From Blastocladiella emersonii ATCC 22665 (lineage: Eukaryota > Fungi > Blastocladiomycota), in the NCBI GenBank assembly GCA_025594325.1, contig JANHCV010000006.1, positions 1,426,001 through 1,490,000 of the forward strand: a DNA stretch of 64,000 nucleotides, written 5' to 3'. Positions 1 to 64,000 of this stretch are shown here, piece after piece; the stretch's first letter is position 1; each line of letters opens with the position of its first letter. The translations under genes and the position numbers were made by a program. The notes below the pieces were generated by a model, which was not told where the DNA came from, ran no database searches, and saw nothing but the letters and a program-made list of their open reading frames with translations.

Positions 1-194
1 GTCAACCGCGTCTAAGCGCGGCCACGCCTCCCCGCCCCACTCTTGCCCACCACGCGGCTCTCCTCCGTTTTGTTCGATGGCGTCGTGTGTGTGTCCCGTC
101 TGTAGCAAATTTCCCCCCTTGATTCCAATGTCATGCCACGTCCATTCAGCTTGCCCTGTCGACCGCCCTGAGGAACTGATCACGTTGCCACGCG

Positions 195-220
195 CGACGC
201 GTCGACGCGTCGACGCGTCG
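195..220. repeat. 26-bp perfect palindrome CGACGCGTCGACGCGTCGACGCGTCG with three ACGCGT hexamers
   Basis: Seen directly about 90 bp upstream of the ATG at 310; ACGCGT at 197, 205 and 213. A regulatory role is unproven. Confidence 0.7.
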
Positions 221-309
221 ACTCGTCGCGTGTCTCGCACCTCGCCACCCACACGCGCTTCTTCGCTGACGTGCCTCGCTTCTTCTCCTGCCCCCGACAC
301 CTGTAAACC

Positions 310-2405
310 ATGAAGCAACCACCACGAGCGCCGCGCTCTCAATGCACCTCGCCCGCATGGGCGTTCGCCCTCGCTGTCCTCCTCGCGCTCGCCGCGCTCC
401 CTTTGCTGATCCGCGCCGCGGACCCGCTGCCGCCATGGCGCCTGTACAACGTCTTCTTCCGGGACATGCCGCAGCTGCACCCGGACTTTGAGGCGCCCTA
501 CGCGGCCGACTACCAGCAGACGGGGATGCTGGACACGCGCGTCAACGGCGACAGCCGGCCCGTGTTCGTGCTCCCCGCAAAGCGGACCTCGCGGCAGCTG
601 GCGAGCCAGTGGATCGATTATGGGAATACCTCGCGGCCCGTGTACAATTACTCGACCAACGTCGCGATCGCGAACCAGGGGCACTTTTTTTTTGACGAGT
701 ACTACACGTACGTCTCTCGACGCGTCGCGGGTTGTGCGATGGCCGCTTCTGACCTGTTTTCGTAGAGACGTGCCGGGCGTCAACATCGCCTTCAACGCGA
801 CGCTCAACTTCACGCTCGACGACCCGGTCCGCGCGACTTACCTGTGGAACAAGACGTCGTTCTTCCCGCTCGACGGCCTCGGGTACGGCGTGCGCGAGGG
901 GTACACGGTCACGGACCCCGGGCTGCCCGCGCAGTACCGCGACGGTATCGCGCGCAACTTTTGGTACACGTACGGCCGACTCGTTCATCATTGGGTACTG
1001 GACGCGTGGGCTGACGCGACGCGCGACTCGGGTAGAACCGAGATGCAGATGACTTTCTACTACCGCGGCGGCGAGATCTTCACCTTCTTTGGCGATGACG
1101 ATCTCTGGTACGCTTTTCGTGTGAGTGACGCATTGGTGGCCGCTAACTGCTGCCGCGGCCAGGGTCTTCATCGACGGCAACCTGACGACGTGCGACGTGG
1201 GCGGGATCCACGCGTCGCGCGCGTGCACCGTCGACCTCGACCGGCTCTCGCTGCCGCTCAACACGACGCACAGCATGGCCGTCTTCCGTACGCCGCGGCC
1301 ACGCGCTTCCCACACGACACACACTAACTTTCCCCCTTCGGTAGACGCGGAGCGCCACACCGACGCCTCCTCGTTCGCCGTGACCACGTCCGTGAAACCC
1401 ATCAACCGTGCGCCGTCCGTGAACCCCCTGTCGGTCACGGCGCGCGCGGGGCAGAACCTGACCATCACGCTGCAGGGGTACGACCAGGACAACGACGCGC
1501 TGAGCTACTCGGTCGTGACGCCGCCGTCGCGCGGCTCGGTGCTGCCGCTGCGCGTCGAGCCGGGGAAACCGCCGACCGTCACGTACCTGGCGTCGGGCGA
1601 CGATAGCGGGACCGACTCGTTCACGTACCTCGCCAACGACGGGCAGGTCAACTCGACGGCGGTCGCGGTCAATGTGACGGTGCTGGCCAAGCGTCGTACG
1701 TTTACCTCTCGATCATCGTGACCGCGCTCAACACTGAAGCGTGGCGCGTGGTGTAGGCCCGCCGGCGCCGCGCAACATCGCAATCAACCTGACGGTCGGC
1801 GACACGATGTGGCTGCCGCTGACGGCGGACGTGTCGGACATAGCGGCGACGGACCTCAAGTGGTTCATCACGGCGAACCCCAAGTTCGGGTACGCGAGCC
1901 TGATCGCCGAGAACGCGACCATCAAGTACCAGGCCATCAACGCGGGCAACGAGAGCTTCCCGTTCGTGGCCACGGACCCGGACAATCTGTCGGGGTCGGC
2001 GCTGGTCGCGGGGACCATCTACGGTACGAGTTTTCGAGAGTGAGGGATGTGATGGTCGGACTGATGGCGCGAGCGTTCGTGTAGCTGTCCCTGTCATCGT
2101 CCCCGTGGGCCTGCCGCCGGGCGTCGTCGCGGGCATCGTGCTCGGGTCCGTGGGCGCGGCCGCGCTGCTCGGGACGGGCGCCGCCTACGTCTTCTACAAC
2201 CGATACATGTCGGCCAAGTTCGCGGCCACGGTACGGATCGTTTGCGGTCGCTGCAGTCCCGATCCTCGCTCACTGTGTGATCTCTCGCGTGGCGTGTGTG
2301 TAGTGGCAGGAGGAGTGGATGAAGAGCAACATCAACGAGAACCCGCTGTTCGTGTCCAACTTCCGCGAGCAGTTCAACCCGCTGTACAACTCGAACGCGG
2401 GGTGA
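310..2405 (+). CDS. Fibro-slime/PA14-domain cell-surface protein with two Ig/cadherin-like repeats, one TM helix and an integrin-beta-like tail (554 aa, 8 exons)
   Basis: Introns 708-765, 970-1035, 1108-1162, 1288-1344, 1696-1756, 2024-2084 and 2231-2303 (all GT..AG) give one open frame. Signal peptide AWAFALAVLLALAALPLLIRA; fibro-slime motifs HPDFE, NFWYTTEMQMTF, GDDDLWVFIDG, GGIH, FHAERHT; Ig-like GYDQDNDALSYSVV...DSFTYLANDG; TM GVVAGIVLGSVGAAALLGTGAAYVF; tail ENPLF...NPLY. Confidence 0.88.
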
Positions 2406-2925
2406 TCCTCGTCGGACATCACACACATAATAGACTGACTGAAGCTTGCACGCGTCGCTCATCCGCCACCGCCACTGGGATCACGCCAGCCAACAACCCG
2501 ACCACCCCTGAACCCGTCCCGTCGTGTTTGTCGATCCCACGCTTCCACGGCGGCGAGGTCGGCTGCAGCATGACGCGACACCTAGAGACCCAATCGGGTG
2601 GCGCGGTGCGCGAAATTAGGGTCGCAGGAGGTCGCATGCGCGCGCGCGGGGCACAGCGTGGGCCGCGACCACGCACCGACCACACGGAACGGGCCGCCGC
2701 CACAACATGCAACCTTGGCCCTCGATTCTCGGCGGCAGCCGACGCTCTCTCTCTCCCGCCCTCGAACAACCGTGAGCGGCAGCGGGCACCGGGCTACAGT
2801 CTCCCAACCTAGAGTAGACGACGGCGATCGCGATAGAGCGCAGGCGCCTCCGACCTCCCACCACCCGCGTCCGCGGCCTCGACCACCTTCCCCACCCGAC
2901 CTCGTTGTTGCAACTGCCGCAGACG

Positions 2926-5099
2926 ATGCCGTCCCGTCCACCCACCCGCGGCGCCGCCACGCCGCCGCCTCCGCACGGGCGCCGCCACTCGACGCGCCGC
3001 GGCTGCGCCACGCTCATCGTCCTCGTTCTGCTCTCCCTCTCTGCCGCCGCGACGCTGGCCGTCGCCTCGCCGGCCGGCCCGACGACCACGACCACCATCG
3101 CGTCCCCGTCGCTCACCCGGCGCCAGCAGCTCACGAACCTCGACCCTTCCATCCCGCCGCCGAAACCGACCATCATCACGCCGACCTGGAGGCCAGTTCC
3201 CGGCGGCGGGGGCGGGGGCGGTTCGCGTCCTCCTCCGCCGCCACCACCGCCCGCCCCTTCACCAACGCCGACACGGCGCAAGGACGAGGGCGACGTGCCG
3301 TTCGTCACGGACGGGCCGATCGGCGGGCAGCCGGCGCCCGTCGACCGCACGCCGACCGTGATCGGGAACATGGGGATCGCGACCAACACGAACCCGCCCC
3401 CGCCCCAGGTCAACTTTCTCAACCCGGGCGCGAGAGTCGCGAACCCGAACCCGAACGAGCGGCCGCCGCCCGACGAGCTTGTTATGCCCACCGTGTGGCC
3501 GACGCGTACGTTCTTGCATGGACTGCCGTGACCATCTTGATCTGAAACGCCTCGCGCCGCTGTCGTGTAGTCGCCGAGCCAACATGGCGCATCCGTGCGA
3601 CCACCTCGGCGCCGGCGCCCGCGACGTCGACGGGCTCGCCGCAGTCCAAAGCCCCCGGCCCGGACCCGAGCAACAACAACGGCGGCGGGCGCAGCCAGAT
3701 CGACGTGACCGTGAATCCGGACCCGGTGCCGACCGAGATCCCGCGCGCGCCCGCGAACGCGACGCCGCCGCCCAACTTCACGGGCGTGCTGATCGTGCCG
3801 CCGCTCGGCTTCCTCTCCACGTCCTCCGCGCCGCCGCTGCCGGGCGCCACGACGGCGACGGCGCAGTGGGTCGGCCCCGACGAGATCGGCCCGATGCCGT
3901 CCCCGCCGGTGTGCGGCGACGGGCGGTGCGATATCACCGAGGGGTGCGCGCGGTGCGCGCAGGACTGCTCGTTCTCCAACACGGTGGCCAAGCCCGCGCC
4001 CGGGTTCCTCGGCGACGTGTACAGCGGCGGCGCCAACGACCCGGTCTCGGTCCACTTGCACTGCAGTATGCCGCAGTTCACGCAGTTTTGTCCGTGGGCG
4101 CCCCCCGCTGCCGACGCGGCGGCCGTCAACGCGTCCGCGTCAACGACGACCACGCCGTCGGCGATGCTCATGGTCGCCGGCGACACGCACCCGAGCACCA
4201 ACCACACGCCGTTCCTGCTCGACGTGCTCGGCAAGCGCAGCGTGCGCGCGGCCGTGTTCCTGAACCCGGCGCGGCTCGTGCGGCCCGAGGCGTTCGAGGC
4301 CGAGCCCGGGGACGGCGGCGACGCGGTGGTGGACGCGCGCCGCGGCGAGTTGGCGGTGCAGACGCGCAAGCTCGTCAACGCCGTGTACGAGGCGGGACAC
4401 ACGGTCGGGCTGCTGGTCCCGACGCCCGGCCAGCCGTCGCTCGCGGCGCTCAGCTACCTGTTCCGCGTCCACTCGATGCTCCCGCGGTACCGCGCGTTGC
4501 CGGACTCGGACCGGCGCACGCTCGGCGAGGTCATGGACGCGGCGCGCGCGGGGGCCGATGCGCCGCCCAAGGAAGCGGCGGGTGCGGGCCCGGGTCCGCT
4601 GTACCTCGGCGCGTCGCCGCTGCTCGCGGCCAACACGACGGGCAGCGAGGCGTGGACGCGTCTGGTCCTCGCTCTCCGCGCGTCGGTCGTGGTCCCATCC
4701 ATTCTCCTCGGCGATGCGGACACGGTTGCGAACGAGAAGGACGCCGAGAACCGCCGGGTCGCGACGCGCCGGTTCATCCGCGGGCACACGGGGATCCACA
4801 ACGGCGTGCCCGGGTGGATCATCGGCGTCGACGCGGTGAATGCGGACTCGATCGCGCTCGTCGAGACGGCCATCGAGGCGATGGACCCGAAGGCCGCGAG
4901 GCTCGTCAACGCGTCGGCGTGTCTCGGGCGGTTGCTGAACGTCGCGCTCAACGAGTCCCTGTTCGACCAGGAGGGGCAGCGCGAGCTCGACTGGTTCAAC
5001 CCGCGGCGGGTGCCCGCGCGCGTCTATATGACGCCGCTGTGGAACGTGTCGCTCACGGCGCCCGCGGTCATGCGGGATGTCGGCGCGGGTGATGGGTGA
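2926..5099 (+). CDS. Secreted or anchored Pro/Thr-rich protein with a Cys-rich module and a degenerate NodB-type polysaccharide deacetylase domain (702 aa)
   Basis: Intron 3506-3570 joins ORF 2905 to ORF 3705 in frame. Hydrophobic N-terminal segment; CGDGRCDITEGCARCAQDC; HTPFLLDVLGKRSVRAAVFLN and VYEAGHTVG match the NodB LLDIL/ATFF/GHEIG pattern, but the catalytic residues are altered. Confidence 0.7.
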
Positions 5100-5399
5100 G
5101 GTGTACGATATATCCCAGTTTTGTTGCGAGCGACTTGCTTGGATCGGCGAGATTCGCGCACCTCAGCGTCGAGTACGGAAGGACCACCTGGAGGACCGCC
5201 GTGCGTTGCGGCACTCGCGCCGCAATCAAGAGGCGCAGCGAGAGCTGGTACAAGAGCGACGGCGGCGGGTAAGTCTGAGCCCTCGCTCTCTGGCACGGTC
5301 CTCCTCTCATACATGTATGGCGCTCGCGGCAGCGGTGATGAAGCGAGATGCACGCGAAAACTGACCCTCACCCCCACTTTCACAGCCCCCGACCTCACG

Positions 5400-5828
5400 A
5401 TGCGCGACTCTCTCTGCGGCGACTCTCCCCGCGCCCAAGTCAAGTTCTTCCTGCTGTTCGCGGCGCTGATGCAGGTGATCGTGGCCGCGGTGATCGGGTT
5501 CACGGCGACGACCAAGGTCGACGACGAGTCCAAGAAAAAGTCCGGCCAGCTTCTCGCACTCGTGTTCGCCGGTCTCGCGGCCTCGTTCCTGTACGGGTTC
5601 CTCTGCGTGGTCAAGAGCTGGTACCGCGGGTACTGGGTGTTCATCGCGCTGTACGCGGGCACGCTCGCGGGCGCCGTGTACGTGGCGCTCGACGCGCGCA
5701 CGGTGCCGACCATCTGCGGCGCGATCATCGCGGCGGCCTGGATGGTCAAGCTCGTTACGTTCGGGCGGGATATGGAGCGGATCGATAAGGAGTACGACGC
5801 GGCACGAGGGCAGGCTGCCGAGGCGTAG
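5400..5828 (+). CDS. Small four-TM membrane protein of unknown function (142 aa)
   Basis: ATG at 5400; GC3-rich codons like neighbouring genes; four hydrophobic segments and a charged C-terminus. Confidence 0.6.
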   Translation: MRDSLCGDSPRAQVKFFLLFAALMQVIVAAVIGFTATTKVDDESKKKSGQLLALVFAGLAASFLYGFLCVVKSWYRGYWVFIALYAGTLAGAVYVALDARTVPTICGAIIAAAWMVKLVTFGRDMERIDKEYDAARGQAAEA

Positions 5829-7347
5829 ACGCGAGGGTGGTTGACGTGTGCTTGAGAATTCACGCTGTTTGCATCAAGACATTGGGCTGGCTGCAGTGTG
5901 AGAAGAGGAGAGAGGGTGGGAGGAACGCGTCCGGGGGTTAGCTCCACTCCGGGCGCGCGCCGCGGAGCTCAGCGTGGCGCTCGCTGTGGCGCCGCTGGTG
6001 AAAATCTCAAACGCTTCATCCTCTCGCATCACCTCGCCGAGACCGCAGATCCCGCCGTCCCCAGCTTCCCACCCTCTCCCACACGCACCGTGTCGCGGCG
6101 CTTGCCGCATCGTTGTTCTGGTGCGCTCCCACCCTGCGCCACGGCCTCGGTTCCCGCGCGCCGCGTCGCGCGCCCCCTCCTTCTCGCCGCTGACTTGGCT
6201 CCAGATGGCGAACCAGCGGCCGGCCTCGCCCTCGCCGCGCGCGACCGCGCCGCCGATTGCTGCTCGAGGACAAGGGACTGCGCGCGATTCACACCGGGCG
6301 GCGCCCGTCATCATCAGCGGCGCTCGCGTGCGCCTGGACAGCGGGCGGCCGACGCGCACTCGGTTCCCACCCATCATCGCATCGGGGCGGGGCGGGCAGG
6401 GGCGCGCGCGTCAGAGGCGTGGGTGCGTGCCGCGCCGCCGCCGTGCCGCTGCTCCGTGATGACCCATTTGGAGCTTGCCCCCTTGATTGCCTGCCCGCTG
6501 CCTGCTTGCTTGCCGTTCCGGCCGCCCGCCCCGCCTGCCCGCGCGCCCGTTGCAGGTGCAGCTGACGCGACTCGCCCCGCCCGCCCTTCGCTCCACAAAC
6601 TCGCGCCGCCGCTGACCGAACCGCTCTCGCTCTCCTCCAGGACGCTCGTCTCGCAGCATCATCTATCCTCTCGCAGCGCGCGGTTCTCGGATCCTCCTCG
6701 CCTAGCGCCCGCATCTCTTACCCTCCTGTCGACGACGACGAGCGGCTGTGGCGCGTCGCCAACCTGTATCGTTACCCCCGCCCATCGTCTACCCGCGCAT
6801 CTCCTTCTCGTACGGATCTCGCGATACACGCCTGGCTGCGACGGCGACGGCGGCTGACAGTCGTCTACGCGCGCGGGTAGATCCTTTCGCGCCATCGCCG
6901 CGCTCGCCCGCCCTCCATCACCACCTCCACCGCGGACCCGAGGTGCGTCTCGCTCGCCTTGCGCCGTCCACGGCACGCTCAGGCCGGCCTGGGAGGCGTT
7001 CATTCGCATCGCAGGCCCGCCCAACGCGTACCGCTCGCCACGCGTCCGTGCAGATTGAGCTAACGAACGCATGCCCGCCGCCTTTCCTCCACTCCACTCC
7101 TCGCCCTGCGCCTCTGCCGCGCACCGGCACGTTCTGCGCGCTCGCACCCTCCCCGTCGTGCGTGACCGTGCTGTGCTGTTCCACTTGCACGCTCCGCGCC
7201 CCTGCCGTTGCTCTGCTCGCTCGCGACGCGTTTCGGTTGCGCCACCTCGCCGCGCCGCCGCCGCCCGCCTGACACGCGCCGGTCGCGCTGACTCCAACTC
7301 CATCTCCATCCCCACCACACGCGCGCTCACACAACAACCACACAGCC

Positions 7348-9856
7348 ATGGATCTCTATCACCACCACCACCACTACAACAACAACTACGCGCACCCGCT
7401 GCCGCTGCCGCCGCCGCCGCCGTCGCAGGACGACGACTCGCCCACACCCTCGCCGTCTCCGCCGCGCCCGCTCCTCCCGCCGCCCGTCGTCAACGGCAGC
7501 AAGCCCGCGCCCGTCCGCCTCCGTCTCCAGTCCACGCCCGTCACCTCGTCCTCCTCCTCGTCGTCGCCACCAACATCGCGCGGCGGCAACGGCGGAAGCG
7601 GTGTGCTCGCCTCGTCGTCGCTCGGCGAGCCCATCTCCACCTCGGCGCCGGCGGCACCCGCTCCGCCAGCGGTCCGCGAGCGCGCCAACTCCGCGCCGTC
7701 GGGCCCCTCCTCCTCGGCGTCGGTGGCGCGACGGAGCAAGGGCAACAAGGCCGCCGACCCCGTCGCTGAAGATGCCGCCGACCAGGACACCGACGCGCCC
7801 GCCGCCGTCGTGACCGTGCTCCCGTCGTACGAGGACATGATCGAGGCGGCGATCCTGGCGCTCGGCGAGAACGACCCGCACTCGCAGGGCCAGAAGCCCG
7901 CCGAGATCTTCTGGTACCTGCAGCGCAAGTACGCCGCGGTCCTGTCGCCGCAGTTCCGCGGGTCCGCGACCCAGGCGCTCAAAAAGGGCCTGCGCCGCGG
8001 CCGGTTCCTGCGCACCGACCGCCGGTACCGCGTCAACCCCGACTACGCCGGGCCGTGTGCCCGTGGGCGGTTTAAGCGGCTCGTCGATAACCGTGGGACG
8101 CTGCTCGCTGGTGCTGGCGCCGCGGCGGGGGCGGGCGAAGGTGAGGCTCTCGCTGTCGTCGCTGCTGCGGCTGCGGTTGCTGACCCGCCCCTCCCCGACA
8201 CGGTGCACACGGCCGAGGCCGTCGCCCGCGCCCGCCAGCAGTCGAACCCGCACCCGCCAGCCAAGTCCCGCCGCCGCCCCGGTCGGCCCAAGAACCCGCC
8301 GGGCGCGTCCGCCGTCGAGGCCCTCGCCGCGTCGACCGCTCCGACCGCCGTGCAGCTCCAGCAGTCGGTCGGCGCCGCCGACGCGGACCTGTTCTCGGAC
8401 GAGGCCCACGACGGTACGCTTTGATCCTCTGGTGACTTGTCCGCCAGTGTCTCACTTTTGGGGGAATGTAGACGAGGACGCCAACTCGCAGTACTGGACG
8501 CACGGCCCGCCGCCGCTGCCCGACTCGCTGCGGCCAAAGTCGCACGACAGCTTCCCGGGCTCGTGGGCCAGCGACCCGATCCCCGCGTCTCCGCCGCACC
8601 CGCTCGAGCCGCGCGCATACCCGTCGGCGGCGGCAACGTCGGGATCCGGCACCGTGCGCGGGCTCAAGAGCTACGGCGCGCGCGTCCGCGAGCTCGACAC
8701 GTTCCACATGCCGCACCCGCACCCGCACCACCACGGCGACGAGTACTGGCACCACCACCACGGCGACGAGTTCCCGCACCCGCCGCTGCGCGCCCACCAC
8801 GAACTCCACCACCACGCGCACCTCGAGCAGTACCGCCAGCAGCACCTCGACGCGCAACAGCAGGCGCAGCACCACCTGCCGTCCGCCCCGCCGTCGCAGT
8901 ACGCGTCGCCGCTCCCTGCGCCGCCCATCTCGTCGACGGCGTCCTCAGCGTGGTCGTCGCGCCCGTCGTCCGCCGGGTCCGCGTTCCCGCCGGCCCCGTC
9001 GACCGCGCACTCGTCGCCGTGGATGGCGTCGAGCGGCGTGGTCCTCCCGCTGCCGCCCATCCACCACCAACACCACCACGCCGGCAACGGCGGGGCGGGG
9101 GCGGATGTGACGGGCCCCATCACGCTGCCGACGCCCGCGTTCAGCCCGCGGTCGCCGCTGCGGCCCGGCACCGCGCCCGCGAGCGGCGATTCGGCGGGAT
9201 CGCGCACCTGGAAGCTCCCGCCGCCCGCGGACCTGTTCCGCCACCACCACCACGCGGGGCGGGGGATCGGCCTCGTCCGCGCGCAGTCGTCGCCGCCGCC
9301 CACGACCACCACCAAGGGTGCGGGCGACGAGGACGCGTCGGACCCGGGCACGCTGACGACGGTGACGACCACCACCACGACGACCACGACGACCAAGACC
9401 ACGGTGCTCCTGGGCCGCTCGACCACGGGGTACCCGGCGACCACCACCGTCGTGACGGCGCCCGGCGGCGGCACGCTACTGAGTTCCGGGATCGAGGCCG
9501 TCGCGTCGTCCTCGCCCGTTTTGGGCGGTAGTAGCGCGCGGTACCACCCGTACGCGGCCGTCGTGTCGGGCGACCCCGCCACCTCACCCGCCTCCTCGTC
9601 GGTGTCGGGATCCCGCCGCCGCGTCGGGCGCACCGCGGTCCGCGCGACCGCGCTCGCGTCGCTGCTCTCGTCGGCGCCCGTCTCGCCCGTCTCGCCGGCC
9701 TCGGCGCCCGGATCGCCCACGACGGCGCGGCCCGCGCACCCGCCCGCGTGGCCAGGGCAGGGTGAGCAGGCGGCGGTCGGGCTCGGGCTCACGCCTATCT
9801 CGAACCTCGAGGCCGCGGCCGTCATGACGCTGCTCAAGCTCGGCGGCATGGCGTAG
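7348..9856 (+). CDS. Linker-histone H15 (GH1) winged-helix domain protein with an AT-hook-like motif and long disordered tails (about 816 aa)
   Basis: LPSYEDMIEAAILAL...PAEIFWYLQRKY...FRGSATQALKKGLRRGRF is an H15-type pattern; RRRPGRPK is AT-hook-like. Intron 8414-8471 (alternative in-frame acceptor at 8447) joins to ORF 8057. Confidence 0.75.
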
Positions 9857-10027
9857 ACGGCGGCCGTCGGATCGTCGCGTTTTTGCTTTCTTTCTTTCTT
9901 TCATGTGTGCTCGTATCATCTCATCCCATTCCATTCCCTCCCTCGCCAGGCCCGAACAGCATCGCTTATCCCTTCCTCTTGTCGATATTATACCTCGATC
10001 CGTCCCCGCTTGTACATTTTTCAATTA

Positions 10028-11371
10028 TCACAGTTTGGCCTGCATCTCCATCTCCGTCCCTTGCATCTGCTGCTCCCTCCGCACCTCCTCCGCGACCGCG
10101 GCCACGAGCCCCTCGATCGCCGCCGTATCATTATACGTGTGCAAACAGACCCGAATCCGCTCCTCGCCCGCGGCGACCGTCGGGCTGCGGATCGGCAGCG
10201 TGTAGAAGCCTCGCGCGAGCAATGCACGCGCGACCCGCACCACCGCCGCGTTCCCCGGCACCAGGATCCCCTGGATGTGCGCGCCGCCCGGCACCAGCGG
10301 GAGCCACGGCGCCGTGCGGGCGACGGCCGACGTGAACGTCGCGGCGCGCGCGGCGAGGGTTGAGGCGAGGTGGGAGTGGTGGGTTGACAGGTGCGTGTAA
10401 GCCGCGTCGATGGCGGCGAGCGCCGAGGGGGGCATCATGGTCGAGTAGACCAGCGGGCGCGCGTAGTTGAGCAGGAACTCGCGGGTCTCGGGCGCGCAGA
10501 AGACGACGGCTACGGTGGAAGCGGGTTAGGACGTGTCATCGATGTGAACAACACCAGGCAACGTACCGCCGTGACACCCAATCGCCTTCCCGAACGTGTG
10601 CACACGAATCGGCACCTGGTCCTCGATCCCGAGCGCCGACACGAGCCCGGCGCCGTCAGGCCCGAGCACACCCGACGAGTGCGCCTCGTCGACGACCAGG
10701 TGCACGTCCCGGTCGCCGAGCGCCGCGAGCATCGCCGCCATCTCGGCCAGCGGCGCCGTGCTGCCGTCCATTGAGTACACGGCCTCGACCGCGACAAAGA
10801 TGGACCCTTGGACCCCCGCCGCGCGGATGCGGCCGATCGCGTCGCGCAGGCCGTTGACGTCGTTGTGCGGGAACGTGTGCACGGCGATCTCCCCGCCCTT
10901 CTTGGACTTCTTGGACGCGACGCGCCCGACGGCCAGCCGCACGCCGTCCCACACGCTCGCGTGGACGTGCGCGTCGAGCAGGACCGCGTCGCCCGGCGCA
11001 GGGAGGGTCGCCAGGATCAAGAGGTTCGCCGTGTACCCGGAGTTGCAGAGCAGCGCCGCGGGCGCGCCGTGGATCGCCGCCAGCTTCGTCTCGAGGTCCG
11101 CCGCCGCGCGCGAGTGCCCGCTCAGCAGCCGCGAGCCCGTGGATCCGTGGACGAGATCGGATTGGGAGGTGCGCAGGCGCGACTCGACGGCCGCGGCGAC
11201 GGCGGGCGACCTCGCCAGGCCCAGGTAGTCGTTGGATGCAAAGTCGTGCGACGCGGGGATGCCCAGCGCTGACACGTCCGTCAGCGTGCGCGCCAGGCCG
11301 CGCTGGCGCCGCGAGAGCATCGCGGACGCGATGCGGCGGGTCAGCTGCGAGTCGGTGGCGTCGGGGTTCAT
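10028..11371 (-). CDS. bioF: 8-amino-7-oxononanoate synthase (BioF), PLP-dependent, with C-terminal PTS1 (428 aa)
   Basis: DFASNDYLGL, STGSRLLSG, NSGYTANL, HASVWDG, EAVYSMDG, VDEAHS, HTFGKA (PLP lysine), YSTMMPP, IRSPTV. Intron 10510-10566. Ends in AKL. Confidence 0.95.
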
Positions 11372-11911
11372 TAGCTAATCGTGTGCAAGGGTGCAGGGTT
11401 GGGGAGAGAAGGAACGAGGTCGGCGCGTTGGGGACAAGGCTCGGCACGATCGGCAAGGCGCGAGACAAACCCGAAACGCCACGGCGTGACCGAAACGTGT
11501 TTTCGCGACGCGTCTCCCGCCTCCCGCGTCACCCGCCTCCCGCGTCGCCCGCCTGCGCGTACGTAAAATGAGAGAAAGCGGGGGCGAGAACCGTGCCGCG
11601 CCAACGCGAACGCGGACGGAGACGTGCGGTCTGCGCGAGCAATCGCGCGCCGCCAATGGCCGTGCCCGATGTACCCCGCTCCGCGGTGGAGGTCCTGTGA
11701 CTGGTCGCGTCTCACGTCAGAACAAAAGTAATTTATGCTCGGCGAATCTCGACCTCAAACTCGCTCGCGAGCGGGACGCGTGTGCGTCTCCCACCGCAAG
11801 GCCCCCGGACCCAACGTCGTCGCCCTCCCCCCTTGCTCGCTCAAGACATGAGCACACTCCCCAGATTGAACATGGGCACGCTGCCGCTCCCGGTTCCTGC
11901 AATGTAATACC

Positions 11912-14900
11912 ATGTCCAGCCCGAGCGCGACTTCCAGCAGAACCGACTGCGCCACCGATGGTCGTGGCGGCAGCGACCCCGCGCCGGGGCTCCCCGCAAG
12001 CTCGAGCGCGTCCAGGTCCGCGTCCGGATTACCGCCGGCGACGCCCGCACCGACTTCAGGCATGGTGCCGAACTCGGCCCCGATGACGCGCCGCGACTTT
12101 GCCGCGCGCGGGACCCTGCCGCTGAACGCCGCTGCCTCGATCGCGGCCGCCGCGGCGCGCAGGCCGAGCTACCGTGGGCAGACGGCGCGGCCGCCGCCTC
12201 GAGCCCCGGGCCTCCCGGAAACCCAGTCGGCGTCGACCGACTCGATCGCGACCACCTCGCCCGTCACCGTCACCGTGACCATGCTGCGGCAGTCGAGCGA
12301 GCTGCACGACTCGGACCAGGACCAGTTCCGCACCGCGTACCCGACCGTTTCCAGCCGCACCTCGAACAGCACCGGATCGTCGTCGAGCGGCGCGCGGCCG
12401 ACCGTCTTCGACTCGCCGTCAAACCGGCGCCGCGGGATCGGCTCCGCCACCTCCTCGGCCAGCCGCCCTTCGCGCGCCCCGACGCTCAACCTCTCCACCA
12501 CCCGGTCGCCGCCGCAGGGCACTCTGCCGCCGCTCGCCGCCAGCGTCCTCAGCGGACTGATCCCGGCCTCGGCCAACTCGTCGTACCACGAGCTCGACGA
12601 GCACCCGCACCGCCAGTACTCGGCCGCGTCGCCCACCACGCGCAGCACTAGGGCGAGCAGCGCGCTCCAGTCGGACACGTGGCATTCGGCTCGGAGCGCG
12701 CTCAGCGTCAGCGGATCGGGGTCGGGCGGATCGAGCCGGTTCCGCAACATCCTCGCCAACACGTCGCAGGCGCTCAGCTCGTCGTTTCAAAAACTCGCCG
12801 AGCTCGCCGAGGGCGTCGCCCAGGGCCGCGACAAGGATGCGGATCCCGAGGCCAGGACGCCGCTCGTCGACGAGGACGGGTCCGCGCGGGTCTCGGGGTC
12901 CGATCAGTCGATCAAGGTCGACACGGATGCGGACGTCGAGCGGTACCAGCGCGAGTGCTCGCTCGACCACGGCGGCGGCGACAACCTGGGCGGCTCGCGT
13001 CCGGCACCCCCTGCCGCCTCGCCCGCCCCTTCCGCCGCCGGACCTCGTTCGCCCATCATGATGGACCTCGTCGATCCCGAACAGCAGCCAGACGGCGAGT
13101 CGAGCGGCCCGAGTTCGGCTCACTCTACGCCGCCGTCCGCTCGCCACGAGGACGACGAGTTCAACCCGCTCGCCCACACCGTGCTCGGGTCCGCGGCGCG
13201 CGTGTTCGTCAGCAAGTCGACGCGGCTCGTCTCGTTCCGCACGTTGCGGTTCTCGAGCAAGGCCATCGAGACCAAGTTCCACGAGCACTACGTGCGGACT
13301 ATGTCGGCGCCCATCATGGTCCTGACCGTGCGTATTTAGCCCTCAGTTCTTGATGCAGGACCAGGCTAACGCGACCTCGTACCCTCTTAGATTGGTCTGC
13401 TCCCGCTCATCTTCTCGCGCGCGGGCCTCTCCGTGTACACGTCCATCAAATACCAACAAGTTCTCGCCGACTGCCCGACCACGGTGCTCGGCGAGTGCGC
13501 CTTGTGCCAGACCGTCGTCTCGATCATGTACCTATGCATTGGCATCGTCACGTTCCTCCTCGTCTTCGTGTCGCTCACGCTCCGAGTCGAGGCGCCGGGC
13601 TCGCGCCGCGTCCTCTTCGTCATGATCGCGGTCCTCTGTTTCCTCGTCGAGCTGCTCGCCGTGACGTGCCCCGGCTACTGCCACGCGCGCGACGGCTCGC
13701 CGCTGTTCCGCAACCACAACGACTTCACCGAGGAGTGTCCCGGCTCGGCCGCCGCGGGCAGCATCGATGCGTTGCTGCACTTTTGGGCCACCGAGATCAG
13801 CGTGTCGTGCTACGCGCTCGTCGCCGCGTCCACGCTGCCGTTCCGCACCGCGCTCATCGCAGCGATCCTCGTCGTCGTTTCGGTCACCGTGTTCGGGTCG
13901 CACATCGACAGCAGCGCGGGGTCGTGGATCTGGCTCATCATCTTCAACCTCGCCGACGACGCCGTCAAGTCCCTCGTCGGCCTGTACCAGCGCGAGCTGC
14001 TCGTCCGTGCAACCTTCTACCACAACGTCCGCCAGGCCGCCGCCACCCACGCGCAGCTCCGCGCCGCCGCGACGCATGCCGTCCTGCCGTACACCAACAC
14101 GCACGGCAACGGCCACACCCACGCGCACAGCGGTGCGGGTCCAGCCGGTAGCGGCGGTCCGCGGTCGCCGCCAACCTCGCCGACCGGGATCAAGTCACCA
14201 ACCTCGATCGGCCAGATCTCGGTCACCAGCGCCTCGTCGGGTCCCGGCAAACCGAAGCGGCTCGACTCCGGCTCGCCGTCGGGTCTCGTATCGCCGCGCT
14301 CGTCCAAGCCTACGGTCATGGTCAACATGCCGCTGAACTACCACCAACAAGAGCCGTCGGCGTGGACCATGGCGCCCGAAATGGCCAGCACGGCCGTCGG
14401 GGCAATCCAGGTTCGTACTCTCCCCTCGCTCAGCTCTCATCGTACTCACACGCAGATTTGAGGTGTAGGCGGCCCGCCGTGTTTCGACCGCGACCGAAAC
14501 AAGCAGCAACACGGCCATCATGACGTTCGGCGCGCGCTCCGAGATGGCCGTGGGCGGCGCTCGGCGGCTGTCGTACGCGGCCGCCGCTGGGCCACGGCGC
14601 GAAAGCGTGATGAGCGCGGCGACCACCGTGACGGCCGGGTCGCTCCTGCCCGGGTTCGCCAAGATCCACATCTCGAGCCTGCCGAGCGAGTACGAGGCGC
14701 TCTCGACGGGCTCGGCGTTCCGCCCCGTCCCGCTCGGCGTTGGGAGCGGCGGGAGCAGCGGGAGCCCGCTTGGCAGCAAGCTCGGAGGGTCCGGCGGCGC
14801 CATCCACGTCTCGCAGCTCGACTTCAGCAACCTCCTCACGCTCCCGCGCGCCATGCACGCGTCGCTCATGTCGATCCGCCAGTCGGCCGCGCACAGCGTC

Positions 14901-16628
14901 GATCCGGACGGGGTCGGTCACGACCAGGACGGCGACTACGAGGACCGCAGCAAAACCAACCGCATGTCGTCGCCGGAGCTCATGGAGCCGGCTGCGCCGG
15001 TGGTTCCACTCGGTGCCGCCGCTGCGACGATGCGGCAGTCCGTGCCCACCCTCGTTTCGTCGCCCGCCGCGCCCGAGTCGGCGGCGCGCAGGACCGCCAA
15101 CCGCTCGCTGCCGACGACCCCGCTCGGCACCATGGGCGGGTCGCCGTGGTCGGCCCCGCTGTACCTCAACGCGCCGCAGGTCGTGGTCGTGGCCACGACG
15201 CTCGACCAAGCGCACGCCGGGCGTGACGCGCTCGACGACCAGTCGGACAGCGACGAGTTCCACGACGGCCGCGACCTCGACATCCCGCACGGCGCGCTGT
15301 CGCTGCAGTCGACGGTCGCGTCCAATAGGTCCACGGTCTCGTCCAACGGCTCCACGACGTCGAGCACGTCGTCCATGGACTCGAGCTCGACGGCAAGCGA
15401 CCCGAGCAACCACGGGGACAACAACAGCTCGGGCGCGCTCGGCACCAGCGTCCCCGCGCTCAAGCACCAGCTGCGCGCCGTGTCCGACTCGGCCGTCCTG
15501 CCGCACCAGCACCCGAGCCCGCACCGTCCGCTGCACGACGCGTGGGGGAGACACCCGCGGGAACGCGACCGACCGAGCCGCGCGTTCAGCAACGTGCGCG
15601 ACTCGGTCGTCATCACGTCGTCGATGCTGCCCGCGCTCGAGCCCATGGGCCTCGACGCCGCGCTGCACCGCACCGAGGAGAACTACACCAACAGCGTGTC
15701 GACGAGCTCGATCCTCGCGCCGCGCGGCAGCGTCGCGAGCGGGGCCGACGCCGCGGCGCGGCGGAGGCAGAGGCGCATGTCGCGCAGCACCACGGCGTCG
15801 GCGTCGAAGCGCAGCAGCGGCTCGTCGTGGTACCGCCGGCTGCGGCGCGTCGTGCACCGGCTGCGCGGCGAGTTCTTTTACAAGTTCCCCGACCGCGACG
15901 AGGAGCAGCGGTACCTCGCGTACTCGTACGTCAAGCTCAAAATGCGCATGCAAATCACGGCCGTGACGGGGTTCATGATGCAACTCCTGGTTGCCGTCAT
16001 GATGAAGCTGTCGCAGGCTGGGCGGCAGGCCGTCAACGACGCCGTGGACAATACGGATGACCCCGTCGGCAACGGCATGTTCGGCGACTGGCTGGCCAGG
16101 GTCAAGCCGTTTGTCCTCGAGTGGTGGTTCCCGTACGCGCTACACCTCGCCTTCTACACGATCCAGCTGGTCGTCGCGCGGTCCCGGTCCGCGCTGTTCG
16201 TCGGCGCGAGCCTCGAGCGCTACGCGGTCGCGCACGCCGTCATCTTCATCGCGTGCGTGGTCGCGCTCGACGCACAGATCCGCATGCTCACGCACAACTT
16301 TGTCCTGATCCAGTCGGCGTGCCACCAGGTTCTCGCCGCCGTGTTCGGAATCACGACGTTACGGCTGCGCCCGCGCGCTCACGGGGTTGTCCTCGTGGCC
16401 TTTGTCCTGGTCGCCCAGATCGAGTTTGCGCTGCTCCTCGTCAACGGCGCGGCCATCGAGACGCTGGCTAAGACCGTGATCGTCACGTCCACGACGCTCG
16501 TTAGTCTCGTCCTATCCGTCTACTTCGAGTCAGCGAACCGGCGGTACTTCCAGGTCAAGTCGCACGTTGAGCAGAGCGCGTCGCGGAGCCGCGCGAACCT
16601 GCCGCATCTTCCTCCCCCCCTCCGATGA
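11912..16628 (+). CDS. 12-TM protein with adenylyl-cyclase-type membrane anchors but no cyclase domain, paralog A (1531 aa)
   Basis: Phase-0 introns 13328-13390 and 14411-14468. Anchor 1: LRFSSKAIETKFHEHY ... YQRELLVRATF ... AVLPY. Anchor 2: YKFPDRDEEQRY ... YFESANRRYFQVK. Stop follows about 20 aa later; AATAAA at 16634. Confidence 0.8.
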
Positions 16629-17084
16629 ATACCAATAAATAACATCCGGATGTGTGAACGTGAATGCATGGCGCTGATCTACGCTTGAGATCTTGAAGAA
16701 TGCGAGAGCTGGAGCAAATCCCCCGCAGTCGGGTCGCTCCTCCGCTTGAACCCTCGCCGTCTCGACTGTGCGCTCTCCCGTCTACGTGAACGCGGGCGGG
16801 ATCGATCGGGTACGACCAGGTTCAGTGCACGGGTGCCTCACAGTCTTTGTTCTCGCGGCTTGCGAGAAACGCCGGCCGTGGTGGCGGAGCCGAGTCAGAG
16901 TGGCGCGAGACGCGAGACGCGTTGCGCCACCGCGTGCCCGGCCTGTGACCGGCGCGAGACATTTTCCTCCCTCCCAGGCGCCTAGTCAAGTTTCCGAGAA
17001 AAGGTTTCGTGTGATACAAACAAGATGGAATCCAAATGAACATGCAAGCATCATCATCACACCCATGCAACACCACCGAGGCGC

Positions 17085-19052
17085 TTACCGCGCGCCGAAC
17101 CCGCCCGCCGAGACCCCGCCCATCGCCACATCGCCGCCGCCGCCACCTCCGCCCTGCTCGGCATCGATCTGGGCCCACAGCCGCGTGAGGGCGTCGTCGC
17201 GGCGCGGCAGGTCGTGGCTGAGCACCGTGAAGGCCTCGAACGCGCTGATCGCGCGCTTGACGCGGTCGTACAGCGAGACGCGCGACGCGAGCAGCCCCTC
17301 GAGCGCGGCCTGCGTGCGCTCCAGCGGGTTGCCCGCCGGGATCGCCACGCCCGCCGTCTGCATCCCGCCCACACACGAGCGGACGAGGACCGACAGACGG
17401 TGCAGGTGCGGGCACTCCTCGACGCGGTGTTCCGTGTCGCGCTTGTTCTCGATCGCCGCGCAGAACCGGCACGCGCCTGGCCGCGCGGCGACGGACACGG
17501 CGCCGAGCCGGTCCACGAGGCCCGCGCATGTCACGGTCGGGTCGACGAGGAGCGCGGGTAGGAGGGCCGCGGACTCGCGCGGGATGCACTGCGCGACCGA
17601 CAGCGTGCGCGCAAACTCGGCCTTGAACAGTGTGCCGGACTGCAGCGCCTCGACGGGCCCAAGCCGCGACAGGTGCGACAGGAACGTGCGCAGCACCGCC
17701 GGCACGGGTTTCCCCGCGAGCTGCTCGGCGCTCGCCTCGCGCCACTCGCACGTCCACCGGTGCAGGTGCTCGGGCTGCGCGTCGCCGAACAGGACCGCGA
17801 GAAAGGCAGCGCCCGCCTGCGAGTCGGGCATGGCCCCCGAGAAGCCAACGGCCGCGAGCCGGTCGCGCACGTCCGCGTCCAGGTCCTCGGCGACGACTGA
17901 GAGCGCGACGGCGAGCGGCAGCGGGGCCGCGTACTCGCGCAGCATGTCGAGGAACTCGACCGGGTCGCGGGTCCAGTACCGGTCGCGCTCGCCCACGCCC
18001 GACACCTTGGTCGTGCTGTACCGCGGGCCGCCGCGCTGCAGCCGCGTCACGAGGTCGCGGTCGGCGCCGTCCAGGTCGAGCGTCACCGCGGGCCGCGCCG
18101 TGACGTCGAGCGGGTGCGCCGGGCCCGCCGCGGGCCCGGCGAGCGGGTACGACGGCTTCGATGACGCCATGTACGGGCCCGCGTTGGGCGCCATCGGGTA
18201 CAGCGCGCTCTGCGACGTCGAGGCCGCGGAGATGGTGGGCGACGGGAACGAGGAGCCGGTCGCCGAGGCGGGCGCGGTGGGTGCCGGTGACGCCGGGAGA
18301 CCGGCGCGCGAGGGGGCGGGGACGGGGATGGGGGCGGGCGTGGGGGCGGGAGCAGCAGCAGCGCCGGCCTGCACGTTGTTCTTGAGCGCGGCCTGCTGGG
18401 CCTCGTAGGCGGAGGCGACCCCCGGGTTGAGGGCGGCGAGGCGCTGCGCGTCTCGGCTGAAGGCGTCGAGCTGCTCCATGATCCAGCGGACGTGGCCAAA
18501 CTCGGCCTGGAGGTGCTGCATCTGCTGCATCTGCTGCATCTGCTGCTGGAACTGGGGCTGCATCTGGGCGCCGGGACTCTGCTGCTGCATGAAGCCGTTG
18601 GCCTGCATGCACTGATACTCGAGCATGGCGTAGTGCTCGGCGTAGTAGGACCGCAGCAGCTCGGCGGCCGACCGGATCTCCGCCACCTGCAGGCTCGACG
18701 TGATGTTGCCTGCGGGCAGGAACTCGGCGGCCATGCGGTCGAGCTCCAGCAGCGTGTGCTTGGGCTGCGGCGGCATCGGCATCCCGCCCATGTGCATCGC
18801 GGGCGGCGCCATGCCGGGCATGCCGGGCATCCCGCCCATGGGCATTCCCATCGCGGGGGCCATGCCCATGGGCATCCCGCCACCGCCCATGCCCATCGGC
18901 TGCAGCTGCATCTGGCCGGGCTGCTGCTGCTGGTAGTACTGCTGTTGCTGCTGCTGGTGGTTCTGCGGGTGCGCGGGGTAGCCCTGCTGCTGCTGCTGCG
19001 GTGGCGCGCCCGGGTGGCCGCCGTACTGGCCGCCGTAGTGCTGGTGGTTCAT
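17085..19052 (-). CDS. Intronless protein: Q/G/M/P-rich N-terminus, helical segment, Gag-capsid-like region and CX2CX10HX4C knuckle (655 aa), copy 1
   Basis: Long ORF with host-like codon use and a close paralog at 20973-22598. Motifs RDPVEFLDML and CRFCAAIENKRDTEHRVEEC. The Gag assignment is inference. Confidence 0.7.
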   Translation of the reverse strand: MNHQHYGGQYGGHPGAPPQQQQQGYPAHPQNHQQQQQQYYQQQQPGQMQLQPMGMGGGGMPMGMAPAMGMPMGGMPGMPGMAPPAMHMGGMPMPPQPKHTLLELDRMAAEFLPAGNITSSLQVAEIRSAAELLRSYYAEHYAMLEYQCMQANGFMQQQSPGAQMQPQFQQQMQQMQQMQHLQAEFGHVRWIMEQLDAFSRDAQRLAALNPGVASAYEAQQAALKNNVQAGAAAAPAPTPAPIPVPAPSRAGLPASPAPTAPASATGSSFPSPTISAASTSQSALYPMAPNAGPYMASSKPSYPLAGPAAGPAHPLDVTARPAVTLDLDGADRDLVTRLQRGGPRYSTTKVSGVGERDRYWTRDPVEFLDMLREYAAPLPLAVALSVVAEDLDADVRDRLAAVGFSGAMPDSQAGAAFLAVLFGDAQPEHLHRWTCEWREASAEQLAGKPVPAVLRTFLSHLSRLGPVEALQSGTLFKAEFARTLSVAQCIPRESAALLPALLVDPTVTCAGLVDRLGAVSVAARPGACRFCAAIENKRDTEHRVEECPHLHRLSVLVRSCVGGMQTAGVAIPAGNPLERTQAALEGLLASRVSLYDRVKRAISAFEAFTVLSHDLPRRDDALTRLWAQIDAEQGGGGGGGDVAMGGVSAGGFGAR

Positions 19053-20972
19053 GTTAGAGCGCGTTGCACCAAGTTGGGTCAGATTTGCGGGGTTGCTCGT
19101 TGCGTGGGGAGGGGCAGCATCGCGGGAGCCTGCCGCGGGGGTGAAACCTCATGCGACCGCGACCACGCCCGACCGATCGACCGGCCGACGTGATCCTGTG
19201 ATTCCCATTAGTTTCTTTATCACCGCGTTCGCGTCGACGCGTGTCGCGACTCTCTACCTCTCAACGCGCTCGCGGATAATCATTGATTGTACTTCTACAG
19301 CCGGGAGGCAGTTGGTCATGTGTTGCCCGGAGTTTCAAGCAGCGCGTCGCGCCGTTGCGACACCGACTCTCGCAACTACCCGTTCGCGGCCGCGCGTGGC
19401 TTCAGTTCAGAACAGCGCGTGCGAACGAATGAGCTTGCGAACATCTTACGCGTTTATTACATCGAAGACCGCGATCTGGACCGCGGTGCTGGGCAGCGTC
19501 AACAGGGTGACCGTGAGTGCGGCCTCACGCGTTGCGCCACTCGCCGTCCGATCCTTGACGCAAATGCCCGACCTCCTCCTCCTCCTCTTTTCACGGGTTT
19601 GAATAGAGATGAGAAGTGCGCGTGCCTATGCATGTTTGCAACACAGCTCAACTGAGTTGGAGCGTCGTGGCGGGGCACATCGCTGCCGCTCAAGCCGCCG
19701 CTGCTGCTTGTCGATTAGAGACCGCAGTGCTCATGTCGCGGATGAGCTTGAGCGCTATCTATGAGTGCAATGTGGCGCGATAAACCAAGATCGATCCACG
19801 TAGGAGCGTAACTCTTGCGCAGAGCGCGTTTACGTGTGAGGGAAGAATGCCGATCTTGCGAAGCAAGAACCGCCGTCTCGACATCAAGCTGATGCGCTGG
19901 GAACTGACAGGGATCCGCACTTACCAACAGTAGAGTTCGCGCATGACAGCGCCGTTGGTCGCTGGTCCGCAGTTGCCAGCATGACGGCCACTTGAACATA
20001 TAGCCGAGACGGAGACGGGGACCGAGCCCTCCTAGAACTTGAGAAACGTGTCCCGAACCTCGTTCTCGTTTTGCTGAATCCAGGGTCTTTCCAACACGAG
20101 CAATTTCTTCTCAAGTCGGTTCACAAGTTGACACAATGGGTACCTTCGCTGCGGATCATCATCATCATTACCGTGAGGGCATAAAACGCGAGATACTGCC
20201 TCTTGACTCAAACTTGCCGCGACCACCTTTCGATCCTCGCTCGCCGAAGCCGCCCAAGGTTGATGAACCGCGCGCGGCGTGACTGATCGCTGCCTCGATT
20301 CTGGGCCAGCAAACTTGATGGCCGCTTGCGTCGCCGACAAGCAACCTTGAGCTGCCACACCGTGCGCGCCTTGGGCTCGGTACCGACCAAAGTCTTGGCC
20401 AAGCAACAGCAATCGCGCGGATTTGTTGTCGAACCAACATCAGTTGCGTCGTTCGCGGCTCCTAAACCAAGACTGAGGCTCATGTGGTGCCGCAGGGTAT
20501 GATCAACGAGACGGACTGACCCACGGCGTCCGCCGTTCGCGGCGCTCAAGTCTGAGGCGACTCTTCCGGACCCACTCCTTGGGCTTCCGTAGTACTTCAA
20601 TAGCGCGACGAAGCACTATCTCGCGGGCTGGTCCAAAGCCAGCGCTAGTGTCCCATCAAATGCGTCTCAAGGATGGAACCGCTCGCTCGTCGTAGTAGAC
20701 GGAGCGCCAAAGCGGCAAACCACACGCCGAAGTAGTGCGCAGAGCTCTCAAGTTGAGCACGATGGCAGGGTACCGAGAATGTCGTGAGGCAACCTGGACG
20801 ACCAAACGAGAAGGGGAAACCGAAGACGCGAGCCGCCAACCGCGTCGCTTAATCACGTGTACAACGCATGACCGATGCGAGACATTTTCCCGGCGCGAGA
20901 CAAGTTGGATTTCCGAGCGCAAACAAGCTATATCAACCAAAAGATCACCCCAAGCAACACCAAAATCCCCCA

Positions 20973-22598
20973 TCAGCGCGACCACGCGCCGAACCCGCCA
21001 GCCGTCATCACCGCGGGAGTCGCCGTGATGCTGCTGCCGCCCTGCTCGTTGTCGACAAGGGCCCACAGCCGGCCGAGCGCCTCGTCGCGACAAGCGGTGT
21101 CGTGGTTGAGCACGGTGAACGCCTCGAACACGCGGATCGCGCGCTTGACGCCGTCGTAGAGCGAGATGCGGGAACCGAGGAGCTCCATGAGCGCGAGCTG
21201 GGTCCGCGCAAGCGGCGGCGTACCGGGCGGCGTGCGAGCGACGCCCGCAATCTGCAAACCAGCCGCACACCACTTGGCGAGTCCCGGTAGCCGCTGGTGC
21301 AGGTGCTGGCACTCCTCGATGCGGTGGTCCGCGTCGCGCGCGTTCCCAATCGCCGCGCAGAACCGGCACGCGCCCGGCCGCGCAGCGACCGATGCGGCGT
21401 CGAGCAGGTCGGGGAGGTTCGCGCACGTCACGGTCGAGTCGACGAGGAGCGCGGGAAGTAGCGTGGCCGACTTGCGCGGGATGCACTGCGCGACCGACAG
21501 GGTGCGCGCAAACTCGGCCTTGAACAGCGTACCCGACTGCAGCGCCTCGACGGGCCCGAGCCGCGACAGGTGCGACAGGAACGTGCGCAGGACCGCCGGC
21601 ACGGGTTTCCCCGCGAGCTGCTCGGCGCTCGCCTCGCGTCACTCGCACGTCCACCGGTGCAGGTGTTTGGGCTGCGCGTCGCCAAACAGGACCGCGAGGA
21701 ACGCGGCGCCCGCCTGCGAGTCGGGCATGGCCCCCGAGAAGCCAACGGCCGCGAGCCGGTCGCGCACGTCCGCGTCCAGGTCCTCGGCGACGACTGAGAG
21801 CGCGACGGCGAGCGGCAGCGGGGCCGCGTACTCGCGCAGCATGTCGAGGAACTCGACCGGGTCGCGGGTCCAGTACCGGTCGCGCTCGCCAACGCCCGAC
21901 ACCTTGGTCGTGCTGTACCGCGGGCCGCCGCGCTGCAGCCGGGCGACGTGGTCGCGATCGGCCGCGCTCAGCTCCATGACGGCGGGCGCGGCGAGCGGGT
22001 ACGACGGGACCGGCGCCGAGGAATTGTACCGGCCAGCGTTAGGCGCCGATAGCGGGGGTGCAGCGGCAGCGGACGGCATGTGCGCGATCGAGTGTGGGAT
22101 CGCACCCGCATGCGGCGCCGAGTGAGCGCCGTTGGTATAAGCAACGGCCTTGACCGAGGACTTCTCCGCTGCATACGCGGCGGCGATGTTGGCGTCAAGC
22201 TCGTGCAACTTCTGCCCTTCAGGGATGAACTTGTCAAGCATGTCCTTGACCATGCGGGCGATGTCCAGATCCCTCTGGATCAGTTGGAGCTCCTGCTCGA
22301 GATGGTGGGCCAAGGGACCCTGCTGCCGCTGCAGGTCCGCGACCATGCACTGGTACTCGAGAAAGGAGAGGTGCTCCGCGAACTCGGGCTGCAGCATCTC
22401 GGCGGCCAAGCGCATCTCGGCAACCTGCTTGCTCGAGTTGAAGTGGCCGGAGATCAGGAGCTCCTGAGCCATTTGAGCGAGATCGTTGAATGAGCGCCTA
22501 GGCTGCGGGGGCGGCAATGGGAGCTGCTGCTGTTGGGGCATGTGCGGCGGCGGCGGCGCGCCATGGCCGAAGTGGCCGCCGTGGTGTTGTTGATGCAT
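20973..22598 (-). pseudogene. Paralog of 17085-19052 interrupted by one in-frame TGA (W to stop) at 21639-21641
   Basis: ORFs 21639-22598 and 20973-21602 are in the same frame. Copy 1 reads TGC GAG TGG CGC where this copy reads TGC GAG TGA CGC. Confidence 0.8.
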
Positions 22599-22801
22599 GG
22601 TGGAGCGCGGTGCGCAAAGTTGGAGGGTCTAGAGATGCGTTGCTTCGTCGTGGACGGGTGGTGGTCGCGGCGACGCCGTGAGACGGCCTCTCGTGATGGC
22701 GGCGGCGCCTCTGGGCGTGAGTCACCGTCCGGCCGCCTAGCGCGTCGACGCGACCTCACAAGCCAGCGTCCTCACCCATGAAATGTCCATGTATTCCTTC
22801 G

Positions 22802-24621
22802 CTAGCCCCACCCACTGCCGAGCCCACCACCGAGCCCACCCGCGGGCGTCGCCGACGCAGCGCGGTCGCTGCGGATCAAGGCCAGGCGCGCGCGGGCGCG
22901 CAGGACCGCGTCGTGGACGTGGTGCGCGAGCCCCGCGTCCTGCACCTCGCTGAAGTCGCGCGCCATGCCACCGACGGGCGCGTGCGAGTGGGTCGCCGAG
23001 GGTGCCTGCCACGCGACGTGTAGGTCGAGGGCCACGGTGCCCGCGAGCGCCGTGGGCCACGGACTCGCGCCAATGGGCGGCCCCGGCGGAGCGAGGGCGC
23101 GGCGCGGCGCGGGAAGCGTCGGCGTGCCGAAGACGTGCTCGAGGAGCTGGGCGTTGGGCGGGATCTGAGGTCGGTGCAGCGCGATCCGCAGCGAGTGCGC
23201 GCCCGCGGTCGTGGAGAGAGGGATCGAGTGTGTGCCGAGCAGCTGGCGCGTCAAGCCGTCGGCCTCCTCCACGAATGCGTCGATGTGAAGGCGTGGTGGC
23301 GGTCCAGCTAGTGTAGAGTGAATCGGTTAGTGCAGCTTGAGCGACACGGTGCGTGTCCGCGTACCATGAGGCTTCTCGAGGAACGCAAACTCGAGCGGGG
23401 CGGACAGCGGCAGGTCGGCTGTAGTCGGCGGCGCTCCGGTCAGCCAGGAAACAAGCGAGCCGAGGAAGCTGCCGCCGTGGTCGTGAAGAGCGATACGCGC
23501 CGACGTGCCCGCGAGCGATGGAACGTCGGTCGATACGGAGGTATCAACGGACCATCCGTCCGAGAGCTCGACGTGCCACGACAGGAAGAGGTAGACGGGC
23601 CCTGCGCCCAACGACCGTGTCGCGAGCGGCAGAAGGTAGGACCGTGGACTCGCGAGAACGAGACGGGCCAGATTGCCCGTGATGGAGACGCGACGCGAGT
23701 AGCGCAGCTCGGGCGCTGACGCGAACGATTTGGGCACACTTTGTCGAAGAAACGACGTCTTGCTACATTGAGTCAGCGAGTGAGCGATGGTTCACAGCAC
23801 GAACGCGTCCTCGACGTACAGGCGAGCGAGCGAGACCTTGAGCGCGTCGACGTCGGCCTGCTGCGGCAGCCGCTGGGTGACGAGTTCGATCGAGTACTGG
23901 AAGCCGAGCTTGCGCACCGAGTCGTACACGCGGTGCGAGACGCCGATCCCCGGCGAGGTCACGAGCGATCCCGCGGGCGTGAGACGAAGCGTGGCGAGCA
24001 GGAGCGAGTTGGACTCGGGGTCGGCGGCGGCGCTGGTCGTCGCATCGAGGTGGAGCAGGATGCGCATCGCCATGGTGCCCGCGCGCTGCATCCGCCGATG
24101 GGCAGCGGACGAAAGACCGGCAGCAAGAGCTGAGTGCGATTGCGTCCACACGGTCGGCAGCACATCGCGCGCAGCGTGGAGAGGCCGCTCGGTGGCGGCG
24201 ACATGGTCGTGCTCAGAGACGTGGGCTGGTAGCGGACTAGTCGCTTTGAAGGCGAGTGGTTGAGCTTCTCGAAGACGGTCCACGATAGAGCATTGGCGTA
24301 CATTTCTTCTTGCCAGCCAAAGATCATGTCAATGATGTCGGTGCCGTCGCCGGCGGACAGGCCAGGCAGCGTCAGCGCGGACGGCGCGACGGGCAGCCCG
24401 CGGACCGACACGGCGTCGTCGGCCACATCTAGCGGCGCAAGAGCGTGAGTCAACTGGACTCTTCTCAGCTAGGATCCGCACGGACCGGGTCCAGCCTGGT
24501 TCGCGGTCAAGCGCTGGACGCGCAGACGGAACTCGAGCGCGTCACCGTCGACCGCGGGCAGCGCGGAGCCAGTGCGCGACACGTTCCCGCGCAGAATGTG
24601 CACCGATTCACTCGCCTTCAT
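22802..24621 (-). CDS. MKS1: Meckel syndrome type 1 (B9/C2 domain) ciliary transition-zone protein (532 aa, 5 exons)
   Basis: Introns 24429-24485, 24237-24301, 23763-23804 and 23308-23364 give one frame. Colinear with remembered MKS1 motifs: LEFRLRVQRLT, IFGWQEE, LATLRLTPAGSLV, LFLSWHVELSDGW, AGAHSLRIALHRP, AGTVALDLH, VLRARARL. Confidence 0.82.
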
Positions 24622-25179
24622 TGCAGCTATTCAGGTAGCCCGGGACGAGTGCCTCGTCGTCGAGGCGGACGAGAGACGCGTCGATTCGCGCGGCAGGACG
24701 CGTGAGAATCAGCTGATGTCTCGCAGCGGCGACGCGTCCCGCGTACCCGCTCTCCCCGCGTTAGCTCCACTTGCGCCGCGGGCAAAGCGACGGCAGCGCA
24801 CCGATATGACGGATCTGGTGCAACATGATAGCGGATGAACCGGCGGTATCCGACTCGGTCGGATCGGAAGTGGCGGCGGCCGCGGCGGCGCCACCGCCGC
24901 CCATCGGTGACAAGCGTCGCCGATCCTCATCGACTCGTCGCCGCGTGAGCCGTGACCTACGCCCAAGTCGCCTCCCACCATGGTCAGCTGCCGCTGCCCA
25001 CCGGCCGTGCGATCTACCGCCGCGCCAGGGCCGGGGCCCGCGCCTGTCCCGCATTGCCGCCTCGGTTCCCCGCTTTACGTAACGGGGACTCGTTGCTACT
25101 TAGCCCGCCCTCGTCCCTCTTCGATCCGCTCTCTCTTCTGCTCCTCTTCCGCGCTTTGCTACGAATCAACACCATCACC

Positions 25180-28100
25180 ATGGCGCCGCCGCTCTGCGCT
25201 CAGGCGGACGGCATGGCCGTCGCCTCGCCGCACCGCCAGCTCGACCTCGGCCTGTGCTTCCAGGAACTCTACCTCATCCCGGTGCTGTGCGCCATCATCG
25301 TCCTCGGCACCGCGTGGCGCCTGATCGCCCTCGCCCACGCCCCACCATCATCCGACAGCCCGCTGCCGCTCCCGGGCTCGTCGCCGCCGTCATCCGGCGC
25401 CGAGAAGGTCTCCTCGGCGGCACTGCTCCCCGCTGAGCCACCATCCGCCGCCGACACCGCCGAAGATGTCGACCCGAACCTCGCGCCGTCGCAGCTGCCT
25501 CCCTCGGCCGCTCTCTCGGTCCCTGCGCTCATCGTCAAGCTGGTACGATTCGTGTGCGTTCCCTACGCTCAGGGCAACGGCTCACTCCACGGTTCGCTTG
25601 TGTAGCTCGCCCTGGTCGCCCTCGCTGCGGTCACCATCGTCAAGATGACGTACTTTGGGTCGTCCGACCAGTCCGCCGCGACGGGTGCCGCCGACCTGCT
25701 CGCGAGCAGCGGCCTCCTCGCCGTGATCCTCGCAATGGCCGCCATCCACGCCGCCGACTACCGCGCCGTGATGCGGTCGCCGTCGAGCCTCGTCGTGCGC
25801 CCGCTGCGCGCCCTCACCTACACCCTGCTCCTCGTCGTGTCGGTCGTCCGCCTGCGCTCGATCCTGACCGTCGACCCGGACCTCGCGTCCTCGACCGTCG
25901 GCGCGCTCAACTTTGCCCAGCTCGCGCTCCTGTTCGTCGCGCTTGTCGCCGAGCTCCGCGCCGTGTCGTGGTCGCACCACCCGTGGGAGTCGATCCTCGA
26001 AAAGGGCCTGCAGACGTCGCCCGAGTACGCCGCCAACATCTACAACCGGCTGCTCTTCATCTGGACCCTGCCCATCTTCCGCCTCGGCAGCACCCGCAAG
26101 ATCGGGCCCACCGACCTGTGGCTGCTCCCGCCCTCGCTCACCACCGAGGTCACCCGCACCAAGCTGCTCGCCGTCATGTACCCCAAGGGCCGCAAGCCCG
26201 CGCCCGGCGAGAAGTCGCGCACGCTCATGGTCTCGCTGTGGCGCTGGTTCGGCCTCGACTTTGCTGGCGCCATGCTCATCGAGCTCATCGCCGTCGGCTC
26301 CGACTTTGTGGGCCCGACCATCATCGGCCTCATCGTCCAGTTTGTCCAGGAGGCCTCGCGCGCGCGCGCGTCGCCGTCGTCAGGTACCGCGCCGACCACG
26401 GCGTACGGCGTCGCGCTCGCCTTTGCGTTCCTCGGCGTCAACCTGCTCAGCATCCTGCTGCGGTCGCAGGTGTTCCACCGCCTCATGACCATGAACATCA
26501 AGTCGCGGTCCGCTATGCGCGGCCTGCTCTTCGACAAGCTCATGTCGCTGCCCGTGCACGCGCAGGCCGAGAACGCCGGCCGCATCGTCAACCTGGTCGC
26601 CGTCGACACCATGAACGTCGGCCAGATGTGGTTCCGCCTGTACACGATCCCGATCGTGCCGATCCAGGTCATCGTGAGCACGACGCTCCTGTACCAGCAG
26701 ATCGGCAGCAGCGTGTTCGCCGCGCTGGCCGTGGTCGTGGTCTTCTCGCCGCTGTTCGGGCTCACGGCCAAGCTCGCGATGCGGTACCAGAAGAAGAAGC
26801 TCGGGTTCATGGACACGCGCATCAAGCAGACGACCGAGGTGCTGCAGGCGATCCGCACCGTCAAGCTCAACGCGTGGAACGCCATCTTCCTCGACCGCAT
26901 CGGGCGCGTCCGCGAGGACGAGCTCGGCGAGCTGCGCAAGTCGTCGATCCTCTCGGCGCTCAACGCCTCGCTCACCATCTTCGTGCCGTCGCTCGCCAGC
27001 TTCACCGCGCTGCTCGTCGCCACCCTCACCGGCACCGAGCTCCGCGTCTCGCAGCTGTTCGTGTGTCTCGCCCTGTTCCAGCTCCTCCAGAACTCGATCT
27101 CGAACCTGTCCAACGTCATCCAGCCGTTCATGAACGTCCTCGCGTCGTATCAGCGCATCCGCGCCTTCCTCGCCGGCGACGAGCACGTGTCGTACGTCGA
27201 GCGGCTCCCGGCCCCGCCCGCGCCCGTGCCGTCTGCGACCGCCGGCTCGGCGCCGCTCCCGCTCGCGCAGCAGCCGCCCGTCATCGAGGTCCGCAACGCC
27301 GAGCTCGCGTGGAAGGCCGCCGACCCGGCGACGCTGCACATTGGCGACCTGGTCGTCCGCCGCGGCGAGCGCGTCGTGATCACGGGCATGGTCGGCAGCG
27401 GCAAGACGCAGCTGCTCACGGCGCTCGTCGACCAGCTGCACCTCGTCAACGACGGCTCGGTGCGCGTCCACGGGTCCTTTGCCCTGGTCTCGCAGGAACC
27501 GTGGCTGCTCAACGGCACCCTGCGCGACAATGTCCTGTTTGGCCTGCCCTTTGACGAGCAGCGCTATGCACGGGTGCTCCATGCCTGCGCGCTGCTCCCC
27601 GACCTCCGCCAGCTCCCCGACGAGGATATGTCGTTGATCGGCGACCGTGGGGTCATTGTACGTTGCTCTGGCTCGTCTACGCGAGGTTTGGGTGGATTGC
27701 TAACCGCCGGCCGTCGTCAACTTCTCGCGTCTAGTGCTCGGGCGGCCAGCAGGCGCGCATCGCCCTCGCGCGCGCCATCTACGCCGACCGCGACAGCTAC
27801 CTTCTCGACGATATCATGGCCGCGCTCGACTCGAACACCACGCGGCACATCATGGAGCACGCCATCGACGGCATGCTGGCGGGCAAGACGGTCGTGGCCG
27901 TCACGCACCAGGTCAACTACTGGCGCTGGTACGACACGCGCATCGAGATGAAGGCCGGCGCCATCGACCAGGTCGTCCCCGATACCGGCAAGCTCGCCGC
28001 GGCGGTCTCGCTCAACGAGGAGGAGACGGCCGCGAGCGACGACTCAAGCGTCACGCTCGACGCGACCACGGCCGCCGCCGCCGCCGCATCGTCCGGCAAC

Positions 28101-30260
28101 TCGGCCGCCGCCGACGTGCCCACGATCCGCGCGATGATGGAGGCGCGCAAGACCAAGGCCGCGGCGACCACGGCCGACGAGCGCATGGTGACGGGCAGCG
28201 TCGGCATCGACGTGTACGCCGAGTACCTGCGGTACTGCGGGTGGTGGGGCGTCGCGCTGCAGGCCCTCCTCATCGTCGCGTACCAGGCGTCGAACCTCGG
28301 GCAGCAGTACTGGATCGGGTTCTGGTCGGTGGCACCCGACGCCATCGACAATATCGGCTACTATTTCGGCATCTACGGCGGGCTCGTCGTCCTGTTCGCG
28401 CTCCTCGTCATCGCCAACAACCTCAACGCCAACGCCGTGCTCGCTATCCGCGCGTCGCGCAAGATGTCGCACGACCTCCTCGCCCGCATGCTCGCGTTTC
28501 CCATGTCGTTCTACGACGTGACTCCGCTGGTGCGTTGCTCTGATCGTGCTCCGCGCCTCGAAGAACTCGAAGTCTGACCGTCGACGATTGTCGTCGCAAC
28601 AGGGCCGCGCGGTCAACCGCCTCTCGAGCGACCAGGCGAGCGTCGACTCGGACATCCCGTCGCTGCTGACCGCTGTCGTCGGCGCGTCCGCGTCCGTCCT
28701 GTTCGTCTTCATCGCCGTCGCCGTGTCGAGTCCGTGGTTCCTTCTGCTCGTCGGCCCGCTCACGTACCTCCTGTGGCGCGTCGCCAACTACTACGTCGTG
28801 ACGTCGCGCCAGGTGCAGCGCCTGATCGCCGTGACGCGGTCGCCCATCTACTCGATCCTCGGCGAGGCCGCCACGGGCCGCGGCACCATTCTCGCCATGG
28901 GCGCGCGGCCCATCTTCCGCCACTGGCTCGAAGGCCGATTGGATTTGGCAAATCGAGTATTTTACTGTAATATCTCGATCTCGCGGTGGCTCTCGGCGAC
29001 GCTGCAGCTCATCGGGTCCATGATCGTCTTCTCGTGCGTCATGCTCGCCGTCACGCTGCCGCAAAACGCGGTCCTCGTCGGTGTCTCGATCACGCTCGCC
29101 CAGAACGTCACAGGCCAGCTCATGATGCTGGTGCGCACCTACATCTGGCTCGAATCAAGTACGCTTTGACCATTCTCGCGCCCCCACGTCGCCGGCCACT
29201 AACGTTGCTCCGCTTCCTCCGCTTCCTAGGTATCGTGTGCGTCGAGCGCATCAAGGAGTACGACAGCCTGCCCGTCGAGAACGACGGCGACCAAAAGTTC
29301 GAGGTCAAGCGCGGCGAGATCACCTTCGACGGGTTCTCGGCCCGCTACACGGCCCGCAAGGACGCCGAGGCCGCCGCCCAGGCCAAGTCGGACCGCGCGG
29401 GCCGCAAGGCTGCCGCCAAGGCGGAGGCCAAGGCCGCCGCCGCCGCCGCCGCCGCGGCCGCCAGCGCCGAAAAGTCGGGCGACGAGGCCGAGGAGATGCC
29501 GCTCGTGCTCAACAACATCAACCTGACGATTGCACCGGGCTCGTCAGTGTGCATCGTCGGCCGTACGGGCTCGGGCAAGTCGTCAGCCGCCGCGTGCTTG
29601 TTCCGCCTGCTCGAGGCCGCCGAGGGCCGGATCCTGGTCGACGGCCAGGACATCTCGCGCGCGCGGCTCTCGGACCTGCGCTCGCAGCTCACCATGATCG
29701 CGCAGACGCCACACCTGTTCGAGGGCACGCTGCGCATGGCGCTGTCGCCCGCGGGCAACCACTCGGACGCGGACCTGTGGCGGATCCTTGACGCCGTGAG
29801 CCCCGCGCTCGCGGCCGAGTTCCGCGCGCACCCCGACAAGCTCGACCTGCCCGTGGCGTCCGCTTCGCTCTCGGTCGGCCAGCGTCAGCTCGTGTGCATG
29901 GCGCGCGCCCTCCTGCGCGATTCCCTCGTCTACGTCCTCGACGAAATGTCGTCGTCCGTCGACTTGGCCTCCGAGGCCGCCATGATGGCGTGCCTGGAAG
30001 ACCCTGCGCTCATGGGCGGCCGCACGCGGATCGTCATCGCGCACCGCATCCACACGGTCCTGTCGACGGCCGACCGCGTCCTGTACCTCGACGCGGGCCA
30101 CGTTGTCGAGGACGGCAGCCCTGCCGAGCTCATTGCTCGCGAAGGGTCGCGGTTCCGCCAACTGGTCGAGGACGCGGGCCTGCTTGACGACGTGCTCTCG
30201 GGTCGCCTCGCGATCGGCTCTGGGGCAGCCGCCGCCGCGGTTGACACGAGCAAGGAGTGA
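25180..30260 (+). CDS. Full-length ABCC (MRP/YCF1-like) transporter, TMD0-TMD1-NBD1-TMD2-NBD2 (1598 aa)
   Basis: Introns 25543-25605, 27658-27734, 28530-28602 and 29159-29229. Walker A GMVGSGKT and GRTGSGKS; signatures CSGGQ and LSVGQ; Walker B LLDD and VLDE; VKLNAW and FYDVTPLGR motifs. Confidence 0.93.
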
Positions 30261-30457
30261 GGACGTTGTGCGAGTATAGATACAAACGTTTTTTGAATCA
30301 AAGTTGTAACTAGTTCACAGTGGCCATGATCGTTGTGCTCTGGCGGCCGTCATCAACAGCGAGGCCGCCCTGATGGCTACTGCCACCCGAGTGACCCCCG
30401 CCGCTTTGCGCATTTGTAGCTGACCTCGCCGACGCGGCACAGTCATACGCGCACGCC

Positions 30458-31834
30458 TTGCCTGCTCCCGCGCCGGCCAAATTCGGCCTTCTCGACCCGG
30501 CGGCCATGGTCGCCCTCAACGTGCCACCGGCCGCTGGCCCGCCCGTGTTGCGGATCCACATGCCGGCCCGGTGCTCGATCCCGGACCTTGCCCTGCTCTT
30601 CGAGTCGAGTCAACGTCAGCCGGCCCGGTCGCAAATGGGCAGCACCAAGCCGGTGGTCGCCGCAGCGGAATCGCACGGCGACAACCGCGTGCTGCTCGAG
30701 TGGCAGCCCGTTGTGCAGAACATCCGCGTTCTCGCCGTTGACGGTGCGATCATTGATTCCCGCCTCGCGATTCTCGTCCCTCACCTCGCGCACATCGTCA
30801 GACGATCGCGCCACTTTATCGAACCTCACGGCCTTCCTCACCGAATGCGGAGCCGCGTGGAACCTCGCGACCAACGCCGACTACGCCTTCGCCATGGCTA
30901 CGCAGTCCACGTTCTCGTCGTCAGCGCGCTCGCCGTACGACCTCGTCTTCATGAGCCTCGACCTCGGCACCCGCGACGACACGGCCGCGTACCGCGACGC
31001 GGCGTCCGCGCTCGACCTGATTCGGTGGATCCGCTCGCACGAGTACCGCCGCCGCACGTCAACGCTTATGCACACGCGTTCGTCGGTTACGGCCGTCGGG
31101 CTCCGTGATCGCATTGGTGATGACGGCAAACGCGCCGTCGATGGCATGCACCACGCGCCGCCATCGTCGCGGAACACACATTACGGCACGCCCGTGCTCA
31201 TCGTTGGAATGTCGTCGACCGTGCCCGCACCCGTGCCCGCCGCCGTCACGGACGGCAGCCTGCTGGGCGCTTCGTCACGCGGCGCCGCCGACCCGTCCTG
31301 TTGTCGTACTCGGCGGTGCTGACCGCCGGGTGCAACGCCGTATCCCCGCGCCCGGTCCCACGCGCGTGGGCCGAGGAAACGCTCGCCGAGACGTGCGCCA
31401 TTCTCGCGCTGCTCGACCAGTCCCCGGTGTCGCCCGACGGCGGCGGCGGCGCGGCCGCGTCGATTCGGTTCGCGGAGACTGTCGCCCCCGCGGCCATCCC
31501 TATGCCGCTCTCGGTCCCGCCTACGCTCGTGTGCCGCGATGGCGTGCCCGAGGCGCACGGCGGGCGGCACGGCTGGCGGCGGCCATGGTTGACGGGATGC
31601 TGGGTGGCAGCGTCAATGGGCAACAGCCCCGTCTCAACGGCGAGTCGCTCAAACGTGTGCCCGAGAGATACTGTTGGGGTTTGTCGCGGGCCGGCGGCGG
31701 CTCGCGTAGTCGATCACTTTCGCCGTCAGACATTGCTGAGTGCGCTACGTGAGATTTTGTCAACGCTCCATCACGCGCACGAGTGTGTAATACATGTAAT
31801 CATGTTCAAATGCGCGAGTATAAAGTTTGGTTGA
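30458..31834 (+). pseudogene. Ssk1-like response-regulator receiver domain gene, degenerate and apparently frameshifted
   Basis: Intron 30744-30801 yields IRVLAVDDDRATLSNL. Then YDLVFMSLDL, LIRWIRSHE, TPVLIVGMSS, and AGCNAVSPRPVPRAW in a different frame after about 31298. Both ends of the gene are uncertain. Confidence 0.6.
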
Positions 31835-32167
31835 AAGAAAGTGAAATCGGGGATCGAAGTGCGAGGGACTTGGATGGACCGCGTGAGGTCAGGGCGAGCG
31901 CACGCGTTGACCGAGTACTGGCGACGTTCCCGGCAAGTTTCGCGGCAAGTTCAGGTTACCGTAGGTCATGCACGAAAATCACTTGTTGTCTGGACTAGTG
32001 CGACTCCGGCCAACTCGGGTTCAGCAGGGCGATATAAAGCATAGCGATGAATCACGTGCGGATAAGGGTCGTGTCGCGCCATGCGTCCTGACGGGTTCGC
32101 GATCGGCCTCGGCGTGCTCGCTGCGGCAAACAGGGCAGCTGCGAAACTTAAAATTGAACGGTTTTTC

Positions 32168-32485
32168 AGCTTGTGGCACGCGACGTACTCGGGGTGCTTG
32201 CTGTGCATGCCGATGCGCTCAAGCTCGCGCTTGATGGCCACCTTGACCCACTACAATTGCGGACGATGAGGTGAGTGAGGTGCGCCGTCGGCCGCAAGAC
32301 GAAAAACGCGTACGTCGGGTTGCTCCGCTCAACGTCAACTGGCCCCGAACTCGAGCCGCTGCTCGACGCGCGTCCGGGCGCCGCCGATGATCGCGACCGC
32401 GACTTGGGGCTGTTGCTCGGTCGCTGCGGGGCGCGACTCGACGACGGGCGGCGCGTTGAGCGCGAGGCTCAAGTAGCCCGACTCG
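32168..32485 (-). pseudogene. Doubly truncated fragment of a paralog of the Sld7/MTBP-like gene, including its last intron
   Basis: Aligns by eye to 34957-35270. Last-exon differences are mainly third-position (WVKVAIKRELERIGMHSKHPEYVACHKL is conserved). Apparent single-base indels in the upstream exon part. Confidence 0.85.
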
Positions 32486-34685
32486 CACGTGTACCTCGCC
32501 TACGCCAAGGCCATCGGCGGCGCGTCGAGCGTGTTCCTCGTCATCCTCGTGCTCGTGCTCTCGCAGCTGTTCCGCGTCGGCTCCGACCTGTGGCTCTCGT
32601 GGTGGACCTCGGACTCGTTCGGCCTCGACACCACCGTCTACCTCTGGGTCTACTTTGGCCTCGGCATTGCGCAGGCGATCGCGTACGTGCTCTCGGGGGT
32701 GCAGTTCGCCCTCGCCGGCCTGCGCGCGTCCAAGGTCTTGCACCGCGGCGCCGTCTACCGCGTCATGCGCGCGCCCATGTCGTGGTACGACACCACGCCC
32801 ATCGGCCGTATCATCTCGCGGTTCTCCAAGGATACCGACACCATGGACGCCAGTACGTGTTGCTCCCACTCGACTAGCTGCTCGCTCCGCCCTCCGGACT
32901 CCCCTCGCCGCCCGTCTGTCATCGTCGCGTTCGTTCGACTTGTCACTGACCCACATCGACGCGTCGTTCACCTCCAGACCTCCCCGACTCGTTCCGCATG
33001 TTCCTCGGCACCCTGTCCATGACCGTGTCGACCTTCGCCCTCATGATCGCCGCCACGCCGCTGTTCGCGGCCCCGCTCGCCCCGCTCATGGTCGTCTACT
33101 ACTACGCGCAGCTCTTCTACCGCTCGACGAGTCGCGAGCTCAAGCGCCTCGACAGCGTCTCGCGTTCGCCGCTCTTCGCCCTGTTCGGCGAGACCCTCAC
33201 GGGCATCGTCACGATCCGCGCGTACCGCGAGGAGAACCACTTCATCGAGCGCAACAGCCGGTACATTGACGACAACAACCGGTGCTACTACCTCCAGATC
33301 TGCAGCCAGCGCTGGCTCTCGATCCGCATCGAGAATATCGGCAACCTGCTCACGCTCGCGTGCGCCATGTTCGGTGTGGCGTCCGTTCTCTCGTCCTCGA
33401 CGTCCGTGGCCATCGTCGGACTCTCCATCTCGTACGCCATCAATACGTCAGGTGTCCTTAACTGGTGCGTTCGTCAGGCGGCGGAAACGGAGGTGAGCGC
33501 GAATAGTGTGGAGCGCATCCTCAGCTATATCGAGGACATCGAGATCGAGGCGCCGCTCATCACGGATGTGCGGCCGCCGTCGGCGGCGTGGCCGGAGCGC
33601 GGCGAGATCGAGTTCACCAACGCGGTCATGGCGTACCGCAAGGGCCTCGACCCCGTGCTCAAGGACGTGTCCTTCACCATCCCCGCGGGTTCCAAGCTCG
33701 CGATCGTCGGCCGGTACGTTTTTCGGCGTATTGGCGCTGCGTCGGCCTCGGTGATCGCGATCCGACTCACCCCATTTTCGTGACTCGCTCCCCATTTAGC
33801 ACCGGCGCGGGCAAGTCGACCAGCCTGATCGCCCTGTTCCGCATGGCCGAGCTGATCTCGGGCTCCATCACCATCGACGGCGTCGACATTGGCAAGCTCG
33901 GCCTGCACGACCTGCGCAAGCGCCTCTCGATCATCCCGCAGGAGCCCGTCCTGTTCTCCGGCACCATTCGCTCGAATCTCGACCGCGAGGGCGTCGCGAG
34001 CGACGACCAGCTGTGGGCCTGGTACGGCTTCCGTTGCATCAAGTGGACCGCGCGCACCGCTCCGCCACTGACCCGCCCGCCTGTCGCACTCGTGTGTAGC
34101 CTCAAGGCCGCCGGCATGTTCGACTACGTCCAGAACCTGCCCGAGAAGCTCGAGGCGCCCATCAGCGAGGGCGGCGAGAACCTGTCGACGGGTATGCGCC
34201 AGCTCATGTGCCTCGCCCGCGCCATGCTCCGCTCCGCCAAGATCCTCGTCATGGTACGCTCGTTTCGCTGCTCCCCCCGCCCGCCCCGCCGCCGAGCCTC
34301 ACTGACGCCCATTTTCTCCCCACCAACAGGACGAGGCCACCGCGAGTGTCGACCAGGCGACGGACGCGCAAATCCAGCGCGCGATTCGCCGGGACTTTGC
34401 CAACGCTACCGTCGTGACCATTGCCCATCGGTACGCTCGCTGGTCTGCCTTTCTCGCCTTGAACCACGCACTCACTCGCCCTGCATCCCGCCGCGTAGCC
34501 TGAACACTGTCATCGATTACGACCTAGTGCTAGTCATGGACAACGGCCGCGTCGCCGAGCTCGCGTCGCCCGCCGAGCTGCTCTCGCGCCCCGAGTCGCT
34601 GTTCACGGCGCTTGTCGACGAGACCGGCCCCGTCAACGCGGCGCTCCTTCGCCGCCTCGCGACCGAGAAGAAGCTCGAGCTGTGA
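32486..34685 (+). pseudogene. 5'-truncated ABCC transporter (TMD2 + NBD2 only, YOR1/MRP-like)
   Basis: Begins abruptly at HVYLAYAKAIGG, with an in-frame TAG at 32474 and no upstream ATG. Introns 32853-32977, 33714-33799, 34022-34099, 34254-34329 and 34431-34498. [25 protein letters not shown] and IAHRLNT are intact. Confidence 0.8.
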
Positions 34686-34820
34686 GCAGCAGCGGCACCG
34701 TCGTACTAGATATAATCGTTAGTTTAATCACTCCCTCGCTCGCTCGTCGCATCCTGAACTCGCGAATCGTGCCGCCCCTCACGTTCTCAACCATGATCTC
34801 GGAAGCAAACCGCATGTGTC

Positions 34821-36434
34821 TCAGCCGAGCCGCATCAGGATCAGCTCGCGCGTCCGCTCAAAGTTGGCCTGGACCACGTTCACGACCTCGGTGCGCGTGA
34901 GGTCAGCCGCTGCGAGCCGCACCGCGCCCATCTGGAACTTGCACGCGTCGTACACGAGCTTGTGGCACGCAACGTACTCAGGATGCTTGCTGTGCATGCC
35001 AATGCGCTCGAGCTCACGCTTGATGGCCACCTTGACCCACTACATTCGTGCGTGCGAGTGAGCAGGGTGCGCTGTTGGCAGCGGAAGTTGGGGAGCGGCG
35101 TACGTCGCGGTTGCGTCGCTCAATGTCAACTCCGCCCGAACTTGAGCCGCTGCTCGACGTGCGCGTGGGCGCTGCTGCCGATCTCGACCGCAACTTGGGC
35201 GGTGGCTCAGTCGCTGCAGGACGCGACTCGACGACAGGCGGCACGTTGAGTGCGAGACTGAGGTATCCCGTGCTCTCCTCGAGACTCGTGGACGAGAGCG
35301 GCCCTTCGCCGAGGCTCATGGGCGCGCCGGGCGTGATCGCGGATGTCGGCGACGAGAGCGAGAAGGTGGTCGAGGCCGACGACATCGACGCGGTGCGGAA
35401 CTCGGTCGCGAGCCCGAGCGGGAGCGACACAGGCCGGCGCGCAAGCGAACGCAGCTGGCTCTGCGAGAGCGGCGACCCCGCAGACGCGGTGGCGGGGGCG
35501 AGCGGTACCGGCCGTCGTGGTGAGGCCAGCGGGAGCTTGAAGGGCCCGTCGAAGCGCGGGACCTTGGTCGGGCTCGCCGTCTCCTCAGCGGGCGCAGCGA
35601 ACGCGGCGTTTTCGGGCGCGATCTTGCGCTTTCGCAAGCCTACACGAGAGGAGTGAGCCTTCGATGAGCCGAGTGTGAGGGTAAACGCGTACGCTTCGGC
35701 GTCTTGAGAAGCTGGCGAGCGAGGCCACTCAAGGGAGCTGCAGCATGCGATGATCCCAGTGCAGCGAGGTAATCGCGCGCGTTGCTCGGAGTTGGCGTGG
35801 CGGCATCGAGCGGCAGTGGGAACAACAACCAGGGCGAAGGGACCGTAAGGTCCGTGTACGACTGGAGCAGCGCGACACGGAGCTGCATTCTAGCGGGTGA
35901 ACCGCCGTGCTCATCGCACGGTGGAATCGTGCCGAAGATGAGGTAGCGCGCGGCAGGATCTACGAGGATCGAAGTCAAGCAGGAGTCGTGCGGGCAAAAG
36001 TTGGCGAAATGGTGTACCGCTCGCGGTGCGGACGACAATCGACTTGTTCGAGCAACCGTTCTGGTCCATCTATGTGCGCGTTGTCGTGGGCAGCGTCGGT
36101 CAGCGCTTGGGACGATGCTCCATCTCTCTAGCAGCCCGCCGTACTCCAGGTGCCTCAATCATGTCGCGAAGGATGGTCATGGTCGCCTCGGCCACCCTGT
36201 CGGACCGGCTGATCCTCCTGGAGCGCCGATGGCGGGTCAGTCGCCCAGGAACCGTGTCAGTTTACACGCAGCATACAAGGCAAGCCGGCTGTCCGTGGCG
36301 GAGATCAAGGCCATGGCGACGTGAGCTGTGGAGACGTGCTTGACGACGACGGGGTTCCGCGCGACGAGGCGGTCGGCGCCGCAGTCAAAGAGCGCTGCGC
36401 CGCGAAGCTCAAGCGGCGTCTGGTTCATGTTCAT
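34821..36434 (-). CDS. Sld7/MTBP-like DNA replication initiation factor (6 exons)
   Basis: Five GT..AG introns with branch motifs link the exons in frame. The C-terminal WVKVAIKRELERIGMHSKHPEYVACHKLVYDACKFQM...VVQANFERTRELI resembles the Sld7/MTBP C-terminal dimerisation domain as I remember it. Confidence 0.6.
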
Positions 36435-36629
36435 GAGGTTTGCATCAAGATTTAGGTGTCGTGCACTCGCAGAAGGGACGGGAAGCAAGGGAAGGGAAGG
36501 AGCAGCCGGCGTGCATCGGTCGCGCGGTCAGTCGCGCGACGGACGCTCTGTCGCTTCAACACTGCTCCCTCGCCCCTGCAAGTATCCCAATGTGTATGAA
36601 CGATTAATGAACGCAAGTCGATGCAAAAC

Positions 36630-37143
36630 TCATGAAGGGCCTCCTTCCACGCTTCGCCATGGTCGGACCGCGCAGCCGATGACATCCAGCTTGGCCTGCT
36701 CACTTTCTTCATGGGTTACGGCCGTGATATCGACGCCGGTTGTGCTCTTGAACACGAAGAAGCGCCAGTTGCGAACCCTGCTCTCGGCGACGAGCGTGCC
36801 GTGCTTCGCTGTCTCCGCGTACAGAGTGATGGAGAACGATCCAATGTTCGCCCTGACCTTCATGGCCTGTCTTTCGCACTCGGCCGACTCGTCGCTGCCG
36901 CCGCGGAACACGGCAAACTTGGCGTCGCATGTTGGCGTCCTGTTCGAAGTTGCACCCCGAGTCGCCGTGCGCGTCGACGAGGGCCGACGTGTGCGTGAAG
37001 AGAGCGAGCGAGTTGACTGAGAGCGCAAACAGCTTGGTACCGGCCTCGTTGGTGACTTTAAAGTCGTGCCCGAACGGGCTCTTGTGCTGGAGAGTGAGCT
37101 TCACCTTGTCGGGCAGGCAAAAGCGAGAGTCGATAATCCCTTC
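36630..37143 (-). pseudogene. LURP-one-related (tubby-C/Tub_2-like) gene with a frameshift near 36927
   Basis: SRFCLPDKVKLTL, DFKVTNEAGTKLF, ALVDAHG, then FAVFRGGS and KVRANIGSFSITLYA in another frame. Matches plant/fungal LURP1-type motifs. The 5' end is not resolved. Confidence 0.65.
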
Positions 37144-39243
37144 CTCCCAGAGTGATGGACGCGTGACGTGGGTCGGCAGTCGGCGTACTTGGAAATCCCG
37201 GTTCCCGTATTGCTCGCTTGCTGTTGCGAGTTTGCACGCAAGACCGTCGTTTCCTAAAAGCGCTTGCGTTGTTCATGGCCTGGCCGCAACCGCTTAGAAA
37301 GTACACGCGCGCAAGTTTGATTCGTCGAGGCCGGCCTGCAACGAAGCTCGAGCGCATCGCGATTTCGCCGATCACGACCATGTGAACAACACGTTGTGGC
37401 GCAGCTCCTGGGTGTGTGGCGCAACGCGTCCAAGGCCCGTTCACGGACGAGCTCGCGCGTTTCCCTGTTCAATGTATTGCGACACGCATTGTTATGGCGA
37501 ATAAGCAATATGTATCATTGTGTCATAATCATCCACAACTGTTCCGGGCCAGGCACGCTCGGCCACCAAGACACAGCCGCACTCGACCCACACGAATAAG
37601 AGCGATCCACGACCTCGCGTACGCGCCCAGTTGACGCCGCATCGCCCACGTCCCCAGCTTTCTGATAGCGGCAGCAGTACCGTGAAGGCGACGCGCGCGC
37701 GCCCTTGCCAGCGACCCGCGGTGCCTATCTCTCCCGCCCGGGTTATCAGGGCGCACTTGGCGCGCAAACGGGCGGGAGAGACGAGCACGCACGGGGAACT
37801 CCGTCGAGAGCCGCTGAGAACGCGTCAAAAGCATCGGACCACGGTTGCGAGCGATCGAGAGGGCCGAGGTGCAGTGCGAGTAGGGCGTCGACGCGTGCGC
37901 GGGATCACGGACCAGATTCGGTCGTGATGGTCGAGTGCGCTCGTGAGGTCAATGGCGGAGCTTCGCTTGGTTGATATGGCGGCGGTTGAGGTTTGCGAAA
38001 GAGACTACGAGCTTGTGTGAGTGCGAAGGTTCGACGAGTCCCGGCGTTGAGCTGCTGAACTTAATCGAGTGGCAAACGGTGCCGCCAATTCGGCCAAGTT
38101 CGATGGCCGTGCTGCTTGGAGAGTACAACTTGTGCAGCAAGAGATGTGATCTAAGATACCAGTCAAAGTGCGCTCGTTGGTCGAACGGTTCGGCGAGAGC
38201 GGCGTCAGCAAGGGAGACAGAATGGTTGTCGCGATTGTCCCAGTTTGTCTGGCAATGACTGGGACGCGTTCTTTCAGATCGCCTCCTGCTTGAGCCCGCA
38301 GAAAGTCTCGCCGTACAAAGCTTGGCCGTCTAACATGTACCAGTAGCGAAAGTGGACGGCTCGAAACTGGACCGGCGACATGGCGCAAGCCGAACCACTT
38401 CCATCCGACGCGCGATGAACACGATGAAGTCGGCCTCGTAGCGGCGAGGGATATGGCGCATAAAGGTTAAGCGCCACGAGTGATTCGCCTCGGTCCTTGG
38501 CGTAGTAGTTGAGACGCCCGACGCGGAACGGGCAGCGACCCGCGGCCGTTGCAAGCTATCGCGACGATCGACTCAATTCCAGTGTTCGCGGCGAGCGCAG
38601 CTCGGTAGATTATGCTAGATAAGTCGGTTCAAGCCTAGTGCATGTGCATCCATGAGCGAGTGATGCGAATGAGGGCTGCTTTCACTTGGAGGAAGGGGAG
38701 AGAGAACGCGCGACCGCGGCGGGCGGGGGGAGGGGAAGCGCGCGCTCGCTGGAAAGTGACTCTGAGCAGCTTCGCGCGCGTCGGCCGACGCTCATCAACG
38801 CCGTCTCACGTCACATCCAGCACGTCTTCACGAGCAAGACGCACCCGAAACGCGTCGGCAACGCGCCAAGAGCAAACCGGCTGCACGGGCGACGCGGTCC
38901 GACGATGGCCATGACCATGGCCACGGCCACGCTGCTCAAGCGCTCTCACAGCCCCAAGATTCGTTGTTGGCGTACAAGGATATTCGTATATGAGCAAGGT
39001 AGCAACAGACACACGGGTACACGCGACCAGGGGGGAGCGGGATATCATAATATACAGGAGGCACAGGGCGGCGGGATCACACACACAAGGGGAGGGAGAA
39101 GGGTATCAAGCACGATGCAAGGAAGCGGGCGACGCGAGCGAGAGGAACGAGTGTACAGGGAGAAGCGAGAGGGGATCAAAACTGCAGCGGAGGAAGGACA
39201 AGTAAACGAGAAACCCGACGGGCGGGCCGGCCGGTGCGACCGG

Positions 39244-42200
39244 TCACTGCCAGTTGGTCGCGGCGGCGGCGGCGGAAGCAAACTGGGCGCGCATCCCGCC
39301 CGCGGCGGCCGCGCGCGCGGTCCCGGCGAACATGGCCTCGAACTGCGCGAACGAGTCGTCGTGCGCGGGCATGCTCATGACCGTGGGCGTCGACGTCGCG
39401 ATGTTGGTGGTGGTCGGCGCGCCGGCGGCGGTCCAGTCCATGGCGTCGCACGTCGGCCACGCCTGCTGCTGCTGCTGCTGCTGCTGCTGGCCGTGGAACC
39501 CGAACCCGGCGAGCGTGTCGGCGAGCGAGACCTCGTGCGCGTGGCCGTGGTGGCCGTGGCCGTTCCCCGCGGTCGGCGCACCGCCTATGAGCCCCGTGAG
39601 CCCAAAGTCGTGCGCCTGCGCGTCGACGCCGCTGCCGGCGCCGAGGTACACGCCCGAGTCGGGCCGGCTGACGGGCGGCATCCCCGCCATGGCGTTGTTG
39701 TTGTCGCCGCCGCCGATGGGCGCCGCCGCAGCGGCCGCGGCCATGAGCCACGCCGAGTCGCACCACGCGCCGCCGTCCTGGACCGACTGCGGGAGCGCGT
39801 ACGCCGAGGCCGGCGCCGAGTACCCACCAGCACCGCCGGCGTGCCACGCGGGCGGCGACGGCGGCGGCGGGAGCCCGAGCGCGCACGCGAGCGGGGCAGA
39901 CGCCGAGGACGATGAGGCGGCCGACGCGGACGCGGCGGCGTTGCGGAAGTACTCGGCGACGCCGGCGTCGGCGGGCTCGAGCATCGGGAGGTTGGCGAGC
40001 GCGAGCGTCGACGCGTGGAACCCGAAGTCAGCGGCCGTGGGCCCGAACGCGGGGCTCGCGTGCGACATGCCGATCGGGAGCGGGGACGCGGGCTCCGTGG
40101 CGGCGGTCACGGCGCCGGAGAAGTCGAGCGGCGTAGCCGTGACCGCGGCGGCGGCGGCGGCGGCGGCGGCAGCGGCCGCGGCGTACGCGTCAAACGGCTG
40201 CTGCTCGAACATGCCCGTAGTCGGCGTCGACGCGGCCGCGGCGCCCCAGTGCGACGAGCCCGGCATCGTGGTCATGGGCGGCGACGCGAACATGTGCATG
40301 GCGATCCCGTGGTGGTCAGGCGCCGACCGCGGCAGCTGCGGCTGCGCAGCCGCTGCAGCAAGGACGTGGTCGAACTCGATGGCGCGCGCGAGCTCGCCGC
40401 CGACCGACGCCGGGTGGTGGTGCCACAGGAGCGCGGGCGAGATGGGCGACGGGTGTACCGCCGCGTCGGCATCGCCGGCCCCGGTGCCGAACCCGCCGAA
40501 CGACAGCGGGCGGGTGGTGCTGACGTGCGGCGTCGGGAGGCCCGTGTGGATCATGGTCGTGGTGCCGGCGGGCGCCGAGTGCGGGAACAGCAGCTGGTCG
40601 ACGGCCGAGGCGGGCTCGGAAGTCGTGTGCAGGTCGAGCGGCGGCGGGCGGCGGCGCAGCTTGGCGGGCGCGACCGTCGACGACGACGGCGACGAGTCGG
40701 ACGAGCTACCAGCGGCGGCGCAGTAGTCGACGGGCGGCGACACGAGCGCGGCCGAGGCGAGCGCCGCGAGCCCCGCAGCGTCGACCTGGGTCGCGGGCTC
40801 GACGACGTCCATGCCCACCGGCTCGAGCGGCTGCGGCTCGGACAGCTTGGCGGGCGCCGAGGCGACGGGCCGCGTGGGACCACGGCGACGCGCGCGCTTG
40901 GTGGCGGCCGTCGCGGCGTCGAGGTCAGCATCGTCATCGGCCGGAGGAGCGGCAGCCGGAGCAGCCGTGGCCTTGACCGTCGAGGCGGGTGCCCGGCGAC
41001 GGCGCACGGCCGGCGTGGCGGGAGGAGCCGCCGCGGCCGCAGCGGTCCACGACGCGTCGCTGTCGGTCGACGAGAGGCTGGACGCCGAGCTATCGATACT
41101 CGCACGGCGGCTGTTGTTGTTGGGCGACGCGGGGCGCACGGCGGCAGCGTCAGCGGCGGCGGGCTCGGCGGGCGGGGCCTGCGGCGGGAGGGGCTCGAGC
41201 TGGCCGAAGATGAGCTCGGGTATCTGGGCGCTGGGGATCGGCGACTCGGCGGCGTTTCCGTCGTTCTGCGCCGCCGCGGTCGCGCCCGAGGCCGAGGCCG
41301 ACGCCGACGCCGCCGACGAGAGCTCGGCCGAGATGGTGGCGAGCGAGAAGGGCGTGCGCGGGCCGGCGGCGGCGCCCGAGGCGGAGCGCGGGGCGTTGGG
41401 CTTGGCGCGGCCGAGGGCGAGCTGGCCATCAAAGTCGGGGTTGACGCGGTACCGGCGGTCGGTGCGCAGCACGACGCCGCGGCGCAGCGCCTTCTTGAGC
41501 GCCTGCGTCGCGGACCCGCGGAAACCGGGGCCGAGCTCGTTGCCGTACTTGCTATGAACGCGGCAAACGAGGGGGTCAGTGATCGGGTCGATGGCTAGCG
41601 AGTAGCGAGAAAAGGAAACCGTACCGCTCGATGACGGCAAAGATCTCGCGCGGCTGGGCGCCGCCGACAAAGTCGCCGAGCGCGATACTCGCGACCTGGA
41701 GGTCCATGAGGGCCTCGACGATGAGCTGCTCGTAGCTGGCCTGCTTGGCGCCGGCGGCGCCACCAGAGCCCGGCTCGCCCGACTCGCCGCCACTGGCGGT
41801 CGAGTTGGCTGCTGCGGCAGCTGCGGCGGCGGCCAGGGCCATGTCGATGGCGGCCGCGGACGCCGCGGCGGAGGCGGCGCCAGCGCCGCGCGGCTTGCGC
41901 GAGCGCTTCTTGGACCGCGAGGCCGTCGTCGGCGCAGGGCGCGGGGCACTGGCGGTCGCGGCCGTGGCCGTGGCCGACTTGCGCGACCCGCTGGCGGCGG
42001 CCGAGGAGCGCGGGCGGGGCCCGGCGGCGCGGCCGGCCTCGTCGTACTCGGAGTCGCTCGAGCTCGACGACGAGGAGGAAGACGAGTCGTCGTCGTCCGA
42101 CTCGAAGCCGAGGTGGCGGGGCGAGCCCGAGGCCGACGACGACGAGAGCGAGAGGGCCGAGATGGGCGGGGCAAACGGTGGCAGGTTCACGTTGGTCGCG

Positions 42201-42727
42201 GTGGCGGTGGTGGCGGGCGGGCAGTCGACGAGCATGGCCGACCCGTCGCCGCCGCGGCGGTCGTCGTGGCCGTGGTCGTAGCGGTGGCGGAACACGTCAT
42301 CGTCTTCCTCGTCGTACTCGTCGGACGAGAAGGCCGGGCCCGAGCCGGCGGCAGCGGCGTAGACGGGTGGCGGCGAGGCCGGGGGCGGGATCGCGGCGGC
42401 GGTGGCCGAGGGCTCCTCAAACTCGCGCGACCGGACAAAGATCTGGCCGAACGGGTTGCCGGCGGGGGCCGAGGCCGACAGCGGCGAGGCGATGGTCGGC
42501 AGGGGCGGAGGTGGCGGGAGCGCCGAGGTCGAGGCCGGGCCGAGCGAGGGGGAGAAGATGAGGCCGGTCGGGACGGCGGGCGACTCGGTGTCGGAGTGGT
42601 GGTGGTGGTGCTGCTGGTAGTCGATGATGTTGGTGTTGGTGTAGTAGCGCTGGACCCACGAGCCCGAGGTAGTGGTGGTGATATCGGCCGAGTGTGGCGC
42701 AGCGAGGAGGTGGCGCAGCGGGTCCAT
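39244..42727 (-). CDS. H15 (GH1) domain protein with long low-complexity tails, paralog of 7348-9856 (about 1136 aa)
   Basis: Intron 41552-41624 splits the domain: ASYEQLIVEALMDL...PREIFAVIER|KYGNELGPGFRGSATQALKKALRRGVVLRTDRRYRVNPDF. ATG taken at 42727; the frame is open to 42943. Confidence 0.75.
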
Positions 42728-43723
42728 GGTGGTGGTATAGTCGTCCCTGTTCGACGCGGACGCGGAGGAGGAGGAGGAGGAGGAGGAGGTATGGGACGCG
42801 GACGAGGGCGAGGGTGAGGGTGATGCAGCACGCGGGCGCGGTACACGGAAGAAGAATGCGGGCGGCACGGGCGGGGTGGGCGGCGGCGGAGGCGGCGGGA
42901 AGTCGGCGGGCGATGAGTGGGCGGTGGACTCCTTGAGCGACACGGCCTGGATCTAGTTGTGCGCGAGAGCGGGGAGTGTTAGCGAGGTGTTCGAGGATGC
43001 GCGAGGTCGGAGGGACGGACAGCCGGAGCACAAGGTGATGATGGAGGGGGAGGAGGATACGCGGCCGCCGGCAGCCACGGCAGAGGCGGGCAGGCAGGCG
43101 CGGGGTGCGCGGCAGTTAAGAGAGAGAGGGAGAGCGAGGGACCGTGGGGCAGCGCAGGGAGCGAAGCCGAGGCGTGTGGGCGGCGTGCGTGGGCGCGGGC
43201 GCGGGCGGCGGCGGTGGCGCGACGCGACGCGACGCGTGCGAGGGCGATGACGACGACGCGTGGCGAGGGCCACCCCCGATTTGGGCGCGCCGCCGTCGAT
43301 CGCGGTGCCGGCAGGGCGCGTAGCGCAGCAGGGCGGTGCTCGGCGGGACGTACAGGGATGGGGGTGATAGGCAGAGTAGGTAGATGGGGGGCGAGGGGCA
43401 GCGGCGGATTCGGTGGTCGGCAGCGGGGGCAGAGGGACCGAGCGGGGCGCGGGCGGCCGCGGCCGGCATAAGAGCGCAGGGAGGAGCGCCGGCAGCAGCA
43501 CGGCGGCGCGGCGGCGCGGCGGAGCAGCACGCGGGGGTGGCGGCCGTGCGCGCGGCCGGGCGCCGCCACGGGCGACAGCAACGGCAAGTCGACGCGCGCG
43601 CGGGGCAACAACGGGGGCGAGCGCGAGCGCTGATGACGGAATGGATGCAGCGTGCGAGGGCGGGGGCGCGCGTGGGGCCGCGCCACGGGATGGCAAATGA
43701 AATGCGCGCGCAGGCCCGCGTTG

Positions 43724-43779
43724 CACGGCACACGGCACACGGCACACGGCACACGGCACACGGCACACGGCACACGGCA
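43724..43779. repeat. Tandem repeat (CACGGCA) x8
   Basis: Eight perfect 7-mers counted directly. Confidence 0.95.
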
Positions 43780-43864
43780 CGCACGCTTGCTCACACACAC
43801 GCAGCGGCGACCATCGGCACGTCGCACCGCGCGCGCGACACCGCGAACAACACCTGCGAGCCCG

Positions 43865-43892
43865 CGCAGCCCGCAGCCCGCAGCCCGCACCC
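43865..43892. repeat. Tandem repeat (CGCAGCC) x3 plus one imperfect copy
   Basis: Counted directly. Confidence 0.8.
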
Positions 43893-44367
43893 GCTCGTGG
43901 GAAGCGGCTGGGCGCCGTGGGCCGCAAGTGGAGTCGGGCGGTCGCGGCGCGGCGGTCGCACGGTAACCGCTCACGCGGCGCGCGAAAATTCACGCGCGCG
44001 CGCGTACGCGGCCGGTGGGAGCAGGCGTGGCGAGCGCGGCGTGGCGAGTGCGTTGCATGGAGTGTGGGTGTGCGCGGGCGGGTGTAGGCGTGGGGAAATG
44101 AGGTGCGGTGGGAGGAGGAGAGAGAGAAAGGGTGGGAGCGAGCGGGCGCGTGGACCCAGCCCGGCTGCGTGAGATGGCGGCGAGACCAGCCCACCGGCAG
44201 ACCGGCGGATCTGGCGACGCGTTGCGCCACACACGCTCGCGCTCCGCCTTCCGCGCGTGCCGGATCCGCGGTCGGCGGGCTCCCGGAGGGCCACACTGCC
44301 GCCGTCGCGGGCGAGAGAGCGAGCGAGAGAGACGACAAGGAGGAAGAAGAAAAAAAAGGCGTCGTGT

Positions 44368-44676
44368 TCAAGCATTGAGATCACGTACAAGTTCGAGGAG
44401 CATGCGGTGGCGCTCGGCCGCGAGCTGCTCGGCCATGGCGCGGCGCCGCTCGCGCTCGGCCGCGTCGACGTTGCTGTCGTCGTCCACGTCCATGGCCGTG
44501 GGCGCGTTGCCGTCGCCCGCGTCGGACAGGGGCGGCGAGGGGGCGCGGGAACCCGCCTGCGGACGCGCGGCAGCGGCGGCGGCGGCGAAGGTGTTGGTTC
44601 CCGATGAGGAGGCCGGGGTTGGGGCCGGGGCCGGGGCCGCGGGAGGAAGGTGGTGCGGGTGGGGTGAGTTGGTCAT
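44368..44676 (-). CDS. Possible small protein or first exon (Pro/Ala-rich, then a coiled-coil-like segment)
   Basis: ATG at 44676; host-like codons in AERERRRAMAEQLAAERHRMLLEL; a GTACGT donor at 44388 followed by a polypyrimidine tract suggests splicing. The downstream exon is not resolved. Confidence 0.3.
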   Translation of the reverse strand: MTNSPHPHHLPPAAPAPAPTPASSSGTNTFAAAAAAARPQAGSRAPSPPLSDAGDGNAPTAMDVDDDSNVDAAERERRRAMAEQLAAERHRMLLELVRDLNA

Positions 44677-47600
44677 GGTGCGAGGAGGCAAGCGAAAATT
44701 TCACGCCGGGGAGGGAAAGGCGGGAACCGGGGTATCGGGTATCTGGGGTCCGCAAAACAGGCGGGACCTGCTAGATCCTACATGGGGTGGCCGGGACGCG
44801 TCTTGGATCAGCATGAGCAAGTTCTGGGCTGTGGGGACGTGGCGGTCGGCCAACGCGCGCGCTGGGGCGAGAGCGGGCCCCGGATGGGAGCGCGGTCGGG
44901 CCACGCGGCCCGGATCGCCGCCGCCCGCTGCCTCGCGCCATCGCGAATGGCCGAGCGGGAACGAGAGCGGGGACAGGGGGCCCGAGGCGAGGGTGCGAGC
45001 GCGAGCACGAGGCGGGCATCCGTACCTTCGAGAAGGTGCGCGCCAAGGTCAGACCGGACGGACTATCGCGGCGGACGAGGGCCGGATCTGCTGCAGCATC
45101 GGGAACGCGTTGCGTTAGCGCCATGGTGGTCACGACGAGGATCGCTGCCCGCGGGCAGGCGGGCAGGCGGGTGGTTGATCATTCATGATGGTGGCGGAGA
45201 TTGCCGCTGCGATCAACGACGCTTCGCCGCCGTGAATGGCGTCGCCGCGTCGCCGCGTCGCCGCGCGTCAGGAGCAGCCACTGCTCGCCGAGACGACGCA
45301 CAGCACGTGTGGAAGCCGATCGGCGAGGGTGATGGTGCGGCGCGCGGGGTGCGAGGCGGTCGGTCACGTACGGCAACTGACGCGATGGCGCGGCGGTGGC
45401 GGTGACGGCGGTCGCGGAGTGCACAACGGGGACGGTCGCGGCAGCGATGGTGGCGGTGGCGGTGGAGCTGAGCGCTCGACAGTGGCGGACCGGGCCAGGA
45501 GTGGGCGAGGAAGGAGGGGGGGGAAGGATCAAGGAGAAGGCGGCGGACCGTGGAGCGAAGGGGTCGGTCAGTGGCGATGGGCCGGCGCGGGTTTTATCGG
45601 CGCCGGCACGCGCGCGGGGAGGGAGCGTAGGGGGTGGCTGCACGGGCGCGGTGGGCGAGACGGGCGAGACGGGCGAGGCGGGCGGGCGGGCGTGCGGGCG
45701 TGCGAGCGAGTGTGTGCGCGCAAACACTCGCAGGACAAGGGCGGCCGGCCGACCCCGCAAACGTGGCCGCGTACGCGGCGGCGGCGCCCGCCCAGTGGTG
45801 GCGCACGGGCTGGCGTCGTGCTCTTGCGCGCTCGCTGTTGCTGCGAGTGGGCTGGCCAGCCTCGCGGGTGAGTTTGCATGGTCGGGGTTTGCGGCGAGCG
45901 TGCTGAAAACGAGGGCCGCGAGCAGGGCCGAGTGGCCGAGTGATCACCAGGCAAAATTGTGCACGCGTTGCGTCCCCATCGCCATCGCCGCGGCGCGCGC
46001 GCGTCCGATGCCATTCCCCCACTCGACGGCCGCGCCCGCTGGTCTCCATCGCGCTTCTCTCCCGACCCACTCGGTAGCGCTGCAAGTATGCGCGCCTGGC
46101 CGCCTCGATCGCGTAGTGCGAGATCCGCTGCCGTGGTCGAGATCGTGTCGGCGGAGCCCGCGCGTTGCGGCCGCCGTGGCCGATGGCCACCGCACCGCGT
46201 CGGCGACACGCAGATCCCCACGTTGGGTGCGCGCGCGCGGGCCGGGTGCGCCAACGTGTGCCGCGTGCGGACACGGCGTTGGCGGGCAGCGGCCGCGCGG
46301 CGTGGGGCCGGCCGCTTGCGGGCGCGCGAGATTGCGATGTGCGCGTTGCGGGTCCCGCGGGGCCGACCTCATGCATCGCGCGCCCGCTGCCCGCCCGAGT
46401 TTCGCCGGCCGCGAGGGACAAGGGCTTGTGCGCGCGGGCCGCGAGGCATGACTGGTCGGCCCGGCACCCTGACTGACGCGCGACGTGATCGATTGCGCCA
46501 CGCGTTGAAAATCTGGTCGCAGGCACCCGGCCGATCGTTCGAGTGTGTATGCGAGACATCACATCGTGGCGGCGCGGCGCGACGAAAACGCGACGATGAC
46601 GACGTCAGCGTTGGTCGCTGCTGTGCCACACCTTGCTGAATGTCTGCGCTGCGCGAGTTCCGCCGCGTCGGGGAAGGTCGGGCCGGCGGAAGACAACGGC
46701 GGCCGCAAACGCCGCGTCGCGTCGTGTTGGAATCGGGAAGGTGTTGCGCTCCGCCCCCGCTCGTCTCTCTCCATCGCGGCGAGCAGCGTGGCGAGTTCTC
46801 TCTCCATCGCGGCGGCCGGCTTGCTGTACGATCCGCACCGAGCGGCTGCCGCGGCGAGAGCCGACTGCCGGTCCCTGCCATCTCTCACCGCCATCGCGGT
46901 CGCGGTCGGCGAGCGCTGGCCTCACCTCTCGCCCTCGCTGTCGGTCGCACGGTGGCGTCGCGCGCGCGACGACGACGACGACGGCGATTGCGCAATTCAC
47001 AAGCGAATCAATCCCAATCCGAGCGACGACACATCGTGACTCGTGTTGGCGGCCGACCGTGAGCAGCGCCGGCGCCAGGTGACCGTGGCCACGCTGCCAC
47101 ACCCGACATCCGCCACTGCCGCCACCGCACAAAGCGACGAGAAGAGAAGGTGGGCGCGACGCGTCGCCGCCGTCGTCGTCAAGTGGTCGGTCGGCCAGCG
47201 GTCCCCAAATCTCGGCGCGCCCCACCGTGTGCTGCAGGTAGCAGGAACGTCATGGCGGATCCGTTTTGTCCACTCTCACATCATAGCACCGTGGGCCAAC
47301 GCTGGCCGCCGCCGTCGCGCACCGAGACAGCGCAGCCCGGTGTCGCGCGGGTCCTGGATGTGGAGCAGCAGGAGAAGTGGCAAGTCGGATGCGCGGCGGG
47401 CCGGGCCGCGTTGGGCAGCAGCAGCGCGCGCGCGACCGCCGTGCGTCGGCAAGACCCGGAAATGGGAGCGCGGGAGCACGGGCGAGCGGGCGGGAACGGA
47501 AAGGAAACGTGGCGAAGATCCGCGGCGTCGACTTGCGCGTTTGCGCGCGGTGAGCGGTGGTGGTGGCGCACGGCGTGCGTGCCGGCGGCGACTGCTACGG

Positions 47601-50261
47601 CGAGGAAAGGAAGGTGGGCGAGCAGGAGCGCTCGCGCTGGGGGTGGCGAGGTTGGCGGCGCGCGACGCTCTCGCTCTCGCTCTCTGGCTCTCTCACGCTG
47701 AGCCGTCTCGCGTTTCGTGCATTCATTCATGGCGCGAGGCGCTGATGCCCGCGTGCGGCGGGGGCGTCCGGCGAGCATAGACCGTGAGGGAGAATTTGCA
47801 TCGAGTACGAGTACATTGAAGTCCATGGGGAGGGGAGTGCGTGGAGAGCCGGCGCAGAGAGCAAATTTGGCGGTGAGGAGGGTGGCGAGCGTCGCCGTGT
47901 CCTGCGCGCGCGCTGTGGCGATGCGCCGCGCCGGCCATCGGGTCACGGCCGTCACCGTCGCAAGGTGCGTCGAGTGAGCGCGCAGCCGTACCGTGCGGCG
48001 TGACGCCCAACTGCTGCCGCCCGAGTCAGGGACCACAGCGCCCCGAGTCCAGGACGGCGATGGCGAAGACGACGCATGCCGCGGCGGCGCGTCTCTGTAT
48101 CCGCGTCCCTGATACCCGCGTTGAGGGACCGTGTCCACCGCATTCGGGGCACTGCGTCCGTGCGCCGGCGTGCGCATCGGCCGGGGCTGGTGAGCCACGG
48201 CGACGACGCGGTCGAGCTCAGCCGCGGACAGCAGCGATCGGGGTCGCACGGGTGTGTCCGCACCTCCGCCGGAACGCGCCACGCGCCTCGGACGGAACGC
48301 GCCCCACCCCTTCGAAACACGGCGCGGTCGAGCGGTTCACCGTCCCGTACGCTCGCCACACGGCCGCCGGCAGCAAGCCCGCCGTTCGGACTCAGCGGTG
48401 AAAGCAGCAGTGAGAGCAGCGCGATCGCGCAGGCGGCGCGCTTGCGGTGATGTTGGTCTGGGTCCTCATCAAGGGCATCGGCATCGGCAGCGTTAGCAGT
48501 GACGAGGAGCGAAGCGAGCGATAGAACAGGTAGGTGAATCGTGCGGGCTGCACAGGCGAGCAGACCGAGAGCCTAGAAACGCTCGATCGAGCGGCAAGGA
48601 GGGAGCCGAGTGAGTTGAGCGAGTGCTGCGGCAGCACGAATGAATCGTGTGAACGAGCGGTCGCGCCGGGCAATGGCCGGCGACGGTACGCCAAGGTGGT
48701 GAAGGCATCGCGAGTCGGGTAGCAAGGCGATGGCGAGCGAAATGATGACCGCGAGTGCACACCGCGAATGTATGCGCTTGGTGGAGCTCTACTAGAACGA
48801 CTGTCGGCGGAGCGACTCGAAGTCAGACCCAAGCGCAATCCGCATCGGAGGCAGTAAGCACGCTGAGCGAGTCAATGGCGCGCACGCGAGAGAGACCGGC
48901 ACAAGCGACGCGAGCGACCGTCGCAGGTTCGGCCGGTGCCAGTCGAGCGCTGCACCACCGTTTGAGGCAGTGCAGGGTGATCGAGGTTGTGCGAGCGCTC
49001 ATCGGCGGGCACCTCAGCGCCGGTGGACCCGAGGCTGACGGCAGCACCGCGCGGCCTCACGTCGCACGGGCTGCAGGGCCACGCACCGCAAAGATTTTGG
49101 TTCGCGCGAGCAAGGCGGTGCGCCAGCGGGGGCTGGACGCCGACACCCGCACGCTCACCAACGAGCGTCCCAGTGTCAGCCACACTGAATGCGCGAGCAG
49201 GCAGCGGGGGAGCCAGAAGATCGAGACCGATTCGGCACGGCGACGATGCGAGCGAGTCGACGCACGCGGCAGCGAGTGTCTGGTTCCTGCAATCGACGAC
49301 TACGGCGGTGGGAGCAGCCAGGGCGCACGAGCGGGCCAAGAGGGAGCACACGGGACGAAGTAGCAGAGACGCTCGAGCGACGCCGTCGTGGCGATGGCGC
49401 AGCGGCAGGTGCGAGCGCCGATGAGCCGCGCATGGTGGGGCGGGCGGTGACGGCGTGCGCGAGCGAGTCGTGATACATGGCAAGATGGGTGGTGGCTCGA
49501 TCGCGTAGTTCATTCCATCGGTGGGGCGAGGCAGTCTGCGCGGCGGGAGAGAGAAGGCAGGCAAAGGCGTCGCGGCCCGCGCGGCAGCTGGCGCAACCAT
49601 CGAGTCACTCGCTTGCCGCGCACCCTGCCAGGGACATCGCCCGGTTTCGCGCGGCCACCTGACCAAAACCCGCCCGTTTCGCGCCGGTTTCGCCTCGGCG
49701 CCACGGTCGAAGCCGAAACGCCGCCGCCATCGCCCTCGCCCACACGCCGCCGTCGCCCCGCCGCCGCCGCCGTCGGATGCCCGGGTGGCGACCTCCGCCT
49801 TTACCGCTGGCGATGCGCGGGGGCCGAGCGCGAGCGTGTGTCATCCCGGCCCGTTCCTGCAGCGGGAGCTCCAGCGGGAACAGCGGCGACGGCAACACCC
49901 ACCGCTCACCACGCTGCCCGGCGCCCGGTCTCATCCCCTCCCAAACCGTCCCCGCCAACGATTCTCCATGCATCTGGGCCTGTAACTGCCCGCAACTCGA
50001 ACGCAGCGACGCCCTGCCCCCGCTACTCTGTGCATTGGCCTGCGCGGCCGTCGCCACGGCTCGCCTTGGCATCCTCGCTGCCTCGCATTTGCCACTGCTC
50101 GCTCCCTGAAGCGTCCGCTTGATTCGGCTCGCTCGCCGCGGTCCTTCCCTCCCACTACCGATCACAATCGTGTGCATTTCGACCGCCCGCGTGCTGGCGC
50201 CGAGGAGTGATTCGGCTCGCCGCACTCGAGCCTGCCGAATCCCGCCGCCGTCCCCTCGCCC

Positions 50262-53200
50262 ATGGGCTCCTCGTCCACGGCGGGAGCACACGGCACCATG
50301 GCCGGCGTAAAGCGCCGCCGCCCGGCCTTCGAGGTCCAGCACGTCGTGAACCCTGACGGCTCCACGCGCGAGATCGTCATCCTCGACGGCGACGACCCCG
50401 ACGACGTGCCCGCTCCCTCGTCGCACCAACCGCCACCACCGGCCCACCATTACCAACAACCGGCTGCTGCCGCGCGACCGCGACGCCAACCGCGGCGAAA
50501 TCCGCCTGCACCTGCTGCCCCGGCCTCGGCCGTCCCGCCCCATCCACCACCACCACAACTACAACCGACCCACCATGCGCACCCGGCGGCCGCGTACGGC
50601 GGCCATGATCCGTACCACGGCTACTCGTCGGCCCACCTCTCGGCCGCCGCCGCTGCTGCGGCTGCTGCGGCGACCGACCCGCTGCACCCGCACCGCCAGA
50701 TCCTCACCGCGGCCGTCGCCTCGACGCTCGGCTACGGGCCGCCAATCCCGCCGCACGACCCGTCGGCCGCCGCTGCTGCCGCTGCTGCTGCCCACTACGA
50801 CGTCTTCAACACCGCCTACCCGACCTCGCGGAATCACCCGCCGCCACCGCCGCCACCACCACTACAGCCGCAGCACGCCGTGTACCCGTCGGCCTCGGGG
50901 CTCCTCCCGCCCGGCCTCGCGCCCATCGACGCCGGGTACCCGGGCATCCCCGTCGCGCTCGGCGTCGCCGATTCCGTGTCCTCGGGCGCGCCGTCCGCCA
51001 GCAAACGGAGGAGGCGTGACGAGCCCGCTGTCCCGCTCTCCTCCTCGCACCTCCCCGCCGCGCCCGTGTCGTCGTCATCGTCGCGTTCCGGCCGGAACCA
51101 GTACCTTTACGGACACCCGCCACCACCGCCGCTGCAGGCGTACCCGCCCCAGTATGCGCCCCACTACGCCGCTCCCGTGGCCAACGGCGCGCCCGCCGCT
51201 GCCCCCGCGCCGCCGGCCCACCCGCCGTACGACGACAAGGACGGCCACTACATTGTGACGCCCAACGACGTGCTGTACGACACGTGTACGCTCTCGTTGC
51301 CGTAACTGCCGCGGTCGGTCCCGAGCTGATGTCACCCGTGCGCGCTCGACTAGATACCGTCGTCAAGCAGCTCGGCCAGGGCACCTTCGGCAAGGTCGCC
51401 GAGTGCATCGACGCGCGCAACGGCCAGCGCGTCGCCGTCAAGATCGTGCGCGCCATCCAAAAGTACCACGACGCGTCGCTCGGCGAGATCCGCGTCCTCA
51501 ACACGCTGCGCAAAGCTGACCCGGACAACAAGCAGTACGTTCGCTCGCTCGTCGTCTTTGTCCTCGGCCGATGACCACTGACGCGCGCCCCGTCAACTGC
51601 TAGCCAGTGCATCCAGCTCGTCACCGAGTTCGATTTCCGCAACCACAAGTGCATGGTGTTCCCGCTCCTCGGGCCGTCGCTCTTCGACTTTCTCAAGGAG
51701 AACCACTTCCAGCCCTTCACGCTGGCCCAGGTGCGCGAGCTCGCGGTCCAGATCATCGACTCGGTCGCGTTTCTGCACCGGTACAAGATCATCCACACGG
51801 ACCTCAAGCCCGAGAACATCCTGCTCGTCTCGGCCGAGGCCCGCACCGTGTCGCCGCCGCTCACCAACCACGTGCACGTGTCGCGCCGCGTCACGCCGAA
51901 ACCGTACCCGTCGCAGCGCCAGCTGCGGTCCCTCGAGATCCGCGTCATCGACTTCGGGTCGGCCACCTTCGACCACGAGTACCACTCGTCGGTCGTCTCG
52001 ACGCGCCACTACCGCGCACCCGAAATCATGCTCGAGATCGGCTGGTCGTACCCGTGCGACATGTGGTCCGTCGGGTGCATCCTCGTCGAGCTGCTCATCG
52101 GCGAGGCGCTGTTCCAGACCCACGAGAACCTCGAGCACCTCGCCATGATGGAGACCATCCTCGGCCCGCTCCCCGACGACGTCGTCGGCCGGTCCAAGCG
52201 CCGCTCGCAGTGGTTCCAGTCGCCATCGCACCTCAACCTCGCCCACGTCCCCGGCCCGGGACCCTACGGCACCACGGCCGCTGTCGCCGCGTCCGCGGGG
52301 CTTCCGCCGCCCACCATCGCCGTGTGCCGCGTCCAGTTCCCCGGCGCCGACACCAAGCGCGACGCGAAATCGTTTGTCAAGTCGCTCAAGTCCCTCGGCG
52401 AGATCCTGTCGCCGTCGGCCCAGTCCTCGGCCAACGCGCACGTCCTGCACCTCAACTCGTCGTCGAGTTCCGGCGGCTCCGCCACGCCCGCACCCGCGTC
52501 GGCCCAGGCCCCACCACCGTCGTTCACCCGGTTCCTCGACCTCGTCCGCCGCCTCCTCACCCACGACCCGACGCGCCGTATCCGCGCCCGCGAGGCACTC
52601 CGCCACCCGTTCTTCGAGGGCACCGTGCACCCCGGCCAGGCGCGTGCCATGCGGCTCGCGGCACGGCATAGCGCCGCCGTCGCGTCCCAGTCGCCCGCGG
52701 CCGCATCCCCGCACCCGCCATCCGTCGCCGCCGCCGCCGCGGGCCATCTGGGTCCGTCGCCGCTCGGCGGGTCGGCGCCGCGCGGGATCGCTGGCGGCTC
52801 GACGTCCGTCGCTGCGGCCGCTACTGCTGCGGCCGCTGCTGCCGCGGCGGCGGCGGCGGCGGCGAGCGGTAGCGTCATGGGCTGGCCGTTCAACCCCGAC
52901 TCGCCGGGCGTGCCCCGCATGGGCGTCGCGAGCAACGGCGGGTACTACCAGCGCAACATGGTCCCGCTGCCGCCCGCGTCCACGGCCGCCGTCGCTGCCG
53001 CGGCTGCTGCTGCCGCTGCCGCGGCGTCCATGGGCGCGCGATACCCGAGCGGCAGCTTCTGGTACCCGCAGCCGGTCCCACCGCAGGCCCACCAGTACGC
53101 GCACCACCCGCACCACCCGCACCACCCGTCCTCGTCCGCCGCGTACGCGCACGCGCACCCGCAGCACGCGCCGCCGCCGCCACCGCCCCCGCATGGCGGG

Positions 53201-54157
53201 TCGCCCACGGGGCTCTCGGCCGCCGCCAACTACGCGTACACGCGGCGCGCGATCCAGCACAAGCTCGCCATGGAGACCGGGTTCGCGCTCGGCGAGGATG
53301 AGCACGACGCGGGCGGCGCGGGTGACCCGAACGGGTACGCCGACCCGGTCCCGCCCCCGCCCCCGCCGCCACCACCACCCGCCGCCGCGGCGTACGCGCC
53401 CGACCCGTACGGCGGCAGCGAGCTCGGGTCCGCGTTCACGGGCGCCGATGTCGCGAGCGCTGCGGGGCCCGCACCACCGCCCGTCGACCACGGGTACCAC
53501 CCGGCGTACGATTACCGCCAGCAGCAGCCACACCAACAGCCTCAGCAGGCGTACCAGTACTACCCGTCGCAACAGCACCCGCAGCCCGGCGAGGCGTACC
53601 AGATCTCGCCCGCCACGGCCCCGCACACGATCCCCGCCGCGGCGCCGGGCCACTACGCCGACCCGAACGGGGCCGAGTACGCACCCGATCGGAGGTACCA
53701 GCAGCAGCAGCCCGTCGGGTCGCACCTCGCGAGCGCGCCCGGGAGCCCCGCGCGCGCGTATTACGCGGACCCGGCCGCCGCCGCGGGCCAGTACGCCCAT
53801 CCGGCAGCCGCAGCACACCCGCACCGCATATCGGTCGGCTCCTCGCCCATGGTCTCGCTCGCGTCCGGTGGCGGCGCGGTCTACGCGATGCCGCCGCCGC
53901 CGCAGAGCGGCGGGTGGGCCAACGGCGGCGGCGACGCGCGGTACGGATACGCGGCAGCGCCACCACCGCCGGCACCCGCGCACCACGCGCACTACTACCC
54001 GCCACAACCGCACCACCACCACGCCGCCATGGCGCCCGCACCGCCCGGCCCGCACGACGGGCTGCTCCCGCCAGGGATCGCTGCAGAGTACCTCGGCCCG
54101 CCTGCCGGCGGCGCGGTCGGGTTGCCGCCACCACCACCGCAGGGCGGATGGCGGTGA
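50262..54157 (+). CDS. LKH1: LAMMER (CLK/Lkh1/Kns1) dual-specificity protein kinase with long N- and C-terminal low-complexity extensions (1252 aa)
   Basis: Introns 51286-51353 and 51535-51603. LGQGTFGKV, VAVKIVR, HTDLKPEN, IDFGSA, STRHYRAPE and EHLAMME are present. Confidence 0.93.
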
Positions 54158-54880
54158 TGTTGGCTGGCGTGTATGTGTATCTCGTTCTCTAGTTTTGTGT
54201 TTTGATCGCTACCCTCCTCCCTCCCTCGTCCTCTTGCCATCCCTATACACAGACCATCGCGCCCTTCTTCTTCTCGACCAATCTCGATTGCCTGTCCTCG
54301 ATATAGATCCGGCACGGCCTGCCGCTGAGCATCGTTCGATTTCGAACTGAGTCTCCCCAGTGCAACTCAGGAGGCCGTCGAAAACCAGCCGATGGTCGCC
54401 GAAAATAGCCGAGTGTGGCGGACCGCGGTCACGCGGACGTGAGCGGCGCGTCTCCCGAGTCCCGGTCCCAGCGGAACCCTTGGACGCGTATCGCAGAAGC
54501 ACGGGGGCGGTGTCCGCAATGATCGATCGGGACGGCGCACCGAGCTCCTGTCCCGTTGCGCGCGAGCGGAACACGGCTGACGCATGGTGACGTGGCCGCA
54601 AGGGGGCACTGGGAGACGGCGCGCGGTTGGGACGCGTGGCAGGTCGGCTAGACTGGCCAGAGCGACCAGGCGCGACGCATTTCGCGCCCGGATCCAGCAA
54701 ATGTCTGCGCCCCGCCACCGGCGGGTCTCCCGCGGCTCAGCAGTTGAGGCAATCGGAGGAGGAGGAGGTTGCTGTGCAGTGGCCGTGTCCAGCGGGCCGG
54801 GGAGCGGACGCGACCTGGTGCCCCGGCGCGAGCACGGCTCGAGCTCTACGCGCCCCTGATGCATCTGCTGAACCCATGAC

Positions 54881-57800
54881 ATGTCATCGCCTACTTCCAG
54901 CACCGGATCCGCTGACGCCTTCTACGGCGCTATCCGCACACCACCACCGCGGCCCGCGGGGCTCGTCTCGAGTGCGAGCGCACCCGAGTCCTCACAAGAT
55001 GTGGAGCGGGCCGCGTCGGCGGAAGCGGCAGCCGGCACGCACGCCCCCTCGTCGAGCACGCTAGCCAACTCGGCACCGATGCTCCGGCGCTCACACACGG
55101 CGCGGGTCGGCGCACCCGCGCCACACCACCCCGAGTACTCCGCGAGCGCGGCCCCTGTGGTGACGGCCGTATCCAGCGCCCACGAGCAAGACCATGATCC
55201 CGCGCAGGCGTTGCCGGCTGCACCCTCTACGGGCACGAACCCTCGCCGCGAGTTCCCGACAGTCAAAAGCGACGCGTCGAGCTCGCGGCCGCCAAGCATC
55301 TTCGACTCTCCGTCCTTCCGCCGCCGCGGGTTCGGCGCCGCGAGCTCGTCAGCCGGCCGCCCGCAGCGGTCCGCGTCGACGGCGAGCAGCGGACCCAAGC
55401 CGCCGGGCACGCTGCCCCTGATCGCTCGCCTCAATAACAGCCTGGTCCCGACGTCGGCCGACTCATCGTACCACGACCTCGACGAGTCCGCGTCCGCGTC
55501 CCTCGCGCAGTCGCGAAGCGCACGCGGCAGCGCCGCGTCGTGGCGGACGGCGCGCAGCTCGTTCAGCGGGTCCACGTCAAGCCGGTTCCGGACTGTCCTC
55601 GCCACCACGTCGCGCGCGCTCAACTCGTCGTTCCAGAAGGTCGCCGAGCTCGCCGAGGACGTGGCGCAGACGCGTACCGCCCACTACACGGACCTCGCGG
55701 CACACGCGCGGCTCGTCGGCGGCGACGACGGGTCCGCGACGACCGGGTCCGACGACTCGTTCAAGTCCAACGAGCTGGCGGACGCGGATGCGGATCGCTC
55801 GCTCCCGTCCTCCTCGCTCGACGGGTTTGACGTCGACTCGCTCGGCGAGCGGTTCGAGACTGGGCCGTCGTCGCTGGCCGAGCTCGGCCCGCCGCCGCCG
55901 CCACCGGCCGCAGTCGGCGAGCCCGCCATCACGACGCGACCGGACCCCGAGGCCGGGTTCACTGCGCCATCGGCGCAGCCGACCGCGCCTGCCGCACGCC
56001 CTGCACGCCGGGTCGACGACGACGAGCCGAACGCGGTCGTGCGCACCGTGCTGGGTTCCGCCGCGCAGATCTTCACGAGCAAGTCGACGCGGCTCGTCTC
56101 GTTCCTCACGCTCCGCTTCACGAGCAAGTCGATCGAGGCCAAGTTCCGCGAGCACTACGTGCGCACTTCGTCGGCGCCCATCCTCCTCCTCAGCGTACGT
56201 TCCCGCTCGGCGCGGAAGTGAGATTTGCTGACGAGCACTATGTGTGTTGTGTAGGTTGGCCTCCTCCCTCTCATCTTCGCCCGTGCCGGGCTCTCGGCGT
56301 ACACGGCGAGCAGGTACCACCAGGTCACGCACGACTGCCCCATGTCCGTCCACGGCGAGTGCGACACGTGCCAAAGCATCGTCACGGTCGCGTACGTCGT
56401 GGTCGGCGTGGTCGCTCTTCTCACGCTCGGCGTGTCGCTCTTGCGGGCGCTGCGCATCGAGTCGCCGGGCTCGCGGCGCGCCATCTTCATCGCCATCTCC
56501 ATCGTGTGCTTCCTGATCGACCTCATGGCCGTGACGTGCCCGGGCTACTGCCACACGAACGACGGCAGCCCGCTGTTCCGACGCCACAACAGCTTCTCGG
56601 GCGCGTGCCCCGGATCCGCGGCCGCGGGCAGCATCGACGCCCTCGTCCACTTCTGGTCGACGCAGATCAGCGTGTCCGTGTACGTCGTCCTCGCCGCGTC
56701 GACGCTCGCATTTCGAACCGCTGGCCGCGGCGCTGTCCTCGCCGTCGGGCTCCTCCTCGCGTTCGGCGCGCTCGTCGATAGCAGCGCCGCGTCGTGGGTC
56801 TGGCTGCTGGCGTTCAACCTCGCTGACGACGCCGTCAAGTCGCTCGTCGGCCTGTACCAGCGCGAGCTGCTCGTCCGTGCAACCTTCTACCACAACGTCC
56901 GCCAGGCCGCCGCCACCCACGCGCAGCTCCGCGCCGCGGCTACCAGTGCGGTGCTCCCGTACGTTGGCGGCTGCGGCGCGGGCGGCGGGGCTGCGGTCGC
57001 GCCGTCGCCGGCTTGGTCGACACCGTCCCCGCGCGAGCAGCGGTCCGCGGCCGTCACGGTGCGCAGCAGCGCAACGGCGCTCCCGAACAAGTCGGTCCTC
57101 GCCCAGGTCCCGGCGCAGTCGACCAAGACGGTAGCCCCCGCGCAGCCCGCGGCGCCCCAACCGCAGATGCGCGACTCCTCAACGTGGTCGCTGGTCGCCC
57201 AGGTACGCTGCTGCCCTGCCGTTGACACGTGGTCCGCACTCGGCCAACCGAATCGCTTTGTAGCCCGTCCGTCGCACGCCGACCACAACGAGCAGCAACA
57301 CGGCCGTCATGGCGTACAACCGCAACGAGACGTCGCTGATGATGCTCCGCCGGCACTCGTTCGCAACCAGCCGCACCAGCGCCGCGAGCGCGTCGACGAC
57401 TGCCGCTCAAGGAGTCCCGGCGGCAATGGCCATGGCCATGGCCCTGGCCAACCCCAAGACCCACATGTCGCGGCTCCCGAGCGAGGACGAGACCATGGCC
57501 ATGTCCAAGGGCTCGCAGCACCAGCACCTCGCCGTCGCCGACCCGCTGACCGACGCGTCGTCTGGTCGAAACAGCAACACCACGTCCGACTCGGGCGGCG
57601 GCATCCACGTGTCGCAGCTCGACCTCGGTAACCTCCTCACGCTCCCGCGGATCATGCACGCGTCACTGCTCTCGCTGTCGCACTCCGACACGTTTGGCGG
57701 TGGCGGCGACGACACCAAGCCGGTATCGCCACCCACCGCGCCCAAGTTCCTCGCCCCGCTCCCGCTCGGCGCGATCGAGAGCGGAACGCGGTACGCGACT

Positions 57801-59381
57801 ACGACGCTCGACCGCCCCGACTCGAAGTGGCCGGGCAGCGGCGGCACCGCGACCAACACCCTGCTGCCCTCGGTCATCGGGTCCGCCGCCGCGTCGCCGA
57901 CGCTCGTGCGCGCGCACCTCGACGCGCCGCGGCTGGTCGTCGTCGCGACAACGCTCGACCACGACGCAGTCGTGGGCGCGTCGGCCAGCGGCGTGTCGCT
58001 ACCGCCGCCGCTGCGCGATACGGGCGCGCTGCAGTCGGACCTGCCCGTGTTCCACCCGACCATGGCGTCGTACGCGACGGCAACTACCACAACAACGACG
58101 TCGGGGACCGACTCGAGCAGCGGGAGCACCAACTCCGTGAGCTCCAACACCACGAGTCCGCCGAGCACCGACCCGAGCACCGACCCGAGCAGCGCGGGCA
58201 GTAGTCTCGGAGTCCTCGGGTCCAGCGCGCCCGCCATCCCGCGACAGTCGCGGTCCGGGACCGACTCGGGCGCGCTCCCGCCGCACCGCCCGCTGCACGA
58301 CGCGTGGCGGCGCCCGGTGCCGCGGTACGGGGACCGGCCTGATTTCGCAAGCGGCGGAGGCGGTGGCGCTGGCGCTGGCAACGTGCGCGACTCGGTGGTC
58401 ATCACGTCGTCGATGCTGCCCGCGCTCGAACCCATGGGCCTCGACGCGGCGCTAAGGACCGACGAGGAGTACAGCGTTTCGACCAGCTCGATGCAGGGTG
58501 CGGCCAGCAGCACCGCCGAGGCGGCAGCAGCAAGGCGCAGGGCGCGGCGCCAGTCGCGCGGGACCACGGCGTCGGCGGCGTCGCGGCGCAGCACGTGGTA
58601 CCGGAGGCTACGGCGCGCGCTGCACCGGCTCCGCACTGAGTTCTTTTACCGGTTCCCCGACCCGGCCGAGGAGGAGCGGTACCTCGCGTACTACTACGCG
58701 AAGCTCAAGACACGAATGCAAATCACGGCCGTGACGGGGTTCCTGATGCAACTCCTGGTCGCCGTCATGATGAAGCTGTCGCAGGCGGGGCGGCAGGCCG
58801 TCAACGACGCCATGGACGATACGGATGGCCCCGTCGGCAACGGCATGTTCGGCGACTGGCTGGCCAGGGTCAAGCCGTTTGTCCTCGAGTGGTGGTTCCC
58901 GTACGCGCTACACCTCGCCTTCTACACGATCCAGCTCGTGGTCGCGCGGTCGCGGTCCGCGCTGTTCGTCGGCGCGAGCCTCGAGCGCTACGCGGTCGCG
59001 CACGCCGTCATCTTCATCGCGTGCGTGGTCGCGCTCGACGCACAGATCCGCATGCTCACGCACAACTTTGTCCTGATCCAGTCGGCGTGCCACCAGGTTC
59101 TCGCCGCCGTGTTCGGGATCGCGACCCTGCGGCTGCGTCCGCGCACTCACGCGGCCGTCCTCGCCGCGTTCGTGCTGCTGGTGCAAGCCGAGTTCATTGT
59201 CCTCCTCGTCCACGGCGCGGCCATCGAGACGCTCGCCAAGATTGTCATTGTCACGGCCACGACGCTCGTCAGCCTCGTGCTCAGCGTGTACTTTGAGTCG
59301 GCGAACCGGCGCTACTTTCAGATCAAATCGCACGTCGCGCGCGCGTCGCAGAGTCGACGGGATCTTCCATTTCCCAATTGA
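54881..59381 (+). CDS. Cyclase-less 12-TM adenylyl-cyclase-anchor protein, paralog B (1459 aa)
   Basis: Phase-0 introns 56195-56254 and 57203-57263 at positions equivalent to paralog A; same anchor motifs; ends YFESANRRYFQIKSHV...PFPN. Confidence 0.8.
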
Positions 59382-59797
59382 AGAACCTTTCTTGCGTTGC
59401 AGTTGCTTCGTGGTCCGCCTCTTGGCCTTGGAAGCATGCTCCACGTCCACTGTACGGCATGACCTGGGATTAACAAGGGATGGTATCGCGCGCGCGCTCT
59501 GCCGGTACTTCCCACTCTCACGTCGCGGAACGGTCGGAGAGGAGGAGGTGAGGAAAGGGTGGCGCGACGCGTGACCGCGGTCACGTGGCCGTCACGCGGA
59601 CATGAGCCGCGCGTGTGGCGCGCCTCATTTCCCGTTCGAGGAGGTGGCGCGTCCGCGTCTCACATCCCCGAAGAGATGAGTTTCGCGCAAATCGACAAAG
59701 CCGCGTGCCGCCGTGCCCTGCTCCAGTTGGGTGGCACTGTACGATGCGGTGAAGATCCATGATCCGGGATCCGGGAGGCACATGCGGATAAGAGACT

Positions 59798-62700
59798 ATG
59801 ATTCATATGCTCGAAGCAGAGCATATGGCTGGGCTTGTCCTGTTCCCGCTTCATCTCAGTCCAAGTCTCCCACGATCTTTCGCGTTTGCACCGGACGGGG
59901 ACCCAGCGCCGCCCAGCGCAGCCTGCAGCGCGTCAAAAGTCGTGGAGCAAAATGAAAAGGTTTTTAACCACTACATGCACTACGCAGCTGATGTAATGCA
60001 TCCGATCACGGCGAAACCAGCATCCAGCACCGAATCCATCGCTCGCGCACCCTCGTTGCCACATCATGTGGAAGTCGCGACCACCACGAGCGCCCCGGTG
60101 CCGTCTCAAGAACTCGCGACGGGGGCCTCGGCGGCGGCAGGTGACTCGCAGGATCCAGCCTGCACATCGCACTCTCCTTCGGTTGCCAACGGCGGCACCA
60201 TGCTCGTTCATCAGGATCTTGCACCCTTCGGCAGTCTGGCTACATCTTCCGCCAACTCTTCGTACCATGAACTAGACGATCAGGAGCTTTGGTCGGCGCT
60301 GACGGCGCAAGATCGGGGCACACGGGCTAGCGCCGCGCTGAACTCGGACACTTCCTGGCGGACGGCACGGAGCTCGTTTGGCGGGTCCGCGTCGGGCCGG
60401 TTCCGCAGTGTTCTGGCCACGCTCAACTCGTCGCTTCATAAACTCGCCGAGCTCGCCGAGAACGCGGCGCACTCGCGTATCGCTCACTACGCAGACCTCG
60501 TGGAAGACGCGCGGCTTGTCGTAAGCGACGATAACGACGTGGCCAGCGTATCCGACGAGTCGCTTGATTCCGAGGAATCTTCCTCAGCCGGCGGCGTGTC
60601 GTCCCGGCCGGCCTCGTCCCTGTCGCTGGACATGGGCGGCGACCGTCAACCTGACGCGCTCCTCGATGCTGGGCCAGCACCGCCAGCTGAGCTTGCTCCA
60701 CCGTTATCTTCGGGTGCAGCTGAGGCCGCCGTGCCTCTGCGGCCGGGTACCGGGCCGGATCTGATCACCCCACCGCCCGCTCCTTCATCGCCGAGTACTG
60801 CTCAAACTCTACGACGCGGTGGCGACGACGAAAGAGACAATGTGCTTGTCCGTACGGTTCTCGGTTCCGCCGCGCGCATCTTCACCAGCAAGTCGACGCG
60901 GCTCGTCTCGTTTCGCACGTTGCGGTTCACGAGCAGGTCGATCGAGGCCAAGTTCCACGAGCATCACGTCCGCTCTTCTTCGGCGCCGATCATGATCCTC
61001 AGCGTACGTTCTTCCGATGCTTTATTCGAGACTCGCAATGACTGACACCGTTTGTGCCCGCCACCGCCAGGTTTGTCTCATTCTGCTGATTTTCGCTCGC
61101 GCGGGACTCTCGTGGTACACGCACCTCAAGTACAGCTGTGCCATGGCCGACTGCCCAACGTCCCTCTACGGCGACTGTGCCTCATGTCAGACCATTGTCA
61201 CTGTCGCGTATGTCGGGATCGGCGTGCTCGCTCTCGCCGCGCTCGGGCTTACCCTGACGCTCCGTGCCGCGCCCATTGCTTCACGGCGCTTGCTCTTTAT
61301 TATCGTGGCGATCTTGTGCTTTGGCGCAGAGATCATGGCCCTGACCTGCCCGGGCTACTGCCATACGAGCAACGGCGACTCGCTCTTCCGCCGCCACAAC
61401 AGCTTCGCTCAGGCGTGCCCTGGATCCGCTGCCGCGGCCAGCATCGACGCCCTCGTGCACTACTGGTCGACGCAGATCAGCGTGTCCGTGTACGTGGTCC
61501 TCGCCGCCTCGACACTCCGCTTCTGGACCGCCTTCCGCGCAGCCGTGCTTGGGATCGCGCTCGTGTTCCTCCTCGGGTCGATTGTCGACAGCAGCGCCGC
61601 GTCCTGGGTGTGGCTGCTCGGGTTCAACTTCGCCGACGACGCCCTCAAGTCGCTCTTTGGCCTGTACCAGCGCGAGCTGCTGTCCCGCGCGACTTTCTAC
61701 CATAACGTCCGCCAGGCCGCCACCACGCACGCGCAGCTCCGCGCCGCGGCCACCATTGCACCGTGTAGTCCGCGCATCGCACGGCTACTGCAACAGGTAG
61801 CACCCCGGCGTTCGCCGCGTCCGCCCGGACCGAAGCGTCGATGATGCTGCTCCACCAGCACTCGCACGCGACCAGCCGGGCTAGCACCAACGGCACACCG
61901 ACCGCGGTCGTGGCCACGGCGACAACGACTCAGCCGTATCCCATCGCGGACACCGTGACCGCGGGAGTCGCTCTACCCGCCGTGACGACTCGGGTCCACC
62001 TGTCGCGGCTGCCGAGCGAGGACGAGGTGCCGGCCAGCTCACAGCACCTCCCGATCGTCATCAACCACCCCGCCGCCGTAACGCCAGCTCGGCTCGGCGT
62101 CGCCTCCGACTCGGGCGGCGTCATCCGCGTGTCGATGGTCAACCTCGGCGACCTCCTGACGCTGCCGCGGGCCGTGCACGCGTCCTTGCTCTCCCTAAAC
62201 CACTCGAACGCGGCGGGCGGCATCAGACGCGACGACCATCCAGCGGCAGTCGTCGCGGGCCTGTCATCAACCTCGACCAGCGCGCTGCACCAGCCCAAGC
62301 TCAAGGTTTCGGTCGGTGCGTTCGAGGGCGGCACGCGGTACGCGGTCACCACGCTCGGGAAGTCGAGCGGGACCGACGATGACGATCGTCCCTTCTCGCC
62401 CTCGTTTTCCGACATGCCGCGCCTGATTCTCGCGGCGACGACGCGGGATGCGGCGGACCGCGAGTCGATCAGCAACGAGGCGCCCGGGATGGAGACGCTG
62501 CAGCCGCCGCGCCCGCACTCGCCAGAACTGCATGCAACCGCGGCCTCGGATGGAACGGCGGCCACATCCACGACCAACGAGACGAACTCGATCAGCGATA
62601 CCGCGTCGTCTACCAGCACCAACGCCAGTATCCGGACGGGTACGAGCAGCGGCACCGGCAGCGCGGCCAGCAGTCTCGCGGCGCTCGGCGTGAGTGCGCC

Positions 62701-63817
62701 CGTCATTCCACAGCCGCCGCGGCCGCGCCCCTCGACCGAGTCGGGCGTCCTCCCGCCGCATCGCCCGCTGCACAACACGTGGCGGTACAAGGCGCAGCGG
62801 GCCGAGTACGTGGGCGGCGGCAACGTGCGCGATTCGGTGGTGATCACGTCGTCCATATTGCCCGCGCTCGAGCCCATGGGCCTCGACGCGGCGCTGCGTC
62901 CCGACGAAGAGCACAGCGCGTCGAGCAGCTCGATGCAGGGCGCGCCGAGCGGGAAGGCAGCAGCAGATGCGGCGCGGCGCCAGTCGCGCGGTACCACTGC
63001 ATCGTCGGCGTCGCGGCGCAGCACGTGGTACCGGAGGCTGCGGCGCGCGCTGCACCGGCTCCGCACCGAGTTCTTTTACCGGTTCCCCGACCCGGCCGAG
63101 GAGGAGCGGTACCTCGCGTACTACTACGCGAAGCTCAAGATACGAATGCAGGTCACGGCGGTGGCGGGGATCCTGACGCAGCTCCTCATCGCCCTGTTCC
63201 TCAAGCTCTCGCGCGCGGGTCGCGATGCGGTCAACGACGCCGAAGCTGACGAGCTGCACCCGCTGGGCGGCGGCATGTTCGCGTGGCTCGAGCCGTTTCG
63301 GCCTATCCTGCTCCAGTGGTGGTTCCCGTACGCGCAGCACATCCTCGCGTACCTCCTGCAGCTCGCGGTCGCACGGTCCCGGTCGGCGTGGTTCACGGGC
63401 GCGAACCTCGAGTGGTACGCGGTGGGCCACTGCATCGTGTTCGTCGCGGGCGTCGTGACCGTAGACATACAGGTCCGCGTCATTACCAGCAACTACGTGC
63501 TGGTGCAGTCGGCGTGCCATCAAGTCCTCGCCACGGTGCTGGGGATCGCTACGCTCAGGCTCCGGCCCCGCGCACACGCGACCGTGCTGGCGGCATTCAT
63601 CCTGCTGGTAGTGGCCGAGTACGCGCTGCTCCTTGCCAACGGCGCGGCCACCGACACGCTAGCCAAGATCGTGATCGCGTCGTCGACGTCGCTCATCAGC
63701 CTCGTGCTCAGCGTCTACTTTGAGCTGGCCAACCGGCGGTACTTTGTGATCAAGTCGCACGTCCAGCGGACGTCGACGTTGCGCCGGCGCCGTGACCCTT
63801 CGTCGGCCTTCCACTGA
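59798..63817 (+). CDS. Cyclase-less 12-TM adenylyl-cyclase-anchor protein, paralog C; the second intron's donor region is deleted (split gene, pseudogene or cryptic splice)
   Basis: Intron 61004-61070 is normal. After QLRAAAT the sequence runs straight into an acceptor (GTGTAG, 61763-61768) and the coding frame changes. Both halves are otherwise open. Confidence 0.7.
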
Positions 63818-64000
63818 TACTACATCCGATTCCATTCACCACCTTCACATTGGCGATATCAATGCGCAGAGTGGCACGGTGCGAAAGTGCCACGTCGCCG
63901 CCAACATCGGGAGCGGAGAGCGGCGTGACCGACAGTCAGCGCGGCGAGAACGACGCGTCACCGCCGCCGCCACGCCGGTCGCCGACCCGCCCGTCTTGCA

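What the first reader, a model, noticed from the sequence alone, without database searches (positions are those of the whole stretch)
310..2405. Integrin-beta-like cytoplasmic tail on a fibro-slime/PA14 + Ig-like receptor in a probable fungus
Seen: after the single TM helix, the last exon encodes KFAATWQEEWMKSNINENPLFVSNFREQFNPLYNSNAG. Established: integrin beta tails carry two NPxY/F motifs (beta1: ENPIYKSAVTTVVNPKY) that bind talin and kindlin, and Dictyostelium Sib proteins have such tails. Here the two motifs have the same 8-residue spacing and the same preceding E. Fungi are generally considered to lack integrins, and fibro-slime domains are best known from Fibrobacter/myxobacteria and slime moulds. 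Inference: a non-integrin, carbohydrate-binding adhesion receptor may plug into a talin-type adhesome in a zoosporic organism.
Basis: partly seen in the sequence, partly recalled or inferred. Interest (0 to 1): 0.85.

Follow-up and report, generated by a model that had tools for sequence, protein, structure and literature searches.

The report
Fungal lectin-like receptor with integrin-like tail
A water mould relative (Blastocladiella emersonii) has a membrane receptor with a sugar-binding-type outer part and a short, strongly conserved inner tail that looks like the tail by which animal integrins grip the cell skeleton, so it is a concrete candidate for the 'missing integrin substitute' of early fungi, though binding has not been shown.

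Summary
Window 310-2405(+) is an 8-exon gene whose 554-aa product is identical to NCBI protein H9P43_005798 of Blastocladiella emersonii ATCC 22665. It has a signal peptide, a fibro-slime/PA14 domain, two Big_9 Ig/cadherin-like domains, a Gly-rich TM helix and a 45-aa tail with NPLF, 8 residues, then NPLY.

In 5.8 billion proteins the family has only 11 cluster representatives: Blastocladiomycota, the aphelid Amoeboaphelidium and two metagenomic sequences. In all nine intact tails W522, E525, NPL[F/Y], E543, NPLY and the 8-residue spacing are invariant.

No B. emersonii RNA run was listed. The last-exon splice is supported indirectly:
- spliced Paraphysoderma transcripts;
- the same intron position in Allomyces;
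- an uninterrupted TM-plus-tail ORF in the aphelid and in a metagenome contig.

Similarity to integrin beta tails is specific but sub-threshold. Pfam Integrin_b_cyt gives E 0.17. A tail profile puts integrin beta tails on top in the PDB (best E 0.014). It is therefore not a member of that family.

Talin in this genome was not tested. The literature reports talin in Allomyces, and unchecked scan notes list adhesome genes here.

Best reading (about 0.5): a Sib-like, non-integrin, talin/FERM-coupled adhesion receptor. Main rival: NPxY sorting signals only. An overlapping window had already noted this stretch (s1-269690).

The parts
310..2405 (+). Whole gene, start codon to stop. Exons: 310-707, 766-969, 1036-1107, 1163-1287, 1345-1695, 1757-2023, 2085-2230, 2304-2405. 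Product 554 aa.
   Evidence: Only splice combination with canonical sites and an open frame. Identical to NCBI protein P0016, H9P43_005798, B. emersonii ATCC 22665.
310..420 (+). Signal peptide region (residues 1-37)
   Evidence: Strongest hydrophobic segment at residues 16-34. Helix 16-33 in the model. This is the least conserved region, 22% mean pairwise identity.
421..1397 (+). Fibro-slime / PA14-like lectin-type domain (residues 38-284, split by four introns). The TIGR02148 core is 953-1397. The invariant GDDD is at 1091-1102.
   Evidence: TIGR02148 88.5 bits against cutoff 45, E 3e-25. PA14 in 7 of 8 orthologues. The domain model has pLDDT 88.8. Its best PDB fold matches are sugar-bound PA14 of the Marinomonas RTX adhesin and the Epa and Flo adhesins. 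The core is 64% conserved.
1404..1679 (+). First Big_9 / cadherin-like Ig domain (residues 287-378)
   Evidence: Pfam Big_9 44.4 bits against cutoff 23.6; Cadherin_4 34.5 bits. Foldseek matches to tandem cadherin/Ig ectodomains.
1780..2089 (+). Second Big_9-like Ig domain (residues about 392-474, crosses intron 2024-2084)
   Evidence: Weak Big_9 hit on exon 6 alone, E 0.0021. Second Big_9 stretch in the full-length scan. Beta-sandwich with pLDDT above 90.
2120..2194 (+). Transmembrane helix (residues 485-509), Gly/Ala/Ser-rich with a GxxxG-type pattern
   Evidence: Continuous helix 484-529 in the model. 6 Gly and 13 small residues of 26 here; 3-6 Gly in all orthologues.
2195..2327 (+). Membrane-proximal tail helix (residues 510-529, crosses intron 2231-2303), with Phe518, invariant Trp522, invariant Glu525 and Trp/Phe526
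   Evidence: Alignment A2. Helix continues from the TM in the model.
2231..2303 (+). Last intron (73 nt, GTACGG...TGTAG, phase 0), lying directly before the Trp522 codon
   Evidence: The same position is spliced in Paraphysoderma transcripts and annotated in Allomyces. The intron is absent in Amoeboaphelidium and in a metagenome orthologue, where the tail is contiguous with the TM.
2340..2351 (+). Membrane-proximal NPLF motif (residues 534-537)
   Evidence: NPL invariant, F or Y in all nine tails. Aligned to the NPxY/F of integrin beta2, beta7 and beta1 tails.
2376..2387 (+). Membrane-distal NPLY motif (residues 546-549), 8 residues after the first
   Evidence: NPLY and the spacing are invariant in all nine tails.

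Best explanation
The gene encodes a type I surface receptor restricted to Blastocladiomycota and aphelids. A lectin-type fibro-slime/PA14 head on two Ig/cadherin-like domains would bind extracellular carbohydrate (substrate, host or prey surface). A Gly-rich TM helix runs on into a membrane-proximal aromatic helix (F518, W522, W/F526). It is followed by a disordered stretch carrying NPL[F/Y], 8 residues, then NPLY. Most likely this tail is a docking site for a FERM/PTB-type adaptor, above all talin. That would couple the receptor to actin in wall-less zoospores or germlings, as integrin beta tails do in animals and Sib tails do in Dictyostelium. Shown here: the gene model, the architecture, the family range, the strong constraint on the tail, and a weak but specific sequence resemblance to integrin beta tails. 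Inferred: sugar binding, surface location, and talin or other FERM binding.
For: - Architecture and topology. There are 14 N-glycosylation sequons in the ectodomain.
- The tail is the second most conserved part. The NPxY half is 56% identical on average, against 32-34% for the Ig domains and TM. Ten residues are invariant and the 8-residue spacing is fixed across nine tails, from Blastocladiomycota to an aphelid.
- A profile of the tails against 177,635 PDB sequences puts integrin beta2 (E 0.014) and beta7 (E 0.041) tails on top. Six of the 8 hits below E 10 are integrin beta tails, aligned at their extreme C-terminus.
- Integrin_b_cyt is the only Pfam family to hit the tail. The aphelid tail alone finds only integrin beta7.
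- The model shows a TM plus proximal helix and then a disordered NPxY region, as in integrin beta tails.
- A Gly-rich TM and two NPxY motifs are also the defining features of SibA, whose proximal NPxY binds talin A (PMC9197732, PMC3279395).
- Talin is reported in most zoosporic fungi analysed, including Allomyces, which has an orthologue (P0017), and was proposed to serve zoospore crawling (bioRxiv 10.1101/2020.06.12.142943).
- Lectin receptors with integrin-like tails are discussed as talin partners in Entamoeba and Acanthamoeba (PMC12686525).
Against: - There is no binding, expression or localisation evidence for this protein.
- Integrin_b_cyt is far below Pfam's threshold (12.1 against 23.4 bits).
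- The B. emersonii tail alone finds no integrin in the PDB, nor does the second Paraphysoderma paralogue.
- The Trp that talin F3 contacts in integrins lies 4-5 residues before the Asn of NPxY. Here the conserved aromatics lie 8 and 12 residues before it.
- The HDRxE motif and the Ser/Thr-rich kindlin stretch are missing.
- The family is absent from Chytridiomycota and Neocallimastigomycota, which do have talin (PMC5042518). It therefore cannot be the general fungal talin receptor.
- Talin in B. emersonii itself rests only on an unchecked scan note.
- NPxY motifs are also generic sorting signals.
Confidence: 0.5

Rival explanations
1. The two NPx[Y/F] motifs are only endocytic or recycling sorting signals, as in LDLR, LRP1 and megalin. 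The protein would be a lectin-type cargo, nutrient or surface-turnover receptor with no link to talin or actin.
For: NPxY is a classical sorting signal, and tandem copies occur in LRP-type receptors (established knowledge). The similarity to integrin tails is carried mainly by the motifs themselves. Single-sequence searches are weak or blank. Even integrin and SibA tails are subject to endocytic sorting (PMC3279395).
Against: The canonical [FY]xNPxY form, with an aromatic two residues before Asn, is met at neither motif. Constraint extends well beyond the motifs: the fixed 8-residue spacing, invariant E543, W522 and E525, and the proximal aromatic helix. A simple sorting tetrapeptide does not need that. 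This reading does not exclude the main one.
Confidence: 0.3
2. The tail is a true evolutionary remnant of the ancestral opisthokont integrin beta tail. It would have been moved as a separate exon onto a bacterial-type lectin/Ig ectodomain after integrins were lost in fungi (homology, not convergence).
For: In three blastoclads the tail from W522 onward is a separate phase-0 exon. Profile hits to integrin beta tails extend a little beyond the motifs into the E/K-rich proximal part. Tail length (45 aa) and position at the extreme C-terminus are similar.
Against: All scores are sub-threshold. The aphelid and the metagenome orthologue have no such intron. About 30 alignable residues cannot separate homology from convergence on the same partner. 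A word search with the TM plus tail found no other carrier of this tail.
Confidence: 0.1
3. The conserved tail binds some other partner not considered here, for example a MyTH4-FERM myosin, a signalling adaptor, or a TM co-receptor through the GxxxG helix. The likeness to integrins would then be coincidental.
For: The invariant W522/E525 helix has no counterpart of the same register in integrins. Unchecked scan notes list MyTH4-FERM myosins in this genome. The GxxxG-type TM suggests helix-helix pairing.
Against: A MyTH4-FERM partner would still be a FERM-type, actin-linked coupling and so close to the main reading. There is no positive evidence for any specific alternative.
Confidence: 0.1

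Closest known systems
Dictyostelium Sib proteins (SibA-E)
   Same: Type I membrane adhesion receptors in an organism without canonical integrins. They have a glycine-rich TM helix and a short, highly conserved cytosolic tail with two NPxY motifs, and the proximal one binds talin A (PMC9197732, PMC3279395, PMC12686525).
   Different: The Sib ectodomain has a von Willebrand A domain and repeats. Here it is fibro-slime/PA14 plus two Big_9 domains. No sequence comparison of the tails could be made here because no Sib sequence was available by reference. Talin binding is shown for Sib and untested here.
Integrin beta cytoplasmic domain (Pfam PF08725)
   Same: About 45-aa tail: a membrane-proximal helix followed by NPx[Y/F], 8 residues, then NxxY at the extreme C-terminus. 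Integrin beta2, beta7 and beta1 tails are the best PDB matches to the tail profile.
   Different: Below Pfam threshold. No HDRxE motif, a different Trp register and no Ser/Thr-rich kindlin site. No integrin beta ectodomain. No alpha-subunit partner is shown.
Entamoeba Gal/GalNAc lectin and Acanthamoeba mannose-binding protein
   Same: Lectin-type adhesion receptors of amoeboid cells that have talin but no integrins. Their tails are described as integrin-like or NPxY-bearing and are proposed as talin partners (PMC12686525, discussion).
   Different: Unrelated ectodomains and lineages. Those proteins have demonstrated roles in adhesion, whereas this one has none yet.
PA14 lectin adhesins (Marinomonas MpIBP PA14, Candida Epa, yeast Flo1/Flo5) and bacterial fibro-slime proteins
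   Same: The head domain is a fibro-slime/PA14 beta-sandwich with an invariant GDDD stretch. These are its best fold matches. Myxobacterial fibro-slime proteins are its best sequence matches outside the family, at about 35% identity.
   Different: Those are wall-anchored, GPI-anchored or secreted proteins without a TM helix and cytoplasmic tail. TM-scores are low (0.25-0.35), so the sugar-binding site is not established here.

Membership tests
Integrin beta cytoplasmic domain (PF08725) | Score above Pfam's gathering threshold | tested here: not met
   12.1 bits against 23.4, E 0.17 for the tail exon. Three of 8 orthologues match, best E 0.076.
Integrin beta cytoplasmic domain (PF08725) | Membrane-proximal NPx[Y/F] and membrane-distal NxxY about 8 residues apart | tested here: met
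   NPL[F/Y], 8 residues, NPLY, invariant in nine tails. Aligned to the integrin motifs.
Integrin beta cytoplasmic domain (PF08725) | Membrane-proximal HDR(R/K)E motif, Trp 4-5 residues before the Asn of the first NPxY, and a Ser/Thr-rich stretch between the motifs | tested here: not met
   Alignment A2 shows Y-x-[RK]-Y...K-F-x-x-x-W-x-x-E-[WF]. The aromatics lie 8 and 12 residues before the Asn, and the stretch between the motifs has no conserved Ser/Thr pair. The integrin features themselves come from established knowledge.
Integrin beta subunit | Ectodomain with PSI, hybrid, beta-I (VWA-like) and EGF domains | tested here: not met
   Only fibro-slime/PA14 and Big_9/cadherin-like domains were found.
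Integrin beta / Sib functional class | Tail binds the talin FERM F3 domain | not testable with these tools
   No complex prediction tool was available and no talin sequence could be fetched. Talin presence rests on the literature for Allomyces and on scan note s1-076920 for this genome.
Dictyostelium Sib-type receptor | Type I topology, glycine-rich TM, conserved tail with two NPxY motifs | tested here: met
   Signal peptide, 14 sequons in the ectodomain, a single TM with 3-6 Gly in all orthologues, and the conserved tail.
Dictyostelium Sib-type receptor | Extracellular von Willebrand A domain | tested here: not met
   No VWA hit in Pfam in any of 8 orthologues.
Fibro-slime domain (TIGR02148) / PA14 (PF07691) | Score above the curated cutoff, and PA14-type fold | tested here: met
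   88.5 bits against 45. PA14 in 7 of 8 orthologues. Foldseek top hits are PA14 lectin domains, E 2e-5.
Big_9 bacterial Ig domain (PF17963) | Score above the gathering threshold | tested here: met
   44.4 bits against 23.6, two stretches.
LDLR-type endocytic signal [FY]xNPxY | Aromatic residue two positions before Asn | tested here: not met
   That position is N/S/Q/R/V before the first motif and Q/N/A/S/H before the second. Where an aromatic is present it lies directly before the Asn.

The most novel reading that the evidence does not exclude
This family is the long-sought integrin substitute of blastoclad and aphelid fungi. It would be a lectin-headed receptor, built from bacterial-type domains, whose conserved tail recruits talin (with vinculin, paxillin and MyTH4-FERM myosin) to couple substrate or host-surface binding to actin in wall-less zoospores. 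That would give the 'orphan' fungal focal-adhesion scaffold a receptor.
Probability: 0.4. Interest if true: 0.85.

Novelty: new variant of a known kind. Interest (0 to 1): 0.7.

Why it matters
Early-diverging fungi keep talin, vinculin, paxillin and other focal-adhesion scaffolds but have no integrins. [quoted passage not shown] Talin has been proposed to serve zoospore crawling (bioRxiv 10.1101/2020.06.12.142943). Recent work argues that talin force coupling through non-integrin receptors is the ancestral mode of eukaryotic adhesion, and calls for tests in more lineages (PMC12686525). This family gives a specific, conserved and short tail that can be tested directly against fungal talin. It occurs in lineages with parasitic members (Paraphysoderma, Coelomomyces, Amoeboaphelidium, Catenaria), where surface recognition of the host matters. 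None of the papers reached by the searches here describes this family.

Tried and rejected
- RNA-seq confirmation in B. emersonii failed. The run search was busy three times, then listed no RNA run and only three DNA runs of the source sample.
- A word-index search with only the TM plus tail found just the protein itself and Catenaria. This says little, because E-values for 58 residues against 5.8 billion sequences are very strict.
- A protein-language-model look-up of the TM plus tail gave only generic single-pass tails such as MUC1 and syndecan, all below the useful score.
- Foldseek with the whole model was dominated by cadherin/Ig tandems and did not see the head. The head was modelled separately.
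- phmmer of the head against PDB sequences gave nothing.
- Single tails against the PDB: B. emersonii and the second Paraphysoderma paralogue gave no integrin hit.
- Four papers were not held: Sebe-Pedros 2010, Cornillon 2006 and Prostak 2021 in its journal version. No Sib tail sequence could be compared.
- Chance origin of the motif pair was rejected (and conservation).
- Intron retention was rejected as the real product: read-through gives an unconserved Arg/Cys-rich extension, while the spliced tail is conserved in nine species.

Full report
**Gene model.** Region 310-2405(+) contains seven short introns (55-73 nt), all with GTACG donors and YAG acceptors. Only one combination with canonical sites gives an open frame of 554 aa that keeps every conserved block. 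The exons are 310-707, 766-969, 1036-1107, 1163-1287, 1345-1695, 1757-2023, 2085-2230 and 2304-2405. The translation is identical to P0016, 'hypothetical protein H9P43_005798 [Blastocladiella emersonii ATCC 22665]'.

**Architecture.**
- On separate exons the signals are partial. On the full protein they are clear.
- Fibro_Slime TIGR02148 scores 88.5 bits against a cutoff of 45, over residues 196-284.
- Pfam Big_9 scores 44.4 bits against 23.6, with two stretches. Cadherin_4 also matches. PA14 matches in 7 of 8 orthologues.
- An AlphaFold2 model (mean pLDDT 82.8) shows the N-terminal beta-sandwich and two Ig-like sandwiches. One continuous helix, 484-529, covers the TM and the proximal tail. 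The C-terminus is disordered.
- Foldseek with the whole model finds tandem cadherin/Ig ectodomains.
- The head modelled alone (pLDDT 88.8) matches best the sugar-bound PA14 domain of the Marinomonas RTX adhesin, then the Candida Epa and yeast Flo adhesins. E-values are from 2e-5, but TM-scores are only 0.25-0.35.
- Fourteen N-glycosylation sequons in the ectodomain, a signal peptide and a single TM support type I topology. The TM has 6 Gly and 13 small residues of 26, with a GxxxG-type pattern kept in the orthologues.

**The tail and its conservation.**
- An exhaustive HMMER scan with exon 1 and word-index searches with an orthologue and with a family profile recover only 11 cluster representatives in 5.8 billion proteins.
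- These are B. emersonii, B. britannica, Sorochytrium, Coelomomyces, Allomyces, Catenaria, two Paraphysoderma paralogues, Amoeboaphelidium (Aphelida) and two metagenomic sequences. The two Paraphysoderma genes lie in tandem.
- The next hits are partial bacterial matches (E 1e-61 and worse). No chytrid, neocallimastigomycete or holozoan appears.
- Nine intact tails align without gaps through the motifs. Invariant are W522, E525, N534-P-L, E543 and N546-P-L-Y.
- The first motif ends in F or Y. The spacing of 8 residues is fixed in every sequence.
- Mean pairwise identity by region: Fibro_Slime core 64%, NPxY half of the tail 56%, Ig domains 32-34%, TM 34%.
- The motif pair is unique in the six-frame translation of the window, and 200 residue shuffles gave none.

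**Is the last exon really spliced in?** No RNA run of this species was listed, so there is no direct evidence. The indirect evidence is strong.
- Two Logan contigs from runs SRR9894651 and SRR9894666 carry the full 550-aa Paraphysoderma orthologue as one ORF. Against the Paraphysoderma genome they lack eight introns. The last of these (L003 6017-6080) lies directly before the invariant Trp.
- The Allomyces gene model has its last exon starting at the same Trp.
- In Amoeboaphelidium the ectodomain, TM and tail are one exon.
- In an ENA metagenome contig the whole 545-aa protein is one uninterrupted ORF.
- Read-through of the B. emersonii intron would give an unconserved extension.

**Relation to integrin beta tails.**
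- Pfam's Integrin_b_cyt is the only family that hits the tail exon, but at 12.1 bits against a 23.4 cutoff (E 0.17). It aligns tail residues 10-28 to profile positions 26-44 of 44. Three of 8 orthologues give such hits, best E 0.076.
- A profile of the nine tails searched against all PDB sequences ranks the integrin beta2 tail first (E 0.014) and beta7 second (E 0.041). Integrin beta1D, two beta1 chains and full-length beta7 follow. Six of the eight hits below E 10 are integrin beta tails, always at the extreme C-terminus of the integrin.
- Single tails give less. The aphelid tail finds only beta7 (E 0.15). The B. emersonii tail and the second Paraphysoderma paralogue find no integrin.
- The resemblance is therefore specific but weak, and it is carried largely by the two motifs and an E/K-rich stretch.
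- Several integrin hallmarks are absent: the HDRxE motif, the Trp 4-5 residues before the Asn, and the Ser/Thr-rich kindlin site. Here the conserved aromatics lie 8 and 12 residues before the Asn, spaced i, i+4, i+8 with F518 on the proximal helix.
- The protein is not a member of the integrin beta family. Whether the tail is homologous or convergent cannot be decided from about 30 residues.

**Partner.** I could not search this genome for talin.
- The preprint of Prostak et al. (10.1101/2020.06.12.142943) reports talin in most zoosporic fungi analysed, including Allomyces macrogynus, which has an orthologue of this receptor. It suggests a role in zoospore crawling.
- Unchecked notes of this scan list talin, vinculin, paxillin, PINCH-like, RSU1-like and MyTH4-FERM myosin genes, and an FG-GAP propeller protein, elsewhere in this genome. 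These are leads, not support.
- In Dictyostelium, SibA has a Gly-rich TM and two NPxY motifs, and the proximal motif is needed for talin A binding. It is the accepted integrin substitute.
- PMC12686525 shows talin force coupling without integrins. It names lectin receptors with integrin-like tails in Entamoeba and Acanthamoeba as further candidates.

**Verdict.**
- The best explanation (about 0.5) is a Sib-like, non-integrin adhesion receptor. A PA14-type lectin head on an Ig stalk would be coupled through a conserved NPxY-pair tail to talin or another FERM/PTB adaptor.
- The main rival (about 0.3) is that the motifs act only as sorting signals. The canonical [FY]xNPxY form is not met, and the constraint extends beyond the motifs, which argues against a bare sorting signal. 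The two readings are not exclusive.
- The family's absence from chytrids that do have talin means it cannot be the general fungal talin receptor.
- None of the papers reached by the searches here describes this family.
- An overlapping window of the scan had already noted the same stretch as a 'secreted' fibro-slime protein (s1-269690). The TM and tail show that it is membrane-anchored.

Noticed in passing
L003:1493-6301 (Paraphysoderma sedebokerense, JAHLJZ010000080.1): Two paralogues of the receptor lie in tandem on the same strand: P0018 at 1493-3669 and the P0002 gene at about 3885-6301. The NCBI model of the second (P0009, 408 aa) is truncated and lacks the TM and tail that the transcripts L001 and L002 show. 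The paralogue tails differ: NPLF against NPLY, and one has a C-terminal extension.
   Followed up: partly
P0001 (B. britannica), P0005 (Catenaria), P0020 (JGI metagenome): Several public gene models of this family are wrong at one end. P0001 lacks the TM and tail. P0005 has a spurious N-terminus and skips the Ig domains. P0020 reads into what is probably the last intron and loses the NPxY tail.
   Followed up: no
window 421-2089, and P0130, P0134, P0031, P0034: Both ectodomain modules have their nearest relatives outside the family in bacteria: myxobacterial fibro-slime proteins at about 35% identity, and Verrucomicrobial 'tandem-95 repeat' proteins. The ectodomain may have a bacterial origin. 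No tree was made.
   Followed up: no
window 180-235: A short GC-rich direct repeat (GACGCGTC-type units, several copies) lies in the 5' flank about 80-130 nt upstream of the start codon.
   Followed up: no
window 2905-5100 (+): The next gene downstream begins with a signal-peptide-like segment and a Pro-rich stretch (ORF 2905-3531). Another scan note (s1-276432) reads it as a polysaccharide deacetylase on a mucin-like stalk. The neighbours of the orthologues in Paraphysoderma, Allomyces and Amoeboaphelidium are unrelated genes, so synteny is not conserved.
   Followed up: no

Follow-up and report, generated by a model that had tools for sequence, protein, structure and literature searches.

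Three paralogous genes in the window

The 64-kb stretch of Blastocladiella emersonii ATCC 22665 DNA that was analyzed as a whole (the window) carries 3 three-exon paralogs, A, B, and C, located at 11.9-16.6, 54.9-59.4, and 59.8-63.8 kb, where an initial annotation of this DNA had placed 3 paralogous genes. B. emersonii is a zoospore-forming fungus and a model for cyclic-nucleotide sensory signaling (rhodopsin-guanylyl cyclase). The features of the 3 genes are listed in the following.

11912..16628, + strand: gene A (H9P43_005802), 1531 aa; exons 11912-13327, 13391-14410, and 14469-16628
13244..14080, + strand: transmembrane (TM) block 1 of A, aa 445-702; juxtamembrane helix LRFSSKAIETKFHEHY, TM1-TM6, and an approximately 25-aa cytosolic TM6 extension, YQRELLVRATFYHNVRQ...
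13328-13390, + strand: intron 1 of A, GTGCGT..CTAAC..TAG
14081..15815, + strand: linker of A, approximately 560-580 aa, Ser/Thr/Pro/Ala-rich, disordered, containing intron 2, at the place of the C1 catalytic domain
14411-14468, + strand: intron 2 of A, GTTCGT..TAG
15816..16598, + strand: TM block 2 of A, aa 1262-1522; basic amphipathic helix WYRRLRRVVHRLR, FYKFPDRDEEQRY, TM7-TM12, and TM12 extension FESANRRYFQVK
54881..59381, + strand: gene B (H9P43_005812), 1459 aa; exons 54881-56194, 56255-57202, and 57264-59381
approximately 56111 to 56896 and 58596 to 59336, + strand: blocks 1 and 2 of B
59798..63817, + strand: gene C (H9P43_005813), approximately 1296 aa; exons 59798-61003, 61071-61706, and 61769-63817
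approximately 60920 to 61706 and 63026 to 63763, + strand: blocks 1 and 2 of C

All introns are short and of the fungal type (58-67 nt), and intron 1 of A falls within TM1. The spliced translation of A is free of internal stops and identical to database protein P0001 from M51 onward, while B matches database protein P0002 and shares the MSSP start with A. For C, intron 2 agrees with the NCBI model P0004, and the gene is in frame only with a weak donor (GTCCGC at 61707), the alternative being truncation at 61842-61844; the DNA at this junction is confirmed letter for letter by separate contigs built from short reads of the same sample. The start codon of C is provisional, and the protein is devoid of most of the TM6 extension (post-TM6 helix) as well as approximately 130 aa of linker. 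The stop of B and the start of C are 417 bp apart, ECM29 lies downstream of C, and a Gag-like gene is found on the opposite strand downstream of A. With a GC3 of 0.84-0.99 throughout the frame of A and dN/dS values of 0.23-0.43 for the TM blocks and 0.6-0.8 for the linkers, A, B, and C look like real genes.

The encoded proteins share one order of parts: a disordered N-terminus, a 6-TM block 1, a disordered linker, a 6-TM block 2, and a stop approximately 20 aa further on. Block 1 starts with LRFSSKAIETKFHEHY in A, LRFTSKSIEAKFREHY in B, and LRFTSRSIEAKFHEHH in C and is followed by ELLVRATF or ELLSRATF, with AVLPY present only in A and B, whereas block 2 starts with YKFPDRDEEQRY in A and YRFPDPAEEERY in B and C and ends with YFESANRRYFQVK, of which B and C carry close variants. 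The linkers comprise 581, 546, and 419 aa in A, B, and C, respectively (Ser+Thr 24-26%), and the stop, at 16626-16628 in A, lies 16-25 aa past RRYF in all 3 proteins. Six cysteines in the loops of block 1 (C..G.C..C between TM1 and TM2; C...C and C between TM3 and TM4) vary little or not at all among all members of the family. The initial annotation is borne out on each of these points, i.e., the boundary motifs it quoted (including VLPY in A and B only), Ser/Thr-rich low-complexity sequence at the C1 position, a stop about 20 aa past block 2, and conserved extracellular cysteines in block 1.

The topology was derived directly from sequence: basic residues are concentrated in the loops predicted to be cytosolic, and every conserved cysteine is found on the other side. 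By this computation, both termini and the linker are placed on the cytosolic side. Short family-conserved islands interrupt the linker of A in the A/B/C alignment (e.g., IHVSQLDFSNLLTLPR and NVRDSVVITSSMLPALEPMGLDAAL), the family consensus contains LxxLPR, and TTLRLRPR forms a conserved cytosolic loop of block 2 of A.

Predicted fold and its relation to adenylyl cyclase anchors

Two AlphaFold2 (AF2) models, both built on a family alignment of only 15 sequences, reached a pTM of 0.57-0.62. In the model of A (P0001:405-1481, 1077 residues, no templates), the helices of block 1 span model residues 2-45, 54-81, 87-114, 138-164, 169-190, and 197-248, with means of pLDDT per 10 residues of approximately 71-97, and those of block 2 span residues 808-827, 834-885, 895-929, 938-965, 969-989, 993-1016, and 1020-1068; 6 helices were assigned to each block, and the pLDDT range of approximately 71-97 holds for the TM blocks in general. 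The linker (residues 259-786 in A) has a pLDDT below 50 in both models, and nothing in it is folded. TM6 and TM12 are predicted to run approximately 25 aa into the cytosol as helical stubs (helices 197-248 and 1020-1068), which hold the most conserved cytosolic motifs of the family, YQRE..R..F after TM6 (Q-R-E..R..F being conserved in the family alignment) and FE...RRYF after TM12. These stubs lie at the point where the coiled coil of cyclases, which connects to the catalytic dimer, begins.

In Foldseek searches against the PDB, the TM domain of adenylyl cyclase (AC) 9 followed by AC8 ranked on top (probability 0.95 and 0.91), and against the Swiss-Prot part of the AFDB, the top match was Drosophila AC2. 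None of the E-values (0.02-0.5) was significant in the PDB, AFDB clusters, or Swiss-Prot, although ACs ranked first, and the 2 models, made from sequences that are 22% identical, returned the same top structural matches. The predicted packing of the 12 helices is that of the mammalian anchors of AC9 (6r3q/7pd4/9u3s), AC5 (8sl3), and AC8 (8buz), with no other PDB fold coming close, and a non-AC family matching the TM blocks better was sought and not found. The predicted structure thus has the 2 hexahelical bundles in one chain, as a 12-TM pseudo-heterodimer, that characterize transmembrane adenylyl cyclases (tmACs). Structural alignments extend to residue 1042 of AC5/AC9. Among the language-model neighbors of both blocks were AC_N clusters (scores 0.89-0.91) and bacterial 6-TM sensor families (MASE, 6TM_PilS).

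At the level of sequence, the likeness proposed between the boundary motifs and those of animal tmACs could not be detected statistically. When family profiles and the boundary segments were run against every sequence in the PDB, AC5, AC8, AC9, and Cya included, no cyclase came up at E<=10, nor did phmmer searches of the TM6 and TM12 extension segments against the PDB return one. Likewise, neither AC_N (PF16214) nor any MASE family matched the scanned block 1 and block 2 sequences (10 and 15 rows, respectively) at E<=10, and the hallmarks of bacterial 6-TM sensors (a MASE or 6TM_PilS Pfam match, a single block with an output domain) were not found. Because sequence homology is not detectable, the link to ACs is drawn from predicted structure and language-model neighbors, and we infer common descent from a tmAC from the predicted structure only. 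The initial identification as tmAC anchors is therefore supported in part, by the predicted 12-TM fold, and is unproven as far as it was argued from the boundary motifs.

Several differences set the family apart from known systems. Compared to the mammalian AC anchors, identity is approximately 11% in structural alignment and no HMM-level similarity is detectable; where mammalian tmACs carry C1 and C2, the family has a linker of 420-580 aa and ends approximately 20 aa past TM12, and in place of the AC helical domain, it has only the short TM6 and TM12 stubs. In addition, the cysteine-rich ectodomain element in block 1 is a feature of the family and not of the mammalian anchors. Cya (Rv1625c; 7yzi, 7yzk) from Mycobacterium tuberculosis, which is active as a homodimer of chains with one 6-TM block and one catalytic domain, is a far weaker structural match than the eukaryotic 12-TM anchors. 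The 6-TM membrane domain of ImcA (8wcn), a diguanylate cyclase of Pseudomonas aeruginosa, resembles those of the family but is a single block with an output enzyme. The same applies to 4 further likenesses in the AFDB (an Allomyces PDEase-domain protein, a Taphrina histidine kinase, a protist guanylate cyclase fragment, and a bacterial diguanylate cyclase), in each of which an output enzyme domain comes after a single block and none of which is significant (E 0.04-0.3).

Absence of a cyclase domain and distribution of the family

Pfam searches of the 9 exon ORFs of A, B, and C (E<=1) revealed no domain and no PF00211, and neither PF00211 nor anything else relevant was found in 6 relatives (E<=0.1); at E<=10, the block sequences were all devoid of AC_N, MASE, and Guanylate_cyc matches. 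A loose scan of the 6 frames of the window for class III motifs (metal, substrate, and transition-state) was likewise negative, in agreement with the catalytic motifs having been reported missing from the start. Across 3 genera, the family members with gene models ending at block 2 have their stop 3-50 aa past RRYF; the one exception is P0010, with a low-complexity tail of approximately 100 aa. A long disordered linker takes the place of C1, and a stop codon that of C2. Since no catalytic domain is encoded, cAMP synthesis by the A, B, and C proteins is predicted to be absent.

A phmmer search with block 2 against 1.84 billion representatives yielded 14 clusters, all of them from Blastocladiomycota (Blastocladiella, Allomyces, and Catenaria), and none of these 14 matches contains an extra domain. 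Beyond these, nothing but Catenaria fragments was picked up when block 1 was used in a word-indexed search and block 2 in a profile search. Cyclase-bearing relatives were not found in this survey, all relatives being without a catalytic domain, and no cyclase gene lies beside the paralogs at the 2 paralog loci whose neighborhoods were examined. While the 3 copies initially counted in the window are present, the family is not limited to them: about 9 or 10 genes occur in the B. emersonii genome, and more in Allomyces and Catenaria. The family is very small, specific to Blastocladiomycota, and tandemly expanded.

The B. emersonii genome encodes 17 nucleotide cyclases, including multi-TM forms with 2 AC domains (PMC9730499). 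Those of groups 6 and 7 (Leonard et al. 2022, PMC9730499) combine 2 AC domains and multiple TM regions with PF00211, which the family lacks. These two-domain cyclases presumably share the overall membrane architecture of the family, and they are its most plausible evolutionary source or partners.

Possible roles of the family

We consider it probable that A, B, and C belong to a stand-alone family specific to Blastocladiomycota, which keeps the 2 x 6-TM module of membrane ACs with neither catalytic domain and would serve as a non-enzymatic receptor or scaffold. In this role, the 12-TM bundle or the cysteine loops might sense a lipid or extracellular cue, which would shift the TM6 and TM12 stubs together with the conserved basic loop TTLRLRPR; this shift could in turn alter which partners bind to the linear motifs that are conserved in the disordered regions, with the protein itself making neither cAMP nor cGMP. 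The more specific proposal, that the 12-TM module of the AC type suffices by itself as a receptor for a lipid or extracellular ligand, signaling through its disordered tails without a cyclic nucleotide, is possible but tentative.

Alternatively, the proteins could be regulatory or decoy subunits that form hetero-oligomers, via the TM bundles, with genuine B. emersonii membrane cyclases and thereby tune the activity, trafficking, or localization of these enzymes. This is in line with the predicted fold match to AC anchors, with the two-AC-domain, multi-TM enzymes among the 17 cyclases of the same genome (PMC9730499), and with the dimerization of mammalian tmACs being mediated by TM domains (PMC12414865). 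However, the paralog loci examined do not adjoin a cyclase gene, and the long conserved disordered regions as well as the cysteine-rich ectoloops would be superfluous for a simple decoy, which makes this role rather unlikely. It is less likely still that the family consists of 12-TM transporters, channels, or structural membrane proteins of a convergent or general fold, which would resemble the AC anchor in helix packing only, without common ancestry or mode of action.

A catalytic part could also come from an unseen exon, from trans-splicing, or from a soluble cyclase domain that is encoded separately and docks on the TM6 and TM12 stubs. The B. emersonii gene models were generated ab initio with funannotate (PMC9730499) and are visibly imperfect, P0003 and P0005 being fused models, P0004 having a truncated N-terminus, and both P0006 and P0008 being fragments. 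Nevertheless, such a split or mis-modeled enzyme is highly improbable given the in-frame stops shortly past RRYF in nearly all paralogs of 3 genera (with P0010 as the exception), the lack of a cyclase motif in any frame of the 64 kb, and the unrelated genes downstream. Even less probable is that the AC-like packing is an artifact of AF2 resulting from a shallow alignment. While the small number of aligned sequences and the pTM values would fit an artifact, the models of 2 sequences with low mutual identity agree on their top matches, and the TM blocks have a high pLDDT without the use of templates. Furthermore, 6r3q, the earliest full-length structure of a tmAC, came out in May 2019, later than the April 2018 cut-off of the AF2 training data, and the AC fold can therefore not have been memorized.

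The purpose of the membrane-embedded approximately 35% of membrane adenylyl cyclase has been a standing question since 1989. This question was recently termed a blind spot of signal transduction (PMC12414865), and AC anchors have been argued in recent work to be lipid receptors (PMC11606603, PMC4821796); a chimera with the catalytic domain of Rv1625c has been made for CqsS (PMC4821796). In the literature searched, no description of cyclase-less AC anchors was found. As the family keeps the anchor under purifying selection and has expanded it in tandem while discarding both catalytic domains, the anchor would be useful by itself. The family may thus represent a natural test of what AC anchors do alone and a simple system for the discovery of ligands or partners without confounding G-protein and catalytic regulation. 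If the tentative reading as a self-sufficient receptor holds true, the cyclase anchor has, or once had, an autonomous capacity for ligand sensing that is separable from catalysis.

Finally, an hhalign comparison of block 1 with block 2 aligned 32 columns, covering only the juxtamembrane motif and TM1 (P 1.4e-4, probability 52%); this does not amount to proof but is suggestive of a weakly detectable internal duplication of the 2 blocks.

Gene models and coding evidence of the three paralogs

At all three loci that the initial annotation had proposed, we found genes predicted to be spliced: each has three long ORFs, every one in a frame of its own, and fungal-type introns of 58-67 nt would unite them in-frame.

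Exons of the paralogous genes A, B, and C
11912-13327, 13391-14410, 14469-16628, + strand: gene A (1531 aa; H9P43_005802)
54881-56194, 56255-57202, 57264-59381, + strand: gene B (1459 aa; H9P43_005812)
59798-61003, 61071-61706, 61769-63817, + strand: gene C (about 1296 aa; H9P43_005813)

This splicing is indicated by the consensus signals of the introns, by an unbroken frame, by codon bias, and by the deposited models, with which it agrees. Database identities of the encoded proteins place the window in B. emersonii ATCC 22665 (contig JANHCV010000006); its GC content is 65-75%. Since GC3 of A amounts to 0.84-0.99 in each 100-codon window, low-complexity stretches included, the entire frame of A is considered coding, together with its low-complexity parts. 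Among A, B, and C, the TM blocks showed a dN/dS of 0.23-0.43, as against 0.6-0.8 for the N-terminal and linker regions. The motifs quoted in the initial annotation were all found, and the linker (581, 546, and 419 aa in A, B, and C, respectively) is, as described there, of Ser/Thr-rich low complexity, with a Ser+Thr content of 24-26%.

Between A and B, block 2 (15828-16568 and 58596-59336, respectively) showed a dS of 0.30 and a dN of 0.07, compared to a dS of 0.5-0.9 in other regions, and this much closer likeness would fit gene conversion between the two copies, which lie 43 kb from each other. In C, approximately 130 aa of A and B are missing (window 61700-61850), corresponding to the helix that follows TM6, VRQAAATHAQLRAAATHAVLPY, together with the first part of the linker. 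Without splicing, the exon 2 frame of C runs into a TGA at 61842-61844, which overlaps the ATGATG of the following ORF; C is intact only if a weak donor, GTCCGC at 61707, is spliced to the acceptor at 61768, as in the NCBI model. The DNA at this junction is confirmed by short-read contigs. Directly downstream of A, the gene at 17085-19052 (- strand) encodes a protein in which a conserved domain comes after an N-terminus rich in Q and in M/G.

Conserved layout and topology

An alignment of Blastocladiella, Allomyces, and Catenaria sequences revealed one layout common to all family members.

Features conserved in the family, from N- to C-terminus
Ahead of block 1: juxtamembrane F..(3-5)..E.K[FY] helix
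TM1-2 and TM3-4 loops: six conserved cysteines
TM6: N-L-x-D-D-x-x-K, then YQRE..R..F
Disordered linker: L..L.TLPR island
Ahead of block 2: [FL]FY.FP...E..Y
After this motif: WW, then QS..HQ in TM10
Cytosolic loop after QS..HQ: TTLRLRPR
Last conserved feature: FE...RRYF

Because basic residues cluster on the predicted cytosolic loops, with all conserved cysteines on the opposite side, we read the topology by eye, rather than with a tool, as probably N-in/C-in. Within the linker (A: window 14700-15700, and equivalents in B and C), [IV]S.L....L.TLPR is kept down to Allomyces and Catenaria, and NVRDSVVITSSMLPALEPMGLDAAL and PHRPLHDAW are conserved among close paralogs. These short islands are candidate docking or modification motifs. 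When block 1 was compared with block 2 by hhalign, the juxtamembrane motif and TM1 aligned with a P of 1.4e-4, which hints weakly at an internal duplication.

Predicted fold and absence of catalytic domains

The lack of catalytic motifs noted initially was borne out throughout: no relevant Pfam family matched any of the nine exon ORFs of A, B, and C at E<=1; no Pfam domain was found in six relatives at E<=0.1; Guanylate_cyc, AC_N, and MASE were absent at E<=10 from all block sequences scanned; and loose regular expressions for the three class III catalytic motifs matched nowhere in the 64 kb window, in any of its six frames. The linker was unfolded in both AlphaFold2 models (pLDDT < 50). In family members with gene models ending at block 2 (Blastocladiella, Allomyces, Catenaria), the stop follows 3-50 aa past RRYF, and P0010, a further family protein, has a low-complexity tail of approximately 100 aa. 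The genes downstream are unrelated (an opposite-strand Gag-like gene after A, ECM29 after C), and C starts 417 bp after B. Next to these observations, an enzyme that is split or mis-modelled appears less likely.

Sequence homology to cyclase anchors was not detected with family profiles and boundary segments against PDB sequences, or with the blocks against Pfam at E<=10, and, therefore, the likeness of the motifs to those of animal tmACs that was proposed initially is statistically unsupported. Descent from a tmAC is suggested by predicted structure. In the AlphaFold2 model of A (P0001:405-1481), built without templates on a family alignment of 15 sequences, each block comprises six helices. 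Per-10-residue mean pLDDT lies at about 71-97 for block 1; for block 2 it is mostly 83-96, with a drop to 56-62 in one loop. The top Foldseek matches of this model in the PDB were the TM domain of human AC9 (probability 0.95) and AC8 (0.91), none with a significant E-value. For the Catenaria homolog P0013, which shares 22% identity with A, a second model gave the same order (AC9, 23.3; AC5, 20.5 over 451 aligned residues; ImcA, 11.9; the rest, 8.5 or less). In the Swiss-Prot AFDB, Drosophila AC2 ranked first and the remaining high-probability matches were tmACs. Among the language-model neighbours of each block were AC_N clusters (0.91 and 0.89) as well as the MASE and 6TM_PilS families of bacteria. 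High-probability AFDB cluster matches to block 2, with non-significant E-values, were 6-TM domains belonging to an Allomyces PDEase-domain protein, a Taphrina histidine kinase, a guanylate cyclase fragment, and a diguanylate cyclase.

Since no tmAC structure was public before 2019, later than the AF2 training cut-off, the fold match is not memorised; an AC-like fold arising as a prediction artefact is less likely, as is a convergent transporter-like protein. The best-supported reading is a structural one: the family consists of AC-type 12-TM anchors that lack catalytic domains and are kept under purifying selection. We infer that they act as receptors or scaffolds of a non-enzymatic kind. A cue picked up by the bundle or by its disulfide-bonded ectoloops would displace the TM6/TM12 stubs along with the neighbouring basic loop, and partner binding at conserved linear motifs in the disordered cytosolic parts would change as a result. 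In the main rival reading, the proteins would modulate, via TM-TM association, the genuine membrane cyclases of the organism; the 17 cyclase genes of B. emersonii include two-domain multi-TM forms (PMC9730499). That genome paper surveyed cyclases via the PF00211 domain (PMC9730499), which the A/B/C family does not contain. No description of cyclase-less AC anchors was found in the literature searched; the architecture is new, the fold already known.

The protein A0A0L0SI35, named PDEase-domain-containing, has an N-terminal 6-TM domain matching block 2 (Foldseek probability 0.99, E 0.09). Going by its accession, we take it to be from Allomyces, in which case 6-TM modules of such a fold would be joined to several output domains in Blastocladiomycota.

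Family breadth and deposited models

Among 1.84 billion cluster representatives, a phmmer search with block 2 matched only 14. All of them belong to Blastocladiomycota: about nine are B. emersonii gene models, spread over several loci of two contigs, one is an Allomyces javanicus protein, and the others are Catenaria anguillulae proteins. Three further Catenaria fragments came from a profile search. The family proteins are deposited as hypothetical proteins.

Approximately 10 kb after the window ends, H9P43_005816 (P0003; L001:10001-17616) is deposited as a 1781-aa model that is a chimera, made up in this order of a complete fourth paralog, a decayed partial copy, and an unrelated multi-TM C-terminus. 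The decayed copy has lost most helices; it still has TM9-12, the LRF..IEAKF motif, and the islands of the N-terminus. On another contig, P0005 (H9P43_002691; 2504 aa) consists of two complete tandem copies fused, and P0006 and P0008 (L002:20499-23370) are fragments of one or two copies downstream of the family protein P0007.
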